DNA of 59,172 bases, the filler included, from Stramenopiles sp. TOSAG23-2 (lineage: Eukaryota): assembly GCA_900128395.1 (NCBI GenBank). It is 4 parts of 4 records of this genome, joined end to end, with 100 filler letters (N's around TTAATTAATTAA, not from the genome) between each part and the next. Parts side by side here need not be neighbours in the genome. Positions count along the whole stretch, not along the records: positions 14,893 to 29,625 come from LT649747.1; 3 more parts are not named here. One strand, written 5' to 3'. Below, piece after piece: positions 1-59,172 of the stretch; the stretch's first letter is position 1; each line of letters starts with the position of its first letter. The notes below the pieces were generated by a model that saw only the letters and a list, made by a program, of their open reading frames with translations, was not told where the DNA came from and searched no databases. Both the position numbers and the translations under genes were made by a program.

Positions 1-446
1 TTTACTCATGATAATTCCTACTCTTCAAAAGAATAAAATATCTGAAATAATCTATCTCACACTAGTGTGTGTTGATATTCTCATAATCGAGAATACCAAT
101 GAAGGTAAATAGATGGTATCAACTACTCATAATAGCTGATGGAAAACGGACACATCATAGGAAGGCGGAGAATAAATTTTGTCATATAATTATAAAATGA
201 TTAATTTAATGCATAATAAGTTATTTTTTAATTTACTCACATGATAAATTCCTACTCTCCAGAAAGAATACAATAACTGAAGACAATAATATCATATCTC
301 TATCTCACTAAACTGAAAGATGGGCATATATATATGATATATATATCATATGCATATATTTACATTAGTGCTAATATAAAACGTATACTGTATGATACGT
401 ATTAAATTATTTACGTTACATCGTGCGAACATCGTTCGTACGAATA

Positions 447-3400
447 CTACGTATCATACTTCCAAACTTTTACAACTCCACTATCATCACCGACTAACAA
501 ATAATGACCATTTCTGGATATAAACTTCATATCCACATTATGTTTACCACGTATCATATCATCAGTTACACTATTCTTCGAACTTTGCTGCGTAAAATGA
601 GATGGACGTGCTTGAACCGTTTGACTCAAATGTATACGTGTATCAATATCTTCACCACTTTCTTCATACAAATCTGTATACATAATTTCGCAAGGACGTT
701 GGAATGTTTCAGATGCATTGTCTTCAGCAACATCCCAGGACCGTATAAATCCATCTGTACCAGTAGTTAATAATAAATTTTTCGTTTGTGCCAACATTCC
801 AGGCAAACCAAAGCCTGTCCATATGAAGGAAGATACAAAGTCCGTATTGTTTTTATTCCGTGCACCACCAGTACTACTTGTATTGGTATGTAATCCACCT
901 TGTAATAATGAAGATGTTGAAAAGATCTTATTTTTTAAGGAGTCTTTCTCTACATTGATTTGATTTTGTACTAAAAAATTGCCATATCCATTCTTTTCCC
1001 CCCATGTAGATCGATTTGCAAAATTTAACGACATTTCATCCAACATTGGTGTTGCCATGACATCGTCAGGTTTTGTATTTACCGATAATGTTCGAAATAC
1101 GTGCAAACATGTGTTTGACAAAATATCCCACACACTGACTTCATTATTACCTGCTGCAGTTATTACCACAGGTGTGTCAGCTGATGGGGCTTCTGGAAAT
1201 GGAGAAGATGGGATTGACATTTTATGTATTGGACTCCTTGAACTGTGGCGCCATAATTTACCCATTACATTGAAACGCAAATCCCATAACGCAATATAAC
1301 CATCTTCCGTTCCAACTGTCATCCAAGGCACAGAGGTTGTATCAGTAATAGCAAATGATGATATGTTACCAAGTCCAGGGTGCATGACACACGTATGGGC
1401 AGTTTGTTTCATTCGCAAATCTTCCCCACGAATAACTCCACCAGCTGTTGCGTACAAAATAGTCGAGGAAACGGTGCCAGTTAGACTAGCCACCTCTTTA
1501 ATTGCTCCTTCATTTTCTGTTTTATACTTTCTTATTTGATTAAACGGTGCAGATTCAACACATAAGACTTCAACGTTACCTCCAGCAGTTCCATATAAAA
1601 ACGATTTTGTATTATCATACGTAGCCATGGAAGATACGGCAGTATCATCTATGGTTTTTCTAACAGCAGACGATCTATTTTTTACATCGATAAATAAATT
1701 TTCAAATCTCCATGCTCGAATAGTAGCATCCAATGAACCTGTTAGGAACAAGCTTTGATCATCTGGCACTGCAATTGATGTAATACCCTTCGTATGTTCC
1801 CCATTCAATTCGGCTAATAAAGTTTTGAATTTTTCACATCGTTGACGCGTTGGAGATGCAGTGCCGTGGGTACCAAATTGTTTAATATTCGATCCACGTG
1901 AATTATTGTTCTCTTTCGGATTCAGCGTTATATTTCTATCATTAAAAACACTTTTATACTTGTATATTTCTCCATTGATATCTGTGCAATATGATGTAAA
2001 TTCTTCCATATCATCATCTCGCAAAAATCCCATGTATGGTGGTAGTTTTGGAATACGCAGTGATTGAAATTGCTTTTTTAAACGCCTGCCAATTCGTTTA
2101 TGATTCACAGAAACGCCATATGCAGTTCGAATCTGGTCTACGACGGCTACATCCGCAGTCAGTTTCTTTCCATTTCTCTTCGCATGCCTACTACTAAATA
2201 CTAATGGAATATCACTTGGTTTTATAAAACGTTGATCGGGAATTGATATTGTGCGTTGTGGTACATTTTGTATGTTAACAATCGATTTATCGGATGGCAA
2301 TAATGGGCCGTTAAATGCTACTTCCAATTTCATCACCTCGTCCTCTTCGTCACTGTTATTTTCGACATCTTTTTGCACTTCAATTTGAAATAATGTATTT
2401 CTCCTCAATTTTTCCAAAGAAGACATGCGTTGTATATAGCGATTGTAGGAATGTCGATGACCCCATACAGCTCGTATATGTTTCCCAACATATTCTTGCA
2501 TATTTTCATTATATTCCGCAAGTGACATTCCAACTTTTGCTAGAAAATCTTCTTTGTCATGAAATTCAGGTGGTGAATCACTTGTAACCAGTGAATAATA
2601 ATTGATTTTTGAAATTGGTTGAATCAATAAAGAATATAAACTACTTCTAGTGCGTTCCTCCTTTTCTTTATTTATCAATATGTCAGGCAGTGTAATCTTC
2701 ATTTCTTTATTTGATATGAAACTACGTAATATAGGCATTATATAAACTTGAATTTCCACTTGGCTTAAAATTGACAATACAACTGCGAAATAGGAAACAG
2801 CACATTTTCGAATAGTAAGCGATGGGTGGCATAATAATGGTGACGTATGGGTACAAACCCTTTGTATCTCAATTGGGCGTGCTTTTACTTGATCGAATGA
2901 AATTTTTAAACGACTGATGGAAGTTAAGCAATCCAAAGCTTCTTTTACGACAATTTCATGTCCATCAGCAAATGCATCCTCAATAAATGTAATCATAGTG
3001 GGAATCATAGTGGGTAAATATGGTGCAGCTACTGATATACTTTGAAAAAATGTTTTTCGCAATTGCCAATCATCCCGCTCATTCATGAATGATATCATCC
3101 ATGGAAATATTTTATCGTTGCTATAATCGGAACCAAAAAAATTACACAAGGATGCAAGATTGCGAAGCAATGATTGTTTGATCATACTATTTGTTGAATC
3201 GCCACTTTTACCATTTTTACTACGACTACTTGGTGGGTGCAATGCAGATCGTCTTGTCGCAGCTACTAAACTTGATATGATATTTCCAACAGCATCGCGT
3301 AATCGGTCTAGTTCAAAATCATAGCTACCATCCACTACTATATTTGCATTCATTGATATACTCGCGGTGGCACTTTCAGTCGAACAGTCATTTTCACCGT

Positions 3401-5564
3401 CATTACCTTTCATGATAGCACCCCTATTGTTATACGATTTATTGCTCTTTAAAATTGTAAGTCGCTGCCTCTCAGCATGGGATATATCTAAAAAACGTTT
3501 ACTAATTATAGCAACTTCTGCAAGCGATTCGACAAATGCTAATTTTACACCTTTCGATGTTTCAGATGCCAATGGTGTCATTCCTGGAAATATATATTCT
3601 GGAAAAATATTGGTATCCGAAGATGGGACGTTCTCAACACTTCCAAGTACTTGTGTTAGGGCTCTTATAGCAGCTGCTCTTAACGATGGTAAGGGATCCC
3701 GAAGCAATGCTATAATATATGGTATAGTGCGTTGCAACCTTGCTTCATCTGTTGCGTATAGGGATAAACGTTGCAATAAATATAAGCCAGTTAAACGACA
3801 TTCACAGTCATTCACATGTTGAATATTGGAACATAACAATTGTATAATTATAACAATACTTTCATTTCTACATTGCTTCCCTTCGTATGGCAGTTGAAAG
3901 ATATGTGCTTTCGATTTTATGTTTTGTTTTTTATTATCATTCTTGTTATTATTATCTAAGTCTACATTCAAACTTGTAGAATTTTTGTTGTTAGCATTAC
4001 CACCATCGTCGTCTTTGCCATCATCATCTTCGTCATTACTATTTATCACATTTTTAATATCTCTTTCTAAGTCCGACAAATCCCACCATTTGTCTTGAAA
4101 TTTAGGTATATTTGCCTCCTCTTCATATCTTAAGTTATGTTCATTTGCTTCTGGTAAGTGAGAATCTCTACCTAATATATTATGTACATTCATACGATCC
4201 TGGAAAAAATTATCACCTTCTTCATCCATAACACCTACGACGTTTTCCACTAAATCTTTATAATTCTTGCATATAGCAAGAATTTTCATATCTGGGGATG
4301 CATTCTCTTTTAACATCATAGATGCCATAAATGGAAATAAACACGTATTAAAAGCATTTGGGAATACACCATTAGCATTATCATCCATAGTATATCTACT
4401 TAAATATTCTTCTGCTGTATAACGTTTATGCGTATCATGATGCAACATACTTTGTATCATAGTTGATACATCATGATTATTCACTTTTTCCAATGCTATT
4501 GCTAATGCACGTCTAGATTCTTCACCACCTGTTCTATATTTTAATAATTTGGACAGATCAAAAAGTGGTGAGTTTCCATCCAAAAACAACTCTGCTATGA
4601 CACATCCTATAGAAAATATATCCATCCCTTCTGACAAAATACCATCTTGTGGTCCATGGTGTATGGAACTAAACGATTCTCCTCGATCTTTTCTTTTCTG
4701 GCTTGCGTTTCGTTTTAATTTCGATGCAGCCATATCTAACGCATGTTTATGCAATTTAATGTTTTGCATACTGTCATTATTAGCTCCATAAAAACTTTTC
4801 TTTGCTGCTGCTAACTTTCGTTTTTCATGTAATGTTGAAGTTGTTTTTGCATCAAAAGAAACTGCACTTTCCTTTACTGCTGCTAACATTCGTTTTTCAT
4901 GTAATGTTGAACTTGTTTTTGCATCTAAATCTGCATAATCGCTATAAAAACGTTCGGGGGCAATGTAACATCGTCTACGACCCCCACTATTAAAAAAGTA
5001 ATAATATCCGGCTGGATCATCCTCTGGTAAGTAACAAGGTTTGAAAAATGCAAAATCAGATAAAAAGATCCAATTCCAAGAGGTTAATAAGATATTTTCA
5101 CTCTTTATATCGCCATGGCGTATGCCAATATCATTACATTGTGAAATTGCTCTTAAAAGTTGATATGTAATCCATTTTTTTTCTATCGTCATTAAAAATG
5201 GTCTTGTGTTAAAACGATCGTATAAATTATGTGGCATATATTGCCTTACTAAAAAGGCAGCACCAAGGTTTTCCAAATCATGAAATTGCTGATATGGGAA
5301 GATATTAGGCTGGTCGATTATTGATACTTTTTGTCGTAAATGAACTAATTTTTTTTCATATTCATGCAACGATAAATTTCGATTACGCTTCACGTAAACT
5401 TTTACCACTACTTGTGAACCATGTCGATCCTTGCATAAAATAGTTTTAATAAATTTTCCACCCCCTAATAATCCTTGATAAATAAATTTGTATCTACTCT
5501 CTTCTAAATATACTCTTGGATCTTGCTGCCCAGCAATTCTTCCAGTTGGTACAGCAAGGCCCAT
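447..5564 (-). CDS. VPS15: Vps15/PIK3R4 phosphoinositide 3-kinase regulatory subunit (kinase + HEAT + WD40)
   Basis: 1705-aa intronless ORF starting MG. Kinase domain with HGDIKSENILLTSWNW..LSDFAFFKP.YLPEDDP and RRRCYIAPERF, then HEAT repeats (EARLQRTIPY) and C-terminal WD40 repeats. Confidence 0.95.
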   Translation of the reverse strand: MGLAVPTGRIAGQQDPRVYLEESRYKFIYQGLLGGGKFIKTILCKDRHGSQVVVKVYVKRNRNLSLHEYEKKLVHLRQKVSIIDQPNIFPYQQFHDLENLGAAFLVRQYMPHNLYDRFNTRPFLMTIEKKWITYQLLRAISQCNDIGIRHGDIKSENILLTSWNWIFLSDFAFFKPCYLPEDDPAGYYYFFNSGGRRRCYIAPERFYSDYADLDAKTSSTLHEKRMLAAVKESAVSFDAKTTSTLHEKRKLAAAKKSFYGANNDSMQNIKLHKHALDMAASKLKRNASQKRKDRGESFSSIHHGPQDGILSEGMDIFSIGCVIAELFLDGNSPLFDLSKLLKYRTGGEESRRALAIALEKVNNHDVSTMIQSMLHHDTHKRYTAEEYLSRYTMDDNANGVFPNAFNTCLFPFMASMMLKENASPDMKILAICKNYKDLVENVVGVMDEEGDNFFQDRMNVHNILGRDSHLPEANEHNLRYEEEANIPKFQDKWWDLSDLERDIKNVINSNDEDDDGKDDDGGNANNKNSTSLNVDLDNNNKNDNKKQNIKSKAHIFQLPYEGKQCRNESIVIIIQLLCSNIQHVNDCECRLTGLYLLQRLSLYATDEARLQRTIPYIIALLRDPLPSLRAAAIRALTQVLGSVENVPSSDTNIFPEYIFPGMTPLASETSKGVKLAFVESLAEVAIISKRFLDISHAERQRLTILKSNKSYNNRGAIMKGNDGENDCSTESATASISMNANIVVDGSYDFELDRLRDAVGNIISSLVAATRRSALHPPSSRSKNGKSGDSTNSMIKQSLLRNLASLCNFFGSDYSNDKIFPWMISFMNERDDWQLRKTFFQSISVAAPYLPTMIPTMITFIEDAFADGHEIVVKEALDCLTSISRLKISFDQVKARPIEIQRVCTHTSPLLCHPSLTIRKCAVSYFAVVLSILSQVEIQVYIMPILRSFISNKEMKITLPDILINKEKEERTRSSLYSLLIQPISKINYYSLVTSDSPPEFHDKEDFLAKVGMSLAEYNENMQEYVGKHIRAVWGHRHSYNRYIQRMSSLEKLRRNTLFQIEVQKDVENNSDEEDEVMKLEVAFNGPLLPSDKSIVNIQNVPQRTISIPDQRFIKPSDIPLVFSSRHAKRNGKKLTADVAVVDQIRTAYGVSVNHKRIGRRLKKQFQSLRIPKLPPYMGFLRDDDMEEFTSYCTDINGEIYKYKSVFNDRNITLNPKENNNSRGSNIKQFGTHGTASPTRQRCEKFKTLLAELNGEHTKGITSIAVPDDQSLFLTGSLDATIRAWRFENLFIDVKNRSSAVRKTIDDTAVSSMATYDNTKSFLYGTAGGNVEVLCVESAPFNQIRKYKTENEGAIKEVASLTGTVSSTILYATAGGVIRGEDLRMKQTAHTCVMHPGLGNISSFAITDTTSVPWMTVGTEDGYIALWDLRFNVMGKLWRHSSRSPIHKMSIPSSPFPEAPSADTPVVITAAGNNEVSVWDILSNTCLHVFRTLSVNTKPDDVMATPMLDEMSLNFANRSTWGEKNGYGNFLVQNQINVEKDSLKNKIFSTSSLLQGGLHTNTSSTGGARNKNNTDFVSSFIWTGFGLPGMLAQTKNLLLTTGTDGFIRSWDVAEDNASETFQRPCEIMYTDLYEESGEDIDTRIHLSQTVQARPSHFTQQSSKNSVTDDMIRGKHNVDMKFISRNGHYLLVGDDSGVVKVWKYDT
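4794..4925. repeat. Diverged in-frame tandem duplication (period 72 bp) inside the VPS15 kinase insert
   Basis: DAKTSSTLHEKRMLAAVKES / DAKTTSTLHEKRKLAAAKKS; the copies differ by several substitutions. Confidence 0.9.
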
Positions 5565-5589
5565 AATAATATTGTATTCTTATTTATTC

Positions 5590-5622
<33 letters not shown>

Positions 5623-6199
5623 AATTGGTATTTAATATATATATATGGTGCGTTTATATATATTTCCGTGCGTGCGTGTGTGCTTGTATATATATATATA
5701 TATAGACCGTATTTATGAAGTTAATAAAGCTTGTTGTCTTTTATAATTGTAATATTTTATATATCCTTCTTATTCAACTTATTGGAATCTAATTTTCCTA
5801 AAGCACTAAACATTCCAATACATCATCAGTATTCATTTAGTCTAATAAATAATACTGTAAGATCTCTGGATCTTTCACACAACAACTTTCACACTTTTGG
5901 TGGTGTTTTGTGTTTTGCCATTTGGATTTTTTCTTTGCCTGTATGTGCCTATCAAATATCGTAGAAGAAGAAGTATAATAAAATTTTATGGGCCCGCCGT
6001 TATAATAAATTTATAGTTGAAATAACTGTGATAATAATAAATATATGTCACTAATACTGGAAATACACAAACGTGCAAACCATTTTCTTCCATATTAGTT
6101 TTTTGTATGTTTTCTTTTTTACATATATATATATATCCTTCTTATAATAACAAATAGAAAATAAGGAAAAGATTTTTATTTGTAGAATAATAATCGAAA

Positions 6200-9100
6200 A
6201 TGACAAATCGTAATGATAAAAAATTTCATTTATTACAATTAAATCCAACGACGAAAAAAATGGAAGCAAAAACAAATAGAAGCTCTAACATTAATATGCC
6301 TGTAGTAGATAAAATCAAGCAATTAAAACGAAATTTAAATAATCAAGTAAATATTTGTCACTTTAACTTTCAACAACGACATGGTAAATTAGATATCAAA
6401 CTTCTTGAACGTATTGATTTAGATGATATTATTGATAATAATAATATTGAACAAATCCATAATAGTATTGAAAATATAACATTTGCAAAAATTGAGGTAA
6501 AAGATTTAAATTTTTTAGCAGATGCATTACAAATTAAATTATATCACTTGTTTCAGTTTGCTGTAGAGTATTTTCTAAATATGCATTTACATTCATCACA
6601 AAAAGCATTGAAATATAAGAAACAAAATGAAAAGTTAAAATTATTGAGTAAAAGTAAAAATGAATACAATAAACTTTTATTGAAGGAAAATAAACATTTA
6701 AAGCAAGGTATGAACTTACAATGTAAAGCGTTGATGGCATATGAAAATTTGTTATTGCGTGGTATTCAAGATAAAAATACACCGTATACCTACAATATAG
6801 TTACTGAATGGAGAGAAAAATTTGAAATTTTTAATGCAAAAAACAAAATGAAAAATAAGACAAGAGCTAGTAAAGAGAAAGTGAAAGAGAAGAATAATAT
6901 TAGTAAAAGTAGTAATGTTGAAAATACAAATCCGTAATGATAAAAAATTTCATTTATTACAATTAAATCCAACGACGAAAAAAATGGAAGCAAAAACAAA
7001 TAGAAGCTCTAACATTAATATGCCTGTAGTAGATAAAATCAAGCAATTAAAACGAAATTTAAATAATCAAGTAAATATTTGTCACTTTAACTTTCAACAA
7101 CGACATGGTAAATTAGATATCAAACTTCTTGAACGTATTGATTTAGATGATATTATTGATAATAATAATATTGAACAAATCCATAATAGTATTGAAAATA
7201 TAACATTTGCAAAAATTGAGGTAAAAGATTTAAATTTTTTAGCAGATGCATTACAAATTAAATTATATCACTTGTTTCAGTTTGCTGTAGAGTATTTTCT
7301 AAATATGCATTTACATTCATCACAAAAAGCATTGAAATATAAGAAACAAAATGAAAAGTTAAAATTATTGAGTAAAAGTAAAAATGAATACAATAAACTT
7401 TTATTGAAGGAAAATAAACATTTAAAGCAAGGTATGAACTTACAATGTAAAGCGTTGATGGCATATGAAAATTTGTTATTGCGTGGTATTCAAGATAAAA
7501 ATACACCGTATACCTACAATATAGTTACTGAATGGAGAGAAAAATTTGAAATTTTTAATGCAAAAAACAAAATGAAAAATAAGACAAGAGCTAGTAAAGA
7601 GAAAGTGAAAGAGAAGAATAATATTAGTAAAAGTAGTAATGTTGAAAATACAAATCCAAACAAAAATGCAAATGCTTCTTCATCATCTTCGAGTGATTTA
7701 ACAACGTTGAAACCGGTATTAGAGAAAGTCGTTGAACGCGCGCTTGTAAAACAAGCACATGTTACTCGAAAACAGGAGGTTGAAGATGAATTGAATTTAA
7801 TAAACATGCAATTAAAAAAGGCTGAACAGCAGCTTAAGGTTGTAAAATCAGAAGAAAATTTGAAAAATATTACGAATTCTAGTATATTAGAAAAGTTAGA
7901 CATATTAGCAAAACGTGGGGAAGAATTATTTGCAAAACAGCAACAAGTAACAACCGATACAAAACCAACGACGCCAATAATGCAAGTTGAAATGAAAAAA
8001 GAGTCTAGAACAGTATCGACACAATCGCCAAAAGCAAGGAGATATTTATTTAAAGCTGGTGATAGAGTTGAAGCAGATGTTGAGTGGGATGAGTATTATC
8101 CTGGCACGGTCAAAAACGTTAATGATGACGGAACATATCATGTCATATTTGATGATGGCGAGGAAATCGAACGTGTTCTTGAGAGACAGATTCAAAAAGA
8201 AAGTATCGAAGCTGAGGAAAATATGGTGAATCTTGAAGTGCGAAATGTAGATGAAGAGATAGCGGCTTCCGCCCCTCCAACTACTGTAGTCGTTAGCGAG
8301 AAAGATCATTTCAAGAATAAACAAAAATGTCTTGAAGATATCATTGTACGAATGCGAACGAAAAAATTACGAGATACAGTTACAAATTGGAAATTACATA
8401 TCGCGCATCTTAAATATCTTAAAATTCAACATGAAAAGGAAGAATTTCAAGCAACATCGTTGAAAATGCAGGAAGAAATTGATTTACTAAAAGCTCAAAA
8501 ATTGGTATATGAGGAAAATCAAAAGAAACATAGAACAAAGATATCATCATTTGCACCGAAAGATACCGTTTCTGGTATATACACGGAAGAGGAAATTGCT
8601 TTAATAGTGAAACGATATTTAAGAGCATTAGAGCAAAAAGAAATAACAAATTCAATTTCTGATCGAATGGATAAAATAGATATGGATATAATGCACAAAA
8701 TGAATGATCCATCAGAATTCATATTTAAAGCTGAAGTATCGAGAAGAACAGATCGTTCGTTTCTTCTACCAGATTCACATCCAATACCAAGACACAAATT
8801 TATTGCAGCTAAATATCCACATCAAGTGAAAGAAATAAGAAAGCAAATTAATATAATAAATGGGAAACTACTTGAAAAAGCAAGAAAAGAATATGCTTTA
8901 GATCTTACAAAAAAACAATATTCAAATACCATGAATGAAAACTTACATCACAAAGTGATGAAGCACAATGCTATACATCTTGAACATTTGGAAGAGAATG
9001 AACAAAATAAGATGGAAGAGTTTAGTAACTTATCAGATTCACATGTAAAGGATTATTTCAAGAACGATTCGTTATATAAATTATATCTAGAGGAACGCGG

Positions 9101-10127
9101 GAAACACACTATCTCAAGTCATGAATTTCATGAGCGTGCAGAATTAAATAAGGTTTTAAAAGCGGCGATGGAGAATATACAAATACGCCGTTTAAGGCGT
9201 AAGCGACATCATCCGGAGACGTCAAAGATGGAACAATTAAGAATTGATAGGCAACTTGAACATCTTTTAAAAGGTGTAAAAAAGAAAAAAGACGTTAATT
9301 TTTGGAATGACGGCGATGATGTAGATGAAGAAAATGAAGGTGACAAGGAAGGAAGATATCAAAAGAGACCTCCATCACCACCATTGCCTCCAAAAACAGA
9401 TTCACCGCCGTTGCCATCAAGAAATAGTGCAAACAGTCCACCGCCATTACCAGCGCGTGAAATACCATCTCCAACTGAAAGAAATAATACTAATGATAAT
9501 GAAAAAAGTCCTCCTCAGAATATGAATTTACTTACTCAAAAAAGCAATGCATCAAATGCAAAAAACACACCAAAAATACAAATTCCTGCTCGACAACGAG
9601 CGGTATCAGCAGGTAGAAGAATGTTATCCAAGAAAACACCAAGTCCTAGAAATAGCGGTAACATAGTTACGTCACCATCGCCTGTGTCACCAAAATCTCC
9701 TTTTTCAAACCCAAAAAAGATAGTTCAAGAAGCCAGTGATAGCAACATAAAGGTAAAAGAAACTGTATCAAATGACGATGATGAATTTGATGAAATTATA
9801 GAAGATTCTGTAGAAACTCCATCTTCATCTTTACGAAATAAAAGCAGAAAGAAAACACCATTATCATCAGGTGCAAAGAAATTATGGTCAATGGATGATG
9901 AAGATGACTCTGTAAATCAATCCAAAACTGAAAAAGAGAAAGTATCTATTAACAAGGCTGATACCCAAAATACAGCTTTACATAGTACGAATAAAAATAA
10001 TGATAAAAGTCATGAGGATATGACGAATAATAATAAATCAAAGTGTTTCTACTTTTATTGCTATAGTTGTATCCAGTTTCTGGTAATAGCCGTGTTTTCG
10101 ATGATCTTACTGATGAAGGACGATTAA
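6200..10127 (+). CDS. DZIP1/Iguana-like basal-body protein with a Tudor-like domain; 5' part duplicated in this assembly, 3' end uncertain
   Basis: FNFQQRHGKLDIKLLERIDLDDII...IENITF...LYHLFQFAVEYFL matches the DZIP-like N-terminal domain, followed by coiled coil. FKAGDRVEADVEWDEYYPGTVKNVNDDGTYHVIFDDG is Tudor-like. Collapsing the 724-bp duplication gives one ORF from ATG 6200. Confidence 0.75.
6209..7656. repeat. Apparently exact 724-bp tandem duplication (6209-6932 / 6933-7656), frameshifting
   Basis: The ORF translations of both copies are identical; ACAAATC microhomology at the junction. Confidence 0.95.
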
Positions 10128-12900
10128 CAATACAATTTCCCTTATTAGCAGTATTTCTCAATACTAGAATTTTCCCTGTTTGTCTAGAGTTACTCCTGTC
10201 AACACGAGAGCGGGCTCTTGATGTAGTTAAAGGTACTTGCTTTTTCCTCAAAACAGGTGATATGATACTTTTTGGACTTTGTCGCAACTTTTTTGTTAAT
10301 GGTCTATGTAATAATCTTGCCTGCCTTGCTTTTTCTTCCATGACTTTTTTTAAGAATATTTTATATTGTAGATCTTCAATTCGCCTGGCCCTTTTTGCAT
10401 CTTCAAAAGCTTTGATTTGAAATTTCCTACGGTATTCTTGTCTAGCTAAATGTTGTCGTATGGCACATTGGATTACTATAGCTTTTTTCATAGCATTTAA
10501 ATACCTTCTTCTCATGATAACTACACGAATAATTGCTTGAACCATTATTATATGAAATTTTCGCTTACTTATTATAACTTTAGTTCTGTGCATTCTATAT
10601 ATTGATTGTATTTTCGTCGCTGCGTATGTTTGCCTTTCGTGTTCTCGTTTTTGAATCCGGGACTTTAAATCTTCGCCTGTACGGATAGACCAACCGCGAT
10701 AAAGTTTTTGTACTTTAATTGCTGAATCTCGTAACATTCTTTTTAGATTTAATATATTTTGTCTGCGGATATGATATCCACGAGAAAAGGCTTGAATTTT
10801 TACACTTGCTTTCTTTCTTTTTTCTGCTCTTTTAAGATGTAAAATCCTTTGTTTTCTGGTTGAATATGCACGGTAATGCTTTTGTAAGCATATAGAGGCG
10901 TTTTCTTTACGTATTTTTTCTGCCTTTTCTCTTTTTTTTTTAAACATACGTTTTCTTCTTGCCAAATCCTTACTATTTCGAACTATATAACCACGGCTGT
11001 ATCTTTGAATTCGTATTGTTGCTTTTTCTTTCTTTTTTCTCAATCGTTTCAAACGTTGTGCTCTTCGTTCAGATTTTCTTTTACGCAGGACTGACCCGGA
11101 AAGGACTATATGGCGACGAACGTATTTTTGGATTACAATCGCTTTTTTAACTCGCATTGCTTCAAAATTTTTCTTCCAATGTACATTCAGCTTTTGCTGG
11201 TTTTCAATATGTTTTAAACCAGCTATTTTTCTACCTTGATGACCTCTGTATGATTGTTGAATGATAACAGCATTTTCATTTTTTATTTTTTCCATGTCTT
11301 GGACTTCTTTTTTCTTCAACGTTTCCCCCTGTACCCTACGTCTCCTTTCAGCTTCTTTCTCTTCTAAACTACCAACAACGAGTACAGTTTCAGTTTTCTG
11401 AAATGTACCTGCAACTTCTTGATGAGATTCATAATTGTTTTCATTTAATTGCAATGACTGTGTTAAGGATCTCAAAGCAGAATTCGTTTCACTATCTAGA
11501 ACATCATCAAATCCTACAAAAGGCTCCCCTAATGGATCGTTGCGATTTCTCAATTTCTTCTTTGGTGATTCTCCATTTTGTGATAAATTGGATAAGAAAT
11601 TGTCTATATTGCCCAAAGTGTCAATGTCTTCTTTGCTACTTTTTACTTCTATTCCTTCCCCGTCGTCTTCCATTCCGTTTAGCTCTTTCATCGATACACG
11701 GCCTTCATGGTAGTATTTGTCGCCCTCATCTTCAAGATAATAACCATTCTCATCATAATATCCTGCCGCATCGTCGTCTTGTTTTTCAGGATAATTATCA
11801 TACTTGGTCACTCCTATTTCATGTGTGTTATTTTTTGACTTTTTATTTTGTTTTACATTATTATCGATTACTTCTTTTCTTTCTTTTGGTTGCTGCTTCT
11901 CTTCAACTATTAGTGTTGGTGTCTCTTTTTTGGTTGAATTATCTTGCCTAGCATTGTGTCCCCTGTACACTTTTTGAACCAACGTGGCAGCCTCTTTTCT
12001 TTTCTTAGTTTCTATTTCCATTTTATGATTACGTCTTGCGTTATGGCCACGAAATGTTTTTTGTAAATTGACTGCAGCATCTGTTCGTTTTTTAAGTCTA
12101 GGATTTATTTCACTTCTTGTTTGGTATCCTCGATAACGTGATTGGATACGACGAGCATGTGCATGTTGTCGATCCATTTCTGTATCATCTGTTGCACTTG
12201 TGGCAGATATTTTATCAAATTCTTGATTTAAATGGAAATTATTAATAGACTCACTATCCTCGAAATCGTCTTCATATTCATCTTCGTCGTACGTTTCTTT
12301 TCCTAACCATTTACTAACTTTTACATTGGAATTCATATTTTTTTCATTGGCATCAATGGAATCTTTAATGGGTGAAGAGATTCCAGAATCAAGGTTGTCG
12401 ACATTCGCATTTACATTCACATTATCCCCATTATCGGTGTTGCTTAAAATGGTAGTAGAAACTTGTTTATCAACTGTAAACAATTGATTTAATATTTTTT
12501 CGTTTGTATCAACACTTGTGTGGTCCACGAAAGGAAATTCACTATTCGTATCTTCTTCGTTATTATTTTTTTCTAATAGAGCTAAAATACCAGTTTGTAC
12601 TTTTTCATCTACAAAAATTCCGTCCCCTAAATCATCTTCTTCGGAACTACTGCTTGAATCAAAAAATGTATCTTCGTCACTAAACGAATCATCAATTTTT
12701 TCTAAATGTTTCGTCCCATTTGTTTTGTCTTTGTCTACCCTTGTCCTTTCTTCGTTACTATTAGATGAGCTTGTTTTCGCTATTGTCTTGCCGTTGCGAG
12801 AGCTAATAACGTTATTATCAGGTGGTTTGCCTACAGATACATCAGAATCACTTGATTCGGATGCAAAGCTACTATCGTCGCTACTAAAATCATGATCCAT
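9949..12900 (-). CDS. Multi-IQ-motif (calmodulin-binding) protein
   Basis: Acidic N-terminus followed by many IQ motifs (IQSRYRGYQTR, LQKTFRGHNAR, VQKVYRGHNAR, IQRYSRGYIVR, IQAFSRGYHIR). The 3' end overlaps the opposite gene and is uncertain. Confidence 0.8.
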   Translation of the reverse strand: MDHDFSSDDSSFASESSDSDVSVGKPPDNNVISSRNGKTIAKTSSSNSNEERTRVDKDKTNGTKHLEKIDDSFSDEDTFFDSSSSSEEDDLGDGIFVDEKVQTGILALLEKNNNEEDTNSEFPFVDHTSVDTNEKILNQLFTVDKQVSTTILSNTDNGDNVNVNANVDNLDSGISSPIKDSIDANEKNMNSNVKVSKWLGKETYDEDEYEDDFEDSESINNFHLNQEFDKISATSATDDTEMDRQHAHARRIQSRYRGYQTRSEINPRLKKRTDAAVNLQKTFRGHNARRNHKMEIETKKRKEAATLVQKVYRGHNARQDNSTKKETPTLIVEEKQQPKERKEVIDNNVKQNKKSKNNTHEIGVTKYDNYPEKQDDDAAGYYDENGYYLEDEGDKYYHEGRVSMKELNGMEDDGEGIEVKSSKEDIDTLGNIDNFLSNLSQNGESPKKKLRNRNDPLGEPFVGFDDVLDSETNSALRSLTQSLQLNENNYESHQEVAGTFQKTETVLVVGSLEEKEAERRRRVQGETLKKKEVQDMEKIKNENAVIIQQSYRGHQGRKIAGLKHIENQQKLNVHWKKNFEAMRVKKAIVIQKYVRRHIVLSGSVLRKRKSERRAQRLKRLRKKKEKATIRIQRYSRGYIVRNSKDLARRKRMFKKKREKAEKIRKENASICLQKHYRAYSTRKQRILHLKRAEKRKKASVKIQAFSRGYHIRRQNILNLKRMLRDSAIKVQKLYRGWSIRTGEDLKSRIQKREHERQTYAATKIQSIYRMHRTKVIISKRKFHIIMVQAIIRVVIMRRRYLNAMKKAIVIQCAIRQHLARQEYRRKFQIKAFEDAKRARRIEDLQYKIFLKKVMEEKARQARLLHRPLTKKLRQSPKSIISPVLRKKQVPLTTSRARSRVDRSNSRQTGKILVLRNTANKGNCIVNRPSSVRSSKTRLLPETGYNYSNKSRNTLIYYYSSYPHDFYHYFYSYYVKLYFGYQPC

Positions 12901-12971
12901 GTCGAGACTTAAATATATTTACTGTATATCGCTGTTATAAATACAACACTTGTTTATTTAATTATTTACAA

Positions 12972-14792
12972 TCAACTGTATCAGCCACTGGCATCTGTCT
13001 ATCATGTCAGATCGGATTTTTTGCAAATAAACCAATGAATGCTACAGCATGTTTAAAGTGCCCTATTGGAAAGTACAATGAAAAAAAGGAAGCAATGACA
13101 TGTATTAGGTGTCGAAATGGAACTGTTTATCGTACAAATGGCAACAGTCCGTATTGTGTTCCATGTGGACCTGGAAAATATACAAATAGACGGACAAACA
13201 CATGTGACAATTGCATTGCTGGCTTTTTCAGTGACTTAATAGAAAATGATAATTGCCGTTTTTGTACATCAAAATCTACATCTAATAAATTGTCGGGATC
13301 AACATCATGTAGCAGCTGTCCCTTGGGCAAGACTCCAAGCTTAAATTATTATTTAAAAACGTAAGTTAAATTATGTATATCCCTAAATCTAGTAAATAAT
13401 CGTTTCTAACATACCATTCCTTCATACAATACGCTCCACAGATATGGATTTTGTTCCAAGAACGTTGAATCGATAGAAGTATGCAAAAAAGCAGCATTTG
13501 AATTAAGCTTGTTTGATAAAAATCCTACAGTGAGCGATTATGGCAATGTAAAGAACCCTCGATGCTGGTATGAGTTCCAAGAAGACATTGATCGATTAAA
13601 ATTTAGAGAATATATTTACGAGGATTCGTATAGCTATAATGAACAATGTTCACCAACTAAGCCATGTATCTGTGAGTATGACTCATCTGCTTTTCAAAAT
13701 ATTTACAGCTACGAGAAGAGAGATACTGGTATATGTTCTGAAACTAATGAAGTTTTATCGAAAGAAGAATGTTTTCATGGAATCATATCCTTGGGTTATC
13801 ATGTTGAATATACAAATGTTCGTGATTATGGTGATGCACATGTTCGCGATTATGGTTATGCACCTAAAGGATGCTTTATTGATGGATACACCCTACCTAG
13901 TGTTTCAGGCACTATTGTAACTACGGGAAATTCGTTACTTGCATACGTTAGTCAAGAACGCACTACAGATTGTTCATCTACATATCCATGTGTATGTCGA
14001 AAATCATTAACTGGACATTCTGCAGAGGCCAATTCCAAGGTAAAAGTTATTGATCATGGTACATGTGAAACACCGATTGAAAGCAGATCAAATTGTGAAG
14101 AAGCTGCTTTTGCTTTAAGTCCATCTGCTACATTTACAACCATGAGCACAGTTGCTGTACCCTCCGGTTGTTCTTTGTCAATTCCTCAATATGAATTCGT
14201 ACTTAATGATTACGATTGCTATTCTAAGATTGACTCTGAAGATGAATGTATAGAAGCTGGTAAAATATTTGATTTAGAATATGGGGGTAAAATAGACAGT
14301 TACTATTATCCAAAACGTTGTTTTTTGCAAGGTTCTAAGTTGTATTACAATGATCGATTGTATACATATTATGGCTGTGGTTATAAAGGTATTTCATGTT
14401 TGTGCAGGCAAAATTCTGGTTTTGATGGTAAAAAGTGGGAATATATATGGAATGAACCTCAAATCCAAAACACGAAACAGTGGCTGTGGTTATAAAGGTA
14501 TTTCATGTTTGTGCAGGCAAAATTCTGGTTTTGATGGTAAAAAGTGGGAATATATATGGAATGAACCTCAAATCCAAAACACGAAACAGTTTAGTAAATC
14601 AAGCTTAGGCGTATGTTCAACATCATGCACTTCATGTCAGGCTGGAAAATATAGTCAAGAATGTCTGAACTGTCCCGCTGGTCGTTACAATGAACGTTAT
14701 GACAGTAGCAGGATTGAAATGTTACAAGCTTGTAAGAAATGTCCGGAAGGCCGTGTAGGTTTTGAAGTTGGGAAAAATGATATTAGTACTGC
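12972..14792 (+). CDS. Cys-rich extracellular protein (GCC2/GCC3, ephrin-receptor-like CxxCxxG repeats plus 6-Cys modules); partial at both ends, one intron
   Basis: CLSCQIGFF, CLKCPIGKY, CVPCGPGKY and CLNCPAGRY repeats. Splicing 13361-13441 joins ORFs 13035 and 13509 in frame. A 109-bp duplication frameshifts the 3' part, and the gene runs into the scaffold end. Confidence 0.75.
13361..13441 (+). other. Spliceosomal intron (81 bp)
   Basis: GTAAGT donor, CTAAC branch point at 13406-13410, CAG acceptor. It removes an in-frame stop and restores ...YYLKT/YGFCSK. Confidence 0.9.
14372..14589. repeat. Exact 109-bp tandem duplication (14372-14480 / 14481-14589), frameshifting
   Basis: tggctgtggttataaagg...cacgaaacag is repeated directly. 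Confidence 0.95.
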
Positions 14793-14892
14793 NNNNNNNN
14801 NNNNNNNNNNNNNNNNNNNNNNNNNNNNNNNNNNNNTTAATTAATTAANNNNNNNNNNNNNNNNNNNNNNNNNNNNNNNNNNNNNNNNNNNN
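14793..14892. other. Artificial contig linker N44-TTAATTAATTAA-N44
   Basis: 100 nt with stops in all six frames; identical to the linkers at 29626 and 44402. Confidence 0.98.
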
Positions 14893-15004
14893 TATTATTA
14901 TATATTTATATATTTTATTATTATTTTTTGCCAAAAAAAAAGTAACAGACCTTTGCACCTTTCGTTCTTCCACAGCTTTCTATTTATTGCCATTTTTGAG
15001 CGAA

Positions 15005-15138
15005 AAGCTGATAGCTGGATAGCCGATAGCCAGGATAGCCAGCCAGGCTCAGCTTGCTCTAGCCTGGCTACGAGGAGTCTACCACCTACGGGCAGCAATT
15101 ATAGGCTTTCCAGGCTTTCCTGGCTTTCTTCCAGCTTT
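15005..15138. repeat. Short tandem arrays (GATAGC[C/T])n and (GGCTTTCCW)n
   Basis: gctgatagctggatagccgatagccaggatagccagcc ... aggctttccaggctttcctggctttc. Confidence 0.75.
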
Positions 15139-15615
15139 ATTATTATCAGGATACTTCTGGACTTATCCAGTTATATTTTTTGTTGAAAATCGAATACGAA
15201 AATCGCAAAATCACAAAAAAATCGCACGTTAGGATAAATTTATATAGGAAATTTTACATGTTAGTATATCACGACAAATCGAGCGTTATTATTTAATACA
15301 GAATTCCAATTAATAAACAACTAAAAAAACTTACCTAGGTATAATAATAATAATGCTATAACTACCTGGTACTATGTAATATGGTGGAGGACTAATACTA
15401 ACCAGCTAAATAAACTCTCTAATAATAATAATACTAGTCTGTATTTAATAATATGCATTAATGAATACAAATGAAAGTATATACAGAATTTTTTTTGATC
15501 TTTGTATGTACAACTTTTTATAAAATTGACAACACTTAATTAATTATTCCAATTAAAGTGTTTGCGAAATATACACTAGTAAAAAAAAGGCTGTTTTACA
15601 TACTATAGGCAAATA

Positions 15616-17514
15616 ATGTCAAAGTTTCTAAACATTCAGAGACACGTTTTTTACTCATTATTTTTTAGCTTTTGGTTTTTATTCAAAGCGGATGCACTGA
15701 GAGAATTTCATTCTATAAGAGGAACAGACACCTGGACATTTGTAACAAAATTCTGCTTTAACCCTGATACTGCACTAGATGAGGCAACAGGAGATAGTTA
15801 TACAGGAACGTTTCAGTATAATGTGACCATACCCGATAATACTACTTTAAAATGGTTAGTATACTATAAAGGTGAAAAAGACCAGTCTTGGGGCAAAGTC
15901 AATAATAATGATTTACATGCTTTAGACTGTTGGGGAAAGTCTAACGTGGCATACGAAACTGGAAATGTCTTTCCGATATATACGAAAGTGGATGGGAACA
16001 ATTTTGAAATGTGCAAGGACGATGCGGATACCGACTGTGAGATGACGAGAAAAAAATATAGACAAGATCCGTCCATGCTTGGAAGAGGAACTGGAAAAGT
16101 TTATAAAGTCTCTGGAGAATTATCCTTCAAAGCAAGTCATGCAAAGTGGTTTTATTTTGCATTAGCTAATTGTGACTCTACGGTCGCGGAAATAGACGGT
16201 GATGTTGCATACCGTGGCATTTCAAAATATTTTGCAAATGCAAAAATTGACTCCATTGCAGCAAATGTAGAGCTTACGATGTTGAATGGCAATGGAAGGG
16301 AAAAAGAATTCTCTGCAGATGAGCAAGGAAAGCTTGAGGCTTACACGTGGTTTTTTATATTGTATGTTATTATCTTCTTGCCAGGGTTAGGATATATAAT
16401 ATCAATGTTGAAAAAAAAAAATATGATGCACCATACGGTAAGATTATTAACTGTATCTGTTGCTTGTGAATTCATGTCAGTGTTCTTTGGATTTATTTAC
16501 CATAGTGATTATGCTGTTACAGGTTTCAAAGCAGATTGGCTAGATTTTGTCACTAAAGTTTTCCATGCCTGTGCTGACATATTTTTATTGCTTTTATTGA
16601 TAGTTTTAGCAAAAGGATGGAGCGTTGTAAGACGTAAAATATCGGCTAAAGGTCGTGTCAAGATTGGTGTATACACAACAACGTATGCATACACTCAATA
16701 TGCTGTAATTGTTGCATATTTCGAATCTAACGATCGCAAAACAGTAACATATTTCTATGATGGCCAATGGTCCATGTGGTTGATCATATTAAGATGGATC
16801 GCATTAGTTTGGTTTTCATATGCATGTTTCACAACACTGAAAAATTATGAAGTCAAAAAAAATTTTTATACAACATTGTTTGCTTGTGGTGTTTTATGGA
16901 TTATATCGTTACCAATTGAAATATTTGCAGCTTCTCAATTCGATCCATGGTATAGAAGCAAAGTAGTAACCATAACAAACTTGGTTTTAAACTTTTGTTT
17001 CCATACAAGATTTCTTATACTATTTATGCCTAGTTCATTTAATAAGAACTTTCCATTTCATGCAAAAACGACTGATATGGAAAGACGATCCATGCCGCAA
17101 AACCGACAACGCCGTAGCGATAGCGCTAATGGTAACAATAACAGTAGGCCGAGGTTTTCAAACCATAATGCAAAAGGTCCAGGGATAGGTCCATCAATAC
17201 CAGCAACGAATGGAAATCCAGGTGTTCTGACGGAATATGACCCAAATAATCCTGCCGGTTTCAATTTAGTACAGAATAATAACACCAATAGATCAAGTTC
17301 CACTTTGCCTATAGATCAGTCAATCAACAGGCGTCGGCGAGGTACAGGAGCTGTGACAGGCGGCACTGTATTTGCGCCAGCAGTTACAAGGCTGGAAATC
17401 GCGCTGAAACACATGCGGGGTAAATTAGCAAAATTATACGATATATCGGATGATATTGAAGTGGCAATTACGGATATAGTAGATGAGGAGGAAGATAATG
17501 GTGTGGATTTGTAG
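15616..17514 (+). CDS. TMEM145/GPR180-family seven-transmembrane protein
   Basis: Signal peptide; WTFVTKFCF, KWFYFALANC, EFSADEQG, LAKGWSVVRRKIS.KGRVK and PSSFNKNFPFH motifs typical of TMEM145; seven hydrophobic segments. Confidence 0.85.
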   Translation: MSKFLNIQRHVFYSLFFSFWFLFKADALREFHSIRGTDTWTFVTKFCFNPDTALDEATGDSYTGTFQYNVTIPDNTTLKWLVYYKGEKDQSWGKVNNNDLHALDCWGKSNVAYETGNVFPIYTKVDGNNFEMCKDDADTDCEMTRKKYRQDPSMLGRGTGKVYKVSGELSFKASHAKWFYFALANCDSTVAEIDGDVAYRGISKYFANAKIDSIAANVELTMLNGNGREKEFSADEQGKLEAYTWFFILYVIIFLPGLGYIISMLKKKNMMHHTVRLLTVSVACEFMSVFFGFIYHSDYAVTGFKADWLDFVTKVFHACADIFLLLLLIVLAKGWSVVRRKISAKGRVKIGVYTTTYAYTQYAVIVAYFESNDRKTVTYFYDGQWSMWLIILRWIALVWFSYACFTTLKNYEVKKNFYTTLFACGVLWIISLPIEIFAASQFDPWYRSKVVTITNLVLNFCFHTRFLILFMPSSFNKNFPFHAKTTDMERRSMPQNRQRRSDSANGNNNSRPRFSNHNAKGPGIGPSIPATNGNPGVLTEYDPNNPAGFNLVQNNNTNRSSSTLPIDQSINRRRRGTGAVTGGTVFAPAVTRLEIALKHMRGKLAKLYDISDDIEVAITDIVDEEEDNGVDL

Positions 17515-17955
17515 TCGTTAATATTCTTTTTAGAATTGAAATGCCAGTATAAGCCTATTAAGTTCGTATATTTTTAAAAAGGTACATATATATATTAATA
17601 TGTATTTATTATACTAATCTGAAATCCTCGTAGATACGTGCGTACGCCGTACGTCCATACTCCATACTCCATACTCAACGTTGTAATTGTTAAATAGACA
17701 ATAAAAGTTCCATTAGAATACCTCCAGTAGTGGATGGGCAAAATATTATATGTTATTTTCGTTCTTCGTTTTTCTAAAAAAAAAAATGCCAAAATTTTTT
17801 TTATTTATTTTAGTACCTGGTAATATGATTTCATGTGGGGATACTTTTAGTTTCTCTTATACATGAGATGTAATAATAATGATAATCCCCTTCTTTCAAT
17901 AATATGAATTCGGATAATATCTTTCATATATAATATCAAACAACTATATGTAATA

Positions 17956-19578
17956 ATGGATCTAGTTTATTTTTCTGTATCATATTATCAAAATGTATTG
18001 TATAACTTAACATTATATACATGTATTGTTTTTTTCCTATTTTTTTTTATATTATTGATAATGTTTTTCTCGTGGAGACGAAAAACCTTTTTGGTTGATG
18101 TTGAGCGTAGCATAGTCCAATTGATTGCTGATTTTGCATTTAGTCGTATTCATTTAGTTATTAGGTCTATCTCTTGGCTTAATGGTTACAAAGATTTTTC
18201 AGAAGAAGAATGTAATAAAAATATAGTTATTGTCTCAATCTGTACAAACGGTCTTGGACATATTCATCAAGCTATTCGTGTATTGACTGTCCTAAAAGAG
18301 AAAAGTAATTTTAAAGCAGCAGCAATAGTCGTCGCGAAGCGATCAAAGCTTCCAGCGTATGCCAACGTTTTTCTAGAGGAATACGGCTGTAGAGAAATTA
18401 TTGATCTTGATTTTGAATTGGATTATGAAGGTGGGGGTAACAATGGAAAGGACAATCGAATAAATAATGTGAACATTATGTTCATGTTTTGCTACTCGAT
18501 GCTTTTTCATGGCGTTCGTATTTTTCGAACGGTTGGTAACGTCATGCAAACCTACCGTCCTGGTGTTTTATTGTCATTTTTTGAACCAATTTTTGCAAAT
18601 TTTATAAACTCGCATGATAATCCAACAAAGATAATAACTGCAGCAAGTCAAGGCAGTTTAAACATCGAGCAAGATGATTTAAAAAAAGTCTTATTTTTCC
18701 GATTATTATGGCAGTAAGTAAATTCTATTCACCCTATAAACCTAAAAAGGATATTATATCCTCTCTAACACATATCACACATTCATACACTACGCTACAC
18801 ACACACACAATCAGTGCAAATGTGGGTAGAAAAGGGCGAATAATTCCGTTTTGTCAATATCCATTAGAAAATGCAATTCCACAAATCGTAAACTTGCCTT
18901 CACCAAATAGTGAATATGTAAAAAGCACCGTTGTTGAAGTTGGGTTGGGTAGACACATATCAGCTGAAAGTGGAAATACGATGCCATTTCTTGTTGCGTA
19001 TTCTTGGTGAGTAATTAATGCATCAGTAAAATCCTATTCCCCTACACCGAAAAAAGATAACCTCTCTAACACATCACTCGTTCATACGCTATATGCTCCA
19101 CATCAGTATGCCAATGGTCTTAATACCTGGCATTATTAGAATCAGGAGACATCGTGTCATATTGTTTTCGAAAAATCATATGTATTGGGCAAAAAAATGC
19201 GAGAAATATAAAAATATTTTAGTATTGCCACGATCGCCAGATTTCATAGATGCACTTGCATGTAGTGCAGGTTTGATTTCGCAACCAAGTCGTGGTGTAG
19301 TTACACAAGCAATTGCATTAGGAAAACCGGTATATTTGTTTTGTCCAAAAGGTCATGTAGAACAAGAATTGAACTATAAATTGTATTTGTCACAATATGA
19401 AGGAATAGGCTCTCCATCAACTGTGACAATTGAAAAATGGGAGAAAACGGAATATAATCTAGTATCACAAGCACAACGTATGCGATCGTGGTTAAGCCAA
19501 ACTGATGAAAGAATTATGAGGAAAATAGGCTCTTTTCTACCATTAAATTATGAGAACCAGAAGATACTGGAACGGTGA
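17956..19578 (+). CDS. GT-B fold glycosyltransferase (MJ1255/GT1-GT28-like), N-terminal membrane anchor; join(17956..18713,18815..19006,19107..19578)
   Basis: SICTNGLGHIHQA N-terminal loop and DFIDALACSAGLISQPSRGVVTQAIALGKPVYLFCPKGHVEQELN C-terminal motif. Two GT-AG introns join three ORFs in frame. Confidence 0.8.
18714..18814 (+). other. Spliceosomal intron (101 bp), introner-like family member
   Basis: GTAAGT ... CTAAC (18765-18769) ... CAG; restores LLWH/ANVGRKG. Confidence 0.9.
19007..19106 (+). other. Spliceosomal intron (100 bp), introner-like family member
   Basis: GTGAGT ... CTAAC (19066-19070) ... CAG; restores VAYSC/MPMVLIP. Confidence 0.9.
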
Positions 19579-19993
19579 CCTGTGTGTGTGTGTGGGGGGG
19601 GGTATGTATATATATATATATATATATACGGCGGAGCATGAGAGCTTTATTATAGTATGATAAGGATAGCATATTATTCTTGCGATTGAGTATTGAGCAT
19701 ATATTGCTTAACATGAGAAGTAAAATTATTATATAAAATGTTCTCTTACTCATATATTTAACTTAGATTTTAACCATCCATATAATACGAAGTATGTATA
19801 CAGTGTATGCATACGAAATATATATCTCTAGTTACCACGGGGAAGTAAAATTATTACACAAGTGTAAAATATACGAACTTTATCGTAACTTTTTTCGTAG
19901 ATTTTAACTAATATCATGTACGAACTTCGTATCATACATTATATGCATTATGAAAATATCAGACAGTATATTTTTTTATCTCTTTTTTATTTT

Positions 19994-22057
19994 TTATTTT
20001 TTATTTTTATTTTCAGTACTTTTATTTTTCTTTTCAGTTTTACCTTTCTTTTTCTTTTTTTTTACACTATCTACGTCGCCCCCATTATGTGCTTTCTTTT
20101 TATGCCTTGAAACATTTGCTTTGTTGGCATATCGTTTACCACATACTTCACACGCATATGGTTTTGGATTTCCACCATGTTTACTGGTTTTATGATCTAA
20201 TAAATCAATACGACGTGCATATAACTTGGTATAAATAGTTATCATTTTACCAGTTACAGGATCCTTTTCTGTGCGTGTTGGACATAAATCACAACCAAAT
20301 TTTTTCTCCGGTTTACCTTCCATGAATTTACAAGACATCTTCTCATGCGCACGTTTATTACTAGGATCATTAAAACGTTGTTTACAACCAGGCCATTTAC
20401 AGCCATACGGCCTTTTATTTGTATGAATATTCATATGTTCTCTCAAAGTATGTTTCCTGGAGAACATTTTGCTACAGATACTGCATCTAAACGTTTTATT
20501 CAGCGTGAGTATTGGTGTCTTTGTTGGCTTTAAGTAACCACAGCCTGGACATCCTGGATTTTTATCCCATAAATCGATCTCTTCTTTACATGTAACGTTT
20601 GGGCAGATCCAACATAATTTAACTTTTGATTTATTTTTATCATCGAAATTTTCCCCGACGTAATTTGATAATACATTATCTCCAATTAATGCTAATGAAT
20701 GTTGACGTGCAACCCCAGTTGGTGCTGTAATATTTGCACCAAATCCCATACTACGTTGAGGTGCAAGAGATGGTGCTGTAATATTTGCACCAAATCCAAT
20801 ACTAAGTTGAGGTGCAAGTGCTGTTGGCCTTATACTACCAAAGTTGTTGTTGTAATTATTATTATCGAGGTCGAGATCCAGACTTGACCATGATCCTTGA
20901 CGTTGACTGTCTTGTCGGAATAAATCCATATCAAACAATGCAGATGCACCTGATATGTTGCGTGACAATGCAGGCATTATTGGGGTCGATAATGAATTTG
21001 TTCGTGATAAGGAAGGTCCTCGTGATAACGATGGTATTCTTTGTAAGGACGGTATACGGCTAGTTGGCGTAGGGTTCAACGTATTGATGATATTTTCAAT
21101 AACTAGAGCTGCAGCTTCAGTCTCTTCTTGTGTTATATCAAAAACTTGTTTAATCGCCTTTAAATGGTGGCACTTCGGACATTTCGTAACATTCTCATCA
21201 TCAATATCAATTTGAGTTTTAATTTGATTTTTTGAGCAATTCCCACAATACCAATAGACGGTAATGCGCTTTTCATCGTAAGAACTTAAATCCCCACCAC
21301 CTGATAGCTGTCGTCTATCACTCTCGGTCATAGTGCTACTGAAACCACCACTCTCATCATCGATCATTTCGCAAGTTTTATTTCGCTCTTGTTCCGAGAA
21401 TATTCTTAATATATCTGGTCCAGTGCTGGAACTAAAATTATTATTATTATTTGACGGTGTACTTGATGGTCCTAAGTTACTGCTATTCAAATCAATGCCA
21501 CCACCGCTTAACGAATTCAGAGCGGCCCGATTTATTTTTGGTTTGGCTTTAGCAGCGAGTTTCTCACTTTGTTTCGCTGCTTTTCTCCCTTGATCAACGA
21601 AATAGTTGGTAAGACCGTTTGCGTCTTTGGATAATATATCACCTGGAATTTTTGGACTTTCTAACAATTTTCCAAAATCAACTTGTACAGAGTTTGAATC
21701 TGGTTGAGAAGTCATAGTTTCAGAAAAATTTTCTTCAATTGCGCGATTGAAAAACATTGTCTGATCCTCATCAAGAATCAGCACACTTTCTAGTACTTCT
21801 AGATCAGTTGCATTGCGTTTTATAGCTGGAATAGGTAAGAGGCCAGGCCTACTAGGTTTCTTCTTTTTTCTAGCGGACCCAGAATTATTATTATTATTAT
21901 TATTATTAGAATTTTGTCGTTTCATTTTCTTTGGATAATAACCTGGTGTTTTATCTCCTTTTTTTTTTTCCGTGCTGAAATTAAATATGCGCAGATTGTA
22001 TTCGTCGTCGTTTTGTTGTATATTTGTATTTTCTTTTAAATAATTATTGTTTAACAT
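19994..22057 (-). CDS. C2H2 zinc-finger transcription factor with two extra CxxC...CxxC zinc-ribbon-like motifs
   Basis: CSICSKMFSRKHTLREHMNIHTNKRPYGCKWPGCKQRF and CEVCGKRYANKANVSRHKKKAH fingers; WYCGNC...CPKC and WICPNVTC...CPGC. The start codon may lie further downstream (MKRQ). Confidence 0.85.
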   Translation of the reverse strand: MLNNNYLKENTNIQQNDDEYNLRIFNFSTEKKKGDKTPGYYPKKMKRQNSNNNNNNNNSGSARKKKKPSRPGLLPIPAIKRNATDLEVLESVLILDEDQTMFFNRAIEENFSETMTSQPDSNSVQVDFGKLLESPKIPGDILSKDANGLTNYFVDQGRKAAKQSEKLAAKAKPKINRAALNSLSGGGIDLNSSNLGPSSTPSNNNNNFSSSTGPDILRIFSEQERNKTCEMIDDESGGFSSTMTESDRRQLSGGGDLSSYDEKRITVYWYCGNCSKNQIKTQIDIDDENVTKCPKCHHLKAIKQVFDITQEETEAAALVIENIINTLNPTPTSRIPSLQRIPSLSRGPSLSRTNSLSTPIMPALSRNISGASALFDMDLFRQDSQRQGSWSSLDLDLDNNNYNNNFGSIRPTALAPQLSIGFGANITAPSLAPQRSMGFGANITAPTGVARQHSLALIGDNVLSNYVGENFDDKNKSKVKLCWICPNVTCKEEIDLWDKNPGCPGCGYLKPTKTPILTLNKTFRCSICSKMFSRKHTLREHMNIHTNKRPYGCKWPGCKQRFNDPSNKRAHEKMSCKFMEGKPEKKFGCDLCPTRTEKDPVTGKMITIYTKLYARRIDLLDHKTSKHGGNPKPYACEVCGKRYANKANVSRHKKKAHNGGDVDSVKKKKKKGKTEKKNKSTENKNKK

Positions 22058-22516
22058 TGTGTTTGTTCTGTTTTTGTTTTCTATGTTTAGTAATATATAT
22101 GTATATGTATGTATTTATTATAGTATTCTAGTATAATATATTATTATATAATTGTATTTCTTCTATGATGATACCTGGTTGCTAATTCCTGAATGACCAG
22201 TAGATTGCATATTACAAGTAGCTGTGTTCAAATAGCACTAAAATAGCACCATCATCCACAACTTTTATTGGATGTCTTATATGCTCCTCGCTTCATTTTA
22301 AAATAAAAAGGAGTGTATAATTAGAATAAATAGCAGTAGACATTATAGAGGAGACACCATTAGTGTGAAGGGACGGAGTAGGTACATGGTACATGCTAGA
22401 TGCTAGACCAACACAGGAAACCTTAACGAGCAAATCCACTACTACTCAAGAATCGGAGCGTAGCGTATTTGTAGACGACTACCGTCCTCGTATACTGTAG
22501 AGCTCCCTATAAAATG

Positions 22517-22563
22517 AATGCTAATGCTTAATGCTAATGCTAATTACCGCCTAATGCTAATGC
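22517..22563. repeat. (AATGCT)n degenerate microsatellite in a divergent promoter
   Basis: aatgctaatgcttaatgctaatgctaatt...ctaatgctaatgc. Confidence 0.8.
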
Positions 22564-22832
22564 GCACTTGATAACTTACTTTAACTTCTGTAATTTATGT
22601 AGTCTACTAAGCCTATCATCGAGAAGTGCACTTTTTTTTTGAACAACAAAACTACCAAATCCGGGGATATTACAAAGGATATCTTCAACTGTTATATATC
22701 ATTGAGAGGATCTGATACACTCTATATTATATATATCATCACCTTTTCATATTATTCAATAGTCTATTCATACATTCATTATATTCACATCATAATAATA
22801 ATAATAATAATAACAATAATAATAATAATAAT

Positions 22833-24137
22833 ATGGCTGGTGGGTTTTCTTCGTCATCCTCAGCAACCACAATTGAAACTTCACCAAGTTTAAGAATCAC
22901 TGCTATCTGTCTATTAATATTAGCAAATAGTTTATTTGCTGGATGGGATATTATAATACGTGAATTTTATGCATTGTCACCCCATCCTTTTCATCCAATT
23001 TTATTCAATGTTGTCAGAGGTGCACTATCTGGTATAATCAATGTTTGCATTGCATTGTACTTTGAAGGTACGGACATTACTATTGTACCAATAAATAAAT
23101 TTAAATTCGATCACTCACGATTTTTGGAAAACATTTTAACAACTAAAAATAAACGTCGTTTAGCAATAATTTTTACAAGCGTAGTTGGCATTTTTGTTGC
23201 ACAAGTTGGCTATTTATATGGCGTTAAATTTACATCTGCTACACATGGCGCAGTCTTACAGCCTTTAATTGCTGTTGTTGCCATGTTAATTGCCATCTTT
23301 GCCGGTGCAGAAAAGTTTGGTTCTGGGGTTGAAGCAAAAAAAAAAATATACGGCCTTATATTATGTGTAGGTGGTGCAATGGTAGTTGTTTTAGGGTCAA
23401 ATCATCATAAACGGCATCATGCTGTAACTGCATCATCAGGAACAAAATCTAGAATACCAAATGATGCTGCTGCAAAAACGTATCCAATTTTAGGAACAGC
23501 ATTGATTTTATTTGAAGTTCTAGGAGTCGCATTGTTTTACGTAATTTTGCCAGTATTAAGTCGTTTCTACAAAAGTGCATGGTTGACTAGTATGGTCATA
23601 TTATCATCGCTTCCCGTTTATATTCTTACTTTTTTTTTATTCATAGAAATTGAACCATTGGATAAAAAACAATTAATAATTAATAAAGAGTTGGTTTATT
23701 CAATGTCATATTGTGTCATGAATACTATTTTTTTCAATTTTGCAATTGTATGGGGTTCAAAACATTTAGAAGCTAGTTTTGCTTCGTTATTTGCCTGTTC
23801 GCATCCAGTAGCAACCTCCATTTTGTCGGTGCTTATACTTAAACATCCTATCTCCATATATGACTTTGTAGGTGGAATATTGATCATATTTGGTTTTTAT
23901 CAATCAACACAAGCAAAATTAAAAGGGAAGAAATTCCATGATATGGGTAATGAATTTGATGTTGATGTAGAAAAATTAGGTAGTAAAAAACGAAGAAAAA
24001 AACGAAAGGAAAAAAAATTCAAACCGTATCGTGATGGTACAAGTTCAACAAGTGGCAGCAGTAGTAGTAGTAGCGATGATGATGAAATTGGTGATTTAAA
24101 TGACAATGATGATTATGAGAGTGATGTTAGTCTTTAA
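22833..24137 (+). CDS. Drug/metabolite transporter (EamA/WAT1-like)
   Basis: About 10 TM helices; GVKFTSATHGAVLQPLIAV...AEK and second repeat SLFACSHPVATSILSVLIL...VGGILII. Confidence 0.85.
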   Translation: MAGGFSSSSSATTIETSPSLRITAICLLILANSLFAGWDIIIREFYALSPHPFHPILFNVVRGALSGIINVCIALYFEGTDITIVPINKFKFDHSRFLENILTTKNKRRLAIIFTSVVGIFVAQVGYLYGVKFTSATHGAVLQPLIAVVAMLIAIFAGAEKFGSGVEAKKKIYGLILCVGGAMVVVLGSNHHKRHHAVTASSGTKSRIPNDAAAKTYPILGTALILFEVLGVALFYVILPVLSRFYKSAWLTSMVILSSLPVYILTFFLFIEIEPLDKKQLIINKELVYSMSYCVMNTIFFNFAIVWGSKHLEASFASLFACSHPVATSILSVLILKHPISIYDFVGGILIIFGFYQSTQAKLKGKKFHDMGNEFDVDVEKLGSKKRRKKRKEKKFKPYRDGTSSTSGSSSSSSDDDEIGDLNDNDDYESDVSL

Positions 24138-24598
24138 AAAATTTATATAAGAAGAAGGAGCTTTTTGTATTGGGATGAATATCCTAATCCTAAAAAATAA
24201 GAATATATCCGATTTTTTTGTCATATCCAATATCTCTCTATCAAATATACATATATTAGTATACTAAATTAGTACTTAAATTAACTACCATTTTGAAATC
24301 CACTATAACTAATAATTGATAATCCTTCATCAGTTTACTATTGTTTCCTTAACTTAATATATTACGGATAGTCGTGTTATATGCAGTATTAGTATGTGTT
24401 AAGGACATTACGATTCCAATGCTATTATTATTATACTAAATTACGTGTTCTCTCACGCCAAAAACATCCCCTCTCTCGGATCGTCGAACAACAACAAAAT
24501 AAAAAAGCCATCACTAAAAACATTCGATGCAGGCAGTCGAGTGAAGCGAGTTCAAGGGGAATGCTCCACCAGGTATTATTAAACCCGGTCAAAACGAG

Positions 24599-25812
24599 AT
24601 GAATCTATTCATTTTTTTCCTATTGCAAGCAGTGTCTGCAGCAGCAACAACTACGCAGCGTGCGTATGTGGCGACTTCCGTGGATGAAAACGGTTATGTA
24701 ACAAATTCAACATTTCAACAACACTCAATACCAACTGTGGGTGATTTGAGAACAATGTATACTGGACTACCAATTCAAGCATGTGAACTCCTGATAAAAA
24801 TAGCCGCTTCCTCAATAAACCCGTCTGATATTCATCCAAAGGTGGCGCCACAACTTTTACCACTTTNNNNNNNNNNNNNNNNNNNNNNNNNNNNNNNNNN
24901 NNNNNNNNNNNNNNNNNNNNNNNNNNNNNNNNNNNNNNNNNNNNNNNNNNNNNNNNNNNNNNNNNNNNNNNNNNNNTACCACATGTTATGGGTTCCGATG
25001 TAGCTGGAAAAGTCATGCAAGTCGAACAAGATACGGGCAAAAAGTGTCGCTTCAGTGTTGGTGACCTTGTATATGGAGATATTGGCGCAAATGCATTCAC
25101 TAGCAACAATATCAAAACCAAGGAACTTGGAGCCTATGCAGAGTACGCTGTTGTGTTGGATACGCAAGTAGCCTTAATCCCGAGTAATGTGAACTTTTTA
25201 GAAGCTGCCTCCCTTCCAAAAGTTTCACTTACATCTATCAAAGCACTTGCGTGGTATGGTGGTGCGAGAAATCGTACTTTTATAAATTCAACTGTTCTTA
25301 TTTTAGGCGGTTCAGGAGGTACAGGTACAACTGGTATACAACTAGCAAAGTATTTTGGTGCTTCCAACATTGTTACAACTACAAGTTTTACTAACTCCAA
25401 ATATTGTCAATCCCTTGGTGCAACGAAGATTATAGATTATCATACAACAAATTGGTGGGATGTACTTAGCGAATCCACATTCGATCTAGTTTACGACACC
25501 GTTGGACAATTAAATACAGGTAATCGCGCAATGAAGGTATTGAAAAAAGGTGGCTACTACGTAACAATCACTGGCCAGCTAGCAACAGAGGTAAAACCTG
25601 GTGTAGTTCAGTCAATGTTTATAAATAGTGATACAAACTTAAATTCAGCAAAATTAATGGATGAACTTGCTGCTATAACTAAAATGAATAAATTAAGAAT
25701 GACCCGATTATCAAAACCGTACACTTTGGAAAATATACAAAATGGATTCAGAAGTAGTGAAGGTGGTCATACTGTTGGGAAAATTGTGGTCACAACAAAT
25801 AAGCAAGATTGA
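24599..25812 (+). CDS. MDR-family NADPH:quinone oxidoreductase-like (zeta-crystallin/RTN4IP1-like) with predicted signal peptide; spans an N gap
   Basis: ELLIKIAASSINPSD...MGSDVAGKV, GAYAEY, EAASLP, VLILGGSGGTGTTGIQLAK, GHTVGKIVV. The gap flanks overlap (TACCAC), giving PQLLPHVMGSD. Confidence 0.85.
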
Positions 25813-26529
25813 AGACTCTATAAGGTTTCAGCCACAAATGTACCATTTTCAGTTTACGCCCACTCTGCAGCTTTATGGTATGTACTAAACTTAACTCTCA
25901 GTGGCAATGTAAGTTTTTCCAAATTTCCTAGCATGGGGCTATTTTAAAAAATGAAAACGATTCATCGCATATATATTTTTATATATTATTTTCTTACCTC
26001 ATCATTAATATTTAATATATTTATTTTTTTTAATTCAAGGCACCAAGTGTAAAACCTGCACGACATCATGATTTAGTATGGTAATAGCAGGTGTTATAAT
26101 ATAATCCTGTGTCCACGCTATATTGCCTATACTTAAATTCAGTAACATCATAACAATTTCTACTCCTATCAAAATTTGTAAATCTATTTCCTATGTAACA
26201 TGTTTATTCTACTAAGTACAAGTTGTGTGCAAAACTGAACGTTTGTCACTTTTTATTAAATTACCAAAATATATATATATATATCTATTGTTGTATATTG
26301 TATATAATAAGATGTTGACTCCAATCCTCCAGTATCTATGTATATAAAATAGACCACCAATGGAAAGATTGAATAGATTACGTCATTTTATATATATCTT
26401 AAAAGATTTTGAATAAACAATCAATAGATATCTGTCAAAAAATCCCTCTCCCCGCATCGCCGCACTCTTATATATATACTTACTGAAATTTACCAACAAT
26501 ACAAAAAAAAATTAAACATTCAAGCAACA

Positions 26530-27813
26530 ATGGTTAAAAACAATCCAAAATATTCCAATGCAATATTAAAACGTGCATTGCAACAACAATTACTAGAATT
26601 CGAAATTAAACAGAACGCTGCTGACTTACAAATTGAAGAATTATTATATAAAGTACAAGAGCTACAAGCATGGAAACAATCAGCAAAAGATTTTGTAGAT
26701 AAAGCGGCAGATGATCGAAGGACATTTAATCGTAAAGTTGCTATGCGAGAAGCTAACGTTGTTGCGAGAGAAAAACGATTATATAAGGAATTAAAAGAAT
26801 TAAAAAATTTAAAAACATTAACAAAAAACAATGAAGATTTAAAAGCTGAAAATGAACGGTTAAAAAGACGTTTCGGTGAAATGAAAGCAATGAAGGAAGA
26901 ATTATTAATACAACAAAAACAACGTGGTCAAGAACAAGAACTTGTAAAAGCTGATTTAAGAGTGGTTGAAAGATTATTTGTCCAACATTTAGAAGAAATG
27001 ATGTTAGTTGATGTTACTATGCATAAGCAAATTGGTAATTTAGGTGAAGATCCTATGAAAAAAGGTAGAAATTTAAAAATTATATCAAGAGAGCGGTTAA
27101 GGGAAGAATTAAAAGCTGCATGTTCGGAATGTCCACCAGGTACAGCAGGTAGTGGTATAGATCGTGTTGCAAAAAATTTATTAGATAAATTATCAACTAC
27201 ATATAAACAGGCATCCAAAACATCAGAAGATTTAAGTAGAAGATGTGATAAATTAGAAGCTGATTTAAAAGCAACAACGGAGCAACTTATGGATACTATA
27301 AAAGAAAAAAGTAGCATGGGGAAAAAATTAAAAGCAGAAGAATTAAATTTAAGAGCGATGAAAAAAAGAGTCGATCGCTTATCACATGGTGAAGTAGGAG
27401 AATTACGTGCAATGTTAACTCATAGTCATAAACATTATTCTGAATTAAATGGTATGTTGCGTGAATTTTTAAAATTTAGTCAAGAGGAAATGCGTAAATC
27501 ATTAGGTTTTGTCCCACGTACAGTTATTCAAGTAAGTGAAATATGTAAAACAGTGCCAGAAAATCCATTAGCGGATTTTGAAGGGTATACACCTCCTGGT
27601 GCAAAATCACCAAAGAAAACTGTGAAATACAATCCACCAAAAATGGATGTCAATGATACATCAAATAATAGAAAAGTAGCTAAAATGAATAGCAAACGTG
27701 GTGGTAATAAAAATAAAAATGTTGTTAAAAACAATAATAATAATAATACCAGATTGAGTAGCAATAATAAAAATAAAAATAAATCAAGAAAAGGTGGTAG
27801 TAGACGTCGTTAA
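26530..27813 (+). CDS. Uncharacterised coiled-coil protein
   Basis: 427-aa ORF with E/K/L heptad-rich composition and a basic low-complexity tail. Confidence 0.7.
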   Translation: MVKNNPKYSNAILKRALQQQLLEFEIKQNAADLQIEELLYKVQELQAWKQSAKDFVDKAADDRRTFNRKVAMREANVVAREKRLYKELKELKNLKTLTKNNEDLKAENERLKRRFGEMKAMKEELLIQQKQRGQEQELVKADLRVVERLFVQHLEEMMLVDVTMHKQIGNLGEDPMKKGRNLKIISRERLREELKAACSECPPGTAGSGIDRVAKNLLDKLSTTYKQASKTSEDLSRRCDKLEADLKATTEQLMDTIKEKSSMGKKLKAEELNLRAMKKRVDRLSHGEVGELRAMLTHSHKHYSELNGMLREFLKFSQEEMRKSLGFVPRTVIQVSEICKTVPENPLADFEGYTPPGAKSPKKTVKYNPPKMDVNDTSNNRKVAKMNSKRGGNKNKNVVKNNNNNNTRLSSNNKNKNKSRKGGSRRR

Positions 27814-28078
27814 AAGAGACGAGAGAGAAGAGGAGATTATTATTTATATACAGTTTATATGATGGTATTAGTGCGACATGTACGATCTCGTAATTTATTT
27901 AAAAACATGTATTTGAACACTAGAATTTTTTCACCTCCACCACCTCTATTTCATCATGTGATGATGGGTATTTATATTGGTTGGGAATTCAATAGTACAT
28001 TGAATTAAAGGTGTATGTCACACCAGCTATTATTATAATTGTTTTATAGAATATAAATAGAATTCTTATATTACCTTG

Positions 28079-28109
<31 letters not shown>

Positions 28110-28194
28110 TTATTCATATCAGATACAAAGTAAGATACCGTTATAGTAATACATATATATATATACATATATATAATAGTAAGAACAAAACAAT

Positions 28195-29307
28195 ATGTTA
28201 TTCAATCATGCAAATAAAGTGTTAAAAACAATTTATACGAAAAGAAATAATGTGTTAATAAATAAAAATCAAACATCGTTACTTCTTCGACGTCATTTAT
28301 CATATTCTTCTTCTTACAATTCATACAGTCGTGGTGGGATGACGGAACGATGGCCATTACCAAAAACAAATACAATATTAAATATTGTGCCACAAGGGCA
28401 ACAATTTGTAGTGGAAAGAATGGGGAAATTCCATTCTGTGGAACAATCAGGTTGGTTTCTTGCGATTCCATTTGTCGATGCTATTACATATCGCATTGAT
28501 ATGAGAGAAAAAGCAATTGAAATTGAGCCACAACCAGCAATTACACGCGACAATGTAAGTTTGGAAGTCTCAGGCAATGTATTTATACAATTTGTTGATG
28601 CTCATAAAGCTGCGTATGGCAGTTTCAATCCATTGTATGCCGTTAGTCAAAATGCACAGTCAGCGATGAGAGCTGCTATTGGTAAATTGGAATTAGATGA
28701 AATTTTGCATGCAAGGCAACAATTAAATGACAAAGTAGCAGCTGCTTTGTCAGACGCTTCTGAACCATGGGGAATTCAAATCAAACGATATGAAATTACT
28801 GAAATATTGCCTGATCGTCAAATACAAATTGCAATGGACAAGCAAGCAGTTGCAGAACGGGAGAGGAGGGAGCAGGTATTGGGTGCAGAAGGTTTGAAGA
28901 AAGCTGCTGTCTTGGAATCTGAAGGTATTAAACAAAAATTACAAAATGAATCGGAAGGTGAATTGATTAAAGTAAGAAATGAAGCTTTAGCAGAAAAAGA
29001 AAAACTTGTTTTAGAAGCGGAAGGGGAAGCACAAGCAATCATGGCGAGAGCAGAAGCGCAAGCAAAAGCTATTTCATTAGTTGGTGATGCTTTAGCCACG
29101 AAAGAAGGCCAAGTAGCTGCACAATTGGAAATGGCACGTGAATATGTAGAAATGTATGGTGATATGGGTCAAAAAAGCAATACGATTATGTTTCAAAAAG
29201 ATGCAGGAGATGTAAATGCACTTTTAGCACAAGCAGCTACTGTATTTAATACATCAAGTATCCAAGCTGCGAATTTTAATAATAGTAATGAAAAAAATGA
29301 TGAATAA
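28195..29307 (+). CDS. STOML2: Stomatin-like protein 2, mitochondrial (SPFH/Band 7)
   Basis: Basic N-terminal presequence; IVPQ...VVERMGKF, AITRDNV, AQSAMRAAIGKLELD, WGIQIKRYEI, AERERR...AEG, C-terminal SLP domain. Confidence 0.92.
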   Translation: MLFNHANKVLKTIYTKRNNVLINKNQTSLLLRRHLSYSSSYNSYSRGGMTERWPLPKTNTILNIVPQGQQFVVERMGKFHSVEQSGWFLAIPFVDAITYRIDMREKAIEIEPQPAITRDNVSLEVSGNVFIQFVDAHKAAYGSFNPLYAVSQNAQSAMRAAIGKLELDEILHARQQLNDKVAAALSDASEPWGIQIKRYEITEILPDRQIQIAMDKQAVAERERREQVLGAEGLKKAAVLESEGIKQKLQNESEGELIKVRNEALAEKEKLVLEAEGEAQAIMARAEAQAKAISLVGDALATKEGQVAAQLEMAREYVEMYGDMGQKSNTIMFQKDAGDVNALLAQAATVFNTSSIQAANFNNSNEKNDE

Positions 29308-29625
29308 AAAAACAAAACACACACCTACGAAAAGAAAAGAGAGCGAGCATATGCCGTGTAAAAATTTACGTGGATACATATATATGTCAATGTATCATGT
29401 GTGATCTCGGCATATTTACATGAAGAGTGTGAGTGTTATTAAAAATAAATTTTAAATACGCATGCGCTCTGGATAAACATAAAATTATGATAGAATATTT
29501 TTACACGCGTATATATTTTGAACGAGTGCGCATGGAAGGATAGAAACCTACTCATGCTTGTAGAGTACGAAGTATTAGTTTGCAGAGGTGCATTAGAGCT
29601 TTACTATAGTAGGATAGAATATTAT

Positions 29626-29725
29626 NNNNNNNNNNNNNNNNNNNNNNNNNNNNNNNNNNNNNNNNNNNNTTAATTAATTAANNNNNNNNNNNNNNNNNNN
29701 NNNNNNNNNNNNNNNNNNNNNNNNN
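29626..29725. other. Artificial contig linker
   Basis: N44-TTAATTAATTAA-N44. Confidence 0.98.
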
Positions 29726-30037
29726 TACTAATTAGTAGACAAATAATACCTAAAATACGATTCCACTTTTCCAGCCTCAGACAGCCGTTGTGTTTTTGAT
29801 GTGAGTAAAGCTCTCTGTACACTGTTGCACTGGTACACATTTTATAATAATAACTTATTACATATAATTTCAATAATAATAATAGCTTTTTATAAGAAAT
29901 GCAAAGGAACTTTTGAGGAACCTTGATGGGAGGATAGAATTATTGGATGGGCAGAAGATATTCAGGATAAAACGTATTTATAGTTTACTGTATATAAACA
30001 TTGTAACATATGTTAAATCATTTGAAGTGAAAGAGAA

Positions 30038-30337
30038 ATGCATAAAATTGTGAAATTAGCATCATCCAAAAAAAAAGGTACTACTAATAATAAATCATCA
30101 CCAAAAAGAGGAGGAGGAAAAAGAGGATCGTCATCATCACCAAAACAACGTAGGAAATCGACTTTCCAAGAATTAAGAGAGAAACAAGAGTTAATAAAAC
30201 AGCAACAAGAGGAACTGAATAAAGTGAATGAAAAAATACATCATCAGCAGCAACTACTACTAATACAGATGGAAAAAGAACAAGTGATGATCCAACATCT
30301 GCATATGTCATTTCCAATACAAAAAGATAGAAAATAA
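30038..30337 (+). CDS. Small basic/coiled-coil ORF; possibly a frameshifted fragment
   Basis: The first 65 codons resemble this genome's low-complexity proteins; no family recognised. Confidence 0.35.
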   Translation: MHKIVKLASSKKKGTTNNKSSPKRGGGKRGSSSSPKQRRKSTFQELREKQELIKQQQEELNKVNEKIHHQQQLLLIQMEKEQVMIQHLHMSFPIQKDRK

Positions 30338-30922
30338 TGTGCTACTTTATTTATATTACCTTGCCTGGCTTGTGGTGGTTCCTGCTAAAATCTTTTGATA
30401 TTATACTATACAAACTAACTCATAAGTGTGTTGTTTTATATTATCATAGGTAAAATATCTTATAGGGAGGATCCTCTCTAGTTTCTTATAGGGGGCAGAA
30501 AATGGCCAAATAATGGCCACGAAATAGCATGACACAGCACTCACTACAATTTGCTAGCATATACACACCATTAGTAATGTTATTCCATGCTAAGTTCAAA
30601 ATTGACCGGAGCAGGCACACAGCATGGGCTAAAATACATCAATAAATTATATCGATACACTATTGGAAAATGGGGTCTCACTATTTCCAGTATAGCATGA
30701 CATAGCATCACTTCTTCTTCTATTCCATGGGACTTCTTTCTTTATTATTATATATATAAATAAAAGAAAAAAACAAAAAAATAATATACAAACACGTTTG
30801 TTTTGTACGATTATATAAATATATATATATACATATATATATTGTTACTTTGACGCATCAGTTTGTATTATTGTAAAGAATTGCCCATACCACATAAATG
30901 TATTAAAATTTGACACAAAAAA

Positions 30923-32890
30923 ATGTATAACGATAAATATGATGAGTCGAAACAATTTTTAACAACTAAGGAAGAAAATGGGATTTTAGAAAGAGACATA
31001 GCGTTAATTGAATTCAATAAAAACAACAATAATACTAATAATACCCATTCTAATAATCATGCTGAAGTTACACCAGTTAGAAACACAGACGATGAAGGTA
31101 TATTGGGTCCAGATGGCAAGCTCAAAAATGATGATTGTTGTGGTAGATGCCACGTTGTATGTATTGCTATATTTTTTACTCTTCTTATTGGTTTAACAAT
31201 AGTCTTTGCTTCTGCTGCTGGTCCGCCGAAATTGCATTTTTCAAATGCACTCGGTAGCAGTATGGTCTTATCAAGGAATGGATCTGTTATTTGGGGATAC
31301 AGTCCTAATAAACAGGACAAAATCGATATTTATCTCAGCGATAAGCTGATTGGTACAGTAATTGCTGATTACGCAGTCCCATATTCCTGGAAAGATGATG
31401 TGTATGAATGGCAATTTGCTATACCTGCCTTGAAACCGGATGAAAGTGTTTTTGGCCCACATACAATAATTGTGGAAGGTCGAGGTAATGAAGATGAAGG
31501 AAAAGTTAAAGCAAAACTGGAAGATATTTATTTTGGCGAAACATTTTTATGTAGTGGTCAGTCTAATATGGAATTTACAGTTGGTAGTCAACTCAATGCA
31601 ACCGAGGAATTGAAAAAAGTTCAATCTGGTCAATATGATCTTGTAAGATTCATGGTAGCCGGTGCATTAAATACAGGTTCTTTCATGGATCATCCAACTC
31701 CAGAATTTGCTAGTGTTGTTATTAGTTGGACAAAACCATTGGAAAAATATTTCATAACAAAAGATTGTAAAGTAAATGATGGAACAAAATGGAATAATGG
31801 AATAAGTGCAGTGTGTTGGGATTTTGGACGTCGTTTGTATGAGGAAAATGGTAAAAAATTACCCATCGGCTTAGTTGATAGTTCTTACGGTGGTACGTCT
31901 ATGTCATATTGGAGTACGCCGGAAAGTATCCAAACTTGTAGTGATTTCACAGGTTATTATACCTGTACATCACCATCTTCACCTAAGGAAAAATCAGATG
32001 ACAATAATAATGGTAACAACGATGAACAGGAAAAACGAATGAATACGCCACCGGCTAGTCCAGCACCATTTGGCACATGTTCGGGTTTATACAATGGTAT
32101 GATATTCCCTTTGCGTCATATGATCTTTTCTGGTATTGCATGGTATCAAGGTGAAAATGATGTTCCTCAAGATGGTAATACCGATTATTTTAAATGTGCT
32201 TTTAAAGAAATAATAAAAACAACTTTTAGAAATACTTTTGGTACAAATATGCCATTTGTTGCTGTTCAATTAGCCCCTTATAATAATGTTGAGCATGTAG
32301 CAGATGCATTGCCAAATACGAGAGCTGTTCAACAAGATGTTGTTGATGAAGAGACTGTATCTACAGCTCTTGTTACTACAATTGATTTAGGTGATTCCAA
32401 TTCAGATTGTGCTAGTGGTGATATACATCCACGACATAAAGAAGAAGTAGGCGAACGTTTATCACGCTTTTTCATGTATTATACTTTTAAAGCTTCAGCA
32501 ACAGTATTGCCACTTGCCCCTGTAGCATCTAATTGCGTGTTAACTGAAGACGACATTACCATTGTGTTTAATATGGATTTATCATCCGATTCCCCAACAG
32601 TACCTACAGCTTGCCATGATGCAACTACGAAACCGGAAAGAGCTGGTGGTAGATGTGTGCCAAGTGGTTATGAAGTGTTTTATAATAATAAATGGGAAAT
32701 GATTTCCAAAGATGATTCCACTGTAACAAAAATAAGTGATCAAACTATTAGATTGTCAGTGCCAAATTCGAAAGTATGGCCATCTGGTACATCTATTCGA
32801 TATGCATGGAGTGATTTTCCAGCAATTTCATTATATTCCAAACATTTAAAAACACCATTATCGCAATTTGTTGTCGTTTGTAAACGGTGA
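30923..32890 (+). CDS. Sialate O-acetylesterase-like SGNH esterase, type II membrane protein
   Basis: FGETFLCSGQSNM, ISAVCWDFG, PIGLVDSSYGGT, LYNGMIFPL, WYQGEND, VQLAPY, DIHPRHKEEVGERL, RYAW; single TM near aa 75-98. Confidence 0.9.
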   Translation: MYNDKYDESKQFLTTKEENGILERDIALIEFNKNNNNTNNTHSNNHAEVTPVRNTDDEGILGPDGKLKNDDCCGRCHVVCIAIFFTLLIGLTIVFASAAGPPKLHFSNALGSSMVLSRNGSVIWGYSPNKQDKIDIYLSDKLIGTVIADYAVPYSWKDDVYEWQFAIPALKPDESVFGPHTIIVEGRGNEDEGKVKAKLEDIYFGETFLCSGQSNMEFTVGSQLNATEELKKVQSGQYDLVRFMVAGALNTGSFMDHPTPEFASVVISWTKPLEKYFITKDCKVNDGTKWNNGISAVCWDFGRRLYEENGKKLPIGLVDSSYGGTSMSYWSTPESIQTCSDFTGYYTCTSPSSPKEKSDDNNNGNNDEQEKRMNTPPASPAPFGTCSGLYNGMIFPLRHMIFSGIAWYQGENDVPQDGNTDYFKCAFKEIIKTTFRNTFGTNMPFVAVQLAPYNNVEHVADALPNTRAVQQDVVDEETVSTALVTTIDLGDSNSDCASGDIHPRHKEEVGERLSRFFMYYTFKASATVLPLAPVASNCVLTEDDITIVFNMDLSSDSPTVPTACHDATTKPERAGGRCVPSGYEVFYNNKWEMISKDDSTVTKISDQTIRLSVPNSKVWPSGTSIRYAWSDFPAISLYSKHLKTPLSQFVVVCKR

Positions 32891-33170
32891 GATATGTGTA
32901 TATAATAATTATCATTACTATGCATATCATATGCATATAATATATGCATATCAGCTTTTCGTGTACCCCGTCTCTATATTATTGATTACGTCGTACGAGT
33001 ACGAATTTCATACGCGTATATTATAAAAAAAAATGTACGGAAGCGTAAAAATTATAAAATAAATTAATATATATATATATATATAAAATTGTAAAATATG
33101 TACGAGTATATAATACGAAAATTTTTACGACACGCCGAAAGGCTCCCCTACTAATAATTTCAATAAAATT

Positions 33171-33953
33171 TTACAATTCCAATTTATGTATTTCATCGTC
33201 TCTCATCTCTGTAATGTTGTCTAAATTATTCCACCATTTTGGTATTAAAAATGTTGTTGAGATTAATTCAAACCATGGTGCAATTTTTATTGCTGAAACG
33301 TTGTCTCCCTCGTCTGTTTCATTCTTCTTTTTCTTTTCATTATTATTTATATTCACACTATTATTCTTATTTTTATTATTAAACATTGTTTGCAATTCAT
33401 CTGCAGATACCCATTTAATTGCTTGCACTTCATTAGGATTTGGCTTTACAATTACATCATTTTTTGGTCTTAAAATCAAAACATGGTCAATCTCATGCTC
33501 GCCCCATTTCCCATCGTCACACGGAGCGCTATAATGTATACGGGTAACAAATTCAAAATCATCAATAGGCAGTTGATCACTTGTTATCCCTAGCTCTTGT
33601 TTCAATTTTCGTATAGCTGCTCTTTTGACACCTAAATCATTTGTACGCTCCATTTCATCCTCCGTATGCCATGGGTGGCTACAACAAGTATTTGCCCAAT
33701 AATCTGGAAATGTAATTTTCGAACCAGCACGTTGTTGTAATAAAAGTTTGTTTTCCTTATTGATCAAAAATACGCTAAACGCACGATGTAATAGCTTTTC
33801 ACCACTTATGATATTTTCCCAAACGTGTAAATCTACTTTTGACCTTGGCCCAATTGGTTCATCTTGCTCATTGACTTGTATACATAACTCCTTCAACATT
33901 TTCACTTGTTCCTCATCCAATTTCGCTAAATCTGCTTGAATTTTATCTGCCAT
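33171..33953 (-). CDS. IDI1: Isopentenyl-diphosphate delta-isomerase, type 1 (Nudix)
   Basis: LLHRAFSVFL, LLLQQRAGSKITFPDYWANTCCSHP, AAIRKLKQELGI, WGEHEIDH, PNPNEV. Confidence 0.95.
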   Translation of the reverse strand: MADKIQADLAKLDEEQVKMLKELCIQVNEQDEPIGPRSKVDLHVWENIISGEKLLHRAFSVFLINKENKLLLQQRAGSKITFPDYWANTCCSHPWHTEDEMERTNDLGVKRAAIRKLKQELGITSDQLPIDDFEFVTRIHYSAPCDDGKWGEHEIDHVLILRPKNDVIVKPNPNEVQAIKWVSADELQTMFNNKNKNNSVNINNNEKKKKNETDEGDNVSAIKIAPWFELISTTFLIPKWWNNLDNITEMRDDEIHKLEL

Positions 33954-34607
33954 ATTTACCCGATAATTATGTAAATATATTATATGTATGTATATATATA
34001 TATATAGGGAGAGGGGTAGAGCTTATACTATATTCTTTTATCCTTTTTTATAATAGTTCTTCTTTTCTATTTCTATATCTATCTTACAAATTAATAATAC
34101 ATATAGACTATTTATTTATTTTTTTATTATTTATGATGTTCAGCACTTCTTGTTGCTCTTCTGCACTTCTTCTTGATGTAGTAAGTAATGCACTATAATA
34201 AGTTGTTGCTATGGCTATAGTAGCTAATATTACCACCACCCCACCACTAGAGAGGATCCGCTCTAGCCACCACACAGGTATAAGCTTATGGTGTTGTTTT
34301 TATTTTTGTTTGTGGGTGGTGTTTGTGTCTTCGCTGCGCTCATATTTTAAGGTATGGGCTGTAGCAGGGAAGAACGAAGGGAATCGAGTAGTGTTTGTGG
34401 TGCGTGGTGTTTTGCTGTGGCGATACGTGTTTGATAGGAGTACTTGAGGACATTTATACTTTAACTTATGGTATAATACTATAGATAAAATAATAGAAAA
34501 AAATATGAAAAATAATATTTCACTCTCTCACGCAAAAGTAAGAGGCAAGAGGCAGGCTATTAATGCATATATGTTTGCATTCTATGGACATGCGCGTTAG
34601 CTTCTTC

Positions 34608-37600
34608 TTATACATTATCTTCTTGATTGTGTAAATATCGTGTACTGCTACTACTACTTGTACGACGTTGTAATTTTAATGGATCAAAGGATTGCAATTT
34701 AAAACCAATCGATTGATTTTCTAAATTATTATTATTGTTGTTGCCATTATCATTACTATTCTTGCGATTACCAACAAGATGGATTGGAGAAAACGCATCT
34801 TCATCATCTACAATACTATTGGCATTCTTTTTATTCATAAGTTCAATATTTAAAGGTGACATCTTATTCGTGCCTACACGTTGTAGGCGTTCCTCGAATG
34901 ATAAGGTTTCTATATTATCATGATTGTCACGTTTACTTCCAACAACATCTGTTGTTGCATTATTCATGGATTCAATTTCATCAATCGTATATGGTTGAAC
35001 ACGTTTATAATTACTTCGACTTGTTGATTTATTTACAATTGTTGCTTTATTTCTACCACTACTACTACTACTACTATTGTTATTATTTAACGATCTTCGT
35101 AACAATACCTTTTGAACTAATTGATCCGTCTCTTCCGGGCTTAATAATTCAGGATATAGTAATTTGCCACCACCTGGTGTTGGTGCAGCAGCTGGTGCAG
35201 ATTTTCTAACATTACTATTACGATTACCTCTGGTCGGTGTAACAAATCGACCATCAATAGCAGACAACGTATTATTGTTACTGTAGTTGTTGCTACTACT
35301 GTCATCGCTATTATTATATGCGCCACCTCGCTTGGGAGTTTTTAAAAGGATCTGTTCATATTTTTGATGTGGTCCCATTTCTTCCTCATTGGATTTTTCA
35401 CCACCGAATTGATTTGAAATTTGTAAAGAAGTGATTGATTTTCGTAATTGGATCATATTTTCATTTAAATTTCGTTTCTCAAATTGTAACTTTTCAATAT
35501 ACTCTTGTTGTCGACTAATGGTTGTTTCATATTTACCAGCTTTTTCTTCTAAATATATTTCTTGGTTTCTAGCATATTCTTCTTTCACTCGGACCATTTT
35601 CTCCATATGCTTCGTCTTTAATTCAACCATATTTCGTTGATGTTGCAATTGCATCGACGTGATGTCATCTTCATACATTGAACTTTTTTCATCCATTAAT
35701 TGTTTAATTTCTAAACGATGTTGAGCTTTAATTTTTTCAATCTCTTCTTCGTATCTAGACTTATGTTTGTTGTTATTGTTCTTGTTACTATCTTTTGTCA
35801 ACGAAGAGGCCACTTTTAAATTTTCAATCTCAATTAATTTTTCTAACTTTTCTAAACGTAACGTTGTTTGTTTTAATTTTTCCTGCAATCGTTTATTGTT
35901 AATAGTAACTGCATGGACATTATTAGTATATTTATTGTTTCGATTATATGAACTTTGTGGTTCATATGAACGTCGTACTAATGAATTACGTTTTGATCTT
36001 TTCTTAGATGCTCTTTTACCATCTGCTGCTGTGCTTGTTGAATTATTGTTACTACTATTACGTAATTTCTTTTTTAATTCTTCTTCATGCTTAATTAATA
36101 AATTTTTCATCTCAACCTTTAAATGTTTAATATCCTTCATATGATTTTCTTTTATTCTATTCACATGAGTGGTATGTTTTTTATTCAATTCCGTTTTCAA
36201 GTCATTTTTCATTTGAATTATATTTAAATCATATTCTTTTTCAAATTGTAAAATTTTCTTTTTAAAATTACTTCGCAAAGCTGCTTTACTTGTACCAACG
36301 GCTTCTTGCAAATCTTTTTCATGTTTATTTTGCAACGCTAGTAGCTCCTTTTCATGTTTGCTTTTTAATTTTTGAATTTGATTTGTGAATATGGCATTGG
36401 AAGTGTTCTTATTACTACCTTTATCCATCGTCTTTTTAGCATCATCAGTTGCAATAGTGTTACTACTAGTATTTGTAGTCGAAATGGCAATAGTATTTGT
36501 AGCAGAAGATATTAATGTTGGATTCATCGTCATCGTTTCTGCAGTCATTGTATTTGGTCGTTTTGATATGGCTGCAACCATCTTTTCTTGTTCTAATTTT
36601 AAATTTTTAATAACTTCATTTTTTCGCATTTCACTTTCTGTAAATTTACTAATAATTAAACTTAACCCATCATCTTTATCCGTTTTCAACGCTTTAACTT
36701 TTTCCATGTGCTCTTTCTTTAAATTATCTAACTCATTTTGTCCTTTTCGTATTAACTCTTCATAATGATGTTTCATTTTCTGTTGACTCTCTTGGTCCAT
36801 TTCCCTCGCCTTTTCTTTTTCTGCATTATTAGCCATCTCTAACCTTAATTGTTCTTCTTTAACATGGCATCGTTTTGTAACTTCTTGAACTTCTAATAAA
36901 TGTTTTTCCTTCGTCACTCGAATCTCATCTTTATATCCATTGATACTGTATATCAATTCTTCTTTGTACATATTAAATCGTTCCTCTTGTTCTTTCAATA
37001 ATATTTGATAATATTCTGGAGAATTAGCATCATCACTATCTTCAGATATTTTATCAGATACTGCTAATATAGGTGTTTGCGTAGTGATTGTGGACGATAT
37101 AACATTCTGCTTTGCGATGCTGTTATTATCAGTTATTGATGTTGATTCTGTTTGCATCATTCTATCTTGATATTGTATCTTCGTTTCATTATTATAATCA
37201 TTATTGCTATTATTATTATTATTACTATTATTATTATTATTATAATTACTTGTTGCTGTTGTTGTTGTACTAGTGGTTACAGTAGTCCCATTTGCATCTT
37301 GTAATTGTTTTCTCAATGATAAAATTTCATAATTCAGCCCTTTCATTCGTTCCTCAAAGTAGGTCTGTCTCTCATTCATTAATGTCTTTGTCTTGAATAA
37401 TTCTTGTTGGTAATTTTTATGTTTATCAATCCATGGTGTACTTGCACCATTTAATAAATTTTCATTTTCATCCATTAAAGTACGAATTTTTGTTTCTGCT
37501 TGAAATAATTTATTTTCAACTTTTGCAGTATCATTTGACAGTTTTTTAAGATGGCGTCTATCATGTGCTAGATCTAATTTTGTCTTGTTTAAATTTGTTT

Positions 37601-38744
37601 TTAATAAAGAAATTGTATTTTTAGCTGCAAGTAAATCTTCTTTTTCCATTTGATACATTTGTTTTAACTTTGCATATTTACTTTCTATTGCCGACATTTC
37701 TTTTTTATTATTCCTAACTTCTACCATTCCATTTTCTAATTGACTTTCAGCCGTACGTATACGTCCTTCATATATAATATGTTGTTGTGCTAATTGTCGA
37801 CTTAAATTATCCAATTCTCCCTGTAATACTTTTCTAATGTTTTCGTATTCTTCGCGTTGGAAATTTAATTTGTCTTTTAATTCCATTGAACCACGATAAT
37901 ACATCCTAGAACGGCGTGTTAATTCTGTAATTTTATTTTGTGTTGAAATATCACGATTTAAATTGAGATTATCATTATTACTACGATTACTTAAATTATT
38001 TTCTTGATATGACAATAATTGATCATCTAATTGAGTAAGTTTTTCTTGCAATTCTAAATTCGTTCCAATTAATTTATCGTTTTCTATTCGTAAAGCAGCA
38101 TTTTGAGAGTTTGTATGGCGCAATGTAAATTCAATACAACGCATTGCAACAGCAGCATGTGAAGCAAAGGAACGTAAACTTTCTTCAGAGGCAGATGCTG
38201 ATAAAGCTGGTAATGTTATTAATGTTTGTAACTCACGTGGTATTCCAAGTGACGTAGTAGAAACATTTGTTTTTGTAGTTGTCGATGGTCTAGTGTTGTC
38301 GCCGTTTTCTATATCTATGATATCGGTGTCCTTTTGAGTGTTCTCTGTATTGACGATATTCTTTTTATGATTGGTTACTATTGTTGGTGGCGTAGCTACG
38401 TCTGGCGATGCACACATAAAGTGCCATTTTTTCTTCGTTGTTTGTAATCGTTGTCGTTGTTTACGATGGAATAAATGTTGTTGTTGTTGCTGTTGTTGTT
38501 TCAATTGCTGTTGCTGGTGTCTTGGATAGCGATGTAACGATGACATGGATGAAGATAACGACGATGATGTTGATGGTCTTAAACCACTTTTCGTTTCGTT
38601 ATTATTCATACTATATCTATTATTATTATTATTATTATTACTATTTTGATAATTATCCATATTAATAATAGCTTCTTGAAAGTTCCATGCTTCATTAATT
38701 GATAATTTTTTAATCAATGATTCCGGATCTGGTGCTTGAGACAT
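34608..38744 (-). CDS. Large coiled-coil protein of unknown family
   Basis: 1378-aa intronless ORF with long heptad-rich segments and poly-N/Q tracts. Confidence 0.75.
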   Translation of the reverse strand: MSQAPDPESLIKKLSINEAWNFQEAIINMDNYQNSNNNNNNNRYSMNNNETKSGLRPSTSSSLSSSMSSLHRYPRHQQQQLKQQQQQQQHLFHRKQRQRLQTTKKKWHFMCASPDVATPPTIVTNHKKNIVNTENTQKDTDIIDIENGDNTRPSTTTKTNVSTTSLGIPRELQTLITLPALSASASEESLRSFASHAAVAMRCIEFTLRHTNSQNAALRIENDKLIGTNLELQEKLTQLDDQLLSYQENNLSNRSNNDNLNLNRDISTQNKITELTRRSRMYYRGSMELKDKLNFQREEYENIRKVLQGELDNLSRQLAQQHIIYEGRIRTAESQLENGMVEVRNNKKEMSAIESKYAKLKQMYQMEKEDLLAAKNTISLLKTNLNKTKLDLAHDRRHLKKLSNDTAKVENKLFQAETKIRTLMDENENLLNGASTPWIDKHKNYQQELFKTKTLMNERQTYFEERMKGLNYEILSLRKQLQDANGTTVTTSTTTTATSNYNNNNNSNNNNNSNNDYNNETKIQYQDRMMQTESTSITDNNSIAKQNVISSTITTQTPILAVSDKISEDSDDANSPEYYQILLKEQEERFNMYKEELIYSINGYKDEIRVTKEKHLLEVQEVTKRCHVKEEQLRLEMANNAEKEKAREMDQESQQKMKHHYEELIRKGQNELDNLKKEHMEKVKALKTDKDDGLSLIISKFTESEMRKNEVIKNLKLEQEKMVAAISKRPNTMTAETMTMNPTLISSATNTIAISTTNTSSNTIATDDAKKTMDKGSNKNTSNAIFTNQIQKLKSKHEKELLALQNKHEKDLQEAVGTSKAALRSNFKKKILQFEKEYDLNIIQMKNDLKTELNKKHTTHVNRIKENHMKDIKHLKVEMKNLLIKHEEELKKKLRNSSNNNSTSTAADGKRASKKRSKRNSLVRRSYEPQSSYNRNNKYTNNVHAVTINNKRLQEKLKQTTLRLEKLEKLIEIENLKVASSLTKDSNKNNNNKHKSRYEEEIEKIKAQHRLEIKQLMDEKSSMYEDDITSMQLQHQRNMVELKTKHMEKMVRVKEEYARNQEIYLEEKAGKYETTISRQQEYIEKLQFEKRNLNENMIQLRKSITSLQISNQFGGEKSNEEEMGPHQKYEQILLKTPKRGGAYNNSDDSSSNNYSNNNTLSAIDGRFVTPTRGNRNSNVRKSAPAAAPTPGGGKLLYPELLSPEETDQLVQKVLLRRSLNNNNSSSSSSGRNKATIVNKSTSRSNYKRVQPYTIDEIESMNNATTDVVGSKRDNHDNIETLSFEERLQRVGTNKMSPLNIELMNKKNANSIVDDEDAFSPIHLVGNRKNSNDNGNNNNNNLENQSIGFKLQSFDPLKLQRRTSSSSSTRYLHNQEDNV

Positions 38745-39547
38745 GACGAATATTATTATTATTATTATAAACGTGAAATAAAATTTGTTGTTTTATTTGT
38801 ATATTATATATATATGTATTTAAAATCTAAATACAACACTCCTCCTTCTTTGTATACATTTAAACTTATCTATCTAAATAATAATAAAAATTACAAAAAA
38901 AAAAAGATCTCCTCCTCCGTCGTGTTGTGTGTAGGAGTGTGTGGCCAGTTAAGATCTGTACTAATATGTATTGATCATGGTAGAAATTGCCTATCAATTT
39001 TAGCAACACCCGGGTTTGAAAATAAGGAAATAGGCATAGGCGCCAAAATATCCTTCATTTTGATGATTTGTTTAGAAAAGTAAAAGAAGTGCAATGCTGT
39101 ATACCTACTATTTAATAATCCCGATACAGCTCTATAACATATGCTTAAACAGTATAATTATTTTTGGATACCGGTTTTCGTCCTCTATCCCAATCAATTA
39201 TACAGTATCAGAGTATCGGAAACCTAGTCATACCGCCGTGCTTCATAGCTTTACACAGTATGCGCCAGGTACTGTACCATGCTGGGCATGCCCAGCATGC
39301 TACCACATAGGCTAGAGCTACCACATCAGCTTTCCATGAGCAAAATATTATAGGAGCACTAGTCGTCTTTCATCATCAGATATAAGTTACCTTTAATGAT
39401 ATGTCCATGTATATTATTATTTCTAGAAAACTTTTGCTTTTCAATGCTGATTATAACAGCAACAGAGTGATCGAAGTACACCACACCAACACTGATGATG
39501 TGGTCAGCTCAATGCTAATTAGATGCTGTATTTTCCTGGAATGATTG

Positions 39548-39612
39548 GGCTTTCTGGCTTTCCAGCTTTCCAGGCTTTCCTGGCTTTCCAGGCTTTCCAG
39601 GCTTTCCCAGGT
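39548..39612. repeat. (GGCTTTCCW)n minisatellite
   Basis: ggctttctggctttccagctttccaggctttcctggctttccaggctttccaggctttcccagg. Confidence 0.85.
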
Positions 39613-39701
39613 TTTTGGTTTGCTTTGGCAGCTGCTGCTTTGCTGGCTTTGCTTTTTGTTGGCTTTTTCTATTCTAATACTTGTGGGCACTTTGTGAAGA
39701 A

Positions 39702-39800
39702 GTGTAGCATCGCGTAGCACTGCATAATTGCAATGAAAATATGATGTAGGAAATGTGTAGCATCGTATAGCACTGCATCACTGCAATGAAATTATGAAGT
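39702..39800. repeat. Diverged direct repeat, period 53 bp
   Basis: gtgtagcatcgcgtagcactgcataattgcaatgaaaatatga / gtgtagcatcgtatagcactgcatcactgcaatgaaattatga. Confidence 0.85.
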
Positions 39801-40602
39801 GTTGTTATCATGACATCTTGTAGTAGTTAGTATATATGTAAACTTTTTCAGGAATACGATAAAATCACCATTACACCATAAGTACAAGATAGGGTCACCC
39901 GAAATAAAATCTGGTTCTCCCTCTATGCTAATTCTCGTTTTTCCATCGATTTAAAATCACTTGCAAATAACACTGCACACAATGGGAAAATAAAAAGGAA
40001 TGAATAAACATGAAAACTGTACCGAACAACATATATATCTCATCATCACAAACCACTGCAAGCATAGAAAAGGCGAGGAAAACAAATAGTTGAAATATAC
40101 ATACATATATATCGTCATATATATTTATACATACTTCAATCTTATATAAGTCAATATAATAAAGGTGTCAAAAGTTTCAATACTTTAACTTTCATATTAA
40201 AAAAGTTTCGTATAGAAATATATTGATACATTTTTATAAACTTTCTGAAAGGTCATTTTAAAAGGGCACATAGTATAGGTGGTATCTACAAGTCAACATT
40301 CTTAGAACCGTGAAAATACATATACACTTTTGTACATTATTTTATAAATATACAAAAGCAAGTATTGACATTTAAGACTGTTTAAGCTTATTGTTGGATA
40401 TCGATAACAGTGTATATTAGAATATACATATTTTGTTTTTGAAGTCATTTTCATAAGAAACATATATCATATATATTGTGAACAAATTTACTACTACGGT
40501 TCCACATATATATTTACACAAGGAGTACATCTGTCAAATTTTAGATAAAATACATACAAAACAAAACCACGAACAAAGATAATAATAATAGTACAAGGCA
40601 AG

Positions 40603-43600
40603 ATGAGTGAAACAACGGGTACAAAACGTTCTAGAGACGAAATGTCACAAGATGACACGTCCAATTCCGCCCCACCAACAAAAAAAGTAGTTGTAGCAGG
40701 TGATACAGCACCAGGGGTAGCACCACCAGCAGAGAAAGAAGCTGTCAACAAAATGGAAGGAAACGGAAATGTTGGTGTAGCAACTGTCAATGGCAGTCAA
40801 GCCCCAGCAACGCAGCAAGCACCAGCGCAAGACAGTGGCATTATAAACACGCAACCGTCGCAACCACAACGCCAGTTGTCGGAAAATACACGTTCATTGA
40901 TGACTTCAGAGAACTTGTTAAACGGCGGTGTTGTTCAAAATCCAGCACAAGTGGCTCAAAATCCATCGTTTATGGACACGGCTATTGGTGTTTCAATATC
41001 TCCTAGAGAAGTTGCGGCCAACCTTGGCGCCGCTAATAATGCCAATGCTCCTGGGGTATCACAATCTCAAATGCAGCAGTTGCAACAACTGCAATTACAA
41101 CAAATACAAATGCAACAAATGCAAATGCAGCAACGTCAGCAATTATTAGCACAATCACATACACAGCTTCAAGGTCAAACACAGCCTCAAATGGCTGGTA
41201 TGGGAATGCAAAATAACTTGAATCAACCTGGGATGATTGGTAGTGTTCCAAATGTAAATGGTGCTATGGTTAACAAACAAGCAGTAGCAACCGCGCAACA
41301 GCGACAAATGCAAAAGGTACAGCAACAACAAAAGAAAATGCCACAAAAATTAAAAGTAGAAGATGCATTGGCATATTTAGCAAAGGTAAAAGCGGAATTT
41401 GATCGAAAACCACATATTTATACAAAATTTTTAGATATTATGAAAAATTTTAAAGCGCATACGGTAGATACGCCTGGTGTCATTCAACAAGTCTCGCAAT
41501 TGTTCCGTGGCCACGATCAATTAATTTTAGGATTCAACACATTTTTGCCAGAGGAACAGCGAATTTCATTAGAACAATTAAAACGTATGAACAAGCAAGA
41601 GGAGGAAAAGAAAAAACAGCGTAAAAAAGCAGCAGCGCAACGTAAAGCGAAGAAAGAAAGAGAAAAGAAAAGAAATGAAAAAGCTGCACAAGATGCGAAG
41701 CGTAAACAGAAAGGTGGTGGTGGTGGTGGTGGTGGTGCCCAACCATTTGGATTTGATCATGCTATTTCATATGTAACGAAAATCAAGCGCAGGTTTGCTG
41801 AAAGGCCTGCAACATATCGTGAATTTCTGGATATTTTACACTTATACAAAGAGCAAGAGCAAAGCATCGAAGGTGTGCTTGATTCTGTTTCTGAATTGTT
41901 TAAAAACGAACCTGATTTATTGCGTGAGTTTGCATATTTCTTACCAGAAGCTGTACAAGAGCAAGCAAAAGCACGTTTAAACCTTGCTGTCAATTCATAC
42001 CGTGGACAAGGTAAGAAAGGAAAGAAAGGAAAAGGAAAGGGAAAGCAAGAAAAAGTGAAAAATACAAAAATTGCCACTTCAGAGAAGAAAAGTAAAGTGA
42101 AAGTTGTACTAAGAGAAGAGAAAAAAGAGGAGAAAAAAATGGTATTGCTTGAAAAACGCTTCTTTAAACGTATTAAAGCTGCATTGGGGCAACAAAATTT
42201 ATGGATGGAATTTTTAAAATGTTTGGAATTGTACTCTCGTGAAGTATTAAACAAAAACGAGTTTTTATCATTAGTTTCGGATATTTTAGGTGCCTTGCCA
42301 GGTGATGAAGGCGAGAAATACACTGATGAACTAGAAGCTGTTTTAGATAAACGTTTAACCAAAGCTGAGTTGGAAGATGAAACATGGTTATCGATGCCAG
42401 CAAGCGAAATTGATTTAAGCCACGCAAGGCGATCTACACCATCTTATCGTTGTTTACCTAAGAATTATCCAAGGCCAACATGTAGTATGCGCACAGCATT
42501 GTGTGATAGTGTATTGAATAATCAATGGATCTCAGTGCCAACGAGTAGTGAGGAGAATAATGGATTTAAGAATTTACGCCGAAATGTATTTGAAGAGAAA
42601 TTGTTTAAATGTGAAGATGATCGTTATGAAATCGACATGGTCATGGATGCAAATCGTGCGGCAATACGACGATTGATACCAATCAACGAAGAAATCCAAC
42701 GTTTACAAAGTTCCGGGCAACAACTATATCAATTCCGTTTAGATAAACGTGCGTTAGGTGTCATACATTTAAAGGCAATTGGTAGAGTATACGGAGATCA
42801 TGGAAACGAAGTGCTGGAATTATTACGCAAGAATCCAGCTGGTGCTGTACCGGTTATTCTTGCACGTTTACAAGAAAAAGCATTGGAATGGGGTAATTCA
42901 TTAAAAAGTTTAAATGAAAAATGGAAAGCAGTACTGGAAGATAATTATCAAAAGAGTTTAGACCATCGTTCGTATTATTTCAAAGCACAAGAAAGAAAAG
43001 CTATCATGGCCAAGACACTCTTACAAGAAATTAAAGTTTGTAAAGATCGTCTGAAACTTACGCCTGCGAAAAATCCAAATGCAATGAATGGCAATGATGG
43101 TAGCTTTCCATCCATAAATAATAGCAACAAACAAGGGACTACGGCAACTGTTGATGGAAGTGCTACTACTGATAATAGTGGCAGTGGTAGTACTACTACT
43201 ACTACCACCACCACTGCCACAAATGCAATTGCAGGGGGGAACGTAGATACGGGCAGTGATGAATTGAAACGTTTACACAAATTGAAAACCGATCCTCATA
43301 TACTACATGCATATCCAGATATTGAAGCACATCAAGATGCATTTAAAATTGTTTTACACGCTGCAACAAATGGACCAGAAGCATTAAATAAAGATGATAT
43401 TGCCGCGTTTGAAAATGTTTTCTCTTCAACAATATCGTCCTTCTTTGGCTTACCTGAAGGTTTTGCTTCAATTCAAACGATAAAGGCTTCTAAAGTCGCA
43501 GTCAAAGCAAAGAAAGCCTTGGCTGTTGGGACAGAAGTTTTTACACCGTTTGGAAAAGGCAAAGTAAAGGCATTTCATAGTGGTGAGACAAATACGCTTG

Positions 43601-44401
43601 CGCAGTGCTACGTTGTAGAATTGCCAGTTGGTGATGCATTTTTAGCTCCAGTCAATGTGAGCGCAAGTACTGATTTATCAGTTGCTACCAGTGGCTTATC
43701 ATTGCAAATGTTTGTTGGTAATGAATTGTATTTGTTTTTCCGTTTATACCAAATGTTATATGCGCGTTTGAGAAAGGCGAAAGAGTTATGTCGTAATTCT
43801 AGCACGTTGCAAAAAAGCCAAGTGAAACATTATTTAGATCGTAGCAAATACCCAAGCACACCTCGTAGTTTAAGCAATGATGGAATGAGCTCACCAAGAG
43901 CATCAGATGCCATGGATGTTGACGGTTCACCAAAACGCCGTTTGTCTGAATCGCCATTTGTACCATTAGCATCTCCATCAAACGCTGCTGAAGCCGCTGC
44001 ATCGCAGAAGAAAATGCAATTACAAAGCCGTACTTTGTATTATGACTTTTTACAATCTTTGTACAAGTTTTTAGATGAGTCTACTGATCAACAATCGTTT
44101 GAAGATCGTTGTCGTCAATTAATGGGAGCATCGACCGCTTCGTACATGATGTTTACATTAGACAAATTAGTACGCAATTTAGTTCGCCATGCAAATGAAA
44201 TTGTGAACAGTGAAGTATGTTCCTGCATGTTGGAATTGCATCAATACGAAATGGCTGCCTCGGCAATTGTACGAAAACGATACCTTGACAATAGCACATA
44301 TATATTAAATGGCGATCCAAATGAAAATTTATTTTTAGTTTCAAGTGAGGGTGGAAAATTGGCTAATTCTCCTCCTAAAGGTGGCACGCATGTTCCAGGA
44401 G
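40603..44401 (+). CDS. SIN3: SIN3 corepressor (3 PAH domains, HDAC-interaction domain, Sin3_C); 3'-truncated by the scaffold end
   Basis: LKVEDALAYLAKVK...YTKFLDIMKNFK...DTPGVI, FDHAISYVTKIKRRF, TPSYRCLP...VLNNQWISVPT, FKCEDDRYEID, KSLDHRS, FTLDKL. Confidence 0.95.
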
Positions 44402-44501
44402 NNNNNNNNNNNNNNNNNNNNNNNNNNNNNNNNNNNNNNNNNNNNTTAATTAATTAANNNNNNNNNNNNNNNNNNNNNNNNNNNNNNNNNNNNNNNNNNN
44501 N
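44402..44501. other. Artificial contig linker
   Basis: N44-TTAATTAATTAA-N44. Confidence 0.98.
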
Positions 44502-44554
44502 GTATAGACCTACTTGAAAAATGAGACGTTGCGATGTTAAATTTACACAATAAG

Positions 44555-45185
44555 TGTTAAAGAACAAAAGAAAATTGCAGAACAACAAGCAGAAAAGATG
44601 TATGCAGAACAAATCAAAGCTGTTGTTAATATGACTGCAGAAATCGAGGAGAAAGATAATGAGCAAAAGGAAGTTGAAAACAGGGAGTATGCTGTAGTAA
44701 ACCAACAGTTAGCAGAATTAAGACGCCACAATCAAGAAGTCTTCCGTCAAACGGAGGAAAAACAACGTATAGCTGAATTAAATTATAAACAGGCAGACCC
44801 ATTCCTAAATGAACATCGTACAACTGGTATTAGTGTCCTTGGTAGTGGACGTGTTAGACCTGATCATTGGAAAGGCATGACAACAAAACAATTACAAGAA
44901 ATATTTGAAATCCAAAAAGCACAAGCAGCAGCAAAATTAGAGGAGAAACGACGTAGAGAACAAGAAGAATTTGAATATGCACAATATGAAAGGGCTGTAT
45001 ATAACTTAACACAACAAGCAAATTTACAAGAGCAAGAATCTGCAAAAGAGGATCAATATGCTGTACGGGCTCATCAAGCAAAACAAATTGTTGAAAAGCA
45101 TGCACGTGATGCATTTATTAAAGAAGAACGTTCAGGAAAAATAACAGATGATTTCTTTAAAGCATTCGGTGCGTCACATAGATAA
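44555..45185 (+). CDS. RIB43A-like axonemal ribbon protein, 3' part (5' end lost at scaffold start)
   Basis: DPFLNE...GRVRPDHWKGMT..QL and C-terminal DDFFKAFGASHR are characteristic of RIB43A. The frame is open upstream of ATG 44598 to a possible AG acceptor at 44553-44554. Confidence 0.85.
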
Positions 45186-45393
45186 GTTCAACACATGCCA
45201 TTTACTTGTGCTTGATGCTACAATGTCTTTATATATATATATGAATGAAAAACAACTGTGAAAAATCTTTATCGAGATAATTTTAATAAAAATACTAAAC
45301 AAGGAGAGTAAAAGACTGAGACACTAAAAAGTATACGAGTTCGTAAATAAAACGTACGAGTAGGGGCATCTCATTAAATATAATATTCAGTCG

Positions 45394-45425
45394 TATCATA
45401 TCATATCATATCATATCATATCATA
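45394..45425. repeat. (TATCA)n microsatellite
   Basis: tatcatatcatatcatatcatatcatatcata. Confidence 0.9.
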
Positions 45426-45533
45426 TGCATATGATACACAAAAATTTACGAATACATGAGATATGAATATCGTTGTATATATACATAATATAATATATAT
45501 ATATTCGTACGAAGATCATATTTAATGCAGCTT

Positions 45534-48037
45534 TTACTTCTTCTTTTTTGAACCACTTCCACTACTAGTACCACTACCACTACTTTTCAAATCATATGTT
45601 GGATCCGGAAATGATTCATCATCATATCTATCACCATCATCCGAATCTGATGAAGATGAACTAGAATCACCCTCTGTTTTTTTACGTGGAAACAAAGGCG
45701 TTTTTTTATGATCAACCAAGGCAGCTATATGTGCAGACACGCATGTTGCTAAATTTTTACGATCAAGTTTGTAACGCACCATTTGGCCATATCCACCTTC
45801 AAGAACGGATACAACTTTTCCATCACAACAAATGTCAGCAATGTCTTGAATTTTTGATGCCGCCCAATAATAATCAGCTGGTCGTAAATCTAAACCACAA
45901 CCGCTTCTTGCCCCTATCGAGTGATTGCAATTGCCAACATCGTTTTCAGAACCATCAAAACCGGAAGATAAAAGTATCAATTCAGGGTTAAACGCTCGTA
46001 ATGCCGGTAAAAGCTTTTGCATCACCGTGTGTCTAAATTTATGACGTCCGCCAGATGTAATTGAACTAACACGAGGTTTTCCTTTTCCACGCCCAGATGA
46101 TGATGAGCTTTTATCACGTCTCCAAAGAGGTTTCATTGGCGCATTTACAATATTACGCAATAGAAAATCCATTTTTCCCGTGCCAGGGTAAAATTCATAG
46201 GATTTATTGCGATCGTATAAATGAATGGAAAAGAAAAACAATTTACTTGGATCATTAAACTTGTTAATAATTTCCTCCGTACCATTGCCATGGTGAACAT
46301 CAAAATCCAAAATAGCTACACGTTTCAAATTGTGCTCATCTAAAGCATGCAATGCACCAACAGCAATATTGTTAAATATGCAAAATCCACACGAAGTTGC
46401 ATTTTTTAACAGCCCACTTATACCAGCATGATGACCAGGCGGACGTACAGCACAGAATGCATTCCGATTTTGACCATTCAACACGCGGTCTACGGCATAA
46501 CAGACAGCACCAACTGCACGTCTAGCAGCTGCTAATGTACCCATTGAAAACGACGTATCGCAATTATCATCTTCCTTCACTTCGCCTTCTGAGACACCAC
46601 CGATACTTTTTTGCACTTTAGGCGTAAATGGAATGACAGCACCATCCTGTTTTACCTGTTTCGATAGATCATGTATAAATTTAATATACTGTGTCGAATG
46701 TACACGCAACAGTGATTTTACATTAGCACGATTAAAGTCAGAGGAATATTCAAGTGCTGATTTCGAATCAAAAAAATTTTGCTCTTCAATTTCTTTCATA
46801 ATTACATCGATTCTTTCCGGATGTTCCCACTCATCCTCTTTACGTGGCTCATGTTCTTGGCATTCAGGATGATGAACAAGCAATGTACGCCAAGATTCAT
46901 CATGCTGGTAAAATGCTGCGCGAATTTCAGTCCTTAATCTCTCCGCCGCCTTTCGATGTGACATTGTATCTGTGCGATGTTCCACTGCAGCAAGTTCAAT
47001 GGCATTTCTTCCCCATCTATTTCGCAATGATGCATCTGCATTACGTTTGAGCAAATATTGGACAGTTTCAACACGTCCTTCACAGCATGCTAGATGTAAC
47101 GGCGTGTTTCCATCGTCACCTTGTAAATTAATTTTACATCCTCGCTTTAAAAATTCTGCACATAACTCCATGTTTCCTTTTGCGGCTGCCCAGTGTAAAC
47201 AAGAATAACCTGCTTTATCGATATATTTTACAGATGCTTTATTGAGAAACAAAATTTTTACCATTTCTATAGGCACCTGTTTATGTGCATCATTTTTATT
47301 TGCTTTTTTTATTTGTTTAAAAAATTCTTCATTTAAAGACGCAGCCAATATTAATGGAGTATATCCGTATTCATCTGGATGGTTTATATAATCAGCAAGT
47401 GATAGATCCGATGCACCTGGCACTGATACTATATTCAGTTGTGGGCGACTACGTATAAATTCAACAGACATGGATGACTTAATATTTGACAAAGGTTTAC
47501 TTCTATTTATATTCAAAATTGCTTTTTTTAAAGCAGATGGTTTTCTAATTTCTAATGCTGGAATCGATGACATTGATAAGGACAATGGAGCCATGCCTTG
47601 CTTTGTTACATTATTTTCGGTTGCGCTTGTATTTGAGCCTCCATTCTTCTGGAGCGTATTAATGGAAGCAGAGGTATTGGTAATTGAAGTATTTTTGTTC
47701 TCAGGATCTTCTACTATATCTAAAATATTGGATACGCATTGTTCTACAGCAGTTTTATCATCAACGGCTTTTTTCTTTTCTTCTTCTTCAGCTTTCTCAA
47801 CATTAAAGATTACTGGCGGATGTTTCAATGGTCTAGAATTAAGTTTTGATAATTTAGAAAGCTTTTGATCATTATCAAATGTTTGCCTTTCTCTCCCTAA
47901 CATAAAATTGTTACCACCACTACCATTATTATTGATATTATTATCACTAATATCAGATGCTTTCTCTGTCTTTATATGTACATTATTAATATTTATATCT
48001 TTGATTGCTGTAGCAGTAGTGGTAATGGCGGCTGTTG

Positions 48038-48069
<32 letters not shown>

Positions 48070-49652
48070 GTTGTTGTTGTTGTTGTTGTCGTACTAGTAG
48101 TAGTTGCGGCGGTGGTGGAAGAGGACAAATTTGTTGCTGTTGGTGATGCACGTGGTGAGAATGCAACTTCACCTTTTGCTGTACGTATTGCGGTTGTCAA
48201 TCCACGAATATCTCCAGTCAATATACCTTCATGAATCATAGTTCGTTTTGCTGACATTTGTCGTAACGACCGTTGAGTGGCACGATAAGACTTATGTTTG
48301 TTACCTAAAAATATCGATCCATTTCCACTTTTTTTTTTATTATAGTTATTGTTGATGCCGACTTTTGCCATTTTATTTTTTTTTAACAATGCAACATGAC
48401 CTGCCCAAGGTGTTTCTGGAACGTTAGTACCAGCACCATTCTTACCAAAAACTTCTTCTTCACTTGGGCTACGGAGACCGATTAAACTTGGCTTGGGTCG
48501 TTTTTTTGAACCAGAAGAAGATGATGCATTGTCAACATTTCCAAAACTCTCTTCCTTGCTGCCAGATGCAGTTTTCTTCTTTCGTTTAACATTGTTGCTT
48601 CGTTTACCTTTTTTACTTGTACTTGCTGTGCCACTTTTTGCAAGTTCTAAATATTTTGAATCTGCCATAACTTCTTCATCCGTACTATTTCTAGACACTC
48701 TAGGTTTTGCCAGATTCTTTGCTCCTTTCTTATTATAAGTTAATTTTGATTTCTTTATAGCTTCGAATCCTGCCGATGTCCTGGATAAAAGTGCAGTTGC
48801 AGCAGGACTTCTTTTTAAATCAACTTTTTTGCTATCATTATTTTTTTTGCTAATTACATTACCTCCTTTTTTGCTCTTACCACTTCCTTTGGATTTTCCT
48901 TTATTTGTAGGTGTCATCGGCGGAATGTCATTATCTTTTCCTTTCTTGATACTACTCTTTCTCCCATCTTTCCGATCTATATTTGCAGCTTTCAATAAAC
49001 GTTGAAAATATTTTTGTGCATGAGTTCTAGTCTGTACAACGGTACGTGTACTTACAAGTTCTGCAACCTTTTTCCATTCTTTACCATACAATTCAAGGCC
49101 TTGTTTAAATAAATCGTGTTCGCGTTCCGTCCAACGACCAGTTGCAATAATTTTTGTACGTATCGCTTCATTTTGGTCCCAACGATTGTCATCTTTGATG
49201 TTATTGTCATTTTTCATATTGACTTTCATCTTCTTCATCTGATTGCTATTGCTGTCCCTCAATGACTCACTACTGCTGCTATTAGCGTTTGTTGTAGATG
49301 CTGGCGTTTTTCTTTTTCTTCCACCAATTCGTATTATAGTTTTGCCAGGACTATTTAACTTTGTTTTTATTGTTGGACCTTTTTCTGCCATACTATTCTT
49401 CTTATGGGTACCAGAGGATGGTGGTGGTGATGTATTCGATACTGTTGATGAGGAAGATGCAGTTTTAACAACAGAAATATTTTCATTTGCTGCATTTTTT
49501 GGGTTGTTTCCACCTTGTTCCTGGTTAGACATTTCATTTATATAATTATTTCGGTCGTTATTGTTATTACTATTATTAAATTTCAACCGTAACAAATCAC
49601 TACCAGTACCTGTTGATATGGTTTTCTCTTTGTCCGGAGCAGGTTTCGACAT
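45534..49652 (-). CDS. SHAQKYF-type Myb + ankyrin repeats + class II histone deacetylase fusion
   Basis: Myb: GRWTEREHDLFKQGLELYGKEWKKVAELVSTRTVVQTRTHAQKYF. ANK: GYTPLILAA, GYSCLHWAA, GNTPLHLAC. HDAC: EHPERI, RPPGHHAG, GFCIFNN, DFDVHHGNG, SGFD, LEGGY. Confidence 0.92.
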
Positions 49653-49912
49653 ATTTATACGCTATAGTTCAATCTTTAATATTTGCACTTCTGATGGAAT
49701 ATTATCAAGAGATTCTATGTATGCGCATATATCTATATACATTGGATAATGCATTAGAATATTTTCCAAGATTTTGTTTGTTGTAATGTATATACATAAA
49801 AGGACTTCTGTAGTATTATAATTAGTTCTATAGTATATCCATTTTGCACATGTATGCATGATCTTGAGATGACGTATAGAGTTGTTCTCTATAAATCCAG
49901 CATGGACATAGC

Positions 49913-49947
49913 ACTTGAAAACCAAAGATACTTGAAAACCAAAGATA
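49913..49947. repeat. 17-bp tandem repeat
   Basis: acttgaaaaccaaagat x2. Confidence 0.85.
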
Positions 49948-50425
49948 ATATCTTTACATATTATAAATCTTAAATTTTTTGATGTTAAAAAGTATAACTT
50001 TGTGCCTTAATACAAATATATAGGTAATGAAAGTATACATGACTGTTATACATAATCTACCATAATTTACATCAAAATTATGGTGGATAAGGGGTATTTT
50101 ACAGTACTGAAAATGTGATATAAGCTAGAATGCTTAAGGAAAATGAACTCCAGAAACCCTCATTAGCATCATCAGATAGGAAGAGTTCTTCCACCTGAGT
50201 ATACGTATGCTGTACTCGCTGTAATTTATGTTTTATTTGTTCATTTTTACATTAAAAAATACAACAGTGTACTGTATTATTTTATATTTTTTCATATTTT
50301 AAATTTAAAAATAGCGCATGAAATATGTGTATGTTATAAAAATTTTTAGATTCAAAAAATCAAAATTATATAGCTCTAAATTAAGCAAAAGTTGAAATTG
50401 TTACTTCTCAAATACAGACTCATAT

Positions 50426-50429
<4 letters not shown>

Positions 50430-50464
<35 letters not shown>
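50430..50464. repeat. (CA)n microsatellite
   Basis: Long CA run just past the DDB1 stop codon. Confidence 0.95.
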
Positions 50465-50468
<4 letters not shown>

Positions 50469-50478
50469 CGCAATAAAA

Positions 50479-53400
50479 TCAATGTAAACGTGTTAAATCT
50501 TCCACCAATTTGCTAACAATATCTACAGTCAATTTATCACCTCCATCATTGACACTACTACCACTGCTACTTTTGTTACCTTCACTGTTTTTACCAGCAT
50601 CGCGATTAGCAATCATGGAATCTACAATTTTACTCATTTCATCTTTACCTAAATCTAAAAATCGTTCGATCAAATCACCATCGATGAAATTTTTAGATGC
50701 ACTAGTTTTATCAGGAATATTTCTTTCATTGCAAAATGCACGCCATTGACTATGTGAAAATCCACCAACACCATTAATTACTTCATTTAATGCATTTTGC
50801 AACCGATGCAATAAATCAAATTGATTTTTTGTTAAATTTGCCAATGCAGAAATCGAACCAGATACAGTAGCAAAAAGCATTGTTGGTCTGATGTTGATCA
50901 TACTTGATGCAGTTGATATATCTGTATCATCATCAACATCCATACTATTACTACTAGAGCCATTGTCATTACCGATGTCGCTATTGCTATTACTATTGCT
51001 ATTACTACCACTGCTTTTATTATTATTACCAGCACCTTTAACATTTTCCATCGGTTGCATCACTAAGGAACCGTCTTGGAAACAATTTACAAATTCACCT
51101 AAATGGTATTCACCTGTAATTTCTAATCTTCCTCGTTCTTCTTCACTAGTTGCAGTACTATTCTTCTTTGCGACAAATAGATTAAAAGCATGTTCTGCAC
51201 CAATAAACGTATCGTCGTCTATTATACCTATTGCCGTCATCCAATTTGCATTGAAATCTCTAGCTATTTCTTCAATCATTCCTTCCAATGGCTTGTAAAC
51301 ACACAATGAGATAGATTTCATCAAATCTCCAACTAAGATAAAATCACCACGTGTTTGTAAATACAATGCTAAAATATGCCCATGCAAACCACATTTACTA
51401 TTTAATTCTTTTGGTACGTCTACACCTTCATCTGTATTACTCCATTCATACAATTGTATTTTACTATTTACACCGGCAAGTAAATTTCCATTAAACGATT
51501 TCAATGTATATACTGCACCAGGTGTATCAGCTTGTGCGACTAATTCCAAACGTTTTACGTTAATATTATTTGAATCTTCATCTGTTATAATGGTAGTAGT
51601 CGTAGTGGATGAATTATTATTATTAGAGGATTCGGTGGAATCAAAACTAGATACTTTAAAAACTAATATGCGCCCTCTTGATGGTTCTGGTTCATCTTCC
51701 AATGCATATGCAGTACCAACAACAAAATATTCCGTCGTTTCATCACCTTTGAACACGCACTTTGTTACTGATATTCCTTGTTCAAAATCATCCAAAGTAA
51801 AACTATCTACAATATCAAAAGTTTGCTCATCCATTAATCGTATATAATTCATCTCGATTTCTTCCCCATTCGTACTTTCATCTACTTGAAATCGATTGGT
51901 AACAATTGCAAATGCACCATATTGTTCACTATGGCAAATTCGTCTTGGTTGTTCATTCAATGGCACAGTCCTGACGTGTAATTTTTGGATTTCATCTAAG
52001 GTACCAATACACATTTCATCCTCCGATGCTAATGCAAGGCAATCTTCAAAATCTTCCGTATTAAATGGACAAACCACATTCACATCATTACGATTGACAC
52101 TGCTATAATGCACTTTGCCATTGCTGCTATATACTACAACAGGACGATCGCATCCTGCAAAAACATGTTGTGAATTCTTTGAACGAAATGTGGTTAAATT
52201 AATTGGTTGTGTACCAAGTGCAATTTTTTTCCTATTCGTCAATTCTCCAGAAGTTGAATCACACATAAAACGAACTAAATTGCCATCCCCTAAACCGACA
52301 AGTAAATGTGCTGCATTGTCAAATGTCGTCAATAATACAGATCTAGCAATTGTATCACCACTAAGACGGCATTGCTGTAAAATTTCTAACTTTGGTAAAT
52401 TTAAAATGTGTACACTCATATCATTCCACGTTCCAATGACACCAATATCAGCCTTTGTAGTATTATTGTTATTATTATTACCAGATGAGAATGTTAATGG
52501 GGAAATATCAATGCATGAAACTTCATTATCCAATGTTGCTTCATTTATTTCCTTTAAATTATTGCCACTATCATCCATTTCAAGTAAAATAATTTTTCCA
52601 CCACCTAATGCAAGTAATATATTCAACGGATTAGCAGCTGCAACTGTTATACGTTTATTATCGGCTGGTGGAGACCATTTTGTAACCAATTTTAACGTTT
52701 CACCATTAGCAATATTAACAGAATTTTCACTCACTTGTACAATATTTGTTCCAAGCATATTAGCACATACCAATGTACGCGTAGTACAATCAAATGCTTC
52801 GACTTCCACTTCTTCCATGGTTTGATCCTCTAAACCAAGTACACGAGTTTCTCCACGGAAAGTCATAACTAAATATTTATCAAACGCTGCAGTTAAAGAT
52901 GGTTTTAACGCCCATAAACCTTTAATACCATCCATTTCGATAGCTGCTTGTTCATTGATACCAATACCATTGCGAATAATTCGCAATGACCCATCTTTAA
53001 ATGCACCACTACAGGTAACAACTTGCCCACGCCCTTGATTCTCTAAATCAACAACGCAGAAATCCACAATAGGTCCTAAATTTTGATATAAATCAAGGAT
53101 TTCAACAAATGAACGTGTTTCTGGATTTCTTTCTTCCAATAAACGAACAAGTTGGGAATCACCAAATCCACTACCAACATGTACAACGCCAGAATCAAGG
53201 TAAACAATCGTGGAAGGAATACTCGTTACGCCTAGACGATCGATGTCTAAACCGCTCATTATACCATTATTTGATCTTAATACCAAAACCCAAAGACATC
53301 CTAAATGATCGCCTAATAAATATCTTGAACCATCCGCATCAATTTTTCCACTTGCACGCCAAACGACACTTGGTGTAGATAAGGATATTGGATTTTGACC

Positions 53401-54138
53401 ATTATGATAAGTTATGGATTGTTGACCAAGGATTAAGACACCACCACCAGTTGCCGTAGGCACTGGAACCAAAATCGATGCACCGGATTCAACATTTGGT
53501 TGATTCCAAGGACCTTCTACAAATTCTTTCCGATTTAATATAATTTTATATGTTTTCACATGACGTCGTTGTTTTCCATCTTCAAATAAAACACATACAG
53601 TTGGTACGGAGGTTCCATGTAAAAAGCACATATCAATGATTTGTAATTCTTCCAAACGAACGTTAAACGCCTCTTGTACTTTACCATCCTTTTCCAATGG
53701 AACGACTTTAAATAGACCATCATATAAATGCAATCCAATTAAACGGCACGATGGATCAACAATGCCTATTTGACCACCTTCAGTTGCCCGTCCAATAACA
53801 TCACGTACATTACCAGACGAGTGTGTACGTATGGTGCCTGTTTTAGTATCATAGCGTAATACACATACATCATATCGCTCAGTTAAAATGAATAATAATT
53901 CTTGTCCATTATTTCCTGATGTTGGGGTATATAACTCTAACGCAGCCACACGCCCATACAATGGAATTTCTAATATTGGTTGTAAACCTTCTTCAGTAAT
54001 TTTGGATAATTCTAACAGCGTACCCTTAGCGACTATTAAATTTAACTCATCTTTGCTTGTAAATCTACCACGTATCGCATGTGTCACCGCCGTTGGTTTC
54101 TGCGCCGTCACTACATAATTATAAGTTACATCCGTCAT
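50479..54138 (-). CDS. DDB1: DNA damage-binding protein 1 (CUL4 adaptor)
   Basis: YNYVVTAQKPTAV, NLGPIVDFCVVDLENQGRGQVVTCSGAFKDGSLRIIRNGIGI, DEIQKLHVRTVPL, FIDGDLIERFLDL, VEDLTRLH. Confidence 0.97.
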   Translation of the reverse strand: MTDVTYNYVVTAQKPTAVTHAIRGRFTSKDELNLIVAKGTLLELSKITEEGLQPILEIPLYGRVAALELYTPTSGNNGQELLFILTERYDVCVLRYDTKTGTIRTHSSGNVRDVIGRATEGGQIGIVDPSCRLIGLHLYDGLFKVVPLEKDGKVQEAFNVRLEELQIIDMCFLHGTSVPTVCVLFEDGKQRRHVKTYKIILNRKEFVEGPWNQPNVESGASILVPVPTATGGGVLILGQQSITYHNGQNPISLSTPSVVWRASGKIDADGSRYLLGDHLGCLWVLVLRSNNGIMSGLDIDRLGVTSIPSTIVYLDSGVVHVGSGFGDSQLVRLLEERNPETRSFVEILDLYQNLGPIVDFCVVDLENQGRGQVVTCSGAFKDGSLRIIRNGIGINEQAAIEMDGIKGLWALKPSLTAAFDKYLVMTFRGETRVLGLEDQTMEEVEVEAFDCTTRTLVCANMLGTNIVQVSENSVNIANGETLKLVTKWSPPADNKRITVAAANPLNILLALGGGKIILLEMDDSGNNLKEINEATLDNEVSCIDISPLTFSSGNNNNNNTTKADIGVIGTWNDMSVHILNLPKLEILQQCRLSGDTIARSVLLTTFDNAAHLLVGLGDGNLVRFMCDSTSGELTNRKKIALGTQPINLTTFRSKNSQHVFAGCDRPVVVYSSNGKVHYSSVNRNDVNVVCPFNTEDFEDCLALASEDEMCIGTLDEIQKLHVRTVPLNEQPRRICHSEQYGAFAIVTNRFQVDESTNGEEIEMNYIRLMDEQTFDIVDSFTLDDFEQGISVTKCVFKGDETTEYFVVGTAYALEDEPEPSRGRILVFKVSSFDSTESSNNNNSSTTTTTIITDEDSNNINVKRLELVAQADTPGAVYTLKSFNGNLLAGVNSKIQLYEWSNTDEGVDVPKELNSKCGLHGHILALYLQTRGDFILVGDLMKSISLCVYKPLEGMIEEIARDFNANWMTAIGIIDDDTFIGAEHAFNLFVAKKNSTATSEEERGRLEITGEYHLGEFVNCFQDGSLVMQPMENVKGAGNNNKSSGSNSNSNSNSDIGNDNGSSSNSMDVDDDTDISTASSMINIRPTMLFATVSGSISALANLTKNQFDLLHRLQNALNEVINGVGGFSHSQWRAFCNERNIPDKTSASKNFIDGDLIERFLDLGKDEMSKIVDSMIANRDAGKNSEGNKSSSGSSVNDGGDKLTVDIVSKLVEDLTRLH

Positions 54139-54150
54139 GCTTTTTTTTTT

Positions 54151-54504
54151 NNNNNNNNNNNNNNNNNNNNNNNNNNNNNNNNNNNNNNNNNNNNNNNNNN
54201 NNNNNNNNNNNNNNNNNNNNNNNNNNNNNNNNNNNNNNNNNNNNNNNNNNNNNNNNNNNNNNNNNNNNNNNNNNNNNNNNNNNNNNNNNNNNNNNNNNNN
54301 NNNNNNNNNNNNNNNNNNNNNNNNNNNNNNNNNNNNNNNNNNNNNNNNNNNNNNNNNNNNNNNNNNNNNNNNNNNNNNNNNNNNNNNNNNNNNNNNNNNN
54401 NNNNNNNNNNNNNNNNNNNNNNNNNNNNNNNNNNNNNNNNNNNNNNNNNNNNNNNNNNNNNNNNNNNNNNNNNNNNNNNNNNNNNNNNNNNNNNNNNNNN
54501 NNNN
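54151..54504. other. Within-scaffold assembly gap (354 N) between poly-T and poly-A tracts
   Basis: N run without the TTAATTAATTAA linker. Confidence 0.95.
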
Positions 54505-54679
54505 AAAAAAAAATAAAAATCATCATTCATAATTACTGAAGTATGTATTCACAATTATCAAATATTCAAGAGGAAAGAGAATATTTCTGACGACGAGACG
54601 CGACGACGCAGACCTGGCAGACTAAAAAAGAATCTTCATCTTTAATTCATTTATTAATAACTCTATAGAATAACTACAG

Positions 54680-55855
54680 ATGGTTAAAAAAAGAAGAACC
54701 ATCTCATCGAAACGACAAAACACGTCCACGATAAGTAAGAGAAAAAAAGGAGCATCCAAACAAGAAGGAAAAGATAATAATGAGGATGAGCAATATATTA
54801 ATGTAGAAAGGTTTGGTACCTTAAAAACAGGCGAAGGACGAAATCCATTTTATGTATCACTCGTTGCAAAAAGTAGAATTCAAGATGGATGGATGAAATG
54901 GTTTACATCTATTGTGTTGTTTCCAATACAGTTGTATCTTTTTTTAAAAGCTTCATACGAATATAGTTCTATGTCAAAAGTTATGTTTGCACTTTTTGGC
55001 AATTGTGAAAAAACGTCTGGTCAAATACGGCAGGTACATAATATAAAAACAAACAAGTTAAAAAAAAAGAAAAAATTGAAACTAGTGTTTATCTCTGATA
55101 CGCATATGCGTCATAAATATTTTAATATGGATGATTTTCCAAAAGGTGATGTGTTAATTCATACAGGTGATGCATCTAATTTTGGTACTTCTGGAGAATT
55201 GAAAGATTTTGCAATATGGTTTGCAAGTGTACCAAATTTTAAATATAAATTATATATCCCAGGTAATCACGATATGTTGTTTGATCATGAATTTTATGAA
55301 GTGTATCATCAAGAATGGCATTTTAATAAAGAATCTTCAAGTGATATTAAAAAGTTTTTTCATAGCTTAGGAATAATTACATTAATCGATGAGAGTATTA
55401 CCATTGAAAATTTGAAATTTTATGGTAGTCCTTGGACACCAATAGAACTTCCATGGCAAACAGGTTTTCAATTACCACCTGATAAAATGGAACCAAAATG
55501 GAAATTGATTGAAAAGGATACTGATATTTTATTAACACATGGTCCACCATATAGTGCAGGAGATAAATCTATATTTGGTGGTGCAAAGGGTGGTTGCAAA
55601 GCATTGCAAATATATTCACGTGATAAAATCAAACCAATTTTACATGTATTTGGTCATGAACATGGAGATCCTGGTGTATTTTATAAGACAGAAGATTATG
55701 AACATTCGGAAACATATTATGCTAATGCAGGTAATGTCAGTGAATATTATCAGTTACGACCTATCAACAACTTTTGTTTTAGTTGCCAACGCTGGTTTTA
55801 CATTTACTACAGGTGCAGGTGGATTGTTTTCATTTTGAGTCATAGCCGACATTAA
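54680..55855 (+). CDS. Metallophosphoesterase (MPPED1/2, 239FB-like); C-terminus uncertain
   Basis: ISDTH, GDVLIHTGD, IPGNHD, YGSPWTP, DILLTHGPP, LHVFGHEH, NAG. Confidence 0.9.
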   Translation: MVKKRRTISSKRQNTSTISKRKKGASKQEGKDNNEDEQYINVERFGTLKTGEGRNPFYVSLVAKSRIQDGWMKWFTSIVLFPIQLYLFLKASYEYSSMSKVMFALFGNCEKTSGQIRQVHNIKTNKLKKKKKLKLVFISDTHMRHKYFNMDDFPKGDVLIHTGDASNFGTSGELKDFAIWFASVPNFKYKLYIPGNHDMLFDHEFYEVYHQEWHFNKESSSDIKKFFHSLGIITLIDESITIENLKFYGSPWTPIELPWQTGFQLPPDKMEPKWKLIEKDTDILLTHGPPYSAGDKSIFGGAKGGCKALQIYSRDKIKPILHVFGHEHGDPGVFYKTEDYEHSETYYANAGNVSEYYQLRPINNFCFSCQRWFYIYYRCRWIVFILSHSRH

Positions 55856-57724
55856 GAAAGCAAGTTCGCTTAATTCTTTTTTCACTGTTGCTTTTGGTTG
55901 TACATTTTCTCTTTCTTTTTGTTCTGATACTTCTTTCAATTTTTTATCGACTATATTCAATGTCATTTTAGCTTCATCAATGTAGACTATTTGAATTTTC
56001 TGTAAAGTTTTTAAGAAACGCTTCGCTTTTGTAAAATCTACGGTTGCATCATCCCATTTTTGTTTTTCAAAGGATTCATGCCCATTATCAATTTCTTGAT
56101 TAATAACAGGAATTAATACTTTTTGTAATAAACTTTGACATAGTTCATTACTATTTTTCACTATACAAAGTACTTCAATAGCATCTTCATATCGTTTTAA
56201 TTGACATAATGCTTGTATTTTTGAAGTAAATAAATGTTCAGGATCTACACCAGTTTCAACCATCCATTTGATTGCTGTAAGATTGTCAAATGAACGACCA
56301 TCAGAACAAGCAAATCCTTCTACTTGTTGATAATCACTCAACGCATCAGAATATTCAGACATAAGAAAATTTGTTTCACCAAGACGAAAATGTATATCCG
56401 CTTTTGCTCTATCCATAATAATTAATCGATTTTGATCATTATCCATATATTTCTCTGCTTGTTTGAAATGTAATATACATCTACTAAAAGATTTTTTTGC
56501 TTGTTGAAATTCACTATTTTGTAAATATTGTTTCGCCTGTTTACTTTTTTTCAATGCAATTCCCATCTTCTCATTAAATTTATTTGTTACTTTAGCTTTT
56601 CCTTCAACAACAGTTTCTGTATTATTATTGTTGCTTGATTCTCGTTCTATATGTGCTTGATCGTTTGTTGTTTCTGTTTCTTCTTCGTCCTCTGCATCAT
56701 CGTTATTATTTGCAAATTCATTTTCCCATTTTTTCACTAAATATCTGTATGTATGCATACCTCTATGGATAATTTCAGTATCTTCCCTTTTCTCACCATC
56801 ATGATTATAATTATTGCTATCATCAATAAAACGAGAACCTAAAACTTCAAATGTTAAATTCAATATAGAATGTAATCCCGTTGCACGGTTATCATTGTCA
56901 ACAACTGGTAAATGCCTAAAACGTTTTTCCAACATTAAATTCAATGCATCTAATGGTTTCGTAGTTTCCGTATTTAATGTAGTTGGTTTAATCGTCATTG
57001 CTGCACGTACGGGTGTTTGTGATGGATTCAAACCTCTACTAATAACTTTGCGAACAATATCACTTTCGCAAAAGATACCTTCTAAAGCTCCAGTTTTCAA
57101 ATCAATTACTAGAAGTCCACTTGTTTTGCGTTTTAACATTTCCTTTGCAGCTTCTTCTATTGTTATCATTTTCGAAATTCCCAAAGCAATTGAATCCTCT
57201 GTACTTGTACGGTTGTTATCCTCAATAGTTGTATTATCAAAATTAATGTCGCTCCAATTATTTACAGCAGTATTGTTTGTTTCTGGAGCAAATATTTTAT
57301 CCAACAACCAACTAATTGTAGAACTCGATCTGCTATTGCTCTGTTGCTCTTCATGTAATTGTTGTGCAACATTCACGATATCAATAATATCTACAACTTG
57401 ACCGTTGTTATTAACTTGGGGAACATGTCGAAAACGTGCTTTTTTCATTGTTTCTAATATTTCAACAGGTTTTGCATTTGCAATAACACATACTGGACCT
57501 TTTGTCATGATTGATTCAACTGTAGTAGAAGCAGGATCTTTGCCACTTGCAACTAATTTAACAATGTCATGTTCCGTTATGATAGCATCAGCAGTTTTAT
57601 ACAATAATGCTGCGGTAGCACGGTCTTCTTCAAAGTATTCAGATAATTTTTCAATAGACATTTCTGGGTCTTGAATGACTAAGAAAGTTTTGTCCGAACC
57701 ATTTGGTTTATTGACTCTTTGCAT
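55754..57724 (-). CDS. Protein with two CBS-domain pairs and C-terminal TPR-like helices
   Basis: IITEHDIVK...VESIMTKGP...MKKARFRHVP and GIFCESDIVRKV...AMT..P...MLEKRFRHLPVVD; TPR-like HFRLGETNFLMSEYSDALSDY. Confidence 0.85.
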   Translation of the reverse strand: MQRVNKPNGSDKTFLVIQDPEMSIEKLSEYFEEDRATAALLYKTADAIITEHDIVKLVASGKDPASTTVESIMTKGPVCVIANAKPVEILETMKKARFRHVPQVNNNGQVVDIIDIVNVAQQLHEEQQSNSRSSSTISWLLDKIFAPETNNTAVNNWSDINFDNTTIEDNNRTSTEDSIALGISKMITIEEAAKEMLKRKTSGLLVIDLKTGALEGIFCESDIVRKVISRGLNPSQTPVRAAMTIKPTTLNTETTKPLDALNLMLEKRFRHLPVVDNDNRATGLHSILNLTFEVLGSRFIDDSNNYNHDGEKREDTEIIHRGMHTYRYLVKKWENEFANNNDDAEDEEETETTNDQAHIERESSNNNNTETVVEGKAKVTNKFNEKMGIALKKSKQAKQYLQNSEFQQAKKSFSRCILHFKQAEKYMDNDQNRLIIMDRAKADIHFRLGETNFLMSEYSDALSDYQQVEGFACSDGRSFDNLTAIKWMVETGVDPEHLFTSKIQALCQLKRYEDAIEVLCIVKNSNELCQSLLQKVLIPVINQEIDNGHESFEKQKWDDATVDFTKAKRFLKTLQKIQIVYIDEAKMTLNIVDKKLKEVSEQKERENVQPKATVKKELSELAFLMSAMTQNENNPPAPVVNVKPALATKTKVVDRS

Positions 57725-58072
57725 GTTTACGACCTTTTTTTTCTTTCTTTTTCTTGGGAGTTCAAGTTATGAAAACGGTTGTGATAACTGGTTTTATAAT
57801 CTTGGTTAATTATATAATGTAAAGGATATATGTTTTGAGATGTATATATAGAGTTTTTGTTTTCTAATAATTTTTCTATTTTTGTATTATAGTACTATCT
57901 ACATAGTAGTATGTAATAAATTTAACATCGCAACGTCTCAAAAAGCTGAAAAAGAATATACTTCTGTTCCTTCTGTGCTGTTTTAGCAAATCTTATGATG
58001 TCACTTTTATCAACACAATAATAGTATTATACAAAATAGAAAAGATATGTTGAGATGTATCTAGGTTACAAA

Positions 58073-58173
58073 ATATTAACAATATAAATACACAATACAA
58101 CACAATTTAATTTTATATAGATCATAACAAAGTATTAACAATAATAATACACAATACAACACAATTTAATTTT
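58073..58173. repeat. Direct repeat of about 42 bp upstream of the MFS gene
   Basis: tattaacaat(ataa/aata)atacacaatacaacacaatttaatttta twice, period about 59 bp. Confidence 0.85.
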
Positions 58174-58211
58174 AAACCTCCTTCTTTTCTCTTATTTTTT
58201 TTGGAAACAAA

Positions 58212-59172
58212 ATGTTCTTTAAAAAACAATCGACAAAAATTACTAAAGAACCAAATGGTTCCATATCCTATTCATATAATTATGTTATGAATTACGATAG
58301 ATGGAAAGCAATAGCGGCTGGCCTATATTTAGAATTTCTTGCTGGCATTATTTATGCATTTCCAGTGTATGCCACTCAATTAAAAGATTTACTTGGTGCT
58401 AACCAAAAAGAATTAAATTTATGTTCAACGTTGGGTACAGTTGGTGGTAACTTTAGTATCCTAGCCGGGATATATCTTGACATTCATGGTTCACGTAAAA
58501 CGAGTCACCTAGGTGCATTTATTTCTTCATTTGGATTCTTATTCATTTATTTTGTCACTGTTGGTACAATTCCAGGTGGTTACATCGCTGCAGCAATTGG
58601 ATATTTAATTGCATACCAAGGATTGACATGGATGGATATGAGCGTTGTAACAGCAATGGTAACAAATTTTCCAAAAGACAAAGGTTTAAGTGTTGGATTG
58701 GTAAAAACGCAGTTTGGTTTAGCTAGCTCAGCAATTGTAATCTTATCCGTAGGATTATTTGGTGGAAAAGGAAAAATATCACAAGCAGAAAGGTGTTATA
58801 TGAATGAATATATATATCCTTCTTCCAGTAATAAGAATAATATAATAAATATTACGAATCAAAATACTATAAATGATGCAACAACAATTAGTAGTGGATT
58901 GCCATTATTAGCATTTTTTTCTGGTTTATGTATTGTAATTGGAACCTTTTCATCGCATTTTTTAAGATTGACTCCACCTACATTCAACAATGGTGGAAAA
59001 CTTCTCAAAGGAGGGATGAAAAAAATGTATACTATTTATGGATGCGTAGTATTTGTAATGTGTTATTGTTTAATTGTATCCCTATTAAATTTATCATGGC
59101 GAAAAGTTGGTAAACCACCAGAAGGTATAAATTTTATATTTGCAATTGTTGAAATCGCATTGTATACTTTTC
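58212..59172 (+). CDS. Nodulin-like/NFD4-type MFS transporter, 3'-truncated (absent from the ORF track)
   Basis: Manual translation from ATG 58212: ...RWKAIAAGLYLEFLAGIIYAFPVYATQLKDLLGANQKELNL...AGIYLDIHGSR...TNFPKDKGLSVGLVKTQFGLASSAI. Confidence 0.85.
   Translation, partial: MFFKKQSTKITKEPNGSISYSYNYVMNYDRWKAIAAGLYLEFLAGIIYAFPVYATQLKDLLGANQKELNLCSTLGTVGGNFSILAGIYLDIHGSRKTSHLGAFISSFGFLFIYFVTVGTIPGGYIAAAIGYLIAYQGLTWMDMSVVTAMVTNFPKDKGLSVGLVKTQFGLASSAIVILSVGLFGGKGKISQAERCYMNEYIYPSSSNKNNIINITNQNTINDATTISSGLPLLAFFSGLCIVIGTFSSHFLRLTPPTFNNGGKLLKGGMKKMYTIYGCVVFVMCYCLIVSLLNLSWRKVGKPPEGINFIFAIVEIALYTF

Follow-up and report, generated by a model that had tools for sequence, protein, structure and literature searches.

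Where new spliceosomal introns come from is an old open question, and most recently described introners resemble DNA transposons. The locus analyzed here raises that question in a concrete form: three introns in two unrelated genes resemble each other along their length, and we asked whether they are copies of a single mobile element and by what route such an element would have spread. The introns lie in a 59,172-nucleotide stretch of DNA (the window), which consists of four contig pieces (1-14792, 14893-29625, 29726-44401, and 44502-59172) joined by N/TTAATTAATTAA linkers, with internal gaps in two of the four. Taken as a whole, the explanation we consider likely is that all three come from a single introner family: its unit is a spliceosomal intron complete in itself, most often 79 bases in length, and each of the three is a copy of it. 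That this is a mobile intron family is, in our judgment, highly probable. Copies have entered many unrelated protein-coding genes in a marine protist, probably a stramenopile, whose genome is AT-rich and poor in introns.

The window has a G+C content of 33.5% and is dense with long unbroken reading frames for ordinary eukaryotic proteins, including a VPS15-like kinase, a Dzip1-like ciliary protein, Sin3, a histone deacetylase, an RSE1/SF3B3-like protein, RIB43A, and a stomatin-like protein. Because the stomatin-like protein has its best named relatives exclusively among stramenopiles (55-64% identity), we read the window as DNA of an uncultured marine stramenopile-like protist. The stretch is represented in marine DNA and RNA runs from 10 studies; the RNA runs contain 0.34-0.41 of sampled window words, a measure of presence only that has no bearing on splicing. 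The RSE1/SF3B3-like spliceosome gene (50482-54150, minus strand) runs without introns over 1,223 codons before an N gap at 54151, and other window genes of more than 1,000 codons are likewise intronless. Inside the Dzip1-like gene, a direct repeat at 6149-7172 (724-nt spacing, at least 300 nt, 91% identical) sits where the frames 6194-6937 and 6885-10127 overlap; it reflects either true duplication within the gene or an error of assembly.

Three introns in two unrelated genes

A whole-window scan that joined open reading frames returned 42 candidate GT...AG pairs, and a stricter donor-plus-CTAAC pattern returned 6 matches. Only the introns designated i1, i2, and i3 appear in both lists with canonical signals and a closed read-through frame. 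Their coordinates and sequences are as a sequence-only reading of the window had described them:

13361..13441, plus strand: intron i3, 81 nt, phase 2, GTAAGT...CAG; R1 53.1 bits, E 1.3e-14
13404-13410, plus strand: TTCTAAC box of i3, the counterpart of the CTCTAAC box of i1
17956..18713, plus strand: exon 1 of the gene hosting i1 and i2; start at 17956 or 18061
18714..18814, plus strand: intron i1, 101 nt, phase 2, GTAAGT...CAG; family match at 18714-18801; R1 57.4 bits, E 5.6e-16
18763..18769, plus strand: CTCTAAC box of i1, branch-point-like, with a putative branch-site role
18815..19006, plus strand: exon 2 of the gene hosting i1 and i2
19007..19106, plus strand: intron i2, 100 nt, phase 2, GTGAGT...CAG; family core at 19025-19102; R1 65.2 bits, E 2.1e-18
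19064-19070, plus strand: CTCTAAC box of i2, the same box as in i1
19107..19578, plus strand: exon 3 of the gene hosting i1 and i2, terminating at a stop codon

Each of the three connects open frames, all in phase 2. The 3' end of i1 is stretched by a (CA)n run ahead of the CAG acceptor, and i2 carries at its 5' end an extra ~15-18 nt bearing the GTGAGT donor in use. Full-length homologues of the gene that hosts i1 and i2, 73-80% identical, are continuous across both junctions. They read ...LLWH|ANVGKKG... at i1 and ...VAYSC|MP.VL... at i2, with the residues predicted for the split codons: the junction residue H of i1 is kept in homologues P0001-P0003, and the junction residue C of i2 is also kept in homologues. 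A search with the exon 3 protein for same-species spliced products returned homologues only, with nothing above 80% identity. As for the product of this gene, which had been labeled a glycosyltransferase, the exon pieces have no Pfam match, and sub-threshold matches to PF13528 among the homologues (E 0.006-0.05) weakly suggest a GT-B glycosyltransferase-like protein.

The third intron lies, as had been stated, on a different contig piece; its host is a cysteine-rich Ephrin_rec_like gene unrelated to the host of i1 and i2. A protein search with the exon downstream of i3 gave no match at E <= 1e-20. Two irregularities were seen in this gene. Upstream of ~12972 (12900-12990), the window diverges from contigs L012 and L023, which agree with each other (97.6%) and in which the coding frame goes on with an extra ordinary intron (L012 802-874); the window copy of the gene is thus shortened by a chimeric join or a rearrangement. 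Elsewhere in the gene (14296-14844), a frame change near 14300-14495 in the window corresponds to a single 770-codon frame in L023, and is likely a draft error or a real frameshift.

Semi-global alignment of the introns gave identities of 67/78 for i1 and i2, 62/80 for i1 and i3, and 56/79 for i2 and i3, with scores (z 6.9-8.0) that were matched in 0 of 1,000 dinucleotide shuffles in which the first six and last three intron bases were held fixed. The likeness reported earlier therefore runs from end to end, and the 18/20 match of 13421-13440 to 18782-18801 is real. A three-box motif derived from the boxes common to the three introns occurs three times in the window, compared with no occurrence in 100 shuffles. 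Searches of the window with blastn-short and with a covariance model of the family revealed no copies beyond these three.

The family in marine metagenomes

The three-box motif had 78 matches on 75 marine metagenome contigs, and 75 of the 78 matches are complete introns of ~79-101 bases. After de-duplication by flanking sequence, these make up 52 distinct sites, namely the 3 in the window and 49 new ones. The other three matches (on L003, L024, and L047) come without the rest of the element and are on contigs of differing composition; among viral contigs, the motif had one chance match, within a coding region and with no donor. A profile built from family copies found 88 copies in the window and the family loci, 10 of which the motif had missed and which add 7 further sites, for 59 in total. 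The same 88 were recovered by a structure-free covariance model at E <= 4e-9, with one marginal match at E 0.76 and none between, and Rfam gave just a chance-level snoRNA match (E 0.56). Family loci have 28-38% G+C (mean 33.5%), matching the window. Four contigs (L008, L042, L012, and L023) are orthologous to the window, with 95-98.5% identity, and none of the three introns is missing from them; the orthologous copies of i3 are in L012 and L023. Among ten host frames tested, eight matched differing Pfam families and two had no match; the families are a desaturase, a polycystin-domain protein, an ABC transporter, an ion channel, a BAR-domain protein, a short-chain dehydrogenase, a class C receptor, and Ephrin_rec_like. 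The proposal that the three introns belong to an introner family is supported by this abundance of related introns in unrelated genes.

Family copies are 79-101 nt long, and the mode, exactly 79 nt, accounts for 13 of the 51 sites at which both junctions are present. They start with GTAAGTAAATTC at the donor, carry a CTCTAACA box ~30 nt from the end, and finish in a C/A-rich tail, TTCATAC...GCTCCACAG. We take the CTCTAACA-type box to be a probable branch site; TCTAACA is retained in every one of the 10 copies whose detection did not depend on it. Similarity covers all 79 positions, and G makes up 9% of the sense strand. Any two copies are on average 82% identical from end to end and 76% identical in the 5' part, which the motif leaves unconstrained; the search motif is located in the 3' half, and conservation there comes partly from sample selection. 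The nearest neighbor of a copy is typically 91% identical (median; maximum 96%). The repeat unit coincides with the intron itself: the two boundaries are the same at 37 of 51 sites, and at the other 14 an offset of 1-15 nt stems from CA slippage or from short duplications at the ends. Other copies, too, show CA slippage and short 5' duplications like those of i1 and i2.

Two observations concern the lengths of these introns. An indel of ~50 nt, located in the 5' part, distinguishes the orthologous family introns of L014 (2500-3000) and L049 and indicates that copies quickly change length. GT/CA dinucleotide microsatellites lie directly past gene ends in the window (19581-19594 and 50429-50464), and CA slippage as in these microsatellites also lengthens the 3' ends of several family introns.

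Removal of family copies restores reading frames. Open frames of at least 40 codons flank the intron on both sides at 43 of the 51 sites, and of at least 100 codons on both sides at 33; at 50 of 51, a frame of at least 100 codons is present on one side. Phases 0, 1, and 2 are represented 16, 14, and 21 times. The 10 additional copies found by the profile all restore sense frames, weakly so (13 + 35 codons) in the case of a 5'-rearranged copy in L014. A single site, seen in L052, L056, L060, and L073, has a 5' flank that looks noncoding; there the copy lies at the 3' end of a longer intron, which begins with an upstream GTGAGT. Judging from the restored frames and the continuous homologues, family copies appear to be spliced.

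Footprints and competing explanations

How might such an intron multiply? The likeliest route would pass through RNA. An excised intron would be reverse-spliced into another transcript or into transcribed DNA, and would then be copied back to the genome via reverse transcription and recombination (or would retrohome into DNA). Spread of this kind predicts insertions that are exactly GT...AG, with no target bases duplicated or lost, no inverted ends, and copies only on the sense strand of genes.

We looked for target-site duplications (TSDs) by checking, position by position, whether the bases around the donor match those around the acceptor, as described in a published survey (PMC9860276). Counts at all 20 junction positions equaled the permutation means across the 51 sites, and repeats between exon end and exon start were not in excess. 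The direct repeats that had been noted in the window, CAGT at 18712/18812 and CATCAGTA at 19021/19101, do exist; as junction repeats are at chance level over the 51 sites, they are neither a family feature nor a TSD. Terminal inverted repeats (TIRs) were also not found, with 5 of 20 end positions complementary, the chance level. RNA structure is no more pronounced: mean minimum free energy is -2.6 kcal/mol, mean z is 0.25 with z < -2 in 2 of 51 copies, and the consensus value is 0.0. In the exons, an AG directly ahead of the donor is present at only 3 of 51 sites, and G is mildly enriched at -1 (19/51, p 0.003) and +1 (18/51, p 0.007) relative to a 20% background. The composition at -1 (G 19, T 16, A 10, C 6) does not fit a Helitron-like A|T insertion. 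In 452 kb of family-bearing DNA (window plus loci), of which 15-19% lies outside ORFs of at least 100 codons, none of the 88 profile matches is intergenic or antisense; copies outside genes had been suggested as something to look for. Copies show no 3' positional bias (mean relative frame position 0.52, KS p 0.32, n 42).

A filled and an empty version of one site are present side by side in L045 (1-1879), which holds two tandem short-chain dehydrogenase paralogues that are ~92-95% identical. The intron is found only in the first (copy A, 766-849). Copy B is continuous at 1785|1786, with no base gained or lost and with flanks that are 94.6% (upstream) and 91.5% (downstream) identical. The pair represents either a footprint-free gain or a precise loss, equally. 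The reading frame in L045 continues from the first paralogue into the second.

The family could also be a non-autonomous DNA transposon, MITE-like or other, that carries both splice sites and owes its genic, sense-only pattern to insertion preference and selection. We regard this as a real possibility, albeit one that we are inclined to doubt. The survey (PMC9860276) reports a TSD or TIR in most non-ascomycete introner families and gene enrichment in 161 of 175 genomes, and treats some families with neither mark as DNA elements all the same; the lack of a 3' positional bias is also in keeping with a DNA element. Against it stand the absence of TSDs and TIRs at the sites analyzed here, the L045 empty site without a footprint, and the finding that 0 of 88 copies are nongenic or antisense. 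A cognate transposase, another proposed mark of mobility, was not seen in the window.

The footprint and distribution results thus favor, without proving, the RNA route over a cut-and-paste element. Several points weigh on the other side. Sense-only copies in coding DNA are expected under any model, since antisense insertion would be lethal; the 3' bias predicted by some models of cDNA recombination is missing; the L045 empty site is explained equally well by precise intron loss; and published surveys argue that most non-fungal introners move as DNA (PMC9860276). We put spread through RNA at close to an even prospect, a little on the tentative side.

A very improbable explanation, which had been raised as an alternative when the three introns were first noticed, dispenses with a mobile element and holds that an unusually long intron consensus makes all introns converge. 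All three introns detectable in the window do fit the family, and GTAAGT and CTAAC serve the host as general signals too. The family coexists with ordinary introns, however. About nine of these, 73-171 nt long, are found on the same contigs, several in genes that also bear a family copy:

L002: 396-489
L012: 802-874
L020: 1506-1660
L031: 1239-1349
L034: 1067-1172 (minus strand)
L037: 2196-2305
L046: 11004-11174
L055: 2755-2868
L072: 5330-5469

Another four are doubtful, and entries from L047, a chance locus, were left out. What ordinary introns have in common with the family is a GTAAGT-like donor, a CTAAC box, and YAG; ten that were tested range from 72 to 171 nt, as opposed to the family mode of 79 nt, and the best match of the family profile to these ten has an E value of 0.08. 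Because they share only general signals, and because family similarity extends over all 79 positions at a fixed modal length, we conclude that this is a repeat family and not a species-wide splice consensus. By a rough count from a biased sample, and with the locus-recruiting copy excluded, these contigs carry family and ordinary introns in roughly equal numbers. The ordinary intron in L034 matches the family model faintly (1100-1172; E 0.76, or 0.08 in a small test) and, like i1, contains a long (CA)n run; it is possibly a family copy in decay.

Two other explanations have a negligible chance of being correct. Local duplication or gene conversion between i1 and i2, with i3 a chance look-alike, would suit their position 293 nt apart in one gene and their common phase 2, but the nearest relatives of i1 are copies in other genes (91% identity to the copy in L038) and not i2, which makes i1 and i2 independent members of a family with 59 distinct sites. 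An artefact of assembly or library, for instance adaptor-like inserts taken for introns, could be suspected in a joined draft with gaps in which at least one join disagrees with other contigs, but copies occur under several accession prefixes, which we read as independent assemblies, diverge from each other, always lie where their removal restores a frame, and are all three kept in the orthologous contigs.

Relation to known introners

Introners were first seen in Micromonas (PMC9860276; PMC11282704). According to the survey by Gozashti et al. 2022 (PMC9860276), 548 families are present in 175 of 3,325 genomes, 520 Tara Oceans genomes included; the families have median lengths of 30-654 nt, and in some of them both TSD and TIR are missing. 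The present family resembles the introners catalogued there in comprising similar introns in unrelated genes, with similarity that begins at the intron ends, in a marine protist and at a length within the 30-654 nt range, and it resembles some of them in having no TSD or TIR. The broad definition given there calls for at least four similar introns in unrelated genes, and here there are 59 sites with a mean identity of 82%; similarity is bounded by the intron-exon junctions (exactly so at 37 of 51 sites) and does not stem from paralogous exons. In contrast to catalogued introners, this family seems to account for about half of all introns in an intron-poor genome. It may already be among the published Tara Oceans introner catalogue. 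Our literature search returned no paper joining introners with MAST-4 and nothing of relevance for heterotrophic flagellates.

The MITE-type introners of Micromonas pusilla, as described in a review (PMC11282704), are likewise short, high-copy, and genic, with each copy predisposed to splicing, in a marine picoeukaryote. The Micromonas elements have inverted ends and 3-nt TSDs, and the duplication supplies one of their splice sites (PMC11282704), whereas the present family has both splice sites inside the element and no TSD or TIR. Of the marks of MITE-type introners (Micromonas IE1, Aureococcus), namely TSDs, TIRs, and copies outside genes or in either orientation, the family shows none in the DNA analyzed here.

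Fungal introner-like elements (ILEs), as described by Collemare et al. 2013 (PMC3609843), have no TSD or TIR, are strongly genic, and have been proposed to spread by reverse splicing, and in the lack of TSD and TIR and in its confinement to genes this family is like them. Decay of ILEs into ordinary-looking introns, also described there, has a possible parallel in the faint match at L034 1100-1172 (E 0.76). The same paper describes ILEs as longer than regular introns and stably folded; the present family is neither longer nor structured, and its host is not a fungus. At its most far-reaching, our reading would make this an RNA-propagated introner outside fungi: a minimal intron of 79 unstructured bases that would multiply through reverse splicing without a DNA footprint, would make up about half of the host's introns, and would have left the ordinary introns behind as decayed copies. 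We consider that full picture rather unlikely.

The family offers a very small example of an introner without any mark of a DNA transposon, together with a filled/empty pair that is free of a footprint. Its host, an uncultured protist abundant in the ocean, is covered by many metagenomes and metatranscriptomes, so intron gain, and the RNA against the DNA route, can be tested at the population level. Gene models of the host and its relatives should mask the 79-base unit. Among known systems, the family belongs with the introners.
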